Assembly: GCA_963666515.2 (NCBI GenBank)
Contig: OY762897.2
Location: 896,001 to 960,000 of the forward strand
DNA: 64,000 nt
Origin: Candidatus Binatia bacterium
Lineage (GTDB): Bacteria; Desulfobacterota; Binatia; UBA9968; JAJDTQ01
Direction of reading: 5' to 3'
Shown piece after piece: positions 1-64,000 of the stretch. Positions within the stretch are counted from its first letter, which is position 1. Each line of letters opens with the position of its first letter. Made by a program: the position numbers and the translations under genes. The notes below the pieces were generated by a model, which saw only the letters and a list, made by a program, of their open reading frames with translations, was not told the origin of the DNA and did not search any database.

Positions 1-147
1 GTAGCGCTCGGCCGTGGCCGGCGCCTCGAAGGGATCGAAGTCGCGCAGGGGGTCCAGCATCCGCTCGTTCGCCGTCCGCACCGACTGCGCCAGCGCCGAA
101 GCCGGCAGCACCAGGAGCAGGCAGAGCAGCAACGCACCGGTCTTCAT
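1..147 (-). CDS. Secreted hypothetical protein, N-terminal part (runs off window)
   Basis: ATG at 147 overlaps the upstream stop (ATGA). MKTGALLLCLLLVLPASALAQ is a typical signal peptide. Confidence 0.7.
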   Translation of the reverse strand, partial: MKTGALLLCLLLVLPASALAQSVRTANERMLDPLRDFDPFEAPATAERY

Positions 148-1067
148 CGGTTGAGCCTCCTCGTTCGTTCCATGAGCCCCTTCAGGCCTTCGAGCCTGGC
201 GCCGGCCTCGAGCTTCTCGATCGCGCCGTCCTGCTGAGCCACTTCGGCGTAGAGCTTCATGGCGGACCGGGCGAACCCGTCGAAGGTCTCGATGTCGAAG
301 TCGAGGCCCTGCGGGTCGTTCCGAAGAGCGTACTCCCTGGCCAAGCTCACGTAGTAGTCGCCGAAGTCCAGCAGGTAGCGGTGGTAGTTCCTGCTGCGCA
401 CGTGTCGCGACAGGAGCTGGCTGTAGCCGAGCGCCACCAGTTCGTTGCCCTGGTTCAGCCGATGGCGGTTCAGCTCCACGAACGCCACCTTGGCGCGGTC
501 GATGGCCTCCGCTTCCACCCGCGCCAGGTATTCCAGCGAAGTTCCCTCGTGTTCCCGGACCAACGCGTTCCAGGCCAGGACCACGTCGTCCAGGACTTTC
601 ATGTACTCGAACGGGTCCTCTTTGGGAAGGGCCGTGCGGGAAATTCGTCGAAACGTCTCCAGCGCTTCGACCCGGCGTTGCGCCGGGTCCGCCAGCTCGC
701 CGCCGCCGCGCGTCACGTTGCGGTAGTGGCGGATGGCCCGGCCGTAGTCCCGGAGACGCTCGTAGGCGGCGGCCCGGGTGAACTCCACGATGTCGTTGTA
801 GCCGCTTCCGTGCCTGCGCTGGTAGTCCTCCAGGCGCAGCAGCGTGGCCTTCAGGATGTTGGTGCCGGTCACGTCCTTGGGGACGTCGAACCGGTAGACG
901 TCCTCGCGCGAGAGCCTTTGGAACTCGTTGATGATTTCCAGCAGGTTCGCCGGTTGCACGTAGCGCGGGTCGGGCGCTTCCGTGCGCGTGCACCCGGCGG
1001 CGCCGAGAAGCAGCAGCGCCCACAGCCAGATCGCGGCTACCGTTTTGTGGTGATGAGCGAATAGCAC
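144..1067 (-). CDS. Putative lipoprotein, helical/TPR-like
   Basis: Hydrophobic stretch plus lipobox-like LLLGAAGC, followed by helical repeats (AAAYERLRDYGRAIRHY). GTG start at 1067 is inferred; the longer ORF overlaps the cupin gene. Confidence 0.65.
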   Translation of the reverse strand: MLFAHHHKTVAAIWLWALLLLGAAGCTRTEAPDPRYVQPANLLEIINEFQRLSREDVYRFDVPKDVTGTNILKATLLRLEDYQRRHGSGYNDIVEFTRAAAYERLRDYGRAIRHYRNVTRGGGELADPAQRRVEALETFRRISRTALPKEDPFEYMKVLDDVVLAWNALVREHEGTSLEYLARVEAEAIDRAKVAFVELNRHRLNQGNELVALGYSQLLSRHVRSRNYHRYLLDFGDYYVSLAREYALRNDPQGLDFDIETFDGFARSAMKLYAEVAQQDGAIEKLEAGARLEGLKGLMERTRRLNR

Positions 1068-1393
1068 AGGACCAGCTCGCCCTCTTCGGCCGCGAAGTCG
1101 TGGGGGACGCCCCTGGGAATGTGGCAGAGCATGCCGGGGCCGAGCCGGGTGACCTCTCCGGCGGCGCGCAGCCGGCCCCGCCCCCGCAGCACGTGGCAGA
1201 CCACGTCCTTGTCGTCGTGGACGATCTGTCTGGGGTCGGCGGCGGCGGTGGCGCTGAACGAAACCAGGCCGACGTTGAAGCCGTCGCCTTCGATGCATCC
1301 CTTGTGGCGGATCTCCGAGTTGATCTCGGCCAGCTCCGCCAGGGCTTCGTCGACGTTCACGATCGTTGGACCGGACGGTGCATCGCTGGACAC
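1037..1393 (-). CDS. Cupin domain protein
   Basis: Cupin motifs VHDDKDVVCHVLRGRG and GPGMLCHIPRGVPHDF. GTG start follows a GGAGG. Confidence 0.85.
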   Translation of the reverse strand: MSSDAPSGPTIVNVDEALAELAEINSEIRHKGCIEGDGFNVGLVSFSATAAADPRQIVHDDKDVVCHVLRGRGRLRAAGEVTRLGPGMLCHIPRGVPHDFAAEEGELVLCYSLITTKR

Positions 1394-1422
1394 GGCAACC
1401 CTCTGCTTCCTCCGGCCGCGGC

Positions 1423-2361
1423 CTACGCCGCCGGTTCCGAGATGTGGCGCAGGATCGCGTCGACCGCTCGCCCGGCTTCGCCGTCCGGCACCCTGCACGA
1501 CCCCACCACCCGGTGGCCGCCGCCGCCGTAGCGGCTCAGCAGGTCGCCGACGTTGACCGTGGAGGTGGTGTTGAAGATGTTGTACCCCACCGAGATGGCG
1601 GTGGTGCGGGCGCGCTGCGGGTCGCGGGAGATCTTCATGGAGATGTTCCCGTCCGGGAACAGCGTATAGAGCAGGAACCGGTTGGCGTCGGTCAGGTCTT
1701 CGGTATCCCGCAGATCGAGGTAGATGACGTTTCCCCGCAACTCGGCGCGCTCCAGCAGTTGCCGCCGCAGCCGTTCCTGGAGGCTCAGGACGCGGTCGCA
1801 GCGCGCGCGTACCTCCGGGTCGTCCAGGACCTCGTCCAGGGTGCGGTCGCGAACGAGGTCGATGAGGCGGCGCCAGTAGGGCTCCTCGGCGCTTTCCTTG
1901 CCGTAGATGGTCATGGAGACCAGCACGTAGCCCGCGGGATGGAGCACGTCGTCGCGGGTCAGGGTGCCGCCGTCGATCTTGTCGGTGTCCCGCAGCAGCT
2001 CGGTCACGCGGCCGGTGCGCATCATGCCCAGGCCCGACTCGTAGCGCGGCGAGCCGCCGGGCACTTGGGTATAGTACTCGTACACCACCCGGGCCGCGCT
2101 CGGCGCCATGCGGAAGGCGCCGCGCCCGGCCACCACCGGGCGGTCGAAGCCGGCGGCGCCGTTGGTGAAGTGGTGGTCGAACCACAGCGTGCAGGCCGGA
2201 TGATAGGGGAGGTTGGCGATGATGTCGCCCTCGCGTATGTCCACGGCGCCGTCCTGCATGAACTTGGGCTCCACGAACAGGTAGGAGTCGATGTCCTCCA
2301 GCGCGGTGATGAGGGCGCCGCAGACGATGCCGTCGAAGTCGGGTCGCGTGACCAGCCTCAT
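1423..2361 (-). CDS. DHH-family phosphoesterase (NanoRNase/exopolyphosphatase-like)
   Basis: MRLVTRPDFDG, WFDHH and C-terminal GGGGH motifs. ATGA overlap with the ald stop. Confidence 0.85.
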   Translation of the reverse strand: MRLVTRPDFDGIVCGALITALEDIDSYLFVEPKFMQDGAVDIREGDIIANLPYHPACTLWFDHHFTNGAAGFDRPVVAGRGAFRMAPSAARVVYEYYTQVPGGSPRYESGLGMMRTGRVTELLRDTDKIDGGTLTRDDVLHPAGYVLVSMTIYGKESAEEPYWRRLIDLVRDRTLDEVLDDPEVRARCDRVLSLQERLRRQLLERAELRGNVIYLDLRDTEDLTDANRFLLYTLFPDGNISMKISRDPQRARTTAISVGYNIFNTTSTVNVGDLLSRYGGGGHRVVGSCRVPDGEAGRAVDAILRHISEPAA

Positions 2362-3476
2362 GCGCAGAGGACCTCGTCCACCGGCTTGAGCGGCACCTGC
2401 AACGCGCTGGCGACGCCGGCGTGGGTCACCCGCCCGTCGTGGACGTTGAGCCCCCGCGCCAGCGCCCGGTTCTCCTGCATGGCGCGCCGGAGCCCGTTGT
2501 CGGCGATGGCGAGGCCGTAGGACAGCGTGGCGTTGGTCAGGGCGTAGGTGGCGGTGTGGGGCACCAGCGCCGGCATGTTGGTGACGCAGTAGTGCACCAC
2601 CCGCTCCTCGACGTAGACGGGGTCGCGGTGGGTGGTGGGCCGGGAGGTCTCGGCGAAGCCCCCCTGGTCGATGGAGACGTCGACGATGGCGGCGCCCCGC
2701 TTCATCCGTCTGACGCGGTCCCTCCCCAGCAGCATGGGGGTCCGGTCCCCGGTAATGAGCACGGAGCCGATCAGCAGGTCCGCGCCGACGATCTCCTCCT
2801 CCAGGTTGGCCTGGTTGGACATGAGGGTGGTCAGCCGCCCGCCGAGGATGTCGTGGATGTAGCGCAGCCGGGCGGGGTTCACGTCCAGCACGCTCACGTC
2901 GGCGCCCATGCCGGCGGCGACCTGGCATGCCGAGGCCCCCACGCTCCCCGCTCCCAGCACCACCACCTTCCCCGGCCGGACCCCGGAGGCGCCGCCCAGC
3001 AGCACCCCCCGGCCGCCGTTCTCCGATTGCAGGCACCAAGCCCCCACCTGGAGCGACAGCCGCCCGGCGATCTCGCTCATGGGCGTCAGGAGCGGCAGGG
3101 AGCCGTCGTCGAACGCGATGGTCTCGTAGCCGACCGCGGTGACGCCCGTCTGGCACAGCGTCGTGGCCAGCTCCGGCAGCGCCGCGAGGTGGAGATAGGT
3201 GAAGAGCGTCAAGTCCGGCCTCAGGTGGCCGAACTCCTCGGGCACCGGCTCCTTGACCTTCATGACCAGGTCGGACCGGCTCCAGACCTCTCCGGCGCGG
3301 TCCACCACCGTGGCGCCGGTGGCCGTGTAGGCCCGGTTGGGGATGTGGCTGCCGCGGCCGGCGTTGCGTTCCACCAGCACCTGGTGGCCGTGGGCGATGA
3401 AGGCCGCGGCTCCCGCGGGCGTTAGCGCGACCCTGTTTTCCTCGATTTTCAACTCTTTGGGCACGCCTACGACCAT
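2358..3476 (-). CDS. ald: Alanine dehydrogenase
   Basis: GVPKELKIEENRVALTP, FTYLHLA, LLTPMSEIAGR, DVSIDQGG, HYCVTNMP. Confidence 0.95.
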   Translation of the reverse strand: MVVGVPKELKIEENRVALTPAGAAAFIAHGHQVLVERNAGRGSHIPNRAYTATGATVVDRAGEVWSRSDLVMKVKEPVPEEFGHLRPDLTLFTYLHLAALPELATTLCQTGVTAVGYETIAFDDGSLPLLTPMSEIAGRLSLQVGAWCLQSENGGRGVLLGGASGVRPGKVVVLGAGSVGASACQVAAGMGADVSVLDVNPARLRYIHDILGGRLTTLMSNQANLEEEIVGADLLIGSVLITGDRTPMLLGRDRVRRMKRGAAIVDVSIDQGGFAETSRPTTHRDPVYVEERVVHYCVTNMPALVPHTATYALTNATLSYGLAIADNGLRRAMQENRALARGLNVHDGRVTHAGVASALQVPLKPVDEVLCA

Positions 3477-3608
3477 GGATTCATTGGTACGTGAGCGCCC
3501 ATGGAGTGTCAAGAAGGCCCCGGCGGCTCGATGACCTCGCAACTTCATTGACCTTGCAACCCCGGCGTGTTAACCGGAAATTTGACACCCTGACGGGAGC
3601 GCAACACG

Positions 3609-4454
3609 ATGATCATAGACGGCAAGGCGGTGGCGAAGCAGGTGCGCGACGAGGTGCGGGAGGAGACGGAGCGGCTGCGGAACGCTCACGGCGTCGTCCC
3701 CGGTCTCGGCGTGGTGCTGGTGGGGGACGACCCCGCCTCCCGCATCTACGTGCGGAACAAGGAGAAGGCGTGCGCCGAGGTGGGCATCCGCTCGGTGGAG
3801 CACCTGCTCCCGGCCTCCGTGACCCAGCACGAGCTGCTCGACCTGATCGGCCGTCTCAACGAGGATCCGGCCATACACGGCATTCTTGTCCAGTTGCCCC
3901 TGCCCGAACACATCGCCGCCGGCCGCATTCTGGAGGCGGTCTCTCCGCGCAAGGACGTGGACGGCTTTCACCCGGTCAACCAGGGGCTGCTGCTCTCCGG
4001 CGGCGCCGGTTTCAGGCCCTGCACGCCCCTGGGGATCATGAGGATGCTGGATTCCGTGGGCTGCGAGTTGAAGGGCAAGAACGCGGTCGTGGTGGGCCGC
4101 AGCAACATCGTCGGCAAGCCCGTGGCCCTCATGCTGCTGGAGCGCCACGCCACCGTGACCCTGTGCCATTCGCGGACCGCGGACCTGGCCGCGGAGGTGG
4201 GCCGCGCGGACGTGGTGGTGGCCGCGGTGGGCAAGGCCCACGCCATTCGCGGCGAGTGGATCAAGCCCGGCGCGGTAGTCATCGACGTCGGCATCAACCG
4301 GCTGTCCACCGGCAAGCTGGTGGGCGACGTGGAGTTCGAGCCGGCCCGGGAGCGCGCGTCATGGATCTCGCCGGTGCCGGGGGGCGTCGGACCCATGACT
4401 ATCTGCATGCTGCTGTCCAACACCCTGCTGTCGGCGCAACGATCTCTGGAATAG
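3609..4454 (+). CDS. folD: Methylenetetrahydrofolate dehydrogenase/cyclohydrolase
   Basis: [46 protein letters not shown]. Confidence 0.97.
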
Positions 4455-4459
4455 CTGTC

Positions 4460-5548
4460 ATGGCCGCGGAAGCGGAGACGCAAGCGCTCAGGAGAACTCC
4501 CGTCCACGCCCGCCACGTGGCTCTCGGAGCCCGCATGGTGGAGTTCGCGGGATGGGAGATGCCGGTCCAGTACCGGGGCATCCAGGCCGAGCACGCTGCG
4601 GTGCGGTCACGGGCCGGGCTCTTCGACGTGAGCCACATGGGCGAGATCGAGGTGTCGGGCGCCGGCGCCTCGCGGTTCTGCCAGCATGTCACCACCAACG
4701 ACGTCCGGCGCCTCGACCCATCGCAGGCGCAGTACACGCTGTTGCTGAACGACCGCGCCGGGGTCATCGACGACCTGGTGATCTTCCGGCTGGAGGCCGA
4801 GCGCTACCTGCTGTGCGTCAACGCCTCCCGGCGGGAGGTGGACTTCGAGTGGCTGGCAGGCCACGCAGGGGACGGCGTGACGGTGCGCGACGTGAGCGAT
4901 TCCTATGCGCTGCTGGCGCTCCAGGGACCGGCAACGGAGGATATCCTCCAGCCCCTGACCGCGGCGGAGCTGTCCGCGGTGAAGCCGTTCAACTTCGTCA
5001 CGGCCGAGGTGAGCGGGGTGCGCTGCATGGTTTCGCGCACGGGGTACACCGGCGAGGACGGCTTCGAGCTGTACTGCCCGGCCGAAGACGGAGCCCGGTT
5101 GTGGGACGCCCTGGTGGATGCCGGCGAAGTGGAGCCCGCCGGTCTGGGCGCCAGGGACACGCTCCGGCTCGAGAAAGGGTTCGCGCTCTACGGCCACGAG
5201 ATCGACGAGACCACCACCCCGCCGGAAGCCCGGCTCGGGTGGGTCGCCAAGCTGGACAAGGGTCCGTTCATCGGGTCGGACGTGCTGTCCCGGAAGGAGC
5301 CGTTGCAGCGCCGGCTGGCGGGCCTGGAGATGGCGGACGCGGGCATCGCCCGGCAGGGCTACCGGATATTCCAGGACGACCGCGAGGTCGGACGGGTCAC
5401 CAGCGGGACGCTGTCTCCCACCCTGGGCAAGGCCATCGCCCTGGGGTACGTGCCGGCCGACGCCGCGGCGGTCGGCGCCGAGGTGCGGGTGGAGATCCGC
5501 CGCCGCCGGGTCCCGGCCCGTATCGTCCGCGTGCCTTTCGTGCGATAG
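4460..5548 (+). CDS. gcvT: Glycine cleavage T protein (aminomethyltransferase)
   Basis: [41 protein letters not shown]. Start follows the folD stop. Confidence 0.96.
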
Positions 5549-5580
5549 TGGCGGAAGGGCTCGCCGCCAAGGAGGAACAG

Positions 5581-5988
5581 ATGGAGTACCCGAAGGGTCT
5601 GAGGTATTCGAGGGAGCACGAGTGGGTGTCGGTGGAGGACGGCGACAGCGGGATCATCGGCATCACGGACTTCGCCCAGAACGAACTGGGCGACGTGGTC
5701 TACGTGGAGGCGCCGGAGGTCGGGGAGAAGATCAGCAAGGACGACCCGTTCGGCGCGGTGGAGTCGGTGAAGGCGGTGTCGGACCTCTACGCCCCGGTGA
5801 GCGGCACCGTGACCGAGGTCAACGACGCGCTCCCCGACACGCCGGAACTCATCAACGAAGACCCCTACGGGGAAGGCTGGATCATCAAGGTCACGCTGTC
5901 GGATCCCGACGAGCTGGACGATCTGATGACGCCGGAGGAATACACGGAGTACTGCGAAGGCGAGCAGGATGACGACGACGGCGACTGA
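5581..5988 (+). CDS. gcvH: Glycine cleavage H protein
   Basis: [22 protein letters not shown], lipoyl-Lys in [18 protein letters not shown]. Confidence 0.97.
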
Positions 5989-6008
5989 CTCCTGCTGAGG
6001 AGCATGCC

Positions 6009-8900
6009 GTGGATCACGCGGATCACAGGAAATCGTTTCGGGAGCTGTTCTCGTCGCGGCACATCGGCCCGAGCGCGGCCGAGATCCGGGAGATGCTCGC
6101 GGCCCTGGGCCTGGAGTCCCTGGAAGAGCTGGTGGACCGCGCGGTGCCGGAAAGCATCCGGTTTTCGGGCGGCCTGGACCTGCCCGCGCCCCTGACCGAG
6201 GAACAGCTCCTGCGCGAGGCCCGGGGCTTGGCCGGCGCCAACCGCCCCGCCCGGTCGTACATCGGCATGGGCTACTACGACTGCTACACGCCCGCGGTCA
6301 TCCTCCGCAACATCCTGGAGAACCCGGGCTGGTACACCGCCTACACGCCCTACCAGCCGGAGATCGCGCAGGGCCGCCTGGAGGCCCTGCTGAACTTCCA
6401 GACCATGGTCACCGACTTGACGGCCATGGACATCGCCAACGCCTCCCTGCTGGACGAAGGGACCGCGGCCGCGGAGGCCGTGTTCCTGGCCTTCAACCTG
6501 GAACACGGACGCGCGCGCGGCGCCGCTCCGCGCTGCAAGCTGTTCGTCTGCGAGGACTCCTTCCCCCAGACCCTGGAGGTGGTGGGCACCCGCGCCGCGC
6601 CCATCGGCGTGGAACTGGTGACGGACGCCGCGGGCCCGGAGCCGCCGGACGACGCCTTCGCCGGGTTCATCCAGTATCCGGCCGCCAGCGGGGCGATACC
6701 GGACCTGGACGCGTTCGTCCGCGGCTGCCGCGAGCGCGGCATGGCCGCCATCGTGGCCACCGACCTGCTGAGCCTGTGCCTGCTGACCCCTCCGGGGGAA
6801 GTCGGCGCGGACATCGTTGTCGGCAGCGCGCAGCGCTTCGGCGTCCCCATGGGTTTCGGCGGCCCCCACGCCGGCTTTCTCGCCACCCGCGACGAGCACA
6901 AGCGCATGATGCCCGGACGGCTGGTGGGCGTGTCCAGGGACGCCCATGGGGAGCGGGCCCTGCGGCTGGCCTTGCAGACCCGCGAGCAGCATATCCGCCG
7001 CGAGAAGGCCACCAGCAACATCTGCACCGCGCAGGTGCTGCTGGGGGTGATGGCTTCCATGTACGCGGTCTACCACGGCCCTTCCGGACTGCGGAACATC
7101 GCCGAGCGGGTTCATGGCTACACGGCGTTCCTGGCGGAACGGCTGCGGCAGGGCGGGTTCGCGCCCGCGGCGGACGCCTTCTTCGACACCGTGCGGGTGG
7201 CCGTGGACGCGGAGCGGGCCGACGAGATACAGCGTTCGGCCGCGGAGCAGGGCATCAATCTCGGACGGCCGTCCCGCGGACAGTTGCACGTCTCGCTGGA
7301 CGAGACCACCGGCGCGGACGACGTCCGGGACCTCCTGCGGGTGTTCGGCGCGCCGTTGGAGGACGGGGACCCGGCGGTCATGGCGCGGGAAGCGAAGCCG
7401 CACATCCCGGAACGGTGCGTGCGCCGGAGCGGCTACCTGGAGGAGGAGGTGTTCAACCGGCACCACTCCGAGACCCAGATGCTGCGCTACATGGCGCAGC
7501 TCCAGGCCAAGGACCTGAGCTTGGTTCACTCCATGATCCCGCTGGGGTCGTGCACCATGAAGCTCAACGCCACCACCGAGATGATCCCCGTGACCTGGCC
7601 GGAATTCGCCCGGATGCACCCCTTCGCTCCCGCGGACCAGACCCGCGGCTATCGCCGGCTGATCGCGCGGCTGGAGGAGTGGCTGGCCGCCATCACCGGC
7701 TTTGCCGGGGTGTCGGTGCAGCCCAACGCCGGCTCCCAGGGCGAGTACTCGGGGCTGCTGGTGATCCGCAAGCATCACGCCGCCAACGGCCAGGGGGAAC
7801 GGGACATCTGCCTCATACCCGCCTCCGCCCACGGCACCAACCCGGCCAGCGCGGTGCTGGCGGGCATGAGCGTGGTGGTGGTGGACTGCGATGACGACGG
7901 CAACATCGACCTGGACGACCTGCGCGCCAAAGCCGACCGGTCCGCCGGCCGTCTCGCCGCGCTGATGGTCACCTATCCGTCCACCCACGGCGTGTTCGAG
8001 GAAGGCATCACGGACATCTGCCGCGTCATCCACGAACGAGGCGGCCAAGTCTACCTGGACGGCGCCAACCTGAACGCGCTCGTGGGCGTGTGCCGGCCGG
8101 GGCGCATCGGCCCGGACGTCTGCCACCTGAACCTGCACAAGACGTTCTGCATCCCGCACGGAGGCGGCGGCCCCGGCGTCGGGCCGCTGGCGGTGGGCGA
8201 GCACCTCGTGAAGTTCCTGCCCGCGCACGGAGTGGTGCCCGAGTGCGGCCCCGCCGAGGGCATCACCGCAGTCTCCTCCGCGCCCTGGGGCAGCGCCGGC
8301 ATCCTGCCGATCTCGTGGGCGTACATCGCCATGATGGGCCCTGCGGGCCTGACCCGGGCCACCCAGGTGGCGGTGCTCAACGCCAACTACATCGCGCACC
8401 GGCTGTCGTCGGACTACCGGGTCCTCTACCGCGGCAAGAACGGCATGGTGGCCCACGAGTGCATCGTCGACGTGCGCCCGTTCAAGGCATCCGCCAACGT
8501 GACCGTGGACGACGTGGCCAAGCGGCTCATGGACTACGGGTTCCATGCGCCGACCATGTCGTTTCCGGTGGCGGGCACGCTGATGATCGAGCCGACGGAA
8601 AGCGAATCGCTGGAGGAGCTGGACCGCTTCTGCGACGCCATGCTCGCCATCCGCGAGGAGATACGGGAGATCGAGGCGGGGGAGGCCGACCCCGGCGACA
8701 ACGTGCTCAAGAACGCGCCGCACAGCGCCGGCCACCTGCTTTCCGACGACTGGCGGCATCCCTATTCGCGGGACAAGGCGGCCTTCCCGCGGGAGTGGGT
8801 GAGGGAGCGCAAGTTCTGGCTTCCGGTGGGCCGGGTGGACAACGCCTACGGCGACCGGAACCTGGTCTGCACCTGTGCGCCGGTGTCGGCCTACGCCTGA
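6009..8900 (+). CDS. gcvP: Glycine dehydrogenase (P protein, single chain)
   Basis: [37 protein letters not shown]-lysine in HLNLHKTF. Confidence 0.97.
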
Positions 8901-8949
8901 AGGCCGTCCACGTCTGTCAATGTCGCCTCTTTTGGGTTAGAGTGACCTC

Positions 8950-9144
8950 ATGTTTGGCCTCGGTATATGGGAACTGCTGATCATCCTGGTGATCATTCTC
9001 GTGCTCTTCAGTCGCAGGCTTCCGGAGCTCGGCCAGGGGCTCGGCAAGGGGATCAAGGGTTTCCGCAAGTCCCTGAACGAGCCGGACGAGATCGACGTAA
9101 CCGCCTCCGACAAGGGCGAAGGCGAGGGGTCCAAAAAGGAATGA
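8950..9144 (+). CDS. tatA: Twin-arginine translocase TatA/E
   Basis: [40 protein letters not shown]. Confidence 0.92.
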
Positions 9145-9163
9145 GCGGAGGGCCGGCGCGGGA

Positions 9164-10198
9164 CTACGCGGCGGCTTCCGCGGAGAGAACCCGGCAACTG
9201 AAGGATTCCACCGCCGCCTCCGGCTTGGGAAAGACGATCGTGAAGCTCGCCGATTCGTTGGCGGGAATCCGGTAGGCGCTCTGGGGCTTGAGGCTCTGCA
9301 GCAGCTCGATCTCCCGAAACGTCATGTCCTGAATGATCCTGGCCGAGATCGCGTTCCCTACGAACGTGACCTGCCGGCCCACCTCCTTGCCTTCCGCATC
9401 GAAGAGGCGAGCCTCGATACGGACGCCGTGGACGCTCCGGTCGTTGCGGTTCACCAGCTTGCCGGAAACGACGAACACCTCCGTCTGGTTCATCACCGGC
9501 TGCACTCCCGACGCCAGCGACTCGAACACCAGGGTCTTCTTGAAGTGCCGGTTGTCGAACAGGGCGCCGCCGTACCACGGGATTCGTTGCAGCAGTGAAT
9601 CCAGCGGTTGCGGGTTGACCTGGTAGATCAGCGTCACCAGAACGAAGGCGGACACCGCCAGGGCCACGACGCTCACCACCGGTACGAAGGAACCCCTGGA
9701 CGAGGTCCGCACGGGCGGCGGCGGCTCGGCCTCCTGCCTGGGCGGGATCAGGAAATCATCGTCAATCTCGAAGTCGGGCTGCGAAAGCCGGGCGTCGTCA
9801 TTGTCTTGGGCCGTTGCCGTCTCGCCCGCTTCATGGGTTGCCGGCTCGGCTTCGGCGTCCGGCAACTTCAGAACCCCCTGGCCCGTTTCGAGGTCCGGCG
9901 GCGCCGGCTCCTCCTCCAGGGCCGCGCTCTCGAGGGTATCCTCACGGTCTTGATCGGGCGGGTCCTCGCTCACAACGAAGGCGTCACCGGCATCCGGGTC
10001 GCCGCCGGCCGCACTCGTCTCGGGTGCCGGGTCGCCGGCGTCGGGGTTCAGGTCGGGGTCCGCGTCCTGCAACTGCAGGCGCACCTCGAAGGTGAAAACG
10101 TGCTTGCAGCGCGAGCAACGGAAAGTGGGGTTGGGCGCGTCGAAAACGCTGCCGTCCACCTTGTAGGTCGTGGAACAGCTTGGACAGCGGATGATCAT
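9164..10198 (-). CDS. MJ0042-type zinc-ribbon / DUF3426-like membrane protein
   Basis: N-terminal CPSC...CSRC, acidic linker, one TM helix, C-terminal beta domain. Confidence 0.8.
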   Translation of the reverse strand: MIIRCPSCSTTYKVDGSVFDAPNPTFRCSRCKHVFTFEVRLQLQDADPDLNPDAGDPAPETSAAGGDPDAGDAFVVSEDPPDQDREDTLESAALEEEPAPPDLETGQGVLKLPDAEAEPATHEAGETATAQDNDDARLSQPDFEIDDDFLIPPRQEAEPPPPVRTSSRGSFVPVVSVVALAVSAFVLVTLIYQVNPQPLDSLLQRIPWYGGALFDNRHFKKTLVFESLASGVQPVMNQTEVFVVSGKLVNRNDRSVHGVRIEARLFDAEGKEVGRQVTFVGNAISARIIQDMTFREIELLQSLKPQSAYRIPANESASFTIVFPKPEAAVESFSCRVLSAEAAA

Positions 10199-10211
10199 CG
10201 TCGTAGAAGTT

Positions 10212-11210
10212 CTATATCGAGAAGTTCCGGTCGCCGACGTCGAGGTTTTCCTGCCATGCGGTCCAGAGGTTCGTCGTCATGTACCGGCTGCCGAAGTCGG
10301 GGAACACCGTGACCACGGTGCCGTGAGATAACCGGCGGGCGACCTGCAATGCCGCGTGCATGGCGGCGCCCGAAGACTGGCCCACCAGCAGCCCTTCTTC
10401 CCGGCCCAGGCGGTAGACCATGTCGTAGCCGTCCTCGGTGGACACGGGGATTTTAAGGTCCAGCTCCTCTTCGTGATAGATCCCGGGGACGATGGAGCTG
10501 GCCATGTGCTTCAGCCCCTCCAGCCCGTGCAGCGCCGCATCCGGCTCCGCGGCGATGACCCGGATCCCGGGGTTCCGTTCCTTCAGGTAGCGCCCGGTGC
10601 CCATGACGGTGCCGCCGGTGCCGATCCCGGCCACGAAGTGGGTGACGCTCCCCTCGGTTTGCCGATAGATTTCCGGGCCCGTGGTCTCGTAGTGGGCCTG
10701 GCTGTTCATGGGGTTGAAGTACTGGTCGGGCTTGAAATAGGCTTCCGGGTCTTCGGCGACGATCTCGCGGCAGAGTCGGATGGCCCCGTCGGAGCCTTCC
10801 ATCGGATCGCTGTACACGGTCTCCGCGCCGAAGAACCGGATGATGCCCTTGCGTTCCTCGCTGACGTTGGCCGGCAGCACTAGGCGCACCGGGTAGCCCA
10901 GCGCCGCGCCGATCATGGCGACGGCGATGCCGGTGTTCCCCGAGGTCGAATCGATGATGGTCCGGCCCGGTCGAAGCCGGCCCGTGCGGATCGCCTCCCG
11001 GATCATCCTCAGCGCCGGCCGGTCCTTCACCGAGCCGCCGGGATTGAAGCCTTCGAGCTTGGCCAGGACCCTTACGGCCGGTGAAAGGCCACGGGTGACG
11101 TTGCTGATCTCCAGCAGCGGCGTATTGCCGATAAGCTCGGTAACGGCTTCGGCTTTCCCGGGAGCGCGCGCCGCGGCCGGCGGCGCCGGTTTCCTCAATG
11201 CGGCGAGCAT
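10212..11210 (-). CDS. cysM: PLP-dependent cysteine synthase (CysM/CysK family)
   Basis: IGNTPL, KLEGFNPGGSVKDR, STSGNTG, GIGTGGT. Directly follows a sulfur-carrier gene. Confidence 0.88.
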   Translation of the reverse strand: MLAALRKPAPPAAARAPGKAEAVTELIGNTPLLEISNVTRGLSPAVRVLAKLEGFNPGGSVKDRPALRMIREAIRTGRLRPGRTIIDSTSGNTGIAVAMIGAALGYPVRLVLPANVSEERKGIIRFFGAETVYSDPMEGSDGAIRLCREIVAEDPEAYFKPDQYFNPMNSQAHYETTGPEIYRQTEGSVTHFVAGIGTGGTVMGTGRYLKERNPGIRVIAAEPDAALHGLEGLKHMASSIVPGIYHEEELDLKIPVSTEDGYDMVYRLGREEGLLVGQSSGAAMHAALQVARRLSHGTVVTVFPDFGSRYMTTNLWTAWQENLDVGDRNFSI

Positions 11211-11218
11211 GGAACCGG

Positions 11219-11497
11219 CTACGCACCTCCGGCGATGGCCGGCACGATGGAGATGCTGTCGCCGTCCTTCAACGCGGTGTCCACGTTCTTGAGAAAGCGG
11301 ATGTCGTCCCCGTTCACGTAGACGTTCACGAACCGCCGGACCTTGCCGGCGTCGTCCATGACGCGCTCCTTGATGCCGGGGTGGTTCTGCTCCAGGTCCT
11401 CGAACATGGCCAGGATGGTGTCGCCGCTGGCATCGACCTCATCCGAGCCCTGGGTGAATTTTCGCAACGGTGTAGGGACGCGTACTCGAACACTCAT
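11219..11497 (-). CDS. MoaD/ThiS/CysO-type ubiquitin-like sulfur carrier
   Basis: VRVPTPLR...FVNVYVNGDDIRF...IVPAIAGGA. GGAGG RBS before the ATG at 11497. Confidence 0.92.
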   Translation of the reverse strand: MSVRVRVPTPLRKFTQGSDEVDASGDTILAMFEDLEQNHPGIKERVMDDAGKVRRFVNVYVNGDDIRFLKNVDTALKDGDSISIVPAIAGGA

Positions 11498-11606
11498 GAG
11501 AGACCTCCGTTCCGTATCAGGATAGACCCTGGACACGGGCTTTTCAACTTTTCGATGCGGGAGAGGCCTCGCGGCGGCCCTGCTACCCGCTCCGCCGGCG
11601 CCCCGG

Positions 11607-12872
11607 TCAGACTGCCTTTGCCTTCTCCTGCGGTTCCTGCGACAGCTCGCCGTACAGCGCGTCGAACGTGCCCAGGGCCGCGTCGATGCTGTAGGGCCGG
11701 TCGATGATGTGGGCCACGGTCTCCACGGTCTTGTAGCCGTTACCGGTGATGGAGATGACGATGGACTCGTCCCGCGGAATGCGGCCCTGCTCGATGAGCT
11801 TTTTCGTCACCGCCACCTCCGTGCCTCCCGCCGGCTCGGTGAAGATGCCCTCGGTGGACGCCAGCAGCCTGATGCCGTCGAGAATCTCGTCGTCCGTGAC
11901 GTTCTCGCCCCAGCCGCCGGACTCCTTGACGGTCTGGATCACGTAGTACCCGTCGGCCGGGTTGCCGATGGCGATGGAGGTGGCGATGGTGTCGGGCTTC
12001 ACCGGATCCACCACGTCGGTGCCCTTCTTCAGGGCGTCGATGATGGGCGAGCAGCCCGCGGCCTGGGCCGAGTAGATGGCGCAGGGCTCGTCCGGGTCCA
12101 CCAGCCCCACCTTCCGAAGCTCCTTGAACGCCTTGCCCAGCTTGGGAAGGATGGTCCCGCCCGCGGAGCCCACGACGATGTGGCGCGGCAGCTTCCAGCC
12201 GAGCTGTTCGGCCACCTCGAAGGCGTGGGTCTTGGCGCCCTCGGAGTAGTAGGGCCTGAGGTTCACGTTGACGAAGGCCCACTGGTACTTGTCGCCGATC
12301 TCGCTGCACAGGCGGTTCACGTCGTCGTAGGTCCCCTTGATGGCGACGGTGCGCGGGCCGTAGATGGCCGAGCCGACGATCTTCGCCTCCTCCAGCCCCT
12401 CGGGGATGAAGACGTAGCAGTTGAGCCCGGCGCTGGCGGCGTGGGCCGAGACCGAGTTGGCCAGATTGCCGGTGGAGGCGCACGACACGGTCTCGTAGCC
12501 GAACTCGACGGCCTTGGAGATGGCCACCGACACCACCCGGTCCTTGTAGGAGAAGGTCGGGTGGTTCACCGAGTCGTCCTTGAGGTACAGTTCGTCCACG
12601 CCCAGCGCCTCGCCCAGCCGGTGCGCCCGGATGAGCGGCGTGAACCCCGAGTAGAGGCCCACCCGGGGCTCACCCTCGATGGGCAGCATCTCGCGGTAGC
12701 GCCACAGGTTGCGCGCCCGGGAGGCGATTTTCTCCCGGCTGACGCTCTTGCGGATGCCGTCGTAGTCGTACTCCACCTCGAGCGGGCCGAAGCAGTCCTC
12801 GCACACGTGGAGGGGCGCGATGGGATACTCCCGCAGGCACTCCCGGCATTTCAGTCCCTGGACGAAGCTCAT
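11607..12872 (-). CDS. Threonine synthase-like PLP enzyme (possible O-phosphohomoserine sulfhydrylase)
   Basis: N-terminal Zn ribbon, HPTFSYKDR, CASTGNLA, IAIGNPADG, ITGNGYK. Confidence 0.85.
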   Translation of the reverse strand: MSFVQGLKCRECLREYPIAPLHVCEDCFGPLEVEYDYDGIRKSVSREKIASRARNLWRYREMLPIEGEPRVGLYSGFTPLIRAHRLGEALGVDELYLKDDSVNHPTFSYKDRVVSVAISKAVEFGYETVSCASTGNLANSVSAHAASAGLNCYVFIPEGLEEAKIVGSAIYGPRTVAIKGTYDDVNRLCSEIGDKYQWAFVNVNLRPYYSEGAKTHAFEVAEQLGWKLPRHIVVGSAGGTILPKLGKAFKELRKVGLVDPDEPCAIYSAQAAGCSPIIDALKKGTDVVDPVKPDTIATSIAIGNPADGYYVIQTVKESGGWGENVTDDEILDGIRLLASTEGIFTEPAGGTEVAVTKKLIEQGRIPRDESIVISITGNGYKTVETVAHIIDRPYSIDAALGTFDALYGELSQEPQEKAKAV

Positions 12873-13657
12873 GCGTGACTCCTTTGGGAAGCCGGCGCCC
12901 CGACGAATGCGCCGCAGGCCTTGCAGCGGGGGTTGGGCGGCACCGGCACGTTGCGTATTTCCATGGTCTTGGCGTCGTAGGTCAGCAGGCGGTTCACCAG
13001 CAGGTGCTCCTCCAGGCCGACGATGTACTTGATGGCCTCGGTGGCCTGGATGGAGCCGATGGTTCCCGCCACCGCGCCCAGGATGCCCGCCTGCTGGCAG
13101 CCCAGCACCTCGCCCGGCGCCGGCGGCTCCTCGAACAGGCAGCGGTAGCAGGCGCTGTCGGGCGGCGTCACCGTCATGGTCTGGCCCTGCAGGCGGACGA
13201 TCCCCGCGTGGGAGAAGGGCTTGCCCAGGGAGACGGCCACGTCGTTAACCAGGAACTTGGTGTCGAAGTTGTCGCTGCCGTCGATGATGAAGTCGTAGGG
13301 CTCCATCAGCTCTGCGGCGTTGTCCCCGGTCAGGCGCACGTCGTGGACCTCCACGTCCACCTCGGCGTTGAGTTCGCGCAGCCGGGACCTGGCCGATTCC
13401 ACCTTGTGGCGTCCCCGGTCCGCGGTGGTGTGGAGGATCTGCCGCTGCAGGTTGGAAAGGTCCACCGTGTCGCCGTCCACGATGCCGAGCCGTCCGAGGC
13501 CGGCGGCGGCCAGATAGAACGCCGCGGGGCTGCCCAGGCCGCCGGCGCCCACCACCAGCACGCTCGCCTGCCGCAGGCGGATCTGCCCGCCGCCCCCGAT
13601 GTCGGGGACCATGATCTGGCGGCTGTACCGCTCGACTTGCTCAGGCGTAAGACGCAT
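12869..13657 (-). CDS. HesA/MoeB/ThiF family adenylyltransferase
   Basis: RYSRQ, GAGGLG, SNLQRQ, DGSDNF, CYRC and C-terminal CKAC. Confidence 0.93.
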   Translation of the reverse strand: MRLTPEQVERYSRQIMVPDIGGGGQIRLRQASVLVVGAGGLGSPAAFYLAAAGLGRLGIVDGDTVDLSNLQRQILHTTADRGRHKVESARSRLRELNAEVDVEVHDVRLTGDNAAELMEPYDFIIDGSDNFDTKFLVNDVAVSLGKPFSHAGIVRLQGQTMTVTPPDSACYRCLFEEPPAPGEVLGCQQAGILGAVAGTIGSIQATEAIKYIVGLEEHLLVNRLLTYDAKTMEIRNVPVPPNPRCKACGAFVGAPASQRSHA

Positions 13658-13697
13658 CGCCGTGTGCTCCGGGCGAAGATTCAACGACACTCAAACG

Positions 13698-13731
13698 AAA
13701 AAAAACCTCTTCCAAGATGAGAAGAGGTTTT
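13698..13731 (-). terminator. Intrinsic terminator of the SAM riboswitch expression platform
   Basis: On the minus strand, AAAACCTCTTC-TCATCTTG-GAAGAGGTTTTTTTT: a hairpin followed by a T-tract. Confidence 0.88.
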
Positions 13732-13736
13732 CTCCT

Positions 13737-13842
13737 CACCTTATCTGTCCCTTGCGGGCCGGAATTAGCACCTGTGTCCCCTCCGGGAACACGGTTGCTG
13801 TGGCTTCGACGGGCCTGTCCCTCCACCACTCTGGATAAGGTG
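13737..13842 (-). ncRNA. SAM-I (S-box) riboswitch aptamer
   Basis: Minus strand CACCTTATCCAGAG..GGTGGAGGGACAGGCCC..GAAGCC..GCAACC...GGTGCTAATTCC...GATAAGGTG, matching the S-box consensus with a paired P1 stem. Confidence 0.93.
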
Positions 13843-13945
13843 TCCAGTTCTTTGCAAGGATTCTACACGGTTTTTCCCGATTGCGCAATTTCCCTTGTGC
13901 TTCGCATGGAGGGGACCTGAAGGCCGCTCGCTGCTTCTCTCCAGT

Positions 13946-14212
13946 TTATTTGTCGGAGGCCGACAGACTATCCTTGAGGGCTTGAAACCGGGATTCGTCG
14001 AGCCCTGTCGCCGTTTCGATCACATCCCAGGCCACTCCCGCCCTCAACATACCTTCAACCGCCTTCAACGTGCCCTGCCGTTCCCCCTCTTCCCGACCTC
14101 CCCGCCAACCTTCCTGACGACCTTCCTGACGACCTTCCTGGCGGCCTTCCTGACGGCCTTCCTGGCGGCCTTCCTGTCTGCCTTCTTGCAGGAGTTGTTG
14201 GGCATACGACAT
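13946..14212 (-). CDS. Predicted internally translated small C-terminal Rpn protein (RpnS-like)
   Basis: In-frame ATG at 14212 preceded by AAGGAGGTGA; 88 aa starting MSYAQQLLQEGRQE. Confidence 0.65.
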   Translation of the reverse strand: MSYAQQLLQEGRQEGRQEGRQEGRQEGRQEGRQEGWRGGREEGERQGTLKAVEGMLRAGVAWDVIETATGLDESRFQALKDSLSASDK

Positions 14213-14965
14213 GATCTCACCTCCTTGCTCTCGACCATGGCGCCGTAGCGCTTCACCGAACGCCTCCACCACCTCGCGCTCCTGGGTCGCCATCACATAC
14301 CTGATGAAGACCCTTACATAGTTCATCCCGCCTGCCATCGGCAACGACGATGCCAGCCGCGCCGCCTGCTCCAGAGCCTCCCGCAAATGGCGGTCGAACG
14401 CCGCCATCATCAACAACTGCGCCACGCGACCCCTCTCCCCGCCTCCCACTCCCCCGGGCTCCAGCCCCGTCGCGTCCAGCAGCAGGTGCTCGAACCGCGG
14501 CACCCACGGCCACCGCCGCAACCCCGCCGGGAACAGGTCCGCAAACTCCCTCGAATGCCGCCACCCGTCACGCCCCTGGTAGAATACCAACGGCACGATG
14601 GGACGTAACCCCGGCTCTCCCGTCGAAGTCTCTCCCTCCCGAAGACTCGCGTCCCATATCCGGCAGCAGTACTTCAGCAGCCGAAACCGCATCCACCCAT
14701 CCGGCGTCGATTGATGCTCCAGCAGCACGTACAGCCACACCCGCTCCCCACTCCCCGCGTGCTCCACCTCGTACAACAGGTCCGATTCGCTCTCCCGCAG
14801 GGTGTCGTCCAGGAACGTCCCCTCCAGCAGCGTCAGCGTCTCCCAGTCCAGTTCCTCCCGTAGCGCCGGCGGCAGAGCCGTCTGCATCAGACTCCCGGCC
14901 TCCGCAGCATCCGAGAACACCGCGCGAAACAGCTTGTCGTGGGGATTGCGGACTTCGTCGGCCAT
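13946..14965 (-). CDS. Rpn family recombination-promoting nuclease / putative transposase
   Basis: PHDKLFR, ESDLLY, LLEHQS, PIVPLVFYQG, C-terminal (GRQE)n repeats. Confidence 0.92.
   Translation of the reverse strand: MADEVRNPHDKLFRAVFSDAAEAGSLMQTALPPALREELDWETLTLLEGTFLDDTLRESESDLLYEVEHAGSGERVWLYVLLEHQSTPDGWMRFRLLKYCCRIWDASLREGETSTGEPGLRPIVPLVFYQGRDGWRHSREFADLFPAGLRRWPWVPRFEHLLLDATGLEPGGVGGGERGRVAQLLMMAAFDRHLREALEQAARLASSLPMAGGMNYVRVFIRYVMATQEREVVEAFGEALRRHGREQGGEIMSYAQQLLQEGRQEGRQEGRQEGRQEGRQEGRQEGWRGGREEGERQGTLKAVEGMLRAGVAWDVIETATGLDESRFQALKDSLSASDK
14109..14188. repeat. 12-bp tandem repeat (about 6.5 copies) encoding GRQE
   Basis: ccttcctgacga / ccttcctggcgg units. Confidence 0.9.
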
Positions 14966-14992
14966 CCCTTGTTCTCCACCTCTTCTCCACCT

Positions 14993-15214
14993 CTAGTCCA
15001 TGGAGCACGCTCCCGGTCCCCGCGGGTCGCCGCAGCTTCCGCAGGCGCCAGCCACGGGCATCGGATCGTCCCCGCCGCCGTTGACCGCGAACACCGAAAG
15101 CAGCCGCTCTAGCTGTTGGCTGTTGCAGGAAGGGCAGGCCGGGTTGGCGGCGCCCAGGACCAGATCCTCGAACTCGTGGCCGCAACCCTTGCACTGGAAT
15201 TCATATAGGGGCAT
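14993..15214 (-). CDS. FmdB-family zinc ribbon protein
   Basis: MPLYEFQCKGCGHEFE...CPSC...CGSCG. Confidence 0.88.
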   Translation of the reverse strand: MPLYEFQCKGCGHEFEDLVLGAANPACPSCNSQQLERLLSVFAVNGGGDDPMPVAGACGSCGDPRGPGACSMD

Positions 15215-15303
15215 GACTGTTCTCCTTCCGCCGGCCCGATACGCCGCGCGTCACGTTGTAGCAGTATACTCTGCCGACAGCCGGTGTAAAACAAGGAGAG
15301 CCC

Positions 15304-16404
15304 ATGCTGTTCCTGAACAACGACGATGTAGCCCGCGTCATCGACATGCCGCTGTGCCTGGACTCCCTGGAGAGGCTCTTTCAGGAGTTGGCCAAGGGGG
15401 ACGCCGTAGGCATGGGGCGCATGGACATGTACGTGCCGTCGGAGCAGGAGGCCCCCTACCACCGCCTCGCTCTGATGGTCGGGGGCAGCCGGAACGACGG
15501 CTACGCGTGCATCCGCATCATCTCCGACATGGTGAGCTGGCCCCTGGTGCACGGCCACCGGAGGGAGAACAAGTACGCCCGCGAGCCCGGCACTTGGTGC
15601 GGCCTGCTGCTGCTCTTCAGCACCCGCGATGCCACTCCCGTGGCCATCATGAACGACGGCCGGCTCCAGCACGACCGCGTCGGCGCCGGGGCGGGACTCG
15701 GGGCCAAGTACCTGGCGCGGGAGGACAGCCATACCGTGGCGATGATCGGCTCCGGCGGCATGGCCCGGAGCTATCTCGACGCGCTCTGCCACGTGCGGCC
15801 CATCGACAGGGTCAAGGTCTTCAGCCTGAATCCGGCCAACGCGCGGCAGTATGCCGAGGAGATGAGGGCGCGGCACGAGATCGACGTGGAAGTGGCCCCG
15901 GACCCGCGGGCGGCGGTGCGCGGAGCCGACATCGTGTGCTGTTGCGCCTCGGCCATCGAGCCGGTGTTCTTCATCGACTGGCTGGAGCCGGGCATGACCG
16001 TCATCGACGTCAACCGCAACTCGGTGGAGCCGGGCTTCCTTCAAGCGGTGGACATCGCGGTCCGTCCCGGCGACGCCACGCCCTACCTGGAGAAGCTTCC
16101 GCCGGAGGCTTTCTACGCGCGGGGAGGCTACCTCGGCTACGTGGCGGGTCAGGAGGACGAGCGGGCGCTGGTGCCGCGGGTGAACCTGACGCCCGAAATC
16201 GTGGACATCTCCAAGCTGCCCGATCTCATGAGCGGCCGCATCCCGGGGCGGACCAGCCCGGAACAGACCACGTGGTTCATGAACATCGGCGCCATCGGCC
16301 CCCAGTTCTGCGCCGTCACCGCGGCCGTCTACGAACGCGCGCGCGAGCAGGGGCTCGGCCGGGAGATTCCCACCGACCTGTTCCTGGGGAATATCCGCGC
16401 CTGA
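15304..16404 (+). CDS. Ornithine cyclodeaminase/mu-crystallin family protein
   Basis: RVGAGAGLGAKYLAR, Rossmann motif IGSGGMA, AVYERAREQGLG. AAGGAG RBS. Confidence 0.87.
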   Translation: MLFLNNDDVARVIDMPLCLDSLERLFQELAKGDAVGMGRMDMYVPSEQEAPYHRLALMVGGSRNDGYACIRIISDMVSWPLVHGHRRENKYAREPGTWCGLLLLFSTRDATPVAIMNDGRLQHDRVGAGAGLGAKYLAREDSHTVAMIGSGGMARSYLDALCHVRPIDRVKVFSLNPANARQYAEEMRARHEIDVEVAPDPRAAVRGADIVCCCASAIEPVFFIDWLEPGMTVIDVNRNSVEPGFLQAVDIAVRPGDATPYLEKLPPEAFYARGGYLGYVAGQEDERALVPRVNLTPEIVDISKLPDLMSGRIPGRTSPEQTTWFMNIGAIGPQFCAVTAAVYERAREQGLGREIPTDLFLGNIRA

Positions 16405-16448
16405 CCGCCCGATTTCCGGCCATGCCGTTGCGCCCGCGGGTATGTCGT

Positions 16449-16472
16449 GCAGGGGCGGGTTCAGACCCGCCC
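16449..16472. repeat. REP-like palindrome (GCAGGGGCGGG-loop-CCCGCCC); related copy at 18646-18670
   Basis: Intergenic GC hairpin between convergent genes, with a second near-identical copy. Confidence 0.55.
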
Positions 16473-16502
16473 ACGCCCTCCCCTCGACGCGCGCGCGGAC
16501 GG

Positions 16503-17375
16503 CTACGAAGGCTTCGTCAAGGCGTCCTCCAGCTCCAGGAACTCGTCCATGCGCAGCACTTCGTGGTATTCCGCCAGCGACGCCATACGGTCCCGGCGGC
16601 TCCGGGTGGTCCCTTCCTGCCGCAGGGCGGCCAGGGCGTCGCTTACCGCCCTCACCAGGGTGTAACGGACGGTTCCCGGGAACAGCGCCAGCTTGTAGCC
16701 TTCCGCGGCCATTTCGGGAACCGTCAGGGCGGACGCGGGGATGGCTTCGTCCATGTTGACCACCAGGGGACCCGGGATGCCGTTGCGTATTTCACGGAGT
16801 TCATCGAGAGTGCCCGGCGCCTGCACGAAGATCGCATCGGCGCCGGCCTCGTGGTAGGCGCACCCGCGCCGGACGGCCTCGCCCAAGCCGCCCGAGGACC
16901 AAGCCAGGGTGCGCGCGACGATGACGGTGTCCGGGTCGGTTCGGGCTGCCGTGGCGGCGCGAACTTTCTCCACCATCTCGGTTGCGGGAACCAGCGGGTG
17001 TCCGCCTTCGAGCAAACCGCATCGCTTGGCCGGCGCCTGGTCCTCGATCTGGATCGCCGCCGCGCCCGCGCGCTCCAATGCCGCTACGGTCCGGTGCACC
17101 TGCAGCGGGCCGCCGAAGCCGGTGTCGGCGTCCACCACCAGGGGAATGCGCAGCACCCGGCAGATGTTCCCCACGTGCGCGATGAGCGCGTCGGCGGACA
17201 GGAAACCCAGGTCCGGAAGCCCCAGGATGCTGGCCGTGGCGGCGTTGCCGCCGAGCAGGGCAACGCGGAAACCGGCCCGCTCCGCGAGCAGCGCCGTCAA
17301 GGCGTCGTGAACGCCGGGCGCTGCAAGGCAGCCGTCCCCGGCCATTGCATCCCGCAACCGTGAGGCGCTAGTCAT
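16503..17375 (-). CDS. Isocitrate lyase/PEP mutase family protein
   Basis: GLPDLG, DADTGFG, IEDQ..KRCG, AGADAIF. Confidence 0.9.
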   Translation of the reverse strand: MTSASRLRDAMAGDGCLAAPGVHDALTALLAERAGFRVALLGGNAATASILGLPDLGFLSADALIAHVGNICRVLRIPLVVDADTGFGGPLQVHRTVAALERAGAAAIQIEDQAPAKRCGLLEGGHPLVPATEMVEKVRAATAARTDPDTVIVARTLAWSSGGLGEAVRRGCAYHEAGADAIFVQAPGTLDELREIRNGIPGPLVVNMDEAIPASALTVPEMAAEGYKLALFPGTVRYTLVRAVSDALAALRQEGTTRSRRDRMASLAEYHEVLRMDEFLELEDALTKPS

Positions 17376-17499
17376 GGTGTATCCTCCCTGACCGTTCGAC
17401 CAACCGGGTGGTTGTGGGTATCATTCAGTAGCCCGGGGCCGGCCGCAAGGCAACGCGTGGCCCCGGGAGGTTGAGCCGGGCGGCAGGCCGCCAAGTCCC

Positions 17500-18603
17500 A
17501 TGAGAATCACCGGCATCGACATCCATCCCCTGCGGATTCCCCTGAAGGGGGTTTTCCGCAACGCCCATGACACCAAGACCCGGCAGGACAGCATCGTGGT
17601 GCGGGTGCGCACGGACGAGGGCGCCGCGGGTCTGGGCAACGTCGACCCCGACCCCGGCCACTCCGAGGAGAGCTTCGGCGAGACCCTGAAGGCGGTGCGG
17701 GCGCTGGCGCCGAGTCTCACCGGCCGCGACCCGCTGAACGTCTCGGCCGCGCTGGAGATCATGGACCGCTGCCTGCCGCGCCACCTGGACGCCAAGGCGG
17801 CTCTGGAAATGGCGCTCTTTGACCTCAAGGGCAGGGTCATGGACCAGCCGGTGCACGCGCTCCTGGGCGGGAAGCTCAGGGATGAGGTACGGCTCAACGG
17901 CTGGATCGGCATGTTGGAGCCGGACGAGGCCGCGCGGGAGGCACTGGGCTGGCGCGACGCCGGCTTCGGCTCGGTGAAGATCAAGTTGGGCTCCGGCGTC
18001 GAGTCCGACCGTGACCGGGTGGCGGCGGTGCGCGGAACGGTAGGCGGCAGTCTGAAACTGCGGGTGGATGCCAACGAGGCCTACGGCGTAGATGACGCCA
18101 TCCGTCTGGGCAGGGCGCTGGCGCCGCTGGACGTGGCGCTGCTGGAGCAGCCGGTGGCCCGCGCCGACTACGCGGGCCTGGCGCGGGTGCGGCGCAGCAT
18201 CGACATCCCGGTGATGGCCGACGAAGCCATCGTCGGGCCGGAGACCCTGGTGGAGGTCATTCGGAAGGAAGCCGCGGACATCGTCAAGGTGAAGGTGATG
18301 AAACAGGGCGGGATCACCCGCACCGTCCGCATGGTCCACATGGCCGAGGCCGCCGGCGTCCAGTGCGTCATCGGCCACGGGTTCGGTCTCGCCATCAACA
18401 CGCTGGCGGAGATTCACGTGGCCGCGAGCTGCGCCAACGTCATGGACGGCTGCGAGTCCGTGGGTCCGCTCAAGATGGGCGGCGACGTGGTGGAGCAGCC
18501 ACTGGACCTGCGAGAAGGGCGGGTGCCGGTCCCCAACGGCCCGGGGCTCGGCGCAGAGCTGGCGGAGTCGGAACTGCGGCGCTGGGCAATGCCGGCGCCC
18601 TGA
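17500..18603 (+). CDS. Mandelate racemase/muconate lactonizing enzyme family protein
   Basis: KIK, DANE, EQP and DE metal ligands, KVMK. Confidence 0.9.
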   Translation: MRITGIDIHPLRIPLKGVFRNAHDTKTRQDSIVVRVRTDEGAAGLGNVDPDPGHSEESFGETLKAVRALAPSLTGRDPLNVSAALEIMDRCLPRHLDAKAALEMALFDLKGRVMDQPVHALLGGKLRDEVRLNGWIGMLEPDEAAREALGWRDAGFGSVKIKLGSGVESDRDRVAAVRGTVGGSLKLRVDANEAYGVDDAIRLGRALAPLDVALLEQPVARADYAGLARVRRSIDIPVMADEAIVGPETLVEVIRKEAADIVKVKVMKQGGITRTVRMVHMAEAAGVQCVIGHGFGLAINTLAEIHVAASCANVMDGCESVGPLKMGGDVVEQPLDLREGRVPVPNGPGLGAELAESELRRWAMPAP

Positions 18604-18715
18604 TCCACAGGTAGCAACAGTCAACCCGCGCGGCGCAAGCAACGTGCAGGGGCGGGTTTCAAACTTGCCCGTGCCCGGTTCTTGCCATCGTCGCGGCACT
18701 CCAGGGAGGCACATC

Positions 18716-19222
18716 ATGAATCAGACCGTAGGCGCGAAGTTTCCGGATCTGGCCCTCAAGGACCACACGGGCCAGGAGGCGGCATTGTCGGGGATCACGG
18801 AGGGCAGGTTCCCCCTCATCGTGGCGTTCTATCGCGGCTACTGGTGAGGGAAGTGCGTGGTGCAGTTGCGCCACTTGGTCACCCTCCAGGAGGAGCTTCC
18901 CTCCGCCTATTGCCGGGTCGCCGTCGTCAGCGTGGACCCGCCGCCGGTGAACGGTGCGCTCAGGAACGGCCTCGGGGCGACGTTCCCGTTCCTGAGCGAC
19001 CACGAGCACAAGGCCATCGAGGCCCTGGACATCGTCGACACCTCGGACAAGAAGCACGGGACCATCGCGATTCCGTACGCCTTCTCGTTGCTGCCCGACC
19101 TCACGGTCCATCGCATCTACAATGGCTGGTACTACGTGGGCCGGCCCACCAACGAGGAGCTGCGGGCCGACATGCGGGCCATGATCCAGCAATGCCGGAA
19201 AGACTACGACCCGCAGGCATGA
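18716..19222 (+). CDS. Peroxiredoxin-like/AhpC-TSA redoxin, predicted selenoprotein (UGA at 18845-18847)
   Basis: Two track ORFs are in one frame joined by TGA: FYRGYW-U-GKC (UxxC). A hairpin lies immediately downstream. GGAGG RBS. Confidence 0.85.
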
Positions 19223-19246
19223 GCTTGGAGTGGGAGACCGCTTCCC

Positions 19247-19275
19247 GTCACCCCGGGCTTGACCCGGGGTCCAGG
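19247..19275. repeat. REP-like element GTCA-palindrome-CCAGG
   Basis: gtcaccccgggcttgacccggggtccagg; relatives at 28599, 30302, 32217 and 52085. Confidence 0.7.
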
Positions 19276-19343
19276 GGGCTGGGGGCGGGGCCAAGCCCCG
19301 TCCCCGGTGGTCCGCCCGCCGGTTTTGTGCTAATTCCAGCCCC

Positions 19344-19601
19344 ATGATTCAGCCACAAGAGATCGAGGATACGCTGGGGCGGGTGTTCCCGGGCTGTCTG
19401 GTGCCGATGATCAAGGACCTGACCGGCGGGGGAGACCACTACCAGGTGGTCATCGTGCACGATTCCTTCGCCGGCAAGGGTCTCATCGACCAGCACAAGA
19501 TGGTCTACGAGGCTCTGAAAGACGAGCTTGGCGACGAACGCATACACGCGCTTTCGTTGAAGACCTTCTCTCCCGAGCAGTGGGAGAAATACGGCGCGTG
19601 A
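19344..19601 (+). CDS. BolA family protein
   Basis: GDHYQVVIV..F.GK.LIDQHKMVYEAL...IHALSLKT. Confidence 0.92.
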   Translation: MIQPQEIEDTLGRVFPGCLVPMIKDLTGGGDHYQVVIVHDSFAGKGLIDQHKMVYEALKDELGDERIHALSLKTFSPEQWEKYGA

Positions 19602-19697
19602 CGTCCACGGGAACGGCATAGCGCCTGGAGCGCTCGCCGGCGTCTCTTTCTTTCCGCCGCTCGGCGGAAGAACTTCAACGGCCTTCCGGGAGGTAAC

Positions 19698-20852
19698 ATG
19701 CTGACCATCGACTCCGACGGCCACCTGCACGAGCCGTTCGACCTGTTCGACCGCTACATCGAGAAGGAGTTCCACGCCGTCCGTCCGCGCGTCGTGGACC
19801 TGCGCGACGAGCCCCGGGACCAGGGCCGCTGGGTGGCCGAGGGGCGCGTGGTGCCGCGGATTCCCTTTTCCCGGGGCGTGGGCGGCGGCGGTTTCAACTA
19901 CCCCACGCCGCGGCACAAGCAGATGAAGGCCCGGGACAACTCCCTGGATGACGTCCCCGGCCGTCTCGAGGACCTGGACCTGATGGGCGTGGACTACCAG
20001 GTGGTGTTTCCCACGGCGCTGGTGTGGGTGTTCGACCTGGAGAACGCGGAGTTGGCGGGCGCCGTGTGCCGCGCCTACAACAACTACGTGGCCGAGCAGT
20101 GCTCCCTGGCCCCCAAGCGGCTCAACGCCATCGCAATGGTGCCGATCCAGGACCCGGCCGGAGCCGCGGAGGAGGCGAGAAGGGCGGTGAAGGAGTTGGG
20201 TCTGGCCGGGGTGCTGTTGCCCGGGATGGTCGGCAACCGGCCTTTGCACGACCCTGAATACGAGCCGTTCTTCGCCGCGGTCGACGACCTCGATACCCCC
20301 ATCGGCTTCCACGCCGTGACTGGCATGCACGACACGCCGTGGGCCGACTGCTTCACGGACTTCTTCTCCACCCACGTCACCGCCATGCCCTTCTCCATGA
20401 TGGTGGGCATGATGTCGGTGGTTCGCATGGGCATCCTGGCCCGCTATCCCAACCTCCGTTGCGCCTTCCTGGAGATCGGCGCCACTTGGTTTCCGTACTG
20501 GGCTTGGTGGGTGGGCAAGCACATCGAGCACGTCCGGGGACCTCGCGGCGACGGACGCCACGAGGGCAACTGGGGCAGGGCGCCCTACACCCTGCCGGAG
20601 ACCATCCGGGAACCCATGGAGGACATCCTGACCGGACGGATACTCTCGGGCTTCGAGGACGACGAGAACCTGAGGGCCGTCATCGACCAAGTGGGCGCCG
20701 GATCGCTGATGTACGCCAGCGACTACCCCCACAGCGACATGGACTGGGGCCGCGTCGATGCCATCAAGAGCAACGATTCGATTACGCAGGAAGAGAAGGA
20801 CGCCCTTCTGGGCGGCAACGCCCTGCGGTTCTACAAGCTGGAGTTGGGATGA
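19698..20852 (+). CDS. Amidohydrolase_2 family protein
   Basis: IDSDGHLHEP, YNNYVAE, FHAVTG, ASDYPH, GGNALRFY. Confidence 0.9.
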   Translation: MLTIDSDGHLHEPFDLFDRYIEKEFHAVRPRVVDLRDEPRDQGRWVAEGRVVPRIPFSRGVGGGGFNYPTPRHKQMKARDNSLDDVPGRLEDLDLMGVDYQVVFPTALVWVFDLENAELAGAVCRAYNNYVAEQCSLAPKRLNAIAMVPIQDPAGAAEEARRAVKELGLAGVLLPGMVGNRPLHDPEYEPFFAAVDDLDTPIGFHAVTGMHDTPWADCFTDFFSTHVTAMPFSMMVGMMSVVRMGILARYPNLRCAFLEIGATWFPYWAWWVGKHIEHVRGPRGDGRHEGNWGRAPYTLPETIREPMEDILTGRILSGFEDDENLRAVIDQVGAGSLMYASDYPHSDMDWGRVDAIKSNDSITQEEKDALLGGNALRFYKLELG

Positions 20853-20894
20853 TCCCCACCGGCGCTTTCACCGGACGGAGCGCCGGGACCGCGC

Positions 20895-21620
20895 TCACGC
20901 CGCCAGGCTGCCCATCAACCGCCCATAGCCCGTCACTGCCTCCCTTATGCGGATCAGTTTGAGCGCGTACCAGATGTAGGCCTGGCAACTGGTCACCACC
21001 GGCTTGCCGATCTCCTGCTCCAAAAGTTCCACGTCCTCGATGGTGGGCCAGCGAGGGCAGGGGATGAAGATGCCGTCGGCCTCGGGCGCCTTCTCGTAGA
21101 GGCGCTTGGCGATCTTGTACGAGGCGTGCACCGGCAGGTCGGAGATGGCGGAGTTCTTTCGCACCCCGTAACCCTCGATCTGCAGCACCTCGAAGCCGGA
21201 AGCTTCCAGAAACGCCTTCATGCGGACGTTCAGTTCGTCCTCGTGCGGGGTAGCCACCACGAGGCTGCGGAGTCCCATGGCCTTGAGCGCCTCCACCTCG
21301 CCGGTGATGCCCGCGGTGATGGGCACCCCGGTCTTCTCCGTGAGCCGCTGCCCCATTTCGGTGTCGCTGCCGTGCCCCAGCTTGGTGAAGAGCGGCGAGC
21401 CGCCGAGGATGATCACGTCGCAGCCGTTGTCCACCAGATCCAGCGCCGCCTCCTCGATGCGCTCGAGCTGCCGCTCGAAGTCGGCGTCCACCAGTTGCCG
21501 GATGGTGCCGGTGCTGTTGAGCAACTGGAACCCCTCGGGCAGCATCCGATAGAACTCGTAGACTAAGGTGTCTCCGCGGGACGGGGCCACATGACCGACA
21601 CGCGCTCGCCAACCGTACAT
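20895..21620 (-). CDS. Maleate isomerase / arylmalonate decarboxylase family (Asp/Glu racemase fold)
   Basis: YGWRARVG, ADGIFIPC, LEQEIGKPVVTS, YGRLM. Confidence 0.85.
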   Translation of the reverse strand: MYGWRARVGHVAPSRGDTLVYEFYRMLPEGFQLLNSTGTIRQLVDADFERQLERIEEAALDLVDNGCDVIILGGSPLFTKLGHGSDTEMGQRLTEKTGVPITAGITGEVEALKAMGLRSLVVATPHEDELNVRMKAFLEASGFEVLQIEGYGVRKNSAISDLPVHASYKIAKRLYEKAPEADGIFIPCPRWPTIEDVELLEQEIGKPVVTSCQAYIWYALKLIRIREAVTGYGRLMGSLAA

Positions 21621-21650
21621 GATGAGCCTCCTCCGGTTTGTCGCGTGTCC

Positions 21651-22340
21651 TCAGAGCGAAGTCGTTGCCGGAAGGTCCAGGCAGCGCTCGATCTCCGTGA
21701 ACACCTCGTTGAAATGCATGATGCGGGTTACGTCGGGATGCGAGAAATGGCGGTTGTATGGATGGTGCGGCATCAGCACCCGCGCATCGGTGCGCTCGGC
21801 GACATCCTGGCAGTTTTCGTAGTTGTCGTCGACGAATAGCGCTACTCCGAGCTTCTGCACCACCGCGGATTTCTCGTTCTCGACCAGGTGCACGTCGGGG
21901 TTGGTGATGCCGTGCCGCCGGAACCACTCCGAAGTGACCGCATGAATATCCCAGCTTTCGTGGCCCCTCCGGTGCGTGATGAACGAAAGCCGGCCGGATT
22001 GGCTAAGGTGTTCCAGCCGCCGCCACTGTTCGGGGCCCAGCAGCGAATCTAGCCCGTCCCAGAACCCTGGGTCCTGCCGCGCGGCTTCGGCGCACTCCCT
22101 AACCGCTTCCTCGGTCAACGCCGGATGCGCCGAAAGGCGGACGCTCCGGAGCGATTCCGCCGGTATCGGCCCTTTGCCGATGCGCTTTTCGAGACGAAGC
22201 AGGAAGGGAGAAAGAAAGTCGGCCACCACGCCGTCGATGTCCAGCCCCACCATTTCGGCGTCCAGCTTACGCAATCGCGGGGTGCACCGCAACGCGCCAG
22301 TACGATTATCAAGGATCTCACCGACGGTCAGGGTTGACAA
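21651..22340 (-). CDS. HAD-superfamily 5'(3')-nucleotidase-like protein (start uncertain, possibly 22253)
   Basis: GLDIDGVVAD motif I, FITHR, FVDD motif IV, PYN. Confidence 0.75.
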   Translation of the reverse strand: MSTLTVGEILDNRTGALRCTPRLRKLDAEMVGLDIDGVVADFLSPFLLRLEKRIGKGPIPAESLRSVRLSAHPALTEEAVRECAEAARQDPGFWDGLDSLLGPEQWRRLEHLSQSGRLSFITHRRGHESWDIHAVTSEWFRRHGITNPDVHLVENEKSAVVQKLGVALFVDDNYENCQDVAERTDARVLMPHHPYNRHFSHPDVTRIMHFNEVFTEIERCLDLPATTSL

Positions 22341-22382
22341 GCGTCAGTTATTTCGTCATTTTTACCGTAAAAATAACGGAAT
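22334..22382 (+). promoter_or_regulatory. Putative promoter with AT-rich palindromic operator
   Basis: TTGACA-17nt-CATTTT overlapping the inverted repeat ATTTCGTCATTTTTAC-C-GTAAAAATAACGGAAT. Confidence 0.55.
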
Positions 22383-22389
22383 CACCGAC

Positions 22390-23553
22390 ATGTATTCCAG
22401 GATACTCGATCTGCCCGAAAAGAGTTTCTTCCTGTTCGGCCCGCGTGGCACCGGGAAATCCGTGTGGCTGGAGCAACGTCTCAGCCACGCAGACCTGAGC
22501 ATCAATCTCCTGAAGTCCCGCGAGTATCTTCGATACAAGCGGGACCCCTCCCTTCTCGCTCAGGAAGCAGCCGCGTTGCCCAACCCGCGGCCCTGGATCA
22601 TTATCGACGAGGTGCAAAAGCTGCCGGAGCTGCTCGACGAGGTGCACGCGCTCCTGTTCGAGAGCGGACAGGGCTATCGGTTTGCACTGTCCGGGTCCAG
22701 CGCCCGGAAGCTCAAGCGGTCCCATGCCAACATGCTTGCGGGCCGCGCCCTTTTGAAACGGATGTTTCCGCTCAGCATGCTTGAAGTCGGTGAGGACTTC
22801 AGCCTGCCGGACGTTCTGCGTTACGGACAGTTGCCCTTGAGCGTGACATCGGTCTCCCGAACCGAGAAGGTCGAGTTCCTGGATGCCTACGTCGAGACCT
22901 ATCTGAAGGAAGAGATTCAGCAGGAAGCTCTGGTCAGGAACCTTGACAGTTTTTACCGGTTCCTGTCAGTCGCCGGCGTGATGAGCGGACAGTTGCTGAA
23001 CATCACCAATATCGCCCGGGATGTGGGCGTCGCCAGGTCCACCGTCCAGGGTTATTTCGGCATCCTGGAAGACACATTGCTGGGCTGGTACCTGCCCGCC
23101 TACCGCAACAAGGCCAAGGTCAAGGAGGTGGCCCACCCCAAGTTCTACCTGTTCGATTGCGGCGCGCAGCGTGCCCTGATGGGGAGGCACCGGGACGAAC
23201 CCTCGGCGGTCGAGACGGGTGCCTTGTTCGAGGCCTTCGTTCTGAATGAGTTCAGGGCGCTCAACGCGTGGCGGTCTCACGGCGCGCAGTTCTTCTACTG
23301 GCGCACGGAAGCAGGCAACGAAGTGGACCTGATCTGGAAGAGAGGAGAGCAGGCCGCGGGCTTTGAAATCAAGTCGTCCAATATCTGGCAGGAGAAATTC
23401 AACAAGGGATTGAACGTCCTGTTGCAGACCGGTGACATCGGGCATGCTTTCGGCGTGTATCGCGGCGAACGGGTTCTGAAGGTCGGGAAGGTGACCGTGC
23501 TCCCCTACAAGAAGGCCATGGAGATGGCCCTGGAAGGGAGCTTCGTTCCTTGA
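22390..23553 (+). CDS. AAA_14 ATPase with DUF4143 / C-terminal PD-(D/E)XK-like domain
   Basis: GPRGTGKS, IIDEVQK, LSGSS, LAGRA, PKFYLFD, EVDLI...FEIK. Confidence 0.9.
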   Translation: MYSRILDLPEKSFFLFGPRGTGKSVWLEQRLSHADLSINLLKSREYLRYKRDPSLLAQEAAALPNPRPWIIIDEVQKLPELLDEVHALLFESGQGYRFALSGSSARKLKRSHANMLAGRALLKRMFPLSMLEVGEDFSLPDVLRYGQLPLSVTSVSRTEKVEFLDAYVETYLKEEIQQEALVRNLDSFYRFLSVAGVMSGQLLNITNIARDVGVARSTVQGYFGILEDTLLGWYLPAYRNKAKVKEVAHPKFYLFDCGAQRALMGRHRDEPSAVETGALFEAFVLNEFRALNAWRSHGAQFFYWRTEAGNEVDLIWKRGEQAAGFEIKSSNIWQEKFNKGLNVLLQTGDIGHAFGVYRGERVLKVGKVTVLPYKKAMEMALEGSFVP

Positions 23554-23760
23554 CGAACCGCAACCGGTCGGATACAAAAGATTTTTCTTCAGGCACACCG
23601 CAACACCCGCCCGCTCTTTCTCTGAATCAACCGGAGCTGTAAGCGCAGGACCATCGGGTCGTCGGTGGCGGCGCATGGCACAAGCCACCCGCCGCGCACA
23701 ACGCGCTCACCGGGGCATGAATGATCGTGAGCGGTTGCGTTCAACAAGTCAGGAGACGTC

Positions 23761-24765
23761 ATGGCCAGAGTCGGTTTCGCACTTGGATACGGAAAGTTCA
23801 CCAACGTCCGGGAGATCGCCCATCTCATGCGGCGCGCGGAGGAGCGGGGCTTCGAGATGGGGTTCTTCTCCGAGACCATCGAGCTGATGCGCGACTCGGT
23901 CTCGGCGCTGTCGGCCATGGGCCTGGCCACCTCCAAGGTCACGCTGGGAGCGACGCAGATCGTCCGCCTGCGCACGCCCATCTGCATGGCGCAGTCGCTG
24001 ATGACGCTGGACGAACTGACCGGCGGGCGCATCACGCTGGCGCCGGGCGCCTGCACCCGCAGCCACGCCCGGGTCCATGCGATGGAGCACCAGGATCCTC
24101 CTCAGGTGCTCAGGGAGTACATCGAGTCCATGCGGCTGCTCTTCACCGGCGAGAAGGTGGACTACGAAGGACAGTTCGTCAAGTTCAAGAACGTCGGCAT
24201 CGGCTGGAAGCCGTTGCGCACCCACATCCCGCTCTACATCCCCGCCACCGCGCGGCCCGGCCTGAAGCTGGCCGGCCAGATCGGCGACGGCGTGGTGCTG
24301 AACGCGGTCTGCTCGCCCGAGTACACCGCCAACGCCCTCAAGATCATCAAGGACGCCGCGGAGGAGGCGGGGCGCGACTTCTCCAAGTTCGAGGTCGCGC
24401 AGTTGATCAACTGCTCCATCGCCGACGACCACCAGAAGGCGCTGGACGCCATCCGCTGGGAGGTGGCCACCAAGCTCGACCCCATCCAGCTCCCGTTCAT
24501 CGCCCGCCCCAAGATGAAGGTGGGCGAGCCCTACATCCACGAGGAAGACATCCCGACGTTCGAGAAGGCCCATGCCGAGGGCGGCATGGAGGCCCTCATC
24601 AAGGCCATCCCCGACTCCTACGTGGAAGGCATGACCGCCAGCGGCACCCCCGACGAGGTCAAGGCGCGGGTGCAGCAGTACCGCGACGCGGGCGTCAAGA
24701 TCCCGCTCTTGCGGCCGGCCGCGGCGGACCAGACCGACGCCCTGATGGACCTGTTCGCGCAGTAA
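23761..24765 (+). CDS. LLM-class flavin-dependent oxidoreductase
   Basis: AEERGFE, TLDELTGGR, LAGQIGDGVVLN, GTPDEV. Confidence 0.9.
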   Translation: MARVGFALGYGKFTNVREIAHLMRRAEERGFEMGFFSETIELMRDSVSALSAMGLATSKVTLGATQIVRLRTPICMAQSLMTLDELTGGRITLAPGACTRSHARVHAMEHQDPPQVLREYIESMRLLFTGEKVDYEGQFVKFKNVGIGWKPLRTHIPLYIPATARPGLKLAGQIGDGVVLNAVCSPEYTANALKIIKDAAEEAGRDFSKFEVAQLINCSIADDHQKALDAIRWEVATKLDPIQLPFIARPKMKVGEPYIHEEDIPTFEKAHAEGGMEALIKAIPDSYVEGMTASGTPDEVKARVQQYRDAGVKIPLLRPAAADQTDALMDLFAQ

Positions 24766-24768
24766 TCC

Positions 24769-26844
24769 ATGTATCGCGTCGGCGTTGACATCGGCGGGAC
24801 CTTCACGGATCTGCTGCTGGTGGCGGATGACGGCACTTCCTTCATCGGCAAGACCCTGACCACCCACGGCGATCCGAGCGTGGCGGTGGAGACCGCCATG
24901 CGGGAGGGCCTGGAGACGGGCATCGTGGACCGCGCCCAACCGGGCACGGTGGTGCACGGCACCACGCTGGTCACCAACGCCCTGATCGAGCGCAAGGGCG
25001 CGCTCACCGCGCTCCTCACCACCAAGGGATTCCGGGACGCCCTGGAGATCGGCCGCGAGCACCGCTACGAGCTTTACGACCTCGACCTGGAGTTCCCCAG
25101 GCCGCTGGTGCCGCGCTACCTCCGGTTCGACGTGCCCGAGCGCGTGGCCGCGGACGGGAGCGTGTTCGAGCCGCTGGACGAGGACTACGTGCGGAGCCTG
25201 GTGGCGGAGCTTCGGGACAAGGGCGTCCGGGCCATCGCGGTGTGCTACCTCAACAGCTTCCGCAACCCCACCCATGAGCGCCGCACCCAGGAAATCATAG
25301 CCGAGGTGGCGCCGGACATCCGCGTGTCCGTGAGCGCCGACGTGGTGCCGGAGATCCGCGAGTTCCAGCGCACCAGCACCACCGCGGCCAACGTCTACGT
25401 GCAGGAGCGCGTCGCCGCCTATCTCCGGGAGCTTCAGCAACGGCTGGACGGCCTGCGGTTCAGCGGCAGCTTCTTCGTGATGCTCTCCAGCGGCGGCATC
25501 GGCACGCCGGAGACCGCCGCCCGGTTCCCGGTGCGGATGCTGGAGTCGGGTCCGGCCGCGGGTGCGCTGGCCGCAGCCGCGCTCGGACAGCGTGCGGGCT
25601 ATCCCGACCTGCTCTCCTTCGACATGGGCGGCACCACCGCCAAGCTGTGCGCGGTGGAGAACGGTTATCCGCTCAAGGCCCGCGAGTTCGAGGTGGACCG
25701 GGTCTACCGCTTCCGCAAGGGCAGCGGCCTGCCCATCAAGATACCCGTCATCGACATGATCGAGATCGGCGCCGGCGGCGGCAGCATCGCGCGGGTGGAC
25801 GCCCTGGGGCTCCTCAAGGTGGGCCCCGACAGCGCCGGGGCCGAGCCCGGCCCGGCCTGCTACGGCCGCGGCGGCACGGGCGCGACCGTGACCGACGCCA
25901 ACCTGATCCTCGGCTACTTCGATCCCGACTACTTCCTCGGCGGCGAGATGAAGCTCGACGTGGAAGCTGCACGGCAGGCCCTCGGCGCCGTCGCCGAAAA
26001 GCTCGGCATGCGGGTGGAGGAGGTGGCCTGGGGCATCCACCAGATCGTTAACGAGAACATGGCCAACGCCGCGCGCGCACACCTGGGAGAGCGCGGCAAG
26101 GACCCGCGGGAGTTGCCCATGTACGCCTTCGGCGGCGCCGGGCCGGTGCACGGCGGTCACGTGGCGGAGCTGCTGCGCCTGCCCACGCTGATCTCGCCCA
26201 TGGGAGCGGGGGTGGGCTCCACCTTCGGCCTTCTGGCGGCGCCCCTGGCCTTCGACTTCGTGCGCAGCGCCTACAGCCTGCTGGACGAGCTGGACTGGTC
26301 CTTCGTCAACGGCATGTTCGACGAAATGTGCGCCGAGGGGCGCGCCATCCTGGAGCAGTCGGGGCTGGCGCCGGACGAGATCGTCTACGAGCGCACCGCG
26401 GACATGCGCTACACCGGCCAGGGCCACGAGGTATCGGTGCCCATCCCCGACGGGGTGCTCGGCGCCGGCCATCTCGCCGCCATCACCGAAGCCTTCGAGC
26501 GCACCTACGAGCACATGTACGGTCGAACCGTCCCCGACGTGGTGGTGGAGGTGATCAACTGGCGCGTGGTGGCGCGCGGGCCGGAGCAGCCGCTCAACTT
26601 CTCGACCCGTGGCGCCAGGGCGGCGGGGACTGAGGCCCGGAAGGGGACGCGCCCGGTGTACTCGGCAGGCCGGGGCGAGTTCGTCGAGACCGCGGTCTAT
26701 GACCGCTACGCGCTGACGCCGGGCATGGCCTTCCCGGGGCCCGCCATCGTGGAGGAGCGGGAGTCCACCCTGGTCGTGACCGCCCGCAGCCGCGCCCGGG
26801 TTGACGATTATCTGAACGTGATCGTAGAGTTCGACTATGAGTAA
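24769..26844 (+). CDS. Hydantoinase A / oxoprolinase family protein
   Basis: DIGGTFTD, HGTTLVTN, ESGPAAG, DMGGTT, GAGGGSI, PGPACY. Confidence 0.93.
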   Translation: MYRVGVDIGGTFTDLLLVADDGTSFIGKTLTTHGDPSVAVETAMREGLETGIVDRAQPGTVVHGTTLVTNALIERKGALTALLTTKGFRDALEIGREHRYELYDLDLEFPRPLVPRYLRFDVPERVAADGSVFEPLDEDYVRSLVAELRDKGVRAIAVCYLNSFRNPTHERRTQEIIAEVAPDIRVSVSADVVPEIREFQRTSTTAANVYVQERVAAYLRELQQRLDGLRFSGSFFVMLSSGGIGTPETAARFPVRMLESGPAAGALAAAALGQRAGYPDLLSFDMGGTTAKLCAVENGYPLKAREFEVDRVYRFRKGSGLPIKIPVIDMIEIGAGGGSIARVDALGLLKVGPDSAGAEPGPACYGRGGTGATVTDANLILGYFDPDYFLGGEMKLDVEAARQALGAVAEKLGMRVEEVAWGIHQIVNENMANAARAHLGERGKDPRELPMYAFGGAGPVHGGHVAELLRLPTLISPMGAGVGSTFGLLAAPLAFDFVRSAYSLLDELDWSFVNGMFDEMCAEGRAILEQSGLAPDEIVYERTADMRYTGQGHEVSVPIPDGVLGAGHLAAITEAFERTYEHMYGRTVPDVVVEVINWRVVARGPEQPLNFSTRGARAAGTEARKGTRPVYSAGRGEFVETAVYDRYALTPGMAFPGPAIVEERESTLVVTARSRARVDDYLNVIVEFDYE

Positions 26845-28564
26845 GCCCGTCATCGACCCTGTAACTCTCGAGGTGATCTGGAACCGGCTCCTGTCGGTGG
26901 CCAACGAGCAGCAGGACGCGCTCATGCGCACGGCGTTCAGCACCATCGTGCGGGAGAGCCAGGACTTGGCCTGCGGCCTGTTCGACACCCAGGGACGCAT
27001 GGTGGCCCAGTCGGTCAGCGGCACGCCCGGACACATCAACGCCATGGCCACGTCCATGGGGCATTTCCTGCGGGAGTTCCCCGCGGAAACCCTGGTTCCG
27101 GGAGACGTGCTCATCACCAACGACCCGTGGCAGACCGCGGGACACGTCAACGACATCACCATCACCACGCCGATCTTCCGGTCCGGTCAGCTCGTGGCGT
27201 TTTTCGCCAACACCTGCCACGCCGCGGACATCGGCGGACGCATCCTTTCCGCGGAAGCGCGCGAGGTCTACGAAGAGGGCCTGCGTATCCCCATCATGAA
27301 GCTGTTCCACGGGGGCGAGCCCGATCCCATCCTGCTCAAGATGATCCGCGCCAACGTCCGCCTTCCCCACGAGGTGGTGAGCGACTTCTACGCCCAGTCG
27401 GCGTGCAACGACGCCGGCGGCCGGGCGCTCATCGAGACCATGGACGAGTTCGGCCTCGACAGCTTCGATCCCGTAGCCGAGGAGATCATCAGCCGCTCGG
27501 AGAAGGCCGTGCGCGCGGCCATCGCCGAGCTGGAAGACGGCGAGTGGGAAGGGGAGACCTGGAGCGACGGCTTCGAGGAGCCGATCCACATCAAGACGAA
27601 GCTCGCGGTGCGCGGCGACGAGATCTTCATCGACTTCACCGGCTCCTCGCCCCAGAGCCATCGCGGCATCAACGTGGTGATGAACTACACCCACGCCTAC
27701 GCCAGCTTCGCGGCCAAGGCGGCCATCTACCCCGACGTGCCCCACAACGAGGGCAGCTTCCGGCCGGTGCACGTGAGCGCGCCGGCGGGCTCCATCCTGA
27801 ACGCCAACGAGCCCGCGCCGGTAGCGGCGCGGCAGACCGTGGGCCACTTCGTGCCCACCGCGGTCTTCACCGCGCTGGCCAAGGCGCTGCCCGGAAAGCT
27901 CATGGCGCCGAGCGCGGACCCCATCTGGCTCAGCGTGTGGCGCGGCCAGGACCCGGCGTTCAACCTGACGGTCTTCCAGGTGGGCGGCACCGGCGCCCGG
28001 CCCACCAAGGACGGGCTCAGCGCGGTGGGGTTCCCCAGCGGCGTGGCCGGCGTGCCCGCGGAGGTCATCGAGAGCCTTTCGCCGCTGGTGATGCGCCGGC
28101 GCGAGCTGCGGGTGGATTCCGGCGGCGCCGGCACCTGGCGCGGCGGCCTGGGCCAGTTCACCGAGTTCGCCAACCGCGCCCATGGACAGTGGAGCGTCAA
28201 CGGCATCCTCGACCGCACCCGCTACGCCGCCCCCGGCATCATGGGCGGCGGCCCGGGCCTCCCCGGCGAGTTCATCCTCGACGGCGGCGAGCGCCCTAAC
28301 CCCAAGGCCCAGACCCACCTGGGCGGGGACCGCAGCGTCCAGTTGAACCACCCCGGAGGGGGCGGCTACGGCGAACCTTTCCAGCGCGACCCCGAACGCG
28401 TCCGCGACGACGTCGTCTACGGCTACATCAGCCCGGAGGCTGCCGAGCGGGAATACGGCGTGGTGGTGCGCTTCACCGGCCGCGATGACGAGAAGGTGCG
28501 TCTGCCCGATCAGTGGGTCATCGACGATGCCGCCACGAAAGGGTTGCGGGAGGAACGGAGTTGA
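26837..28564 (+). CDS. Hydantoinase B / oxoprolinase family protein
   Basis: RTAFSTIVRES.D, TNDPW..GH.ND, HAADIGG, EEGL.IP, DSGGAG.WRGG, GGGGYG. Confidence 0.93.
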   Translation: MSKPVIDPVTLEVIWNRLLSVANEQQDALMRTAFSTIVRESQDLACGLFDTQGRMVAQSVSGTPGHINAMATSMGHFLREFPAETLVPGDVLITNDPWQTAGHVNDITITTPIFRSGQLVAFFANTCHAADIGGRILSAEAREVYEEGLRIPIMKLFHGGEPDPILLKMIRANVRLPHEVVSDFYAQSACNDAGGRALIETMDEFGLDSFDPVAEEIISRSEKAVRAAIAELEDGEWEGETWSDGFEEPIHIKTKLAVRGDEIFIDFTGSSPQSHRGINVVMNYTHAYASFAAKAAIYPDVPHNEGSFRPVHVSAPAGSILNANEPAPVAARQTVGHFVPTAVFTALAKALPGKLMAPSADPIWLSVWRGQDPAFNLTVFQVGGTGARPTKDGLSAVGFPSGVAGVPAEVIESLSPLVMRRRELRVDSGGAGTWRGGLGQFTEFANRAHGQWSVNGILDRTRYAAPGIMGGGPGLPGEFILDGGERPNPKAQTHLGGDRSVQLNHPGGGGYGEPFQRDPERVRDDVVYGYISPEAAEREYGVVVRFTGRDDEKVRLPDQWVIDDAATKGLREERS

Positions 28565-28598
28565 CAATCGGATTGAAAATCCGCCAATGCCCGAACCC

Positions 28599-28691
28599 GT
28601 CATTCCGGCGAAAGCCGGAATCCAGGCGGGGCGGGGAATCGCTGCCGTCGGCCCCTCCCACCCCCTGGATTCCGGCTTTCGCCGGAATGAC
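28599..28691. repeat. Paired REP-like inverted repeat (28-bp perfect arms) with a third partial copy at 28741-28760
   Basis: gtcattccggcgaaagccggaatccagg (28599-28626) and its reverse complement (28664-28691). Confidence 0.9.
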
Positions 28692-28841
28692 GATTCGAGT
28701 GTCGTCGCCTTTCTGCACGCAGGACGGAGTTTTGGCACAGCCTGTTTCGCGGGAATGACGGAGGAGTCGCGGAAACCGGAAGCGGAACAGTGGTCATCCG
28801 GAAAGTTCGGTAGTGGTTATGGCGGATTGGATTTCGTCGGC

Positions 28842-29609
28842 ATGAAACTCGAGGAATGCATCGCACTCATCACCGGGGCAGCCACCGGCATCGGCAGGGC
28901 CACGGTTCTGGAGCTTGCTCGCGCCGGTGCCGCCGGCATCGCCATCAACTACCGTTCGGCCAGGGAGCAGGCGGAGAGCTTGGCGGAGGAGGTGCGGGAG
29001 CTGGGTGTGGAGGCCCTCTGCGTGCACGGCGACGTCCGGGACGACGGCCACGTGCGCGACATGGTCCGGCAGACGGTGGAGCGGTTCGGGCGCCTGGACA
29101 TCCTCGTGAACAACGCCGGCATCACTCGCTGGGTGCCGATAACGGACATGGAGGCGCTCACGGACGAGATATGGGACATGACCCTGGACGTCAACGTCAA
29201 GGGCGCGTACCGTTGCGCCCGCGCCGCGGCGCCGCACCTGAAGGCCGCCGGCGGGATGATCATCAACGTGTCGTCCATCTCCGGCGTCATCGCGCCCTCC
29301 ACCATGTCGTCGCTCGCCTACGGCACCGCCAAGGCCGGGCTCATCTACCTGACCCGCGGACTCGCCGTGGCCTTGGGCCCCGAGATCCGGGTCAACGCAG
29401 TGGCGCCGGCGTTCACCGACACCCAGTGGATGCGCGACCACTACGGCGCGGACTACGACGGCATCATCGAACGCGCCTCCGCCAACTACCCGCTCAAGCG
29501 CATTGCCAAGCCGGAGGAGGTGGCGGGCGCGGTCCTGGGCCTCATCACCGGCGGCGATTTCGTCACCGGCCAGACCCTGCTGGTGGACGGTGGCCTGAGC
29601 CTGAGCTAG
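28842..29609 (+). CDS. SDR family oxidoreductase
   Basis: TGAATGIG, NNAG, YGTAK, VDGG. Confidence 0.93.
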   Translation: MKLEECIALITGAATGIGRATVLELARAGAAGIAINYRSAREQAESLAEEVRELGVEALCVHGDVRDDGHVRDMVRQTVERFGRLDILVNNAGITRWVPITDMEALTDEIWDMTLDVNVKGAYRCARAAAPHLKAAGGMIINVSSISGVIAPSTMSSLAYGTAKAGLIYLTRGLAVALGPEIRVNAVAPAFTDTQWMRDHYGADYDGIIERASANYPLKRIAKPEEVAGAVLGLITGGDFVTGQTLLVDGGLSLS

Positions 29610-29652
29610 CGCGCCCTTCCTCCGAATCCGCCGCACGCGAGAGAGACCTTCC

Positions 29653-30297
29653 ATGACCAAGACGGAGTTGATGACGGCCATGCAGGCGCACCGCCTGGTG
29701 GCGGTGATTCGTTCCAGGACCGCGGAAGAAGCGCTGGCCACCGCCAGGGCGGTGGGCGAGGCCGGCATCCGGTTCGTGGAAGTGACTTTCAGCGTGCCCG
29801 GCGCCGCCGAGGTGATTCGCACGCTGGCCGGGGAAGGCCAGGTGCACGTGGGCGCCGGCACCGTGCTTTCCGAGGAGCAGGCGCGCACGGGCATCGAGGC
29901 AGGCGCGCGGTTCATCGTCTCGCCCAGCCTGGAGCTGGACCTCGTGCCGCTCTGCCGTGAGGCCGGTGTGGCGTCCATCCCCGCGGGAGCGACGCCCACC
30001 GAGGTGGTCCGGGCGATCCGCGCCGGCGCCGACCTGGTGAAGATATTTCCCGCGGACTGCGTGGGCGGGCCGCACTTCATCCGCCAGATGCTGGGCCCGT
30101 TCCCGGATGCCCGCTTCATGGTCTCGGGCGGCGTCAACAAGGACAACGTGTCGGAGTACGTCACCCTGGGGGTGACGGGCATCGTGCTGGGCAGCGCCTT
30201 CCTGGCGGACGTGCTGGCCCGGGAAGGTCACGACGGGCTTGTGACGAAGGCGGGGGAGTTCGTGGCGTTGGTGGAGGAGGCGTTCGCGAGACTGTAG
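29653..30297 (+). CDS. eda: KDPG/KHG aldolase family protein
   Basis: AVIR, EVTF, GAGTV, FIVSP, TPTE, KIFPA, GGV. Confidence 0.85.
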   Translation: MTKTELMTAMQAHRLVAVIRSRTAEEALATARAVGEAGIRFVEVTFSVPGAAEVIRTLAGEGQVHVGAGTVLSEEQARTGIEAGARFIVSPSLELDLVPLCREAGVASIPAGATPTEVVRAIRAGADLVKIFPADCVGGPHFIRQMLGPFPDARFMVSGGVNKDNVSEYVTLGVTGIVLGSAFLADVLAREGHDGLVTKAGEFVALVEEAFARL

Positions 30298-30387
30298 AAA
30301 CGTCGTCCCGGACCCCGGGTCAGGCCCGGAGCAAGCTTGATCCGGGACCTGGAGGAGGGGCCGCGAAAAGGTGATTTCGGGGGAATC

Positions 30388-31377
30388 ATGGCGAATATCG
30401 AACTGACGCTGGCATGTGAGGACTACGACCGCACCCGTGCGCTCAGGGACGGGCTGGTGAAGCCCGAGGGCATCGACCTCAACTACGTGGCGCTGCCGGT
30501 GGAGGAGATATTCTGGCGCATGCTCCATTTCCAGGAGTTCGACGCCGCCGAGATGTCCATGGGCGCGTACCACGTCGATGCCTCCCGCGGCCATCGTCCG
30601 TTCATCGCCATTCCGGTGTTCCCCTCCCGCATGTTCCGGCACCGCTGCATCTTCGTGAACACCGCTTCCGGCATCGAGAAGCCCGAGGACCTCAAGGGCC
30701 GGCGCGTGGGCGTGCCGGAGTACACCATGACGGCGTCGGTGTGGGTGCGCGGCATGTTGCAGCACGACTTCGGCGTCGAGGCCAGGGACGTCCACTGGAT
30801 CCAGGGCGGGGTGGAGCAGCCGGGACGCAAGGACCGCGTGCCCTTCGACGCCCCGGACGGGGTGGAGATCGACACCGAGGAGGAGCGGACCCTCGACGAC
30901 ATGCTGGAGAAGGGCGACATCGACGCGCTGGTGTCGGCGCGCATGCCTTCGTGCTTCGTGCGGCGCGCGCCCGGCATCACCCGCCTCTTCAGGGATTGCC
31001 GCGCCGCGGAGATGGACTATTTCCGCCGCACCGGTCTGTTCCCCATCATGCACTGCATCGTGGTGCGCCGGGAGATCTACGAGGCGCACCCGTGGGTGAC
31101 CCAGAACCTCTACAAGGCGTTCTGCCAGGCCAAGGACCTGTGCGTGTCGCAGATCTACGACACCAACGTGCTGCGCACGCACAACCTCTGGTATCTGTTC
31201 GAGTACGAGGAGACGGTGGATCTCATGGGCGAGGACTACTGGCCCTACGGCTTCGAGAGCAACCGCAAGACCCTGGAGACCTTCCACTCCTACCTGTTGG
31301 AGCAGGGCGTGATCAAGAACCCCGTGGACCTGGAGAGCCTGTACGCGTCCAACACCCGCGAAGCGTTCAAGATATAG
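30388..31377 (+). CDS. 4,5-dihydroxyphthalate decarboxylase-like (periplasmic-binding-protein fold)
   Basis: LTLACEDYDRT, PVFPSRMFRH, GVPEYTMTA.VW.RG, FPIMH, WPYG. Confidence 0.82.
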   Translation: MANIELTLACEDYDRTRALRDGLVKPEGIDLNYVALPVEEIFWRMLHFQEFDAAEMSMGAYHVDASRGHRPFIAIPVFPSRMFRHRCIFVNTASGIEKPEDLKGRRVGVPEYTMTASVWVRGMLQHDFGVEARDVHWIQGGVEQPGRKDRVPFDAPDGVEIDTEEERTLDDMLEKGDIDALVSARMPSCFVRRAPGITRLFRDCRAAEMDYFRRTGLFPIMHCIVVRREIYEAHPWVTQNLYKAFCQAKDLCVSQIYDTNVLRTHNLWYLFEYEETVDLMGEDYWPYGFESNRKTLETFHSYLLEQGVIKNPVDLESLYASNTREAFKI

Positions 31378-31380
31378 GGA

Positions 31381-32136
31381 TCATTGGAAGGGGACGCCGT
31401 AGGACGGCCGGACCCGGAAGTAGTCGCTGACGTACTCGTTGGCGGGGTGGCGCATCAGGCTCTCGGCGGTCCCCACCTGCTCCAGCCGGCCCTCGTGCAT
31501 CAGCGCGATGCGGTCCGCCAGCTCCAGGGCGTCCTCCAGGTTGTGGGTGACGAGAAGGGTGGTGAGGCGCTGCTCCTTGTGAAACGCGCGGATCTCGGCG
31601 CGGACCCGGCGGCGGTTGGGCGGGTCCAGGTTGCTGAGGGGTTCGTCCATGAGCATGATCTGCGGGTAGGTGGTCATGGCACGGGCCAGGGCCACGCGCT
31701 GCTGCTGGCCCGCGGAAAGCTCCGGGGGCTTGCGTTCGAACAGCCGCTCCTCGATGTTGAGGGCCTTGGCCAGCGGCCGAATGAGTTCGCGGATGGCGCC
31801 CACGGACCATTTCCGGATGCGTAGCGGCAGCGTCAGGTTGGCGTACTTGCGGTCGTCGAAGACGCGCATGTGCGGCCACAGCGCGTAGCTCTGGAAGATG
31901 AGCTGCACGTCCCGGCGGCCGGGCGGCACGTCGTTCACCGGCACCCCGCCGATGAGGACCTCGCCGGTGTCCGGGGTCTCCAGCCCGGCGATGATGCGCA
32001 GCAGCGTGGTCTTGCCGCAGCCGCTCTCGCCGATGATGACCAGGAACTCGCCCTGGTCCACCTCGATGTCGAAGCCGTCCACCGCGGTTACCGGACCAAA
32101 ACGCTTGCCGATGTTGCGCAGAACGAGGTTCTTCAC
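31381..32136 (-). CDS. ABC transporter ATP-binding protein (MalK/PotA-like, no TOBE tail)
   Basis: GESGCGKT, FQSYALWPHM, LSAGQQQRVA, MDEP, VTH. Confidence 0.88.
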   Translation of the reverse strand: MKNLVLRNIGKRFGPVTAVDGFDIEVDQGEFLVIIGESGCGKTTLLRIIAGLETPDTGEVLIGGVPVNDVPPGRRDVQLIFQSYALWPHMRVFDDRKYANLTLPLRIRKWSVGAIRELIRPLAKALNIEERLFERKPPELSAGQQQRVALARAMTTYPQIMLMDEPLSNLDPPNRRRVRAEIRAFHKEQRLTTLLVTHNLEDALELADRIALMHEGRLEQVGTAESLMRHPANEYVSDYFRVRPSYGVPFQ

Positions 32137-32216
32137 GCCGCCATGGTAAGGCAACGGCAGAGGCAATACAATCTTGACAAAGGAACGCGCTCTGGATCAC
32201 TCCGAGGCGCCGCTAC

Positions 32217-32245
32217 GTCATTCCGGGCTTGACCCGGAATCCAGG
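32217..32245. repeat. REP-like element
   Basis: gtcattccgggcttgacccggaatccagg. Confidence 0.7.
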
Positions 32246-32287
32246 GAAGGTGGGGCGGGCCGCTCGCGGCAGTTTGAAGCAAGATCC

Positions 32288-34051
32288 ATGCGAAAAACCA
32301 AGGAGACGATCCAGCACCTGATCCGGGCCAGCATGGGCGAGGTCAAGGCCGACTTGGTGGTGACCGGCGGGCGTTTCGTCAACGTCTACAGCGGCGAGGT
32401 GCTGGACGGCGTGGAGATGGCCGTGAGCGCGGGCCGGGTCTGCTACGTGGGGCCCAGCGCCGATCACACCCGCGGCGAGGAGACACGGGTCATCGACGCG
32501 GGCGGGCGGTGGGTCGCGCCGGGGTTCATCGACGCTCACACCCACATCGGCCACTTCTGCCGTCCCTTCGAGCTGCTGCAGGCGTACGCGCCCCACGGCG
32601 CCACCGCGCTCATGGCCTCCTGCGACGAGCACACGGTGGCCTTCGGCCTCGCCGGCATGGAGCTCTTCCTGGACGAAGTCGAATCGCATCCGGTCCGGGT
32701 CTACGCCCTGATCTCCATGGCGGCGCCCCAGGACCCGCTGTTGTGCCGCACCGAATCGATGTCGGACACGGAGGTGGCCGAGATTCTGCGGGACCCCCGG
32801 GTGCTGGGACTCGGCGAGGTGGTCTCCTGGCTCCGGCTGGTGCAGACAGATCCGGATCTCCTGGAACGCATCGGCATGACCCTGGACCAGGGGAAGATCG
32901 TCCACGGCCACACCGCCGGCGCCCGGGACCGCCGGCTCAACGCCATCGCCGCGGCGTCCGTGTCGTCGTGCCACGAGCCCATCAACGGCGAGGACGCCCT
33001 GGCGCGGCTCCGGCTCGGCTACTGGACCATGCTGCGAGAGGGCTCCTTCCGGCAGGACCTGGAGGCGACCCTGAAGCCGCTCCTGGCCGCGGGCGTGGAC
33101 ACCGGCCGGTTGATCCTGGTCACCGACGGCATGGCTCCCGACGACGTGGCCGCGCACGGCCACATGGACCACGTGGTCCGCCGCGCCGTGGAGTGCGGCC
33201 TGAGCCCCGTGCGCGCCATCCAGGCCGCCACGCTGCATCCGGCGACATACTCGGGCCTCGATCAGGACATCGGCGGTCTGGCGCCGGGGCGGTTCGCCGA
33301 CTTCGTGCTGCTGGACGACCTGGAGACCGTGCGGGTGGGCGCCACCTTCATCGGCGGCGAGCTGGCGGCCGAGCACGGCGAGTCCAGGGTGGACGCGGTC
33401 CCGCCGCCGTTTCCGGACGGCATGGGGCTCAAGACCGCCTTCCGCCTGCCGGTGTCCGCGGACGACATGAGGATCCGCTGTGAGACCTCCCGCGCGCGCA
33501 TCCGGGTGATGGACCTCGTCAACCAGACCATCACGCGGGAACGGATCGTCGAGGTGGCCTGCGCCGGCGGGGTGATTCCAGCGGACGTCGAGAACGACCT
33601 CCTCAAGGTCGCCGTGTTCGACCGCCAGGACGGTTTCAGCCCCGCCTTCGGCTTCGTCCGGGGCCTGGGCGCTGACATCGGCGCCGTGGGCACCACCGTC
33701 AACCTCGACGAGTACACGTTGCTGGTGGCGGGCTCCAGCGACTACGACATGGCCCACTGCGCCAACCTGCTGCTGGAGTCCGGCGGCGGCGTCGCCCTGG
33801 TGGACAAGGGGCAAGTCCTCCAGGAGATCCCGTTTCCCATCGGCGGCCTCTTCTCCCTGGAGCCCTGGCGCGACGTCGGCGAAAGGCTCGCCGCCGTGCA
33901 GCGGACCCTGAGAGATCGCGGCAGCGCCTTCCCGAAGCCCCTCTACGCCCTCTGCTTCCTGACCTTCGTCACCCTCCCGGAACTCCGCATCACCGGCCGC
34001 GGCCTGGTGCGGGCCAAGGAGCGGCGCATCGTGCCGCTGCTGGCGGAGTGA
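32288..34051 (+). CDS. ade: Adenine deaminase-like amidohydrolase
   Basis: PGFIDAHTHI, GLGEV, HGH, CHEP, REGS, TDG, FVTLPELRIT. Confidence 0.8.
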   Translation: MRKTKETIQHLIRASMGEVKADLVVTGGRFVNVYSGEVLDGVEMAVSAGRVCYVGPSADHTRGEETRVIDAGGRWVAPGFIDAHTHIGHFCRPFELLQAYAPHGATALMASCDEHTVAFGLAGMELFLDEVESHPVRVYALISMAAPQDPLLCRTESMSDTEVAEILRDPRVLGLGEVVSWLRLVQTDPDLLERIGMTLDQGKIVHGHTAGARDRRLNAIAAASVSSCHEPINGEDALARLRLGYWTMLREGSFRQDLEATLKPLLAAGVDTGRLILVTDGMAPDDVAAHGHMDHVVRRAVECGLSPVRAIQAATLHPATYSGLDQDIGGLAPGRFADFVLLDDLETVRVGATFIGGELAAEHGESRVDAVPPPFPDGMGLKTAFRLPVSADDMRIRCETSRARIRVMDLVNQTITRERIVEVACAGGVIPADVENDLLKVAVFDRQDGFSPAFGFVRGLGADIGAVGTTVNLDEYTLLVAGSSDYDMAHCANLLLESGGGVALVDKGQVLQEIPFPIGGLFSLEPWRDVGERLAAVQRTLRDRGSAFPKPLYALCFLTFVTLPELRITGRGLVRAKERRIVPLLAE

Positions 34052-34054
34052 CGG

Positions 34055-35989
34055 TCACCTGGACAACTCAAGGGTTCCCCGCAGGCCGGCGAAGAATCCG
34101 ATGCCCGTGGTGTGATAGCCGGGCACTTCCTCGTAGTCCGTGTCGAACAGGTTGTCGACCCGTCCGAAGAGCTCGATTCGTTCGGTTACCTTGTAGGCTG
34201 CCGCGAGGTTGACCAGCGTGAAGTCGTCCAGCATCACCGGATTGGCCTTCCGGTTGAGCTGTTTGCCGTTGTAGTCGATGCCGAGGTCGACGCTGGCCTT
34301 GCCGTCGAGGAAGGCGTAGCCGAAGTTGAGGCTGGCCACGTGCTCGGCCCGGCGCGGAAGCAGCTCGCCGTCCGGGTCCTTGGCGTCGGTGTAGGTGTAC
34401 TGGGCCGAGAGGCTCATTCCCTTCGCCGGGCGCGCCGTCGCGGTGAACTCCAGGCCGCTGATCTTCGATGTCCCGTCCAGGTTGTCGTAGAAGTCGTCGT
34501 CGCCGGTTCCGGGGTTTTGCCAGTCGTAGGGGGTGCCGGCGTCGTTCCAGTAGATCAGGTTCGTCGGGCGGTTGTTGAACCAGGTCATGTCCAGGGAGAG
34601 CCGGCCTTCGAGCAGGCTTTGCTCGATGCCGATGTCCCAACCCTTGCTCTCCTCGGGTTCCACGTCGGGATTCGGGCCCACACGGCCGAACTGCTGGAAC
34701 AGTTGCGACAGGGTGGGGTTCTTGACCCCGGTGCCGTAGCTGCCGTGGAACCGTGTTCCGCTTCCGTCCAGCACGTAGGCGGCCGTGACTCGGAACGTCG
34801 TGGTATCGTCGAAGCGCTCGTTGTCGTCGTGACGCACGCTGCCCGAGAGAAAGAGCCGGTCCGAAAACCCGACTTGATATTCGGCGGAGTAGCCGTGGCT
34901 CGCGACCTCGGAGGACGCCCCGCCCGAGGTCTGGGAGTCCGTTTCCCGCTCGGCGACGAAGGTCACGGCATGTGTCGCGTCGGCCGCCGCCGGCGTCTCG
35001 AAGAAGTAGTTGGTCTCATAGTCAAAGCGTGACTTCCGACCGTCGTATTCGCTGGTTCCCCAACTGCTGACCACGGTGCGCCGCTTCCGGTGCATGGCGG
35101 CGCCGACGGCATGCCGCCAGTCCCCGTCCAGCAGGCTGTAGCTCAATCGGGTCCGTCCCATGGCATGGTCCGAGCCGGTGCGGTCGTCGTTGTCTCTCGG
35201 CACGTTGTCGGTTTCCACGTTTCCCTTGACGTAGCGGCCAAACAACCGGAACTCGAGATTCTCCCCTGGCCGCAGGCCGAGCTTCGCGCTGTAGGTCTGA
35301 TTCCGGTACCCGTCCTTCTCGTTTCCCGCGGCGATGGATATCCCGGAGGTCCTGAAGGCGGCCGCGTTCAGGGAGAAATCGTGGCCGTCGCCTCCGCCAC
35401 GAACGCCTGCCGACACGTTCCCGGTTCCGAACGAACCGCCCTCCACGCTCAGGCTCGCCGTCGCCGGGCCGCGCCCTTTTTTCGTGACGATGTTGACGAC
35501 GCCGCCGATGGCGTCGCTGCCATAGATTCCGCTCTGCGGCCCCCGGAGCACCTCGATGCGCTCGATGTCCGCGGCCAGCAGATCGGCGAAGTTGAAGACG
35601 GCGCCGCTGCTGCTCGGGTCGTTGACCTTCACGCCGTCGATGATGACCAGTGTGTGCCCGTGTTCGGTGCCGCGCAGACGCACCGCCGTCAACGTCCCCG
35701 CCGTGCCGGAAAGATGCACCGCGACCCCCGGAACCTCCCGCAGCAGGTCGGATACGACCCGTACCTGCTTGCGTTCGATCTCTTCCGCGGTGATGACCGT
35801 GACCGAGCTGCCGACGGCTTGGGCCTGCAGCGGCACGCGGCTCGCCGAGACCACGATCTCGGGGAGCTGCTCGATGTTGCCACCGGCGACCGAAGTCTCG
35901 GAAGGTTGGTCAGAGGACGTCTGGGCCGCGCCCGGCTGAACCGTGAAAAAGATGAGAAGGGCGATGACACCCGCAATCGGAAACTTCAT
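34055..35989 (-). CDS. btuB: TonB-dependent receptor, BtuB-like
   Basis: Signal peptide, IVVSASR box, IERIEVLRGPQSGIYG, NLFDTDYEE. Lies downstream of the B12 riboswitch. Confidence 0.85.
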   Translation of the reverse strand: MKFPIAGVIALLIFFTVQPGAAQTSSDQPSETSVAGGNIEQLPEIVVSASRVPLQAQAVGSSVTVITAEEIERKQVRVVSDLLREVPGVAVHLSGTAGTLTAVRLRGTEHGHTLVIIDGVKVNDPSSSGAVFNFADLLAADIERIEVLRGPQSGIYGSDAIGGVVNIVTKKGRGPATASLSVEGGSFGTGNVSAGVRGGGDGHDFSLNAAAFRTSGISIAAGNEKDGYRNQTYSAKLGLRPGENLEFRLFGRYVKGNVETDNVPRDNDDRTGSDHAMGRTRLSYSLLDGDWRHAVGAAMHRKRRTVVSSWGTSEYDGRKSRFDYETNYFFETPAAADATHAVTFVAERETDSQTSGGASSEVASHGYSAEYQVGFSDRLFLSGSVRHDDNERFDDTTTFRVTAAYVLDGSGTRFHGSYGTGVKNPTLSQLFQQFGRVGPNPDVEPEESKGWDIGIEQSLLEGRLSLDMTWFNNRPTNLIYWNDAGTPYDWQNPGTGDDDFYDNLDGTSKISGLEFTATARPAKGMSLSAQYTYTDAKDPDGELLPRRAEHVASLNFGYAFLDGKASVDLGIDYNGKQLNRKANPVMLDDFTLVNLAAAYKVTERIELFGRVDNLFDTDYEEVPGYHTTGIGFFAGLRGTLELSR

Positions 35990-36855
35990 GGCAATCTTCC
36001 TTTCCCGCGAAGGCGCTTGTCCTCCTCGAGCTTGAACGCCACCGGGATACGGACCCAGCTCGCCACGGCGTCGATGCCGCGGCGCGCGGGATGGAACTTC
36101 CAGCTTCGGACCGCCTTCATCGCAGCGGCGTCGAGAATCTCGAAGCCAGAGGTCCGGTCCACCGCGACGTGTTCCGGGGCGCCCGCGGGGTCCACCCGCA
36201 CCCTGAGCACCGTGGTGCCCTGCCATCCTGCCCGGCGCGCCTTTCCGGGATACCGGGGGGGCGCAGTCCGCGCATAACGGGCCGGACTGAAGCCGGCGCC
36301 GGTCCCGGGGCGACGATCGGGGGATGTCTTGTTCGCAAGGCCGCGGGAGAGATGCTCATTCGTCACCGCGCCGTCGTTCCCGCCGGTCTCGCCAGTCGGC
36401 TTCCGCGCCGGAACGGTGGCGTCTGCGGCGCGGGCCGCCTCCGCGGACTTTGCCGGCGCTGCCGGTTCCGGCGGCCGCGCCGGTTCGGGCCGGGGCCGTT
36501 TCGGCCGCATCTTCGCCGCCGGTCGCGTCCGGGCGGGCGTCGGGGCCACTCGTTTAGCGGCCTCGGGCGCCGTCTTCGCGACCTGGATCACGGACCGGGC
36601 CGGAGCCTGCGGCTGCTTGGGTTTCGGACGTGTTTCCGCAGCCTTGGCCAGCGGGGCCGCGTTGGATGTTTTGGCCTGAGCGGGTCGTCGCGAAGCCCGC
36701 TTCGGAGCCTCGGACATGGGCGCATACATTAGCTCCACTCGTACGGGTTGAAGGGTGTCCTCTCCCGCGTCGCCGGCGCTCATGGGGAAGGGCATCCACA
36801 GGAGCGCGCCGTGGAACAGCGTCGAGCCCAGCAGGGAATAGAGAAGGCGGCGCAC
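35986..36855 (-). CDS. tonB: Energy transducer TonB
   Basis: N-terminal TM with S...H, Pro/Ala-rich linker, YP..ARR.G.QG...SG..LD.AA..AV..WKF.P. Confidence 0.9.
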   Translation of the reverse strand: MRRLLYSLLGSTLFHGALLWMPFPMSAGDAGEDTLQPVRVELMYAPMSEAPKRASRRPAQAKTSNAAPLAKAAETRPKPKQPQAPARSVIQVAKTAPEAAKRVAPTPARTRPAAKMRPKRPRPEPARPPEPAAPAKSAEAARAADATVPARKPTGETGGNDGAVTNEHLSRGLANKTSPDRRPGTGAGFSPARYARTAPPRYPGKARRAGWQGTTVLRVRVDPAGAPEHVAVDRTSGFEILDAAAMKAVRSWKFHPARRGIDAVASWVRIPVAFKLEEDKRLRGKGRLP

Positions 36856-36980
36856 GTCGGTCTCGTCATCCGGCGGCGGTCAGGGCCGTCTCGACCGGAC
36901 GGATGCGGGAACGAGCGCGTCTATTGTGGCGATTACGAATGGCGAGACCTCCTCTCTCCTCGGAGAGCATGGTTGCTTTC

Positions 36981-37151
36981 GGTCCTCAGGTAGGTCTCCT
37001 GGCTCATGGGCTGGCCGCTCGGGCCGCCTTGCCGCCTTCCCATTCCCGGATGGGGAACAGTGGCACGCTGGCAAGGGTTCCCACTTACAGTGGCGGGACC
37101 GCACCGGATTTCAACCGGTTTCCCTTTTATCCCGTGAGGGACCTGAGGACC
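36981..37151 (-). ncRNA. Cobalamin riboswitch
   Basis: Minus strand AGGGAAACCGGTTGAAATCCGGTGCGGTCCCGCCACTGTAA...GCCACTG...GGGAAGGC...GAGCCAGGAGACCT, closed by the GGTCCTCAGGT/ACCTGAGGACC stem. Confidence 0.95.
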
Positions 37152-37245
37152 GGGCGGCCGGAAGGGCCGCCCGTGGCGAATGTAGTTAGCTTTACGGGGA
37201 GACCTTGTCAAGCCGGCAAGGCCTCCCCGCGGGAAGGACGCCGGC

Positions 37246-38184
37246 TTACAGCGCCGACTTGATGTCCTCGATGTAGTCCTTGAACCCGTCCTCCACGCTG
37301 TACTCGGGTTCCCAGCCGAGGACGTCCCTGGCCCGGGTGATGACCATGGGCTGCTTGGACGAGCGCGGCGGCTTGCCGGGGATGATTTCCACCTCCAGTT
37401 TCGGCAGCAGCCCCTGGACCATGTCCACCAGGTCGTCGAACTTGATGACCATGCCGGTGCCGATGTTGAAGGTGGTCTCCGCGGGGGCCGGAACGGTGGC
37501 CGCCAACTCGATGGCCCGGCCCACGTCCTTGAAGTAGACGTACTCGAAGTCCCGGGTGGATTCCTGCGGGATGTTGGCGACGCCGCCCTTGATGCCGGCC
37601 TCCACCAGGCTCTGGAGCATCTCGCCGCCGGCGGAGCCGCCGGCGAAGTGGCCGAAGCCGAACACGTTGGCCAGCCGCAGCACGATCAGCTCGAAGCCGT
37701 AGAGCCGCTGGTAGGCCTCCACCATCAGCTCCTTGGCCACCTTGGAGTTGCCGTAGGCGTTGCCGTCGCCGCGGTTGAAACCTTCGCCGATGGGTTCGTC
37801 GCCCTCCATGCGGCGGTTGTACACCCCCATGGTGCTGATCTGGAGCAGCCGCTTGACGCCGGCGAGGCGCACCGCTTCGGCCACGTTGACCGTGCCCATG
37901 ACGTTGATCTGAAGGCCGCTGTAGACCGGATTGGCCACCGCGCCGCCGATGAGGCCGGCGGTGTGCAGCACGGTCTCCACCTTGTGGGTCTGCATGGCGT
38001 CGATGAGCGCCGGCAGGTCGCGGATGTCCCCCTTGATGACGGTGACGTCCGTCTTGCCCAGCTTCCGTTCCAGGAAGTCCATCCGGGGCGCCATGTCGAA
38101 AAACACGATCTTCTCGCCCCGCTGGAGGGCGCGCTGCGCGAAGGCGGTGCCCACGAGGCCGACGCCGGTAATCAAAGTACTCAT
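37246..38184 (-). CDS. NAD-dependent epimerase/dehydratase
   Basis: TGVGLVG, INVMGT.NV.EA, YGNSK. Confidence 0.9.
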   Translation of the reverse strand: MSTLITGVGLVGTAFAQRALQRGEKIVFFDMAPRMDFLERKLGKTDVTVIKGDIRDLPALIDAMQTHKVETVLHTAGLIGGAVANPVYSGLQINVMGTVNVAEAVRLAGVKRLLQISTMGVYNRRMEGDEPIGEGFNRGDGNAYGNSKVAKELMVEAYQRLYGFELIVLRLANVFGFGHFAGGSAGGEMLQSLVEAGIKGGVANIPQESTRDFEYVYFKDVGRAIELAATVPAPAETTFNIGTGMVIKFDDLVDMVQGLLPKLEVEIIPGKPPRSSKQPMVITRARDVLGWEPEYSVEDGFKDYIEDIKSAL

Positions 38185-38284
38185 TATGACTCCCTTCTCA
38201 ATTGTCTGGATGTCCAAGTTACGTGCAACAACCCCCGCGAAGTGTCAAGGCGCCGCGTCTCGCGGTCCGTGTCCGTGCACCGCG

Positions 38285-39058
38285 TCAGGCCGGCCCGCTC
38301 ACCGCCACCACCCAGCCGTCCTCGACGCGGCGCACCGCGGCGCGCACTCCGTAAACCTCGGCCATGCGTTCCGGCGTCAGCGTTTCCTCGGGCGTTCCGT
38401 CCGCGACGATGCGCCCCCCGGAGATCCAGGCCAAGCGGTCCGCGAAGCGCGCGGCCAGCGCAGCCTCGTGCAGCACCACCAGCGCACAGTTGCCGGCGTC
38501 CGCGTATGCGCGGAGCAGGCGCATCACCTGGTATTGGTGGAGCGGGTCCAGCGCTTCGGTGGGCTCATCGACCAGCAGGAGCGGCGTTTCCGCGGCCATG
38601 GCCCGAGCCAGGTGGACGCGGGAGAGTTCCCCGCCGGAGAGGGTGTCGCACCGGCGCTCGGCCAGGGCGACCAGATCACAGGCGGACAGCGTGCGTTCCA
38701 CCGTCGCCGCATCTTCGCCGCCGAGCCGTCCGGGTGAAGCGCCGTGGGCGAAACGTCCCAGGGCCACGACGTCACGCACCCGGACGGGCCACGCCAACGG
38801 CCGCGACTGCGGGAGATAGGCGATGCGCCGGGCGCGTTCGGCCGCGGGCAGACTCACCGGGTCGTCGCCGCCGGCGGTGACGCTGCCTCCGTCGCGCTTC
38901 ACCAGCCCCAGGACGGCTCGAAGCAGCACCGTCTTGCCGGCGCCGTTGGGCCCGAGCAAGACGACCATCTCGCCCGGCGCTGCCTGCAGCGACACGTCTT
39001 GCAGCACGGCACGCCGCGCGAGCGTCACGCCGATTTCGTGGATCGACAACTCAGCCAC
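38285..39058 (-). CDS. Cobalamin/iron ABC transporter ATPase (BtuD-like)
   Basis: GPNGAGKT, LSGGE, VDEPT.ALD, VLHE. Confidence 0.88.
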   Translation of the reverse strand: MAELSIHEIGVTLARRAVLQDVSLQAAPGEMVVLLGPNGAGKTVLLRAVLGLVKRDGGSVTAGGDDPVSLPAAERARRIAYLPQSRPLAWPVRVRDVVALGRFAHGASPGRLGGEDAATVERTLSACDLVALAERRCDTLSGGELSRVHLARAMAAETPLLLVDEPTEALDPLHQYQVMRLLRAYADAGNCALVVLHEAALAARFADRLAWISGGRIVADGTPEETLTPERMAEVYGVRAAVRRVEDGWVVAVSGPA

Positions 39059-40040
39059 TGGGTACCCGCCTCGCGGCGACGATCCATATGAAGACCGGCG
39101 CTCCCAGCAGGGCCGCCACCACGCCGAGCTTGAGCTCCGTGTCGGTAGGGGCCACCCTCACACCGATGTCCGCCAGCACGAGAATGAGCCCCGCCAGCAA
39201 AGCTGACGGCGCCAGCGTGCGCGCCGGGTCGTGGTTCACCAGGGGCCGCACCAGGTGGGGCGCGACGATGCCGACGAAGCCGATGGCTCCCGCAATGGCC
39301 ACCGCGGCACCGGTGGCCAGCCCCGCTCCCAGCACCACGAGCCGCCGGGTCCGGGGCAGGTCGAGCCCTACGCCCGCCGCGGCTTCCTCGCCCAGGGTCA
39401 GCGCCGAAAGGCCGCGCCGTCCGGCGAAAAGGATCACGAGGCCCGCCGCCAGGAAGGGCGCAGTGGGCGCGAGGTCGGCGAAGCTCCGGTTGGCCACGGT
39501 GCCCAGCATCCAGTTGAGCATGTCGGACAGGGAGAACGGGTGCGGCGCCAAGTTCATCAGCAGGGCCGTCAGCGCCCCGGCGAAGCTCGACAGCCCGACC
39601 CCCACCAGGATCAGCGTAATCACCGAGCCCACGCGCGGCGCCGCCGCCGTCAACAGGACGGTGGCGGCCAGGGCGCCCACTATGGCGGCCATGGGCAGCG
39701 CCAGGGCGCCGGCGCTCGCAAGACCGTAGTAGATGACGAAGGTGGCGCCGAGTGCGGCGGTGGCGGAAACGCCGAGAACGCCGGGTTCGGCCAGCGGGTT
39801 GCGCAGAAGGCCTTGCAAGGCCGCGCCCGAGGCCCCCAGGGCCGCGCCCACCGCGAACGCCGCCACCGCCCGCGGCAAGCGGATCTCCCACACCACCACG
39901 CGGTCGCCGGCCGATGCGCCACCCGCCAGCGCACTCAGGACGCGTTCGACGCCCAGGGGAGTGGACCCCACCAGGCAAGCCGCTGCCAAGGCCAGGAGGG
40001 TGACGCCCGTCAGCGCCATGAGCAGGCTGCGATCGCTCAC
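39051..40040 (-). CDS. FecCD/BtuC-family permease
   Basis: IRLPR, RNPLAEPGVLGVSA, LGEEAA...G, IGFVGIVAPH. Confidence 0.9.
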   Translation of the reverse strand: MSDRSLLMALTGVTLLALAAACLVGSTPLGVERVLSALAGGASAGDRVVVWEIRLPRAVAAFAVGAALGASGAALQGLLRNPLAEPGVLGVSATAALGATFVIYYGLASAGALALPMAAIVGALAATVLLTAAAPRVGSVITLILVGVGLSSFAGALTALLMNLAPHPFSLSDMLNWMLGTVANRSFADLAPTAPFLAAGLVILFAGRRGLSALTLGEEAAAGVGLDLPRTRRLVVLGAGLATGAAVAIAGAIGFVGIVAPHLVRPLVNHDPARTLAPSALLAGLILVLADIGVRVAPTDTELKLGVVAALLGAPVFIWIVAARRVPSG

Positions 40041-40921
40041 GGCGTTGCCTGGGGGAGCTTGTCGTGAAGGGCCGCCAAGGCTGCCACCGCATCGGCCAGG
40101 AACCACGCCCCGCACGAGGTGGTGGCGCCGTCGATGACCGCGGCCGGGACCGACCGCGCGGCGCGCCGGACGACGGGGTGGCGGAACGAGGTCCAGGCGT
40201 CGTCGTGACTCGTTCCCTCCCCAAAGGCGGCCTTGGCGACCATGTCGGGGTTCTCGTAGGCCAGACGCTCAAGCGGAATCGGCCGCCACCCGGCCCGCGA
40301 CTGGAAGTTGTCGAGCCCCGCGGCCGCGAACAGGTCGTCCACCAGGGTGCCGGGCCCGGCCGTGTAGCCGGCCGGCGTCATGTACAGCGCCCGGGTGCCG
40401 GGTGCATGGACTCGCGCCGCCCGGAGCCGCGCGTCCATGCCGGCGATCAACGTTTCACCGCGTTCCGGCGCACCGAGCCCTCGGGCCGCGTGCCGGATCA
40501 CCGCCCGCGCGCCGTCGATGTCATCGGCGAACCCGATTTGCAGCACCGGCACTCCCGCCCGCTCGAAGAACGCCCGGGCGTTGGGTCCGCCGCCATAAGA
40601 ACGGACCACCAGATCCGGCCGCAGCGCCAGCACGTCCTCCGCGCGGGGGCGCACCGCCGGCAGCCCGGCAGCGGCCGCGCGCATGTAGGAGAACGCCGCG
40701 CCTGCGTCCGGCGACACCGCCACGATGTCCCGGCGCTCGGCGAGCCCCAGCACGAACTGGTCGGCGCAATAGTCCAGGCTCACGATGCGGCGGGCAGTGG
40801 AGCGGTCAGGTCGCGGCTCCGTGCATGCAGCCAGGAGAATGCAGACGGCCAGCGCCACCGTGACGGGCTTCGCCACCAAGGCCAAACGCTCCCGCAGCCG
40901 TCGGGTCTGGCGCGGCGTCAA
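40037..40921 (-). CDS. BtuF-like ABC substrate-binding lipoprotein
   Basis: Lipobox LLAAC, RIVSLDYCADQ, EDVLALRPDLVV. Confidence 0.85.
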   Translation of the reverse strand: MTPRQTRRLRERLALVAKPVTVALAVCILLAACTEPRPDRSTARRIVSLDYCADQFVLGLAERRDIVAVSPDAGAAFSYMRAAAAGLPAVRPRAEDVLALRPDLVVRSYGGGPNARAFFERAGVPVLQIGFADDIDGARAVIRHAARGLGAPERGETLIAGMDARLRAARVHAPGTRALYMTPAGYTAGPGTLVDDLFAAAGLDNFQSRAGWRPIPLERLAYENPDMVAKAAFGEGTSHDDAWTSFRHPVVRRAARSVPAAVIDGATTSCGAWFLADAVAALAALHDKLPQATP

Positions 40922-41029
40922 CTCATCCCCTTTCCTGCTCTAAATTTTCTTCGGCCGGTGCCGAAAGACGATTATGTAGGGGTGGAACCTACGCCGGGCA
41001 ATGACCGTCGTCAAGCCGATACAGATGGC

Positions 41030-41056
41030 TTGACATTGTGTATCCCACAGGATACA
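41030..41056 (+). promoter_or_regulatory. TA operon promoter with palindromic operator
   Basis: TTGACA followed by TGTATCC-CACA-GGATACA directly before the toxin start. Confidence 0.65.
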
Positions 41057-41057
41057 A

Positions 41058-41365
41058 ATGGAGGACTTGGTGGCTACCGTACACCGGACCCAGGAGTTCA
41101 CCAAGTGGTTCGAGAATCTACGTGACACCCGAGCCAAGGCGCGAATCAATCTTCGAATCAGACGGTTGTCACTTGGTAACCCCGGGATGCCCGGGCAGTG
41201 GGCGAAGGTGTTTCGGAACTGCGTGTCGACTACGGGCCGGGCTATCGAGTGTACTTTGTGCGTCGAGAGTCCGCTTCGGTCGTTCTCCTCAATGGCGGGG
41301 ACAAGGGTACCCAAGTACGGGACATCGCCAGAGCCCGCGCGTTGGCACGGAGCCTTCGAACGTAA
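41058..41365 (+). pseudogene. RelE/HigB-type addiction-module toxin, frameshifted
   Basis: Restoring one G at 41184-41186 gives ...[32 protein letters not shown]...GGDKGTQVRDIARA, stop TAA at 41363-41365. Confidence 0.85.
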
Positions 41366-41375
41366 GGAGACCATC

Positions 41376-41699
41376 ATGACTGATACGCAACCATGGGATG
41401 CGGCGGACTACCTGGAAGAAGAGGAAGACATCGTCGCCTACCTCGAAGCAGCTTTCGAGGACGGCGATCCACAACTCATCACCGCCGCGCTTGGCGACAT
41501 CGCGAGGTCTCGGGGCATGACGAAGGTCGCATCGAAGACGGGCTTGGGTCGCGAGAGCCTCTACAAGGCGTTGTCACGCGACGGCAACCCCGCTTTGGCT
41601 ACCGTGCTCAAGGTGATACAAGCGCTGGGCCTTCAGCTTCGCGTGACGAGCCTGCATTCGAAGACGACACCGCCGATGGCGGGTGACGGTTTCGGTTGA
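41376..41699 (+). CDS. Addiction-module antidote protein (HTH antitoxin)
   Basis: WDAADYL...ALGDIARSRGMTKVA...GRESLYKALS..GNP. AAGGAG RBS. Confidence 0.9.
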   Translation: MTDTQPWDAADYLEEEEDIVAYLEAAFEDGDPQLITAALGDIARSRGMTKVASKTGLGRESLYKALSRDGNPALATVLKVIQALGLQLRVTSLHSKTTPPMAGDGFG

Positions 41700-41744
41700 C
41701 GTCGGTTTGTCGAGTCTGCGAACATCGGGTAGACTCGCCGCACC

Positions 41745-42767
41745 GTGTTGCACGTCCCGCCCGTCTCCCGCGCCCTCGACCCCGCGATTCAGCGAGCCAT
41801 CGATACGAAGACCAAGCCCTTGGGAGCCCTCGGGGTTCTGGAGGCCCTTGCCGCCCAGGTCGCCCGCATCCAGAACACCCTGACGCCGTGGCTGCAAAGC
41901 TGCCGCCTCACGCTTTTCGCCGGCGATCACGGCATCGCGGAGGAAGGCGTATCCGCGTATCCGCAAGCCGTGACCCGGCAGATGGTGGCCAACTTTCTTG
42001 CTGGCGGCGCCGCCGCCAACGTGCTGGCCCGGACCAACGGCGTGGACCTCCAGGTGGTGGACGCCGGCGTCGCCGGCGATCCTGTCGAGGCGCCGGGTCT
42101 GGTGTCGCGGCGCATCGCCGCCGGCACGCGCAACTTCGCGGCGTCGCCGGCCATGACCGCCGGGCAGCGCGACAGCGCGTTGAGCGCGGGCGAGGCCCTC
42201 GGCGCCGCGGTGGCCGCGGACGCCGCGGCCTTCGGCGAGATGGGCATCGGCAACACCTCCTCGGCCACGCTGGTGGCGCACAAGCTCACGGGCGCCGGGT
42301 TGGAGGACCTGGTCGGGCGGGGCGCGGGGCTCGACGACGCGGGTCTGGCGCGCAAGCATGAAATCCTGGAACGCGCCGCCCGCCGCACGGCGCCCCGCCT
42401 CGACCCTGCGGACGCGTTGCGGGAGTACGGCGGTTTCGAGATGGTGATGATGGCGGGCGCCATGGCGGGCGCGGCCCGGACCGGAGCAGTGGTGCTGGTG
42501 GACGGCTTCATCGCCGGCGTGGCCGCCCTGGCGGCGGTGGGGATGGCGCCCGCGCTCCGGGACTACCTGGTGTTCGCCCACTGTTCCGCCGAGCACGGTC
42601 ACGGGGCGGTGCTGGCGGCCCTCGACGCGCGTCCGCTTCTGGACCTCGACATGCGCCTGGGCGAAGGCACCGGCGCCCTGCTGGCGTGGCCGGTGCTGCA
42701 ATGCGCGGCCGCCATGCTTTCGGAGATGGCGAGCTTCGAGAGCGCGGGCGTGAGCGGTCCGGTCTGA
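41745..42767 (+). CDS. cobT: Nicotinate-nucleotide:dimethylbenzimidazole phosphoribosyltransferase
   Basis: KTKPLGALG.LE, FAGDHG, GEMGIGNT, DGFI, MRLGEGTGA. Confidence 0.95.
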   Translation: MLHVPPVSRALDPAIQRAIDTKTKPLGALGVLEALAAQVARIQNTLTPWLQSCRLTLFAGDHGIAEEGVSAYPQAVTRQMVANFLAGGAAANVLARTNGVDLQVVDAGVAGDPVEAPGLVSRRIAAGTRNFAASPAMTAGQRDSALSAGEALGAAVAADAAAFGEMGIGNTSSATLVAHKLTGAGLEDLVGRGAGLDDAGLARKHEILERAARRTAPRLDPADALREYGGFEMVMMAGAMAGAARTGAVVLVDGFIAGVAALAAVGMAPALRDYLVFAHCSAEHGHGAVLAALDARPLLDLDMRLGEGTGALLAWPVLQCAAAMLSEMASFESAGVSGPV

Positions 42768-43534
42768 TGCGCCAAGCCCGTGAAGAGATCGCGGTGTTTC
42801 TCCTGGCGGTGCAGTTCCTGACCCGCTGCCCGGTGCCGTTCCCGGACCTCTTCACCGAGGCGCGTCTGACCGCGGCAACGCGCTACTATCCGCTGGTGGG
42901 GGTCCTCGTCGGCGGGGCGGTGGGAGGGGTGTTCTGGCTGGCCCATCTGGTCTTCCCGGTGACCCTGTCGGTGGTGCTCGCCACCGCCGCGTCGCTGCTG
43001 GCCACGGGGGCTTTTCACGAGGACGGGTTCGCCGACGCCTGTGACGGGCTCGGCGGCGGCGCCACCCGCGAGCAGGCCCTGGAGATCATGCGCGACAGCC
43101 GCCTCGGCACCTACGGCGCGGCCGGCCTCGGCCTGATGCTGGCCGCCAAGATACTGGCGCTGGCGGCCGTGCCGGCGGTGGTGATCCCGTGGCTCCTGGT
43201 GGCGGCTCACGCCGCGAGCCGCGCCTCCGCGGTGCTCGCCATTGCGACGGGCCGGTACGTGCGGGATGCCGGTGCGGCCAAGCCGGTGGCGGACGGCGTG
43301 ACGCCGGCAGGTCTGGTTCTGGCGCTGGCCACCGGGGCCGCGGCCGTGGCGGCGCTGTGGCATCTGGCGTCCCCGGCTGCGATGCTGGCCGGTTTCACCG
43401 GGCTTGCGATCGGTCACGTCGTCATGCGTGGATTGTACGAACGAAAGCTCGGCGGTTATACAGGGGACTGTCTCGGGGCCGTGCAACAGACCGGCGAGTT
43501 GGGGCTCTACCTCGGCGTCGTCGCGGTTGTGTAG
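42767..43534 (+). CDS. cobS: Adenosylcobinamide-GDP ribazoletransferase
   Basis: FLTR.P, TGAFHEDGFAD..DG, IMRDSRLGTYG, GGYTGD.LGA. Confidence 0.95.
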   Translation: MRQAREEIAVFLLAVQFLTRCPVPFPDLFTEARLTAATRYYPLVGVLVGGAVGGVFWLAHLVFPVTLSVVLATAASLLATGAFHEDGFADACDGLGGGATREQALEIMRDSRLGTYGAAGLGLMLAAKILALAAVPAVVIPWLLVAAHAASRASAVLAIATGRYVRDAGAAKPVADGVTPAGLVLALATGAAAVAALWHLASPAAMLAGFTGLAIGHVVMRGLYERKLGGYTGDCLGAVQQTGELGLYLGVVAVV

Positions 43535-43578
43535 TGGCGGCCGAGTCGTCCTCTTTCGCCACTCTTGCATCCGGCACC

Positions 43579-44151
43579 ATGCGCTTGATTCTCATTCGTC
43601 ACACGCGGCCCGCGGGCGCGGACAACCTGTGCTATGGCGTCACGGATGTCGACGTGGCAGCGACGTTCGAGCAAGAGGCGGTGCGCGTGGTGGCGGCGCT
43701 GCCCGCGGTGGAGCGGCTCGTGACCAGCCCGTTGCGCCGCTGCATGAGGCTTGCGGAACGGATCGGCGCGGCGCGCGGACTCGTTCCGGTGGTCGACGAC
43801 AGGGTCCGGGAGATGGACTTCGGTCGTTGGGAGCGCGTGCCCTGGAACGACATCCGCCGGACGGAGCTGGACGCGTGGGCGGCGGACTTCCTTCACGCCC
43901 GGCCCCACGGCGGCGAGAACGTGGCGATGGTATCGGAGCGGGTCGGTTCCGCGCTGGCCGATTACCGCCGGAGCGGTGTGGCCCATGCGGTGGTCACCCA
44001 CGCGGGCGTCATCAAGGCTGCGCGGGCTGCGGGGGGCTGCGCGGACGCCTGGACGACATCGGTGGGTTTCGGCGATGCGGTGAACATCGAGTTTCCGGCC
44101 GAGGCGGAACGCTCACCGTCGGGTCCGCGCGAGGCGAAGCCGTGGGATTGA
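43579..44151 (+). CDS. cobC: Histidine phosphatase (alpha-ribazole phosphatase)
   Basis: LIRHT, SPLRRC, EMDFG.WE, VTHAGVI. Lies in the cob operon. Confidence 0.82.
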   Translation: MRLILIRHTRPAGADNLCYGVTDVDVAATFEQEAVRVVAALPAVERLVTSPLRRCMRLAERIGAARGLVPVVDDRVREMDFGRWERVPWNDIRRTELDAWAADFLHARPHGGENVAMVSERVGSALADYRRSGVAHAVVTHAGVIKAARAAGGCADAWTTSVGFGDAVNIEFPAEAERSPSGPREAKPWD

Positions 44152-45149
44152 TCTCCTTTCAACCGCGGCACGGCGGCGATCTTGCGGCTGCCCGGCGGAC
44201 GTTCGGCTCGCCGCCTTGCGGATGGCTCGATCTCTCCACCGGCGTCAACCCATGGTCCTATCCGTACGGCGCCATCGGCTCCGAAACCCTCACCCGCCTG
44301 CCGCAGGACGACGCGATGGAGGCGTTGCTGGCGGCGGCGCGGGAGGCCTACGGCATCGCGCCCGCCGCCGGTGTGGCCGCGGCGCCGGGGAGTCAGGCCT
44401 TGTTCCAGTTGCTGCCAACCATGAGGACCCGGTGCCGGGTGGCTGTCCTGGCGCCCACCTACGAGGAACATGCCGTGGCGTGGCGCTGCCTGGGGCACGT
44501 CGTGGACGAGGTCGGCTCGCTCGGGAAGTGTCCTGACGCCGACGTGGTCGTGGTGGTCAACCCCAACAATCCCGACGGCCGCACCACGGACCGGGAGACG
44601 CTGGCGCGAGCGGCCGAGGAACTGGCGCGACGCGGCGGCTGGCTCGTCGTCGACGAAACGTTTGCGGACGTCGCGCCCGATGTCAGCCTGGCATCGGCTC
44701 CGGGCCTTCCCAATACGTTGATCGCGCGCTCTTTCGGAAAGTTCTTCGGCCTCCCCGGCTTGCGGCTGGGTTTCGTAGCCGGCCCGCCAATGCTGGTGGA
44801 CGGCATCGCGCGGCGTCTGGGCCCCTGGGCCGTCTCCGGGCCCGCCCTGGAGATCGGCAGGCGGGCGCTGGCCGACACGGACTGGATCGTCCGCACCCGC
44901 GCCCGGCTGGCGGAGAAGCGGCTACAGCTCGACGGCGTTCTCTCGGAAGCCGGCCTGAGCCTTGTCGGCGGCACCGACCTGTTCCGGCTGGTGGAAACGG
45001 CCGCGGCTCACAACCTCTCTCAACGCCTAGGCCGGGCCGGTATCCTGGTCCGGTCCTTCGACCGTCATCCAGGCTGGCTCAGGATAGGTCTGCCCCCGTC
45101 GGCGGATGCTCTGCAACGCCTTTCGGCGGAGTTGAAGGGGGCTTGGTGA
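44142..45149 (+). CDS. cobD: Threonine-phosphate decarboxylase
   Basis: HGGDL, DLSTGVNP, NPNNPDG, VDETF.D, RSFGKFFGLPGLRLG. Confidence 0.9.
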   Translation: MGLISFQPRHGGDLAAARRTFGSPPCGWLDLSTGVNPWSYPYGAIGSETLTRLPQDDAMEALLAAAREAYGIAPAAGVAAAPGSQALFQLLPTMRTRCRVAVLAPTYEEHAVAWRCLGHVVDEVGSLGKCPDADVVVVVNPNNPDGRTTDRETLARAAEELARRGGWLVVDETFADVAPDVSLASAPGLPNTLIARSFGKFFGLPGLRLGFVAGPPMLVDGIARRLGPWAVSGPALEIGRRALADTDWIVRTRARLAEKRLQLDGVLSEAGLSLVGGTDLFRLVETAAAHNLSQRLGRAGILVRSFDRHPGWLRIGLPPSADALQRLSAELKGAW

Positions 45150-45172
45150 GGCCGGGACGCTAGCCGGGCGTC

Positions 45173-46201
45173 TTGAGCCGGCGGACCGATGTGAACCTCT
45201 CCGACACCGCATCTCTCTTGCTGGCGGCGATGGCATTCGACGCCTTCATCGGCGACCCCCGCTGGCTCTACTGGATCGTTCCGCATCCCACGGCGGTCAT
45301 GGGCCGGGTGCTGGCGTTCTGCGACAGCCGATTGAATCGCCCCGCCTTCGGCCGCGCGGGACGCCGCTTCGCGGGGGCGATCTCCACAGTGGCCGTCGTC
45401 GCCTTGTCCGCCGTGCTGGCGGCGCTGATCAGCGCCGGCCTGAGCGGATGGCCGGTCGGATTCTGGGTGGAGGCTTTGCTGGTCTCGGTGCTGATCGCCC
45501 AGAACAGCCTGTACCGCCATGTCGCCGACGTCGCCCGGGCGCTGGAGCGCGACGGGGTCGATGACGGCCGGAGCGCCGTCGCCCACATCGTCGGACGCGA
45601 CCCCGAATCCCTGGATGCCCACGGCATAGCCCGGGGCGCGGTCGAATCGCTGGCCGAGAACTTCAACGACGGCGTGGTGGCGCCGGTCCTGTGGGGTCTG
45701 CTTCTCGGCCTGCCGGGCATCGCGGCCTACAAGGCGCTCAACACCGCCGACAGCATGATCGGCCACCGCGACCACTGTTACCGCGACTTCGGATGGGCGG
45801 CGGCGCGGCTGGACGATGTCGCCAACTGGGTGCCGGCGCGCGTCGCCGGATTCCTGTTGGCCGTCGCCGGCGTGCAATCCAAGGTCGGCAGCGCGATGCA
45901 CGGCCTGAGGATCATGTGGCGGGATGGCGGCGCCCATCGCTCGGTCAACGCCGGTTATCCGGAGGGCGCCATGGCCGGCGTGCTGGGCTTGCGTCTGGCC
46001 GGACCGCGCCGATACCGGGGCGTCGTGACGGCCGATCCGTGGCTGGGCGACGGTGCCGTCGAGGCGACCGCGGCCGACATCCGGCGCGCTCTCCGCGTCT
46101 ATGTCGGCGCCTGCCTGCTCCTGGCCGTGCTGGTGGGAGGACTGTTCGCCGCGTCGTTGTTTCTGGCCGGGGCGCCGATGCCGTGGTACGGGTGGGTTTG
46201 A
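45173..46201 (+). CDS. cbiB: Adenosylcobinamide-phosphate synthase
   Basis: GDP..PHP, IVGRD, ESLAENFNDGVVAP, NTADSMIG, NAGYPE.AMAG. Confidence 0.93.
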   Translation: MSRRTDVNLSDTASLLLAAMAFDAFIGDPRWLYWIVPHPTAVMGRVLAFCDSRLNRPAFGRAGRRFAGAISTVAVVALSAVLAALISAGLSGWPVGFWVEALLVSVLIAQNSLYRHVADVARALERDGVDDGRSAVAHIVGRDPESLDAHGIARGAVESLAENFNDGVVAPVLWGLLLGLPGIAAYKALNTADSMIGHRDHCYRDFGWAAARLDDVANWVPARVAGFLLAVAGVQSKVGSAMHGLRIMWRDGGAHRSVNAGYPEGAMAGVLGLRLAGPRRYRGVVTADPWLGDGAVEATAADIRRALRVYVGACLLLAVLVGGLFAASLFLAGAPMPWYGWV

Positions 46202-46263
46202 AACTTGGTCGTGTAGCGTGCGTCCTACAAGTTGGGGACCAATTTATGGGCGAGCCGTGAAAT

Positions 46264-46488
46264 TCAGAGGGTGGACTTCCTGAAGTAGTCCGCTTCGTGT
46301 TTGAGCACGGCCTTTACTTGCCACTCCTGCACACCGGGGAACCACTCCAGGAATTCCTTTACCGTGGCGCCACCTTCCAGGTTTTCAAACAGGGCATACA
46401 CCGGCACTCTCGTTCCGGTGAAGGCCCACGCTCCGCTGATCTTGCGCGGGTCGCGTTCCACTGCCGGGCACGTTTCCCAATCCGTCAT
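46264..46488 (-). CDS. DUF433 antitoxin-like protein (orphan)
   Basis: P.KISGAW.F.GTRVPV..LFENL..GATV.EFLEWFP. Confidence 0.85.
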   Translation of the reverse strand: MTDWETCPAVERDPRKISGAWAFTGTRVPVYALFENLEGGATVKEFLEWFPGVQEWQVKAVLKHEADYFRKSTL

Positions 46489-46556
46489 TTCGGATTCCTC
46501 CGTTCGGATTCCAGCGTTATCCTCGACTGGCAGGCGTGGCTTCCGGGACCGGGCGC

Positions 46557-46778
46557 TTATGCCCGGCCCCCCGTGCGTTCAATCAAGACCCGGAGCGCTT
46601 CGGCCTGTTGGTCCAGGCGCGCCATGGCTTCGGCGTGGCGGGCATCTTCGCTGGCGGCCCGTTGGTCTCCGGCGTGGCGCATTTGCCGAATGCCTACGAA
46701 GATGGCGGCGACGACCCCGAGGCTGGCCCCGGCCTGAACCGCACTGATGATGAGAGTTGCGAGTTCGTACCCGGTCAT
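46557..46778 (-). CDS. Small single-pass membrane hypothetical protein
   Basis: GGAG RBS, then MTGYELATLIISAVQAGASLGVVAAIFVGIRQM and a coiled-coil tail. Confidence 0.55.
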   Translation of the reverse strand: MTGYELATLIISAVQAGASLGVVAAIFVGIRQMRHAGDQRAASEDARHAEAMARLDQQAEALRVLIERTGGRA

Positions 46779-46885
46779 TCTCCGTCTCCGTTCCGGCGAG
46801 GAAGAATCGGAAGCGGCAGGCACGGGCAAGCGACCCGGAGTCGACCGTGCCCATGTTCGTCTCCATGACGACATGCTACCCGGAA

Positions 46886-47209
46886 TCAGTGGGCTAGTAC
46901 AGAACGAGCGTGGTCGTCCAGCCTTTCAGCGATCCGCTGTGCCAAACCAACGGTCAGTCGCGTGCCGGTCGCTTCCGCGTAGCGGCGCAAGGTAGTCAAG
47001 GACGGTGACACGCCACCGCCCTCCAGCCGCGCGATGGTGGATTAGGTCGTTCTGAGGCGCCGGGCGAGTTCTGCCTGTGTCAACTTCGCGGCTCTACGGG
47101 CATGAATCAATGCCTCGATCAGCCTGAACTCGTCATCGGCCCGCGCGTACTCTTCCCGGAATTCCAGATCTTCCATAAAGCGCTTCTTCAGGTCCTTCAG
47201 TCTCGTCAT
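46886..47209 (-). pseudogene. XRE/HTH antitoxin with internal nonsense codon
   Basis: MTRLKDLKKRFMEDLEFREEYARAD...LTQAELARRLRTT*STIARLEGGGVSPSLTTLRRYAEATG. The TAA at 47042-47044 replaces the expected Gln. Confidence 0.8.
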
Positions 47210-47292
47210 GGCGTCACCTGCTTCATGCGTTCCCTGGCGGTCGCGAGCGCTCGGGGCGGCGCCCTCCGCGACTTCGTCGCTTTAACGCCCAT
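47206..47292 (-). pseudogene. C-terminal remnant of a Gp49/RelE-like toxin
   Basis: ATKSRRAPPRALATARERMKQVTP* overlaps the antitoxin start; the N-terminal part is absent. Confidence 0.6.
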
Positions 47293-47391
47293 GGTTGCAG
47301 GTGTTATATATGTGGCTTCCCAAGGTGCGTTGCAAGCGGCTTGACCGCGAGGTCGCCAACTCATCGCAGGGAAGAAGGACGGAGGCATCAA

Positions 47392-47604
47392 ATGGACCGA
47401 ATCGCCGTTGATCCAAGAATTCACTTCGGTAAACCATGCGTCGCCGGCACGCGTATTGCGGTGCAGGATGTCCTGGAACTCGTTGACGAGGACATCCCCT
47501 TCAACCAGATCATTCGCGACTACTATCCCGACATGACCGTCGAAGATATCCATGCGTGTATTCGCTACGCGATCGCCCTGGTGGGCGCCGAGGATTATCA
47601 CTGA
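47392..47604 (+). CDS. DUF433 antitoxin-like protein (orphan)
   Basis: DPRIHFGKPCVAGTRIAV..VLE...YPD..VEDI.ACIRYA. GGAGG RBS. Confidence 0.88.
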   Translation: MDRIAVDPRIHFGKPCVAGTRIAVQDVLELVDEDIPFNQIIRDYYPDMTVEDIHACIRYAIALVGAEDYH

Positions 47605-47613
47605 GAGGTAGAC

Positions 47614-47961
47614 ATGGAACCGGTGCACGGCTTCCGAATGAAGAGCCCCGTCCATCCCGGCGAGTTCGTCAAATGCGAAATCATCGAGGCTCTCGATCTG
47701 ACGGTGACTGGGGCGGCGAAGGCGCTCGGCGTCACGCGGGCGGCGCTGTCCGCCGTTCTGAACGAGCGCGCGCGCTTGTCGCCGGAGATGGCGTTGCGGA
47801 TCGAGAAGGCCTTCGGCGTGTCGATGGACACCCTCATGCGTATGCAGAACAGCTACGACATCGCCAAGACCCGCGGGCGGGCGGGCGAGATTGAGGTTGC
47901 ACAATTCGAGAGACAGTCACGCGGCAACAAGCCTCGTGTGGCCCTCCATACCGAAAGGTGA
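47614..47961 (+). CDS. higA: HigA-family antitoxin (orphan)
   Basis: PVHPGEF...AAKALGVTRAALS.VLN..A.LSPEMALRIEKAFG...MQNSYD. Confidence 0.88.
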   Translation: MEPVHGFRMKSPVHPGEFVKCEIIEALDLTVTGAAKALGVTRAALSAVLNERARLSPEMALRIEKAFGVSMDTLMRMQNSYDIAKTRGRAGEIEVAQFERQSRGNKPRVALHTER

Positions 47962-48035
47962 AACCCGCCCCGCCGCCAAGACGCTGCACCGCCTAGCGAG
48001 GCTTCGCCTCAGACCGACGAGGGGGTAAGGGGATT

Positions 48036-48139
48036 GGCTCCGGTCGCTTGTAGCAGGGATTGAATCCCTGGTCATGGGACCTTGCAAGGTCGGACCTCAA
48101 AGGGTCAAATGGGCATAAAAGCCCGAAGCAACCGGAGCC
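48036..48139 (+). ncRNA. Multi-branched structured leader (RNA or ssDNA)
   Basis: A 13/14-bp outer stem encloses four hairpins and sequesters the GGAG RBS. Confidence 0.6.
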
Positions 48140-48143
48140 GGAC

Positions 48144-49751
48144 ATGAGCCTACCACAAACCGTAGCGGAAGTATTGCGCGATCACGTGACGCTGGAATAC
48201 GAGTCGGTGGATCGCCTGTACTTGAACCTGTATGTGCCGCAGTTGCAGAGCGTGGGCGGGGTAGTGGGGTATCTGCACAAGCACCATGGCCAGCGGTTTG
48301 CGTCGACGGTGGCGCTGGCGCCCAAGAGTCGGGAGTTCGTGCAGGCGGTGAAGGACTTTGCGGAGCGGGAGCAGATCGAGGTGGTGCACTTCAAGAAGGG
48401 CCAGCGCAAGGACGAGGTGACGCAGGAGTACCTGGGGCGGTTCAAGGGAACCGAAGGGGTTTTGTACATCGGGATAGCGCAGGAGAAGGCCCGTGTGATG
48501 CGCACCGAGCGGCGCCGGAACCCGGACACCGGGGTCACCTATCCGTGGGTGGTCTCGTCTACCGCGATGGTCAACCATGTGTATTTCTATTGCGTGGACA
48601 AACAGGCGGGGCCGTTCTTCATCAAGTTCTGCACCTACTTCCCGTACAACGGCAAGCTGTGCCTCAACGGCAACGAGTACGCCAAGTGCCAGTTGCGCGA
48701 GCGCGGCATCCCGTTCGAGGCTTTGGACAACGGCGTGCGCTGCTGCGGAGACCCCGAGGCGCTGCAACAGATCTGCGAAGGCTTCGATGCCGCTTTCATC
48801 GACAGACTGGCGCGCAAGTGGTTCGATCGCCTGCCGCATCCGTATACGCCTCAGGACCGTCGCGCCGGTCTGCGCTACGACATCTCCATCCTGCAAGCGG
48901 AGTTCAGCCTGACCCAGGTGCTCGACCGCCCGGCCTCGGGCCGCGTCTTTTTCGAGGACGTGATCCGCGAGAACCTCGATCTCGGTCGCCCCAGCCAGGT
49001 GCAGTTGATCTTCCAGCGCCGGGTCACCCGGCGCACCCCCGGTCGGTTCCGTACCCGGGTCATCACCGCAGGCGTCACCCCTTCCTTGCACGTGGACTAC
49101 AAGCACTCGCGCATCAAGCAGTACCACAAGGAAGGGCAGGCGCTGCGCACCGAGACCACCGTCAACGACACCTATGACTTCGCCCTGGGCCGGCGGCTGT
49201 CTAACCTGGCGGCGTTGTGCCAGGTCGGCTTCACAGCCAACCGTCGTCTGTTGCAGATAGAAACCATCAGCCACGACTGTGCCCTGGGTGAAGACGAACT
49301 CCAACGCCATCAACGCGGCCTGGAGTTCCACGGACAACGCGCCTCGGCCCTGCGCTTCGCCGATGAGCGCGTGCAGGCTCTGATGCAGGCCCTGCTCTTG
49401 TTCACTCTTTCGGCCCGCGGCTTCTCCAACCGCGACCTGCGCGGGCACCTCGGTGCACTCCTGGGCCTCGATCCCAGTCCAATGCGCCCGGGCCGAATGA
49501 GTTACGACCTGAGACGCCTGCGCCTGCACGGCCTGATCGAGCGCATCCCCGGCGCCTACCGCTACCACTTGACCGAACACGGCCTCAAGGTGGCGATGTT
49601 CTACACGCGTGTCTACAACCGCATCCTTCGCCCCGGCCTGGCCCATCTTGCGCCCGACGCCGTGAGCGGCAATACCAAGACCCATCGGCGCTTTGCCGCC
49701 ATCACCAGGAACCTCGATGCCATTTGCGATGAGGCGAAGCTCGTCGCTTAA
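48144..49751 (+). CDS. Uncharacterised 535-aa protein with Rep_trans-like core and C-terminal winged helix (putative transposase/replicase)
   Basis: SRIKQYHKEGQALRTETTVND resembles Y-x-K...R-x-E; MSYDLRRLRLHGLIERIPGAYRYHLT resembles a wHTH. Confidence 0.7.
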   Translation: MSLPQTVAEVLRDHVTLEYESVDRLYLNLYVPQLQSVGGVVGYLHKHHGQRFASTVALAPKSREFVQAVKDFAEREQIEVVHFKKGQRKDEVTQEYLGRFKGTEGVLYIGIAQEKARVMRTERRRNPDTGVTYPWVVSSTAMVNHVYFYCVDKQAGPFFIKFCTYFPYNGKLCLNGNEYAKCQLRERGIPFEALDNGVRCCGDPEALQQICEGFDAAFIDRLARKWFDRLPHPYTPQDRRAGLRYDISILQAEFSLTQVLDRPASGRVFFEDVIRENLDLGRPSQVQLIFQRRVTRRTPGRFRTRVITAGVTPSLHVDYKHSRIKQYHKEGQALRTETTVNDTYDFALGRRLSNLAALCQVGFTANRRLLQIETISHDCALGEDELQRHQRGLEFHGQRASALRFADERVQALMQALLLFTLSARGFSNRDLRGHLGALLGLDPSPMRPGRMSYDLRRLRLHGLIERIPGAYRYHLTEHGLKVAMFYTRVYNRILRPGLAHLAPDAVSGNTKTHRRFAAITRNLDAICDEAKLVA

Positions 49752-49859
49752 ACTACCGAGCGTTACAACTCGCGATGGCCTACGATAGTATTCATGTACG
49801 AACGAAGTCCAGTTCAAATATCTTGTCTTCCTGAGTCAAGATCCTGTCGATCAAGGATT

Positions 49860-51329
49860 CTAGTCGGCCGCCGCCAGCAGCCGGTCGATGTCCAGGGCCT
49901 CTTCGAAGGCGTCGGCCACGGCGTCCAAGGCTTCTTCCACGCCGGCTTCGTAGGCCGGACCGAATGCACCGTCAACGCCCATGGAACGGAGGAACTCGCG
50001 GCGGAAGGCGTCGCCGGCCAGGAGCCCGTGGACGTAGCAGCCCATGACCCTTCCGTCCGCGGACACGCTCCCGGGATCGTGTCCCTCGCCCTCGGGCACG
50101 AGGAACGGCCGGGAGGCGTCGCCGCCGGTGCTCTTGCCGACGTGCATCTCGTAGCCGGCAAAGGCCGCGTCCACGGTCGCGCCGGCTCCCGCCACCTGTC
50201 TGAGCGTCTTGGCGCCGGTGAGCACGGTCTCGTGTTCCAGGAAGCCAAGCCCCGGTTCCTCGCCGGCCAGCCCCTCGATGCCTTGCGGGTCCGCCACCCT
50301 TCGGCCGAGCATCTGGTATCCGGCGCAGATGCCCAGCACGGCGCCGCCCCGGCGCCGGTGGGCGAGTAGGTCGATGTCCCATCCCTCGCGCCTGAAGGCC
50401 CGCAGATCGGAAAGGGTGGCCTTGGAGCCCGGCAGGATGACCAGGTCGGCATCGCCCGGGAGCGGGCGGCCGGGCGCCACCATGTCCACGGTCACCGCGG
50501 GTTCGGCTAGCAGAGGATCGAAGTCGTCGAAGTTGGCGATGTGCGGCAGCCGCGGAACCGCGACGCGGAAGGCTCCGTTGCCGGCCCGCGCCGGCCGGTT
50601 GTCGAGTGAGAAGGCATCCTCCTGCGGCAGGCGCAGCGCGGCGGGGAGATAGGGGATGACGCCGAAGGACGGCAGGCCGGTGCGCGCGGTGATGATGCCG
50701 AGCCCGTCAGCGAACAGGTCCGCATCACCGCGGAACCGGTTGATCAGGTACCCTTGCAGCAGCGTGCGCTCGTCGTCCGGCAGCAGCTCCCAGGTGCCCG
50801 TCAGGTTGGCGATGACGCCGCCCCGGTCGATGTCCGCCACCAGCACCACCGGTACTTGCGCAGCGGCGGCAAATCCCATGTTGGCGATGTCATGGGCGCG
50901 CAGGTTGACCTCGGCGGCGCTGCCCGCGCCCTCCACCAGCACGAAGTCCGCCGCGGACCTCAGCCGCTCGAAGCTCTCCAGGACCACGGGCATCAGCTCC
51001 CGCTTCACTTCCTGGAAGTCCTGCGCGTCGTGGTTGCCGCGCACCTTGCCGCGGACCACCACCTGGGCGCCCACGTCGGACTGCGGCTTGAGCAGCACCG
51101 GGTTCATGTCCACCGAGGGTGGGACCCCGCAGGCCCTGGCCTGCAGCGCCTGGGCTCGTCCGATCTCGCCGCCGTCGGGCGTGACGGCGGCATTGTTGGA
51201 CATGTTCTGCGGCTTGAACGGCCGCACCGTGTGGCCGCGGCGGGCCAGCAGGCGGCAGAGCCCGGCGGTCACCAGCGACTTGCCGGCGTCCGAGGCCGTT
51301 CCCTGGAACATGATCGTCCTGGCTCGCAT
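49860..51329 (-). CDS. cobQ: Cobyric acid synthase
   Basis: [49 protein letters not shown]. Confidence 0.96.
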
Positions 51330-51397
51330 GTCTGCTCAGGAAGGTTGCGACGGGATGCGATGATCGCGCCGGGTCAGGTCGTCGGAGTGAACCGCCA

Positions 51398-51937
51398 TCA
51401 GTCCGCCGCCGGGCCCTTGAGGGCCATGGGGAGCCCCGCCGCCACGAAGTAGACCCGCCGGGCGACGCCGGCCACGGCCTGGTTGAGCCGTCCGGCGTGG
51501 TCGCGGAAGGCGCGCGCCATGGCGTTGTCCGGGACGATGCCGAGGCCGACCTCGTTGGCTACCAGCACCACCGGTCCGGGCGCGGAGGCCAGCGATTCGC
51601 GCAGCGCTTCGCCGGCGGCGTCCACGTCACGGCCGTGGTGCATGAGATTGCCGAGCCATACGGTCAGGCAGTCCACCAGAACGCAGTTGCCCGGCGCGCT
51701 TTCCCGCCGCACAGCGGCTGCTAGCTCCACCGGCTCCTCGACGGTGCGCCAGTCCGCGCCGCGCCGGGCTCGATGTGTGGCGATGCGTTCGGCCATCTCG
51801 CTGTCCGTGACCACGGCGGTGGCGACGTAGACGCGCCGCTCCCACGCCCGTGCAAGCCCTTCGGCGAAGGCGCTCTTTCCCGCCCGGGCGCCGCCCAGCA
51901 CAAGGGTCACGTCGGAGCCTGCCGGAGCCGTGTTCAC
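51398..51937 (-). CDS. cobU: Adenosylcobinamide kinase / phosphate guanylyltransferase
   Basis: GGARAGKS, EM.ERI..HR, DCLT.WL.N, NEVGLGIVP, FRD.AG.LNQ. Confidence 0.94.
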   Translation of the reverse strand: MNTAPAGSDVTLVLGGARAGKSAFAEGLARAWERRVYVATAVVTDSEMAERIATHRARRGADWRTVEEPVELAAAVRRESAPGNCVLVDCLTVWLGNLMHHGRDVDAAGEALRESLASAPGPVVLVANEVGLGIVPDNAMARAFRDHAGRLNQAVAGVARRVYFVAAGLPMALKGPAAD

Positions 51938-52157
51938 TGGCGCACCGCCCGGATCCAACGGCGGGGTGCAGGCGGACGGCGAGTTGCGTTGCAATCGAAC
52001 ATGTGGAGCGCATCCTACAACGCGGGATGGACAAAGAGAAATACGCGATCTCGGAACGGCAGGGCACGGATCCGCACGGAATGCTTCCCGCCACGGCGGG
52101 AATCCAGGTTGACACCCACACGCCGTTTCCGTATTGCTGAATCCCATGGAGGACGCC

Positions 52158-52466
52158 ATGCGAAGCACCCATGACATGGGCGGGGACCCCCATGCCGGAC
52201 CCATCGACCGCTCACAGCACCAGTTGGACGACTGGGAGATTCTCGCCGACGCCCTGAACCAGGTGGTGGGGGTCAAGGGCATCAAGCGCACCGACGAGAC
52301 CCGGCGGGCGCGCGAGGAGATGGACTCGGAGGCGTACCTCTCGCTCAGCTACTACGAGCGCTGGATCGCCAGCCTGGAGACGATCCTGGTGGAGAAGGGC
52401 TTCATGACCCGTGACGAGATCGACCGGAAGGTGGCGGAACTGGAAGAGAAGTGGGGCGAGCCGTGA
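52158..52466 (+). CDS. Nitrile hydratase beta N-terminal domain / thiocyanate hydrolase beta-like subunit
   Basis: HDMGG, WE, DETRRARE, SYYERW, LVEKG. Confidence 0.85.
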   Translation: MRSTHDMGGDPHAGPIDRSQHQLDDWEILADALNQVVGVKGIKRTDETRRAREEMDSEAYLSLSYYERWIASLETILVEKGFMTRDEIDRKVAELEEKWGEP

Positions 52467-52768
52467 GCGGTGACGCGGGTTTCACGGACGGCCAGGCGGT
52501 GCGGGTGAAGTCGCACTTCAAGCCGGGCCACGTGCGCACGCCGTTCTACATCAAGGGCAAGACGGGGTGGGTGGAGCGCTGCTACGGCGAGTTCCGCAAC
52601 CCGGAGTCCCTGGGACACGGCGGCGACGGCCTGCCTCGGGTCCGGCTGTACCTCGTCGGCTTTCACCAGAAGGACGTGTGGGACGGCTACGGCGCCGCCG
52701 GCAGGGACAAGGTTTTCGTGGACATCTTCGAGCACTGGCTGGAGCCCGCCGCGGAAGCGGGCGCATGA
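52463..52768 (+). CDS. Nitrile hydratase beta C-terminal SH3 domain / thiocyanate hydrolase alpha-like subunit
   Basis: GHVRTPFYIKGKTG.V...NPE...LY.V.F...W...VDIFEHWLEP. GTGA overlap with the upstream gene. Confidence 0.85.
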   Translation: MSGDAGFTDGQAVRVKSHFKPGHVRTPFYIKGKTGWVERCYGEFRNPESLGHGGDGLPRVRLYLVGFHQKDVWDGYGAAGRDKVFVDIFEHWLEPAAEAGA

Positions 52769-52784
52769 AACGCGGGAGGGAAGC

Positions 52785-53417
52785 ATGGCGCACGAGCACG
52801 GTCCGGGAGAAGAGCACGAGGCGGGCCCCAGGCACGAGCTGAGCCACTGGGCCAAGCGGGCGTACGCCATACGCGACATCCTCATCGAGAAGGGCGTGCT
52901 GACCGAGGAGGACGTCCGGCAGCAGGCGGAGTTGACCGAGTCCAAGACGCCGGCCAACGGCGCCCGGCTCGTGGCCCGGGCCTGGACCGACCCCGAGTTC
53001 AAGGCGCGCCTCGTGGCCGATCCCAAGAAGGTGTGCGCCGAGATGGGCATCGACGCCACCACCCTGAACGAGTTCGTGATCCTGGAGAACACCGAAGGCG
53101 TGCGCCACATGGTGGTGTGCACCCTGTGTTCGTGCTACCCGCGTCCGATCCTCGGCCGGCCGCCGGACTGGTACAAGAGCTTCAACTACCGCAAGCGCGC
53201 GGTGAACGACCCCCGTGGCGTCATGCGCGAGTTCGGCCTGGAGTTGCCCGACGGCGTGGAGGTGCGGGTGCACGACAGCACCGCGGACATGCGCTACCTG
53301 GTGATCCCGGTCCGCCCCGCGGGCACCGAGGGCTTGAGCGTCGAAGAGCTGGAGAAGCTGGTGACCCGCGACAGCATGATCGGGGTGATGGACGCGTTGC
53401 CCTCCGTTCCGGAATGA
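52785..53417 (+). CDS. Co-type nitrile hydratase alpha / thiocyanate hydrolase gamma-like subunit
   Basis: GARLVARAWTDPEFK, metal-binding VCTLCSCY, DSTADMRYLV.P.RP. Confidence 0.93.
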   Translation: MAHEHGPGEEHEAGPRHELSHWAKRAYAIRDILIEKGVLTEEDVRQQAELTESKTPANGARLVARAWTDPEFKARLVADPKKVCAEMGIDATTLNEFVILENTEGVRHMVVCTLCSCYPRPILGRPPDWYKSFNYRKRAVNDPRGVMREFGLELPDGVEVRVHDSTADMRYLVIPVRPAGTEGLSVEELEKLVTRDSMIGVMDALPSVPE

Positions 53418-53426
53418 GGGACCATC

Positions 53427-54602
53427 ATGTTTCACGTTGACCTGGCGCCGTTCGGCGTGGACTCCGAGCGGCTCAAGACCGACCGTCTGAGCCGCCTGCA
53501 GGGCATCATGCGCGCCCGCGGCCTGGGCGCGCTGCTGCTGACCGACCCGCTCAACATCCGCTACGCTACCAACACCGTGTTGTGGCTCAACCTGCGCGCG
53601 ACCGGCGTGCAGCGCTTCGCGCTCGTGCCCGCGGAGGGCGAGCCGGTGGTGTACGAGCGGCTGTTCGGCAGCGAGCGCGCCGCCGGGCTCAAGAAGGAAG
53701 GCTCGATCCGGGGCTTCGGCTCCTACATGTTCGGCATGCGGCCGCCCGCGGCCACCCAGGACTTCGTGAATCTGGCCGCGGACGGACTGGCGCAGATGGG
53801 CGTTTCCGGCGAACGGGTGGGGATCGACGCCCTATGTCTCGGCGCGGTGGACCTCTTGCGGGAGAGCGGCTTCGCGGTGGTGGACGGGCTTCCGGCCCTG
53901 GGCGAGTCCCGTGTGGTCAAGACCCAGGACGAGGTGGAGCTTATCCGCTGGACCAGCCGCGCCAAGGAAGGCGGCTACGACTTGGTGCGCGAGGCCATCC
54001 GCAAGCCGCCGGTGGTGGAGGAGCGCCTGAGCCGCATGATGCTGGAGTACCTGCTGGAGCAGGGCTTCGAGGCCGGCAGCGAGTTCATCTCGATCTTCGA
54101 TTCCTCACAGATGGCCATCCGGCCGCACCGGGAACCCATGGGCATGGACCTCGTGATGACCGAGGGCGACCTGGTCATCTGCGACGCCACCGTGGCCGGC
54201 CCTGGCGGCTACTACAGCGACTTCGCCCGGACCTTCTGCCACGGCACGCCGTCCCAAGCCGACAAGGACCGCTACGCCGAAGCCTACGCCACCATACAGG
54301 AAGCGCTCGGCCATGTCCGGCCCGGCCCGTGCACCGCCCTGTTCGAGCGTTTCGGCAGGGACTCGACCTCCCGCCTTCCGGGCCTGGACGGCTTTCACGG
54401 CGTGGGAATGTGCATCTACGAGGCCCCCTGGCTCCGGGGCTACGACCCGCCGGAGTACCTGTGGTCGCTGGAAGAGAACATGATCATCGCGCTGGAGATC
54501 AACCACCACCCGGTGAAGCTGGAGCACCTGCTCCGGGTGACCGCCGACGGCGCGGAGATCCTCTCCACCTATCCGATGGAGGCCGAGCTGGCTCCGGCGT
54601 AG
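53427..54602 (+). CDS. M24 (Xaa-Pro peptidase/creatinase) family metallohydrolase
   Basis: NIRYAT, VKTQDEV, candidate ligands D(ATV), D(FARTF), H(GVG), E and E. Confidence 0.85.
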   Translation: MFHVDLAPFGVDSERLKTDRLSRLQGIMRARGLGALLLTDPLNIRYATNTVLWLNLRATGVQRFALVPAEGEPVVYERLFGSERAAGLKKEGSIRGFGSYMFGMRPPAATQDFVNLAADGLAQMGVSGERVGIDALCLGAVDLLRESGFAVVDGLPALGESRVVKTQDEVELIRWTSRAKEGGYDLVREAIRKPPVVEERLSRMMLEYLLEQGFEAGSEFISIFDSSQMAIRPHREPMGMDLVMTEGDLVICDATVAGPGGYYSDFARTFCHGTPSQADKDRYAEAYATIQEALGHVRPGPCTALFERFGRDSTSRLPGLDGFHGVGMCIYEAPWLRGYDPPEYLWSLEENMIIALEINHHPVKLEHLLRVTADGAEILSTYPMEAELAPA

Positions 54603-54613
54603 GAGGCTTCACC

Positions 54614-55237
54614 TCACCTGCTTCGATTCTTGTGCGCTTCGACAGCCCGCTTCGACCACAGCATTTGGTTGTGGACGGCGACGTCTTGGAGTGACAGAAC
54701 GTGTTGCTTCTCGTCGAATACAGAGACGGAGTGGAGAGCTTCAACGCGAGCAGCTTCGTCCCTGGACAGAAATACTTCGACGTGCAGCCCCAAGTTGGTG
54801 GCTTCCCAGTTTGGAGCCTCTTCCACCTTTCCCGCAATCCCTTCGAATGGCGGTATGTCGTCGGTCTGGGCTATGTATACGTACTTGCGTTCTCGATCCG
54901 ACTTGCCCGCAGCCGCGGACATCGCCGCTGCTTGATCACCGTCCCAGTCAGTCGGCATGATCGTTGGCAAATCGACGCCGAGGGCTTGACTGATCTCCTT
55001 CGCCGTCCGAAGACGGATACTCTGTCCCTGTTCTGCACGCTGAATGGTCCGAGAATCGCATCCAACCTTTTTGGCGAGGCCTTCCTGGGTCAGTCCAAGC
55101 CTCAATCGAAGCCGACGCAAGACTTTGCTATCCATGACGGGCATAAAGAGATTATAGTGTCGTGGGACTGAACGCGCAATGTCTGGGGCAATCGGCACAA
55201 ACGCCTTGGACTCGCCTTCGGGCACGCGCCGTTTCAA
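54614..55237 (-). CDS. XRE-family HTH protein with unknown C-terminal domain (start uncertain)
   Basis: LRLRLGLTQEGLAKKVGCDSRTIQRAEQG. Confidence 0.75.
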   Translation of the reverse strand: MKRRVPEGESKAFVPIAPDIARSVPRHYNLFMPVMDSKVLRRLRLRLGLTQEGLAKKVGCDSRTIQRAEQGQSIRLRTAKEISQALGVDLPTIMPTDWDGDQAAAMSAAAGKSDRERKYVYIAQTDDIPPFEGIAGKVEEAPNWEATNLGLHVEVFLSRDEAARVEALHSVSVFDEKQHVLSLQDVAVHNQMLWSKRAVEAHKNRSR

Positions 55238-55306
55238 TCAATGAAGCGTTGAAAGCCATGTGGGCAGACTTCAGACTTCACGCGTCACTGGCGCTGCACC
55301 CGAAAG

Positions 55307-55738
55307 CTATTTTGCCAAGTGTAGCTTCCCTTCGGCTTCATACGCAACGGTGCCGTTGCGGCGCGTCCTTCGAAAACTCAGGGTAACGCCACCCTCCCCA
55401 TCAAACGTGTAGGTTAGGGTAGTTCCCCGCCAAGGGGTTCGTGCAGTCAACGTCTGGCCTTCAATGGAGCCAACCATGGGTTGACAAAACAAGTTCCTTC
55501 TACCACGCCCCGCATAGATGAGCAGCACTCGGTTCGTTGGCGTGGTCTCTATCACAACGAGTACCGCTTCACGGGGAGGGTGGGGTCCCGGGTATGTCCC
55601 TTCGTATGTGCCGCGGTAGACTTTGCGGTCAGGACTCTGCAACCACGCGAAGTCCCCGCATTCCTTCTCTAAGTCGAACCCGTAGGCGCTTCCCGTCATG
55701 ACTATGAGCACTCCCAGTGCAAGAAGGATTCGTCGCAT
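55307..55738 (-). CDS. Secreted hypothetical protein
   Basis: GGAGG RBS, signal peptide MRRILLALGVLIVMTGSAYG, beta-rich body. Confidence 0.65.
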   Translation of the reverse strand: MRRILLALGVLIVMTGSAYGFDLEKECGDFAWLQSPDRKVYRGTYEGTYPGPHPPREAVLVVIETTPTNRVLLIYAGRGRRNLFCQPMVGSIEGQTLTARTPWRGTTLTYTFDGEGGVTLSFRRTRRNGTVAYEAEGKLHLAK

Positions 55739-55887
55739 CACCTGCCTCCGTCGTTGTCTACCGACCGAATCGGGGATCCTTGTCGTCGTCGCAACTGTTT
55801 TGCTTGGGGTCAATCACAGGGCTGACTGTCAGTGGGTGAACAATGCCGCCGCTTGCGGGTTCGAATCCCGCCGCTCCCTCTCAGGCA

Positions 55888-56367
55888 CTATCGTCCGTAC
55901 GACGCTCGCCACTCGTCGGCCCGTTTCTTGGCTTCGGTGATGTCGTCGTAGGTCAGCCGTTTTTCGAGCCATCCTTGCCAGTGGGCCAGTTCCTCGCTGG
56001 GCTTCTTCTCCAGGGAGAGAGTTGCCCACTTGTGCGCCTCGATGTAACCCTCGGTGGTGCCCATCTTCCGGTACATCCGTTGCAGGCCACGCATCGATTG
56101 AGCATGACCCTTCTGGGCAGCTAGCCCGTACCACTTCAAGGCCATCTGGGTGTCGACGCTTACGCCCCGCCCCCTCTCGTACATTTGGCCAAGCCGGTAT
56201 TGTGCGCGGGCATTGCCGCGGTCCGCAGCGGGGCGAAACTCACGGAGTGCCGTCGCGTAATCCTTGGCTCTGTACGCGCGGAGGCCCGCTTTGTATCCCG
56301 CCCAAGCAGGGGCTCCCATTGACAGCACAAGGGCAAGTGCAACGAGTGCGCTGAGAATTAGTCTCAT
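55888..56367 (-). CDS. Secreted Sel1-repeat protein
   Basis: Signal peptide; GNARAQYRLGQMYERGRGVSVD...WY.LAAQKGH. GGAGGTGA RBS. Confidence 0.88.
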   Translation of the reverse strand: MRLILSALVALALVLSMGAPAWAGYKAGLRAYRAKDYATALREFRPAADRGNARAQYRLGQMYERGRGVSVDTQMALKWYGLAAQKGHAQSMRGLQRMYRKMGTTEGYIEAHKWATLSLEKKPSEELAHWQGWLEKRLTYDDITEAKKRADEWRASYGR

Positions 56368-56921
56368 GATTCACCTCCAGTATATATTGATCCGCCGATG
56401 GCAGATTATTTCTGGCTTCTTGGAGCCGTAGCCTACAAGCGGTCGGCCACGAAACCGGTTCGGAGCATTCGTTGCAATTCCCGCCAATACCGTCCGGTGC
56501 CTGCCCGGCGGCATGATTGCTATTCCGAAGCGCAACTCCGCCTCGCTAGCGTTAGCGTTAGCGTTAGCCGCTGTGACGTAAGGGCTCGATGTCGCCCGGT
56601 CCGTGACACAGGCGGCGATCATGTGATCAGCCGTACGTTGCCCAAAAGACACCGCGTGCCTTGCGACGCCGTATCGTTGAGCGCGGCCTGGCGTCTGTTC
56701 GCGTTAATCAGGTAATCGCTCCAGAATCCGTTGTCAGACTCCGCCCTTGCGACGGAGGGCTGGAAACAAGCCCGATCATCAGCGCGGCGGCCCATGCAGC
56801 CCCGGACATGGCGGAGACGAGACAACTTGTCGCGAACCTTGGCGATCCTGCTCTCCATCATCGGGTTTCTCCGTATCTCACGACACACCGTTGAGTCTTT
56901 CCACACGAAATACGGAAGCGC

Positions 56922-57464
56922 CTAACAACTATGATTCCTTACCTCTTCGCCGGGAAGGGCAATCTCTTCCCTCCGCGAAGGCCGCGTCGGATTCGTCCCC
57001 GTTCCTTGCTCAAGGTCAACCGGCACTGCGTTGAAACTTGCGAAACCGTAGCGTGTCGCCAGCAGCGACAGCACCTCGGTCAATTCCTTCATCCCGTACT
57101 CGCCTGCGCCATCAAGGGTTTTCCGGATCGCATCGTTGGCGGCCCTGAACGCGGCCACCACCCTGTCCTCGTGCGTATCATTGTCAATCCGTCGTGGCTC
57201 TGAGGGCCACTCCTCAATGTCGTGTAGGCGTTCGTCGTCGGACGCAGGCTTCAACAAAATGATGGTCCGCAGTTCGACATCAAGAGCTTCGGCGATATCC
57301 CTTGCGGTCCCGAGCCGGACTCTGGCTCCTGTCTCGGCCCGTTGGACGGTTCGCTCGTTGCACTTGGCCTTGACGGCCAGTTCGGCTTGGGTAAGCCCGA
57401 TCTCGGTCCGCCGTCGGGTCACCCGTTCGCCAATAATTGCGACACTTCCGTTGGTCCTGGCCAC
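56922..57464 (-). CDS. XRE-family HTH protein with unknown C-terminal domain
   Basis: GLTQAELAVKAKCNERTVQRAETG..VRLGTARDIAEALDV. Confidence 0.78.
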   Translation of the reverse strand: MARTNGSVAIIGERVTRRRTEIGLTQAELAVKAKCNERTVQRAETGARVRLGTARDIAEALDVELRTIILLKPASDDERLHDIEEWPSEPRRIDNDTHEDRVVAAFRAANDAIRKTLDGAGEYGMKELTEVLSLLATRYGFASFNAVPVDLEQGTGTNPTRPSRREEIALPGEEVRNHSC

Positions 57465-57615
57465 GGGAGAAGGATACTAGACCTGGAACTACACGGTCTA
57501 CGCCAGAAAACTGACACTTGGCCGACAGAAAGACGACAAAATACGAATCAACCGTTCTGAACGGCCCGTAGGTATGAGGAGGAGCCGCCCAATAAACGGG
57601 ACCGAGAGAGCGGAA

Positions 57616-58506
57616 TTAGTGTCGGAGCAGCTTCTCGACGAAGAATTCCGCGGCCCGGTAGGAGCTACGCACCATGGGGCCGGCGGCGACGTAGCGGAAG
57701 CCCAGCCGCATGCCCTGTGCCTCGTATTCCCGGAAACGGTCCGGGTGCAGGAACTCGGCTACGGGGACGTGTTTCCTGGTGGGCCGGAGGTACTGGCCGA
57801 GGGTGAGGATGTCGACGTCCCGCTCGCGCAGGTCCCGCATGGTCTCCAAGACCTCTCCGGGGGTTTCTCCCAAGCCTAGCAGGACCGCGGTCTTGGAGTA
57901 GATGCGGGAATCAAGGGTCTTGACGTTGGCGAGCGCCTCGAGGGTCTGCTCGTAACCGCAGCGCGCGTCCCGCGCGTAGCGGGTCAGGCGCCGGACGGTC
58001 TCGATGTTCTGGCCGATGACCTGAGGAGCGGCGCCGACGACCTTGCGGAGCGCGCGGGCGTCGCCGCGGAAGTCCGGGATCAGCGCCTCGATGACCAGGT
58101 CCGGGCAGCGGCGTTGCGTCTCCCGGATCGTGTCGGCAAAGACACTGGCGCCGCCGTCGTCCAGGTCGTCCCGGTCCACGGAGGTGATGACCACGTAGCG
58201 GAGGTTCATGCGCGCCAAGGCCTCGGCCACGCGCCTGGGTTCGTCGTGATCGACGGGAGTGCCTGCCTTGGCGGTCTTGACCGCGCAGAACCGGCACCCC
58301 CGGGTGCACACGTCGCCGAGGATCATGATGGTGGCGGTGCCGGACTGCCAGCACTCGGCCAAGTTGGGGCAGCGCGCCTCTTCGCACACCGTGTGCAGCT
58401 TCAACCCGCGGAAGCTGTCCTTGAGGCGGTTGTAGGTGGCGCCTGATGGGAGCCCGACCTTGAGCCAGGGGGGCTTGCGAACTCGTTGCGGGCGCGCGTC
58501 GATCAT
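57616..58506 (-). CDS. lipA: Lipoyl synthase
   Basis: KPPWLK, CEEARCPN.AEC, CTRGCRFC, GQYLRP, VRSSY. Confidence 0.96.
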   Translation of the reverse strand: MIDARPQRVRKPPWLKVGLPSGATYNRLKDSFRGLKLHTVCEEARCPNLAECWQSGTATIMILGDVCTRGCRFCAVKTAKAGTPVDHDEPRRVAEALARMNLRYVVITSVDRDDLDDGGASVFADTIRETQRRCPDLVIEALIPDFRGDARALRKVVGAAPQVIGQNIETVRRLTRYARDARCGYEQTLEALANVKTLDSRIYSKTAVLLGLGETPGEVLETMRDLRERDVDILTLGQYLRPTRKHVPVAEFLHPDRFREYEAQGMRLGFRYVAAGPMVRSSYRAAEFFVEKLLRH

Positions 58507-58563
58507 CAGTTTCCAAACTAACCCACGATTGAAGAAAAGACCATCGAGCCCCCCGACCATGGA

Positions 58564-59859
58564 TCAGGCCGTGAAGTAGCCCCCCACGATGGCGTCGTGC
58601 CAGAGCCGGCACACCGGCGGTATGATGCCGCGCGGGAGGTCGTCGTAGGTGAGGCCCCAGGTGTGGATGCCGGCGCCCAGCGAGACGCACGCGACCTTGG
58701 GCGCCGGGTCCATCTTCGCGTAGAGCGGCAGCGCGTCGCAGCACCGCTGGAGCGTTACGGTGTCGTCGTCCAGTCCGTGGAGCGAGAGCACGGGCGGAAC
58801 CGGCTTGGCGCCGGGGCCGGACAGCTCCCGCAGATAGGCCAGATACCGGTCCACCAGTTCCTGCTCGGCCGCCGCTGCCATCCCGAGCCGCCGGGCGGTG
58901 ACGCGCGCCGCCTCTTCCAGCGCGCCGGCGCCGTTCTTGTGGACGAAGTCCTCGGCCTTGAAGTTGGTGCGCTTCCTGGACACCTCCCACTTCTCCATGG
59001 TCAGCTCCATCAGCATGGGGAGGCCGTAGCCCTTGTCCTTGAGGCCCTCGTAGAGGTAGCGGGCGGTGTCGCGCCAGGTCCGCAGCCGCAGGTGGTTGAA
59101 CGGAAACTCCCATTGGTCGCCGGTGGTGGCGGTGTAGATGTAGCCGAAGGTGGACGAGCCGTATCCCAGCACCCCGGTCACGTTGGGTACGCGCTGCGCG
59201 GCGATCATGGCGAAGGGGCCGCCCGTGGAGTGGCCGTGGACGTAGAGCGAGTACTCCGACTCGGGGAATTGGCGGCGGCAGCTCTCTTTCAGCGCTTCCT
59301 CAAAGGCCACGGGCCACGCAGCCATGCGGTGGTAGAACTCGGTGCCCTCGCGGGCTACGAGCGAGATGACGGTGCCGTAGCTCGCGCGGCGGGCTTCGTC
59401 CCGGGCCACCTCGTACTGGTCGGGGGTGATGCGGGTCTCACGGGTCCACAGCGGAGTCCGGCCGGTGCCGTCGGGCTCCAACGTGTCGCCGGGCCAGTCC
59501 CGGGAGGTATCCAGCAGGTAGAGGCGACCGGGAAAGGTCATCAGCGTGACCTTGAAGCCGAACTTCGCGGCCAGCATCCGCGCCACCGGCTCCAGCGACT
59601 TGTAGTCCGAGGTGCCGCCGTGCAGCAGGAAGATGCCGGCGCGTCTTCCGTCCGGGGCCTTGGGCACGCGGTCCGGTTCTTCCGGCTCGTAGGTCATGGT
59701 GCCGATGTCCCAGTCCATGTCCAGCGCCTGGATGCGGAAGACGTCCTCGCGGTTGCCGACCGGAATATCGGGGAGGGTCAGCGTCTCCTCGGACAACCTG
59801 ACGACTTCGGGACGCGGGATGGTGTCGGGCGGCGACCAGGCGGCGGTTCGTTGGGTCAT
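58564..59859 (-). CDS. Alpha/beta-hydrolase-fold protein
   Basis: LLHGG, nucleophile elbow GHSTGG, HGLDDDTV, late His. Confidence 0.72.
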   Translation of the reverse strand: MTQRTAAWSPPDTIPRPEVVRLSEETLTLPDIPVGNREDVFRIQALDMDWDIGTMTYEPEEPDRVPKAPDGRRAGIFLLHGGTSDYKSLEPVARMLAAKFGFKVTLMTFPGRLYLLDTSRDWPGDTLEPDGTGRTPLWTRETRITPDQYEVARDEARRASYGTVISLVAREGTEFYHRMAAWPVAFEEALKESCRRQFPESEYSLYVHGHSTGGPFAMIAAQRVPNVTGVLGYGSSTFGYIYTATTGDQWEFPFNHLRLRTWRDTARYLYEGLKDKGYGLPMLMELTMEKWEVSRKRTNFKAEDFVHKNGAGALEEAARVTARRLGMAAAAEQELVDRYLAYLRELSGPGAKPVPPVLSLHGLDDDTVTLQRCCDALPLYAKMDPAPKVACVSLGAGIHTWGLTYDDLPRGIIPPVCRLWHDAIVGGYFTA

Positions 59860-59890
59860 TCAGCGGCCTCCGTTGGGTTGGGGCGGACCA

Positions 59891-61207
59891 TCAGATGCCG
59901 AGGAGCCCTTTCTGGCCGTAGTAGTAGAACCCGGCGAGGGCGCCCGTCATGAGGGTGGCGATGGTGGCGCCCACCAGGGCGCGGAGGCCCAGCGAGGAGA
60001 GGTCGCCGCGGCGCGTGGGCGCCAGGGCGCCGATGCCGCCGACGAAGACCCCCACCGAGGCCACGTGGGCAAAACCGCACAGGGTGTACGAGAGGATCAG
60101 GATTCCGCGCGGCGACATCGCTCCTTCGGCGCCGAGCCTTCCGAGTTCCTGGTAGGCCACCACCTCGGTGAGGATGGCCCGGCCTCCCAGAATACGCCCG
60201 GCCGCGGCGAGGTCGGTTCCGGGCAGGCCCAGCAGCCACGCCAGGGGCGTGAACAGCCATCCAAGGATGCGGCGGAGGTCCACCGGCCCGGACAGCGCCT
60301 CGCTCATCGGGGCGGTGAGCCTGGCGAGCCCGTAGTCGATGAGCGCCACGGCTCCCAGCACCGCAATGAGCAGCGTGGCGATGCCGGCGGCCAGCTTGAG
60401 CCCTTCCCAGGACCCGTCCATCAGGGCGGCCATGGTGTTGGGCTTGCGCTGCTCTTCCGCCATGGGCGGCACGGCGCCCAACGTCTCCGGGGTCTCGGTT
60501 TCGGGCAGCATCAGCTTGGAAGCGAGGGCCGCGGCCGGAATCGACATGATGGATGCGGACACGAGGTGTCCGGTAATGAGCGGGAAGCTGTCCTTGAGGA
60601 ACAGGACGTAGAGCGCCAGGGTGGTGGACGCGACCGTCGCCATGCCGCAGGTGAGGAGCGTCAGCAGCTCGGAGCGCGTCATGCGGTCGATGTAGGGGCG
60701 CACCGTCATGGCCGATTCCACGCCGATGAAGATATTGGATGAACCGGCCAGGGACTCGGCGCCCGAGAGAGCCATGGTCCGGTGGAACAGGACGGCGAAG
60801 AGCTTGACGACGGGCTGCAGGATCCGCAGGTGATAGAGCGCCGCCATGAGCGACGCGAAGAACACCACCGCCGGCAATACCTGCGTGGCCAGCACGAAGC
60901 CCACCGACGGAGACCCTCCCGGAGTGGTCTCGCCCGGGTTGAGCGCCAGCGGACCGAAAAGGAAACGGGCGCCTTCGTTTCCCGCCCTGAGCACGGCGAT
61001 GACCGCGTCGTTGATCCAGATGAGGGCGGTGCGGGTCCAGGGGAGCCAGAACACCACCGCGCCCAGGACCAGCATCAGGCCCCCGGCCGTGAGCACCGTG
61101 CGCCAGGGAACGGGACGCCTGAAGCCGCCCGCGGCCCAGGCCACGAATGCCAACGCGACGAGGCCCGCGAGGGAGCCGAGGTTGAGCCAGCTCATGGTAC
61201 GGTCCAT
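59891..61207 (-). CDS. nupC: NupC/CNT concentrative nucleoside transporter
   Basis: GARFLFG, VLP.VVFF, NIFIG..E, GMATVA, EVVAY, LCGFA. Confidence 0.9.
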   Translation of the reverse strand: MDRTMSWLNLGSLAGLVALAFVAWAAGGFRRPVPWRTVLTAGGLMLVLGAVVFWLPWTRTALIWINDAVIAVLRAGNEGARFLFGPLALNPGETTPGGSPSVGFVLATQVLPAVVFFASLMAALYHLRILQPVVKLFAVLFHRTMALSGAESLAGSSNIFIGVESAMTVRPYIDRMTRSELLTLLTCGMATVASTTLALYVLFLKDSFPLITGHLVSASIMSIPAAALASKLMLPETETPETLGAVPPMAEEQRKPNTMAALMDGSWEGLKLAAGIATLLIAVLGAVALIDYGLARLTAPMSEALSGPVDLRRILGWLFTPLAWLLGLPGTDLAAAGRILGGRAILTEVVAYQELGRLGAEGAMSPRGILILSYTLCGFAHVASVGVFVGGIGALAPTRRGDLSSLGLRALVGATIATLMTGALAGFYYYGQKGLLGI

Positions 61208-61261
61208 AGCACGAGTCGCCGTCGGGGGCGACCGTTCCGCTTCCGGCAGATCGCGCCGCCC

Positions 61262-62611
61262 TCAGAATCTTCTGGAGACCCCGAAGACGGCGCCGTGATT
61301 GCGATATGTGTGGAGGGGAATATTGGAGCGGTTCCACTCCACGGCATATCCGGCGTAGGGGGCGAAGCCCTGGTATTGCAGGGCGCGGTGGAGGATGTTG
61401 ACCGCGACCCGCAACTGCCGGTCGCTGCGGGTCGTTTGGAACAGCGGATCCGGTCCGCCGTGACGCCGGAAGGAAGCCGACACGCTCGGCGAAATGGAGA
61501 GCCCGCCCCGGAACGCATGTGAGACGGAGATGCCCAGTCCGGCCGTACGGCTGGCGTGGTGGCTTTCGCGGGTGTCGGCGAGTTCCAGTTCGAGGAAGGT
61601 CTCGATGGACGTGGGTGCGCGCGGCGTGTAGGTCCATGCGGGTTTCAGGCTGAAAAGCCAGCCGTCCTGAGCCTTTTGCCCGTGGTGGTCCCGGTTTACC
61701 GCGCTCGCGCTCACCTCTAGGCGGGTCTCGGGAGACAGCCGCAGCCGTCCGCGCATCCACGGACCGACCTCGCGGCTGTAGGGGTCCGCCGCCAACCACC
61801 TTCGTCCCAGCCGCAACCCTCCCGACATGGTTCCTCTGTCAAACAGCCGTGCCAGCCCGATCTCTCCATGCAGCGAGACGTCGTTCCAGTCCGGCTGCTT
61901 GTAGAGCTTCGCGGCGGAAGATGCGGCGAACACGCCCCGCAGGTCGTCGGTGAGGGCGGGCGAAAAGGAGACTCCGGTCGTGAACAGGTAGCCGACACCC
62001 GACGACTCCCTTGCATCCGGATTCAGTTGGAAGGGAACGCCGCCGATGCGGATTCGCTCACGGTTGGTGCGCTTGACCGGATTGGATTCGGGGACCAAGG
62101 ACGCGGAAAGGGACAGCGACCACCGCTTTCGGGCGTCGATCCGGTTGAGGAAACCTTCGACCGCGGTCTCGACGGTGGACGGGAGTCTGTCTGCCAGCGA
62201 TGCCTCGAAATGAAACCGCGCTTTCTCGTCGCGGCCGAGGGCATGGTAGACCTGCGCCAACTCCAGGCGCACCCGGGTGAGCTCCGGTCTTTCCGCAAGA
62301 ATCGCCTCGAACCGTTGGGCTGCCCGTCTGGGAAGGCCGAGCCGCGCGTCGATGAGGCCGAGCAGGAATAGCCGTTCGATGCGCTCCTCGTCGCTTTCGG
62401 GCTGCGCCCGTTCCAGCAGCTTGCGCGCGTCTTCTATCTGACCGGCCCGGAAGAGGAGTTGTCCGGCCCGGATGGGCGAGATTTCAATGCGCTCGCCCGC
62501 GGCCTCGCCCGCGTGAATTGCCGGCGAGACCGCGAGGAACAGGACGACTGCCAGGACTCCAGCGTGAGCGAACGGTCTCACGGGTTCGTGGCCACCGGGG
62601 GTCTCCCGCAC
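61262..62611 (-). CDS. Slam-like (TPR + DUF560) surface lipoprotein assembly modulator
   Basis: RVRLELA TPR, beta-barrel strands, NRSNIPLHTY, C-terminal Phe. Confidence 0.82.
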   Translation of the reverse strand: MRETPGGHEPVRPFAHAGVLAVVLFLAVSPAIHAGEAAGERIEISPIRAGQLLFRAGQIEDARKLLERAQPESDEERIERLFLLGLIDARLGLPRRAAQRFEAILAERPELTRVRLELAQVYHALGRDEKARFHFEASLADRLPSTVETAVEGFLNRIDARKRWSLSLSASLVPESNPVKRTNRERIRIGGVPFQLNPDARESSGVGYLFTTGVSFSPALTDDLRGVFAASSAAKLYKQPDWNDVSLHGEIGLARLFDRGTMSGGLRLGRRWLAADPYSREVGPWMRGRLRLSPETRLEVSASAVNRDHHGQKAQDGWLFSLKPAWTYTPRAPTSIETFLELELADTRESHHASRTAGLGISVSHAFRGGLSISPSVSASFRRHGGPDPLFQTTRSDRQLRVAVNILHRALQYQGFAPYAGYAVEWNRSNIPLHTYRNHGAVFGVSRRF

Positions 62612-62612
62612 G

Positions 62613-64000
62613 TTATTGTTTTTGGCCTCCGAAATAGCCGTGCAGCGCCTTGTTCTCGGCGCCATCGGTAGCGTCGAAGACGCCGGCCACCTCAGTGGCT
62701 CCGGGCCCGTAGAATGCCCCGTTCACCCGGCCGCTGTAGCCGGCGAGGTCTCCCGACCCGGACAGGTCGGTGGCAGACAGGCCGTTGCCGTTGATCGTGG
62801 CGTTGAAACTCAGCCCGCCTGACGCGGGAGCATAGGTGCCAGTGTTAGCGGGACGGGATTCGAGAAGGGTAGCGCTGCCGGTTACCGCGGAATTCCCGAA
62901 GTCCGCGGACAAATCGAGGTCGCCACGATAATGCCTAAAGCTGGGATCGGAGGAACCAACCGCCCGATCAGTGGGCCATTCGTACCCCCGAAATCGGCCA
63001 GCATAGCTCGCGGTGCCGGTTGCCGGCATATCCGTGCTTCGGTTGCCGTAGAGGATGTAAGCCCGACGGACCAGTAGTGGGTCATCTGAAGCGTCTCGAT
63101 GTACGGTTGACAAAGCAATCACATCGAAATGTTCGGGACGAAAGCGGCCCACGAAACTACGCCTGCCTTCGAAAGCCTCGGTTACGTCCCAAAGAAGATA
63201 GTCGAGACCGTCCTGTTCCTTGTCGTACCTCGTGGCTCTGCCAGAACTAGTCGGGTTGGAGCCGAAGTCGCTTTCGCCAAGCTCTACCGTTTGAGCCTGG
63301 CCGTCGACCATGTAGGTGATCCTGTAACCATCAGCGGTCGCTTCCACGGTAGGCCTCTCAACGGCCGTGAGAGCTGTTGAGCCAGCTTCGAAGTCGCGGT
63401 CGACCCCCGAAGACAAGGCTTCCCCGTCATTGACACCCGTGAGCCGATCGGTTTTTCTGGCGCCGATGTATCCGTAAAGCACGCGATCATCCGCCGTGCC
63501 GGCCACATCTCGTGTCGCGCTCACCACGCCCCCGACTTCCTCTGCGTTCGGTCCGTAGAACTCTGCGAGGACATGCCCCATGAAGTCCCGCACGCTTTCG
63601 TCAAGAGGAGTGTTGGGCTCGCTGTCCACGCCGGTCAGGGTCGCCGTGAACTGGCCGTTCACGATCCGGCCATCCGTCAGGGTGAAGCCGCTGGTCGGCC
63701 AGGTGCTTCTGGAATCACCACCAGGCTCGGTGCCGCGGATCCGGTAGACGCGGCCTACCAGGGTCCGCATGTCGAAATTCGCCACTATGCGCATGGTCCC
63801 GGAAATATATTGACGGGCATCGGAACTCGGATTATCCCTCTCCCAAGTTCGGGTGTCCAACTCACCATGGTAGGTGGCAGTTCCCATGGGAAGGTTTTCG
63901 TTTCTCACGCCGAACACGAACCACATGCGGCCTTGCGAACCGTGGGGCTGGTAAATGACGCGGTGGGATGCAAAATATTCGTACTCACCAAGTCCATCCT
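62613..64000 (-). CDS. Transferrin-binding protein B-like surface protein (5' end outside window)
   Basis: Two barrel lobes: MP..GTA.Y.G...EFYGPNAEEVGGV and AFYGPGATEVAGVF...GYFGG. The frame stays open to the window edge. Confidence 0.82.
   Translation of the reverse strand, partial: DGLGEYEYFASHRVIYQPHGSQGRMWFVFGVRNENLPMGTATYHGELDTRTWERDNPSSDARQYISGTMRIVANFDMRTLVGRVYRIRGTEPGGDSRSTWPTSGFTLTDGRIVNGQFTATLTGVDSEPNTPLDESVRDFMGHVLAEFYGPNAEEVGGVVSATRDVAGTADDRVLYGYIGARKTDRLTGVNDGEALSSGVDRDFEAGSTALTAVERPTVEATADGYRITYMVDGQAQTVELGESDFGSNPTSSGRATRYDKEQDGLDYLLWDVTEAFEGRRSFVGRFRPEHFDVIALSTVHRDASDDPLLVRRAYILYGNRSTDMPATGTASYAGRFRGYEWPTDRAVGSSDPSFRHYRGDLDLSADFGNSAVTGSATLLESRPANTGTYAPASGGLSFNATINGNGLSATDLSGSGDLAGYSGRVNGAFYGPGATEVAGVFDATDGAENKALHGYFGGQKQ

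Follow-up and report, generated by a model that had tools for sequence, protein, structure and literature searches.

The classification of insertion sequences (IS) rests on transposase chemistry, and the accepted chemistries are those of the DDE, DEDD and HUH (Y1 and Y2) enzymes, of the serine and tyrosine recombinases, and of Cas1 in casposons. We know of no link so far between transposition and enzymes shaped like the Rep_trans initiators. The Rep_trans/MOB_T group includes RepD and RepC of pT181-type plasmids, RepSTK1 (PDB 4CIJ), RstA of CTXphi and the ICE protein NicK. Enzymes of this group nick DNA at specific sequences, become linked to it through a covalent 5'-phosphotyrosine, and have a metal site of three carboxylates, each on its own strand, about 5 Å from the tyrosine. 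In RepD, strand 10 carries R189-x-Y191-x-K193 and strand 11 carries R212-x-E214, and the metal ligands D46, D142 and E214 come from separate strands (PMC4797284). For Rep-Arvir, a 2026 paper (PMC13107129) gives E25, Y283 and E303 as essential residues, relates the group to Rep_trans by structure only, reports a Foldseek match of its Rep to A0A2N9QVX7, and states that DUF7845 is confined to archaea, where it goes with viruses, plasmids and ICEs.

The locus described here is a 1871-bp unit of a Candidatus Binatia bacterium genome, located in a window of 64,000 nucleotides (the whole stretch of DNA that was analysed). It most likely represents an unclassified IS family whose transposase is a Rep_trans-like tyrosine nuclease, for which we infer the mechanism considered below. 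Rep_trans proteins are carried by plasmids, phages or ICEs, whereas the carrier here is a chromosomal IS in multiple copies. The difference from Rep-Arvir lies in the bacterial hosts and in a single-gene, multi-copy unit, both chromosomal and plasmid-borne, that behaves like an IS.

A mobile unit in nine copies

The features that the original prediction had read from this region are all present (Table 1): a single 535-aa ORF between higA and cobQ, CTAG at both ends, a hairpin abutting the left end, the repeat ATCTTG...CAAGAT near the right end, and a right CTAG that contains the cobQ stop codon. Apart from CTAG, the ends show no inverted repetition, also as predicted. The unit consists of a left hairpin, a leader, a single gene, and a right end with two conserved boxes that finishes in CTA. 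A longer reading of the ORF extends its start to a TTG at 48060; homologues begin with MSLPQ. At four alignable congener loci the cobQ stop region reads CTAG in two and CTAC in two.

Table 1. Positions of the unit, its parts and its neighbours in the window
Feature	Position	Strand	Basis or remark
Upstream neighbour, XRE/HigA-like HTH gene	47614-47961		HTH_3, E 2e-10
Whole unit	47993-49863		1871 bp
Left junction CTA/G	47993-47996	+	CTAG in 9/9 genome copies
Left-end hairpin GAGGC-TTC-GCCTC	47998-48010	+	begins 2 nt inside element end
Left-end box AGACCGACGAG	48011-48021	+	columns 19-29 fixed or conserved to at least 90% among 34 sequences of several phyla
Structured leader	48036-48139	+	MFE fold and compensatory changes
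Transposase candidate, 535 aa	48144-49751	+	ORF, alignment, predicted structure
Codon of Tyr327, candidate nucleophile (K325-x-Y327-x-K329)	49122-49124	+	invariant in 84 sequences
Right non-coding end	49752-49863	+	holds inverted repeat 49820-49842 and terminal box TCAAGGATTCTAG at 49851-49863
Right junction CTA/G	49860-49863	+	overlaps cobQ stop, 49860-49862 (CTA on +, TAG on -)
Downstream neighbour, cobQ	49860-51329	-	GATase_3, E 6e-51

The exact unit occurs nine times in this genome at 100% identity, each time in the form CTAG...CTAG and between unrelated flanks. The tetranucleotide itself is rare, with 1197 occurrences in 4.66 Mb where 14,762 are expected from base composition, and a ninefold recurrence of an exact unit with unrelated flanks is far beyond chance. 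The multiple copies foreseen in the original prediction were also found elsewhere: eight MAGs carry two to eight near-identical copies per genome in differing flanks, and the protein was found in none of 27 other species of the genus (0/27), so homologues are multi-copy and not syntenic. In the Logan contigs of three runs, which may derive from the sample behind the genome assembly, the unit has 7-9 times the depth of its flanks, and loose contig ends fall at 47990-47992 and 49863-49865. A circle junction of the unit was not seen among these contigs, as distinct from reads. With respect to replication, the coding strand is leading in six copies and lagging in three; no bias is apparent in these nine copies, which are too small a sample for comparison with the orientation bias of IS200/IS605 elements, linked to the lagging-strand template. 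Many contigs that bear the unit are 1.7-3 kb long.

The copies could also be interpreted as a minimal integrated rolling-circle replicon, in which the Rep replicates an excised circle and integrates it site-specifically at CTAG without a dedicated transposition cycle. The nearest architectures, Rep_trans and Rep-Arvir, are indeed initiators of plasmids, phages and archaeal viruses (PMC4797284, PMC13107129), and hairpins lie near both ends of the element. However, the unit is integrated on every long contig that carries it, at 2-9 copies per genome, and the short contigs fit collapsed repeats. The non-coding DNA amounts to only about 260 nt, most of it translational leader, and no junction contig was seen in the three Logan runs. 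A replicon of this kind is therefore quite improbable, and we consider it probable that the unit is an insertion sequence both active and autonomous, from a widespread, unclassified family, and that it encodes a TBP-fold nuclease of the Rep_trans kind with a MarR-like winged helix.

Ends, target and leader

Both ends are conserved across phyla. In the family the left end has the form flank-CTA/(A/G)C with the hairpin GAGGC-TYC-GCCTC next to it, and the right end reads AAACTTGACNCA...CAAGG...CTA/G. The conserved ends sought in homologues, CTA(R) on the left and CTAG on the right, are kept down to a Mycobacterium relative at 41% identity. That CTAG bounds the element on both sides is correct for the nine copies of this genome but not for the family, where 61 distinct left junctions from other genomes carry mostly CTAA (48), followed by CTAG (7), CCAG (4), ACAG (1) and TTAG (1). 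Only CTA is common to both ends across the family. This family-wide pattern suggests that CTA at the left junction belongs to the flank or target, and the element itself probably starts with the fourth base, which is G in this genome and A in most relatives. Two groups of Acidobacteriaceae (5 junctions) have left ends of the form ...ACAC(C)AG without CTA, which the preferred explanation leaves unexplained.

The left hairpin keeps its five pairs in all 34 sequences compared, with a compensatory change at one pair (A-U in 31 sequences, G-C in 3). On the right side, the inverted repeat taken for a second hairpin is present in the window, but it is a lineage variant of the family box pair CTTG...CAAG, for which covariation is absent; folded as DNA, the right end in the window scores no better than shuffled sequences (z +0.68). 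The boxes themselves are regular, as the pattern CTTGA...[TCA]AAG...YTAG fits 44 of the 51 distinct right-end regions. The right non-coding end of this copy is longer than the 45-50 nt usual in relatives.

In several respects these ends resemble those of single-strand and rolling-circle transposons. The IS200/IS605 elements likewise have no terminal inverted repeats; they carry dissimilar subterminal hairpins, of which the left one is supported here, and insert without duplication 3' of a fixed short sequence that also ends the element. In the present family CTA is fixed on the left flank and at the right end, a pattern that may arise with or without duplication. IS91/ISCR elements and Helitrons share the tetranucleotide target, the lack of inverted repeats and a hairpin or box near the 3' end, although clear one-ended transposition products were not found for the present family. 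The analogy with the CTRR terminus of Helitrons is a loose one.

Alignment of 55 sites gives the target as AAWWW-CTAG-Y, which is asymmetric: positions -5 to -1 are A/T at 67-78% of sites compared with 25-51% in the right flank, and position +1 is a pyrimidine at 43 of the 55 sites. The asymmetry always has the same orientation relative to the element. This bears on a different mechanism for the same mobile element, namely metal-dependent hydrolysis and strand transfer on double-stranded DNA by DDE-like logic in a new fold, with staggered cuts at C/TA/G that duplicate TA (or CTA or CTAG) as in IS5, IS701 and IS630. In favour of such cuts, the target CTAG is palindromic and all junctions fit the form C-TA-[element]-TA-G; judged from the junctions, duplications of 2, 3 or 4 bp (TA, CTA, CTAG) are equally compatible, and an empty site alone does not distinguish target duplication from nick-and-join. 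Yet on its two sides the palindrome has strongly asymmetric flanks with a constant orientation, a pattern not expected from symmetric cutting of both strands at such a site. The ends also differ from each other in sequence and structure and form no terminal inverted repeats. The DDE elements IS5, IS701 and IS630 (CTAG, YTAR or TA targets) resemble the present unit in the preference for rare CTAG, but they possess terminal inverted repeats and RNase-H-fold transposases, neither of which occurs here. Together with the protein evidence given below, this makes a hydrolytic mechanism unlikely.

Between the left end and the gene, the leader folds into a long-range helix, GGCUCCGGUC...GACCGGAGCC, that closes three to four hairpins. 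The fold has an MFE of -68.4 kcal/mol (z -3.42; 0/200 shuffles as good), and the helix shows compensatory changes at 4 of 6 pairs. The sequence GGAG (48134-48137) lies in the 3' arm of the helix, 6 nt before the ATG, and in 33 of 34 MFE folds it is paired with an upstream CUCC. Pairing of the helix with GGAG at 6-9 nt before the start codon fits translational control, and as part of the preferred explanation the folded leader probably hides the ribosome-binding site. IS110-type elements, too, have a conserved structure in the left non-coding region; the one found here covaries, spans about 100 nt and could be envisaged as a guide that pairs with target and donor, like the bridge and seek RNAs of IS110/IS1111. 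However, the hairpin loops vary widely between subfamilies while the target stays AAWWW-CTAG-Y, the long helix engages GGAG in nearly all folds, and no DEDD/RuvC-like domain was found in the protein (Pfam, NCBIfam, Foldseek). We regard RNA-guided recombination as very unlikely.

Predicted fold and conserved residues

At the sequence level, searches of Pfam, NCBIfam, PHROG and PADLOC place the 535-aa protein in no family; they show a weak C-terminal winged helix, and winged-helix Pfam models, found in up to 16 of 84 members, are the only matches. As originally predicted, no IS family model fits: the transposase models of Pfam and NCBIfam gave no match, including none to DDE families, to HUH or Y1_Tnp, or to the HUH motif with two catalytic tyrosines of IS91 and Helitrons. 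Rep_trans (PF02486) was not matched by the protein at E<=1 or by any of 84 relatives at E<=0.1, and the PF02486 HMM found nothing at E<=10 in the whole genome. In hhalign the 84-sequence family alignment scored a probability of 3% against 30 Rep_trans proteins, and the second half-domains by themselves 0.1%. DUF7845 (PF25227) gave no match at E<=1 in a Pfam-A copy that holds PF25213 and PF25242 and thus probably also PF25227.

The AlphaFold model is confident (pLDDT 88.4, pTM 0.77). It predicts a duplicated TBP-like domain from residue 1 to about 380, with the strand order S1-H-S2-S3-S4-S5-H occurring twice, a MarR-like winged helix (about 405-477) and C-terminal helices (478-530). The best functional match in the Foldseek PDB search is the Rep_trans rolling-circle initiator 4CIJ, with probabilities of 0.99, 0.97, 0.97 and 0.72 for chains B, D, A and C (E 2.0e-3 to 7.2e-3). 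This similarity should be read with care, as the E-values are marginal and no PDB match reaches E<=1e-3, the TM-score to 4cij is low (0.35 by target length), and the top rank goes to a dimethylglycine dehydrogenase (E 1.8e-3, probability 0.60), which is unrelated. TBP-fold proteins that have no nuclease activity score similarly in PDB and BFVD; they include TBP 1mp9_B (probability 0.85) and giant-virus TBPs (0.99), A0A2N9QVX7 among the latter. MarR-family repressors match at 0.91-0.96. No RNase-H-like fold, transposase or integrase structure appears among the Foldseek matches.

The conserved residues agree with a tyrosine nuclease. Among 84 sequences of 21-79% identity, eight residues are invariant (D23, E114, Y147, E253, Y327, R335, D345, Y454), and conservation reaches at least 90% at K320, K329 and E337; K325 is invariant in a set of 23 sequences. 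The tyrosine of KQYHK that had been put forward as catalytic, Y327, is the sole invariant tyrosine of the proposed site, as the nearby Y319 varies. It lies in the predicted strand 322-329, and R335-x-E337 lies in the adjacent predicted strand 333-340. Candidate metal ligands are D23 on the first strand, E253 on the first strand of the second half, and E337; the strand order of the model suggests that these three cluster with Y327.

The layout of Y327 and R335-x-E337 on adjacent predicted strands resembles that of RepD in motif and strand position (PMC4797284). Further likenesses to Rep_trans are the curved TBP-like sheet predicted as catalytic domain, conserved carboxylates on other strands, a DNA-binding domain that follows the catalytic one, and hairpins in the DNA sites. 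In contrast, the candidate catalytic domain measures about 380 instead of about 200 residues, with large insertions in its first half, and the spacing from Tyr to R-x-E is 8 residues here versus 14 in the Rep_trans protein P0391. The proposal of a Rep_trans-like protein is thus borne out by the predicted fold and the Tyr/R-x-E layout but not by the sequence tests, and the similarity, resting on a model, is structural only. Rep-Arvir, whose relation to Rep_trans likewise shows only in structure, has a similar succession of parts, with a TBP-fold catalytic domain at the N terminus, then a MarR-like winged helix and a C-terminal part (PMC13107129). It shares the Foldseek neighbour A0A2N9QVX7, and has E25, Y283 and E303 where D23, Y327 and E337 appear parallel here.

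With respect to the hydrolytic mechanism, six invariant or near-invariant acidic residues (D23, E114, D152, E253, E337, D345) and the missing sequence-level link to Rep_trans would suit it. Against it stand the invariant tyrosine in its K-x-Y-x-K / R-x-E setting and the absence of an RNase-H-like fold or a DDE family match. A DDE, DEDD, HUH, serine-recombinase or tyrosine-recombinase transposase was rejected on the basis of the family searches and the TBP-like predicted fold.

It can also be considered that the ORF encodes a mere DNA-binding regulator of the ArsR/MarR type and that another enzyme moves the unit in trans. Only winged-helix families match the sequence, and the label ArsR regulator has been given to one relative on a plasmid and one from a metagenome. 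This explanation is hardly credible, since some 380 of the conserved residues are not part of the winged helix, and since the ORF, accompanied by both ends, is all that is shared across phyla. Moreover, the left-end motif is confined to the nine full copies, which means that ORF-less derivatives are absent from this genome.

Possible mechanism and occurrence of the family

In view of the above, we suggest a tyrosine-based mechanism. The winged helix and C-terminal helices would seat the protein, probably as a dimer, on the two differing ends. Tyr327 would then nick one strand 3' of CTA at both ends (CTA/R), assisted by a divalent metal that may be held by carboxylates on separate strands such as D23, E253 and E337, and a 5'-phosphotyrosine link would be formed. 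Strand transfer would reseal the donor as CTAG while the element is released or copied. The intermediate could be a single-stranded circle, as in the peel-and-paste transposition of IS200/IS605, or arise by rolling-circle displacement as in IS91 and Helitrons, and the same chemistry would insert the element into a target CTA/G that follows about five A/T-rich bases. The enzymes of these elements differ from the one proposed here. That of IS200/IS605 also uses a single catalytic tyrosine, but its RRM-like HUH fold is unrelated to the predicted TBP-like fold, the present protein is about 3.5 times longer, and it has its own winged helix. The predicted Rep-like nuclease is a feature shared with IS91/ISCR and Helitrons, from which it deviates by not being HUH, by having only one conserved tyrosine in the catalytic site and by the absence of a helicase domain. 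The original prediction of a single-strand or rolling-circle-type transposon outside the standard IS families is supported: the homologues are not single-copy and syntenic, and the protein matches no model of a classified IS family.

Whether the family constitutes a further class of prokaryotic transposase, a non-HUH tyrosine nuclease of the Rep_trans superfamily with a TBP fold that moves by a CTA/R nick and a single-stranded or rolling-circle intermediate, as a transposing bacterial counterpart of Rep-Arvir, is in our estimate evenly balanced. If so, a Rep_trans-like enzyme would add a class to the transposase chemistries, and both unrelated folds of rolling-circle initiators, HUH and Rep_trans, would independently have given rise to transposons. 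The family would tie bacterial Rep_trans initiators to archaeal Rep-Arvir through a third lifestyle, transposition. It would also be among the most widespread IS families still named 'hypothetical protein', with at least 14,000 clusters at 50% identity in at least 8 bacterial phyla. A compact system of one protein, with ends that are short and defined and a target that is simple and oriented, should be easy to test and is possibly useful as a tool. Because the family is absent from Pfam and NCBIfam it is invisible to standard annotation, and the IS content, assembly breaks and gene disruptions it causes are currently missed.

The protein family counts 14,112 clusters at 50% identity with members named 'hypothetical'; it extends over many phyla, with several copies in many of the genomes, and the names among the matches listed are 'hypothetical', 'uncharacterized' or 'ArsR regulator' throughout. 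In a sample of the phylum, 18 of 400 other genomes contain the protein, which is broken in several of the 18. Homologues at 57-75% identity occur in Beta-, Alpha- and Gammaproteobacteria, Acidobacteriota, Planctomycetota, Chloroflexota, Actinomycetota, Gemmatimonadota and Verrucomicrobiota, and plasmid-borne relatives are found in Burkholderia, Caballeronia, Rhodococcus and Mycobacterium.

Genomic copies and recent activity

The exact 1871-bp unit occurs nine times, at 100% identity, in the 4.66-Mb chromosome of the source genome (G000:C1). All nine copies are bounded by CTAG on both sides, and their flanks are unrelated to each other. The features proposed for the copy in the window are all present at the positions given for them. 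CTAG is present at both borders, the claimed inverted repeat lies at the left end, the two ends are not inverted repeats of each other, and the CTA of the right CTAG is the stop codon of cobQ. The 535-aa ORF encoding the candidate transposase (P0001) is also as described. Of the claimed right-end hairpin, the repeat is present but the DNA fold of this end in the window is no better than that of shuffled sequences. A longer ORF reading from a TTG at 48060 was rejected because the homologues are 535 aa long and align from residue 1.

Features of the unit and its neighbourhood (window coordinates)
Feature	Position	Strand	Remark
DUF433 gene	46264-46488	minus
DUF433 gene	47341-47604	plus	precedes HTH gene
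XRE/HigA-like (XRE-type) HTH gene	47614-47961		upstream of unit
Unit	47993-49863
Left CTAG	47993-47996
GAGGC-TTC-GCCTC inverted repeat	47998-48010
Structured leader	48036-48139		between left end and ATG
535-aa ORF (P0001)	48144-49751
555-aa open frame	48150-49817	minus	antisense to transposase gene
ATCTTG...CAAGAT repeat	49820-49842
Right CTAG	49860-49863		contains cobQ stop
cobQ		minus	downstream of unit

The two DUF433 genes and the HTH gene (46264-47961) form a small toxin-antitoxin-like or regulator cluster. The long antisense frame is the chance expectation at 66% G+C. Further downstream, the ORFs at 52134-53417 may encode an enzyme of the nitrile hydratase type, as their translations resemble its beta and alpha subunits.

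In contigs of three public sequencing runs (Logan) the depth of the unit is 7-9 times that of its flanks, and several different loose ends start at 47990-47992 and 49863-49865; since these runs are possibly the source of the assembly, they are perhaps not independent evidence. Neither a circle joint nor an empty-site joint was seen in these contigs. One contig joining 47993 to 49866, with 8 foreign letters between and 25 letters on one side, was assigned to another locus.

The original prediction called for multiple copies with identical ends and for empty sites; the former were found, whereas no empty site was detected, either as a paralogous site in the source genome or in the congeners searched. 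At the window locus the cobQ side can be aligned with congeners and the sequence upstream of cobQ is not conserved. The cobQ stop reads CTAG in two of the four alignable loci and CTAC in the other two (the probe was unmatched in 7 of 11 loci). An empty site reading CTAG is uninformative between models because it is compatible with every one of them. For the flanks of four other copies no bridging empty site was found in the five closest genomes; two flank pairs were without any match and two matched other repeats or one side only.

P0001 was found in none of 27 further species of the genus; of 400 other genomes sampled across the phylum, 18 were found to contain it, in several cases as a fragment or with stop codons. 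The identity of the copies, their depth and the near-absence from relatives indicate that the element was acquired recently and then multiplied in a transposition burst, and we have very little doubt that the unit is a real, recently active insertion sequence. Within the source genome the left-end motif is confined to the nine full copies. A degraded remnant of a related element, with an internal deletion, is found at G000:C1:2645461-2645643. It is made up of two neighbouring segments, each about 92 bp long, that are 90-92% identical to window 48080-48172 and 48499-48591, and its deletion is the joint skipping 327 that also occurs in contigs of the three runs.

The coding strand of the unit relative to replication is distributed 6:3 over the nine copies, too few to show a bias. 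The cumulative GC skew of the chromosome has its minimum (putative origin) at about 3.7-3.8 Mb and its maximum at about 1.4 Mb, with a jump of about 1.2 units within 200 kb, at about 3.8-4.0 Mb, adjoining the minimum. Dozens of places (e.g. G000:C1:1652918-1653017, 4557539-4557639 and 3600994-3601091) carry a palindromic, REP/MITE-like repeat about 95 nt long, and one of the element's nine copies, copy 6, lies 5 nt away from such a repeat.

Ends, target site and a possible transposition route

The left end has a constant order, in which the CTA of the flank is followed by A or G, then C, the hairpin GAGGC-TYC-GCCTC and AGACCGACGAG. The 61 distinct left junctions read CTAA (48), CTAG (7), CCAG (4), ACAG (1) and TTAG (1). 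The hairpin is kept in all 34 aligned sequences, with one pair changed from A-U to G-C in three of them. At the right end AAACTTGACNCA directly follows the stop codon and the terminus is NCAAGG-N3-5-CTAG, a pattern fitted by 44 of 51 distinct regions; the CTTG and CAAG tetramers could pair, and covariation is absent. A relative with 41% identity in Mycobacterium riyadhense has CTAG, a GAGGC-CA-GCCTC hairpin and a right end finishing in TCCTAG, and a copy on a Caballeronia plasmid has canonical ends.

The target was derived from 55 distinct insertions, 46 from other genomes and the nine of the source genome, selected for a left CTA and an identifiable right end; this left out copies with a truncated right end as well as the CCAG, ACAG and TTAG junctions. 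Over these sites the A/T content is 67-78% at the five positions ahead of CTA and 25-51% at the 12 positions behind CTAG, and a pyrimidine comes directly after CTAG in 43 of them. This gives AAWWW-CTAG-Y as the target, in a single orientation relative to the element. Of all permutations of C, T, A and G, CTAG is the least frequent in the source genome, with 1197 occurrences where 14,762 are expected from base composition.

From these data we infer a nick-and-join or rolling-circle route. A single nick specificity, CTA|R, would serve at both ends of the element and at the target, and the donor would be resealed to CTAG. Such a nick would account for the dissimilar ends, the left hairpin, the boundary CTA and the purine as the first base of the element, as well as for the G that starts the right flank and the oriented target. 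The element would then follow the logic of rolling-circle transposition or of the peel-and-paste route of IS200/IS605, with a tyrosine nuclease that differs in fold. A double-strand mechanism with target duplication may also be considered, as every junction can equally be written as a duplication of TA, CTA or CTAG.

In an Isosphaeraceae MAG one copy (L039, about 4100-4126) ends 26 nt early, at a CTA within the right end that is followed by G. In this single case it looks as if termination is defined by the nick site, with the upstream CTA serving as right cleavage site. Five left junctions in two Acidobacteriaceae MAGs (L076, L080, L091, L094 and L099, left ends at about 2330-2390) lack CTA and read ...ACAC(C)AG-CGAGGC; their right ends still finish in TCTAG, and the left flank ends with CACA in three of these five cases. 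These junctions are outside the reach of the CTA|R model. Compared with L039, three further copies from an Isosphaeraceae MAG (L040, L062 and L064, about 830-4153) share a 3.3-kb unit in which another IS sits exactly at the CTA|A left junction. This second IS has inverted repeats GTTCTACAGCCGCAG, TA on both sides and, on the minus strand, a transposase-like ORF with a frameshift. Either it inserted at this one site on three occasions, or the composite was transposed as one unit.

Fold and affinities of the candidate transposase

A first structure model from 26 close homologues had a pLDDT of 59, with residues 249-379 below 50, and only the winged helix was found with it in Foldseek. It was replaced by an AlphaFold2 model from 84 homologues with 21-79% identity (pLDDT 88.4, pTM 0.77). 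In this confident model a unit made of strand, helices, four strands and helix occurs twice (residues 15-186 and 246-377), followed by a winged helix at about 405-477 and two long helices. Against the PDB, Foldseek gave no match at E<=1e-3. Dimethylglycine dehydrogenase ranked first (E 1.8e-3, probability 0.60), and the next four matches were chains of the Rep_trans initiator RepSTK1 (4CIJ), with probabilities of 0.99, 0.97, 0.97 and 0.72, E of 2.0e-3 to 7.2e-3 and TM of 0.31-0.36 by target length. Archaeal and plant TBPs (probability <=0.85) followed, with MarR- and DtxR-type repressors for the C-terminus. In BFVD the matches were giant-virus TBPs, including A0A2N9QVX7 (probability 0.99), and several unnamed proteins (0.98-1.00). 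In sequence searches of the PDB with the family profiles A1 and A3 no match was significant; the strongest was an iron-dependent repressor over the winged helix (E 0.011).

Invariant in the 84 sequences are D23, E114, Y147, G156, P167, N175, N196, E253, F290, Y327, R335, D345 and Y454; R24, D152, K320, K329, E337 and N341 are among the positions conserved in at least 90%. The candidate nucleophile Y327 belongs to K325-x-Y327-x-K329 in a predicted strand (322-329), and R335-x-E337 is in the next one (333-340). D23 and E253 are in the first strands of the first and second halves of the model, respectively. For RepD, Carr et al. (2016, PMC4797284) describe the nucleophile Y191 with R189 and K193 on strand 10, R212/E214 on strand 11, and the metal ligands D46, D142 and E214, which lie on three different strands of a TBP-like sheet. 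By strand order, the P0001 residues would occupy equivalent positions. The spacing differs: in the Rep_trans protein P0391, R-F-E comes 14 residues after R-I-Y-D-K, against 8 in the P0001 family.

The proposed Rep_trans-like nature of P0001 is backed by the fold match to 4CIJ and the Y327 motif, but not by sequence comparison. A search of the whole genome with the PF02486 HMM found nothing at E<=10, and hhalign of the family profile with 30 Rep_trans proteins gave a probability of 3%, or 0.1% for the second half-domains alone. Because both tests are negative, P0001 is not claimed as a member of Rep_trans; it is proposed to work like these enzymes and probably shares their fold. Similar to P0001, the Rep-Arvir initiators (DUF7845), as described in PMC13107129 (2026), have a TBP-fold N-terminal domain that is recognisable by structure only, also matching A0A2N9QVX7, followed by a MarR-like winged helix and a C-terminal region. 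Their essential residues are given as Y283, E25 and E303. The same source states that DUF7845 is exclusive to archaea and places known Rep_trans enzymes on plasmids, filamentous phages and conjugative transposons. The most likely reading, which we favour with some reserve, is that the transposase is a tyrosine nuclease of a Rep_trans-like kind, with a TBP fold and a winged helix.

Family spread and the structured leader

In a collection clustered at 90% identity all 8000 scored candidates matched P0001. The best 120 of the 8000 (64-96% identity) have no Pfam domain, are named solely 'hypothetical protein' and mostly lie on 1.7-3 kb contigs, like collapsed repeats. With a profile, 14,112 of the 50%-identity representatives were matched at E<=1e-3, and 1999 at E<=1e-30. 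Of 591 candidate stretches in GTDB species genomes 584 could be confirmed, and the 79 retained loci (57-75% identity) are from Beta-, Alpha- and Gammaproteobacteria, Acidobacteriota, Planctomycetota, Chloroflexota, Actinomycetota, Gemmatimonadota, Verrucomicrobiota and Binatia. Eight MAGs each contain 2-8 copies with always different flanks, 99.5-100% identical in seven and 96% in the eighth. Relatives also occur in 28 plasmid records (Rhodococcus, Burkholderia, Paraburkholderia, Caballeronia, Mycobacterium and Bradyrhizobium), annotated as hypothetical and once as ArsR regulator.

Pfam, NCBIfam, PHROGs and PADLOC held no family model for P0001 except for weak winged-helix matches at about 427-472, and the ESM Atlas gave clusters of hypothetical proteins plus one cluster with HTH_5 in 12% of its members. 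Searches of the accessible literature on the end motifs, peptide motifs, CTAG without inverted repeats and new IS families returned no description of the family or of a Rep_trans-like transposase. In comparison with these four model collections, the family is very probably both abundant and unclassified.

The leader is formed by a long helix, GGCUCCGGUC...GACCGGAGCC in the window, closing 3-4 hairpins. Its fold in the window has z = -3.42 relative to shuffles, four of the six pairs of the long helix show compensatory changes, and it is kept in relatives from several phyla. In an Rfam search nothing came near gathering scores, leaving the leader without an Rfam family. The leader could be thought to act as a guide RNA, a role that is disfavoured because the hairpin loops vary whereas the target is constant. 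Translational repression, as in other IS, would be the most economical reading: in 33 of 34 sequences a GGAG just before the start codon (6 nt from the ATG in the window) is paired with an upstream CUCC, and in the 34th AGAGG is paired with CCUCU.
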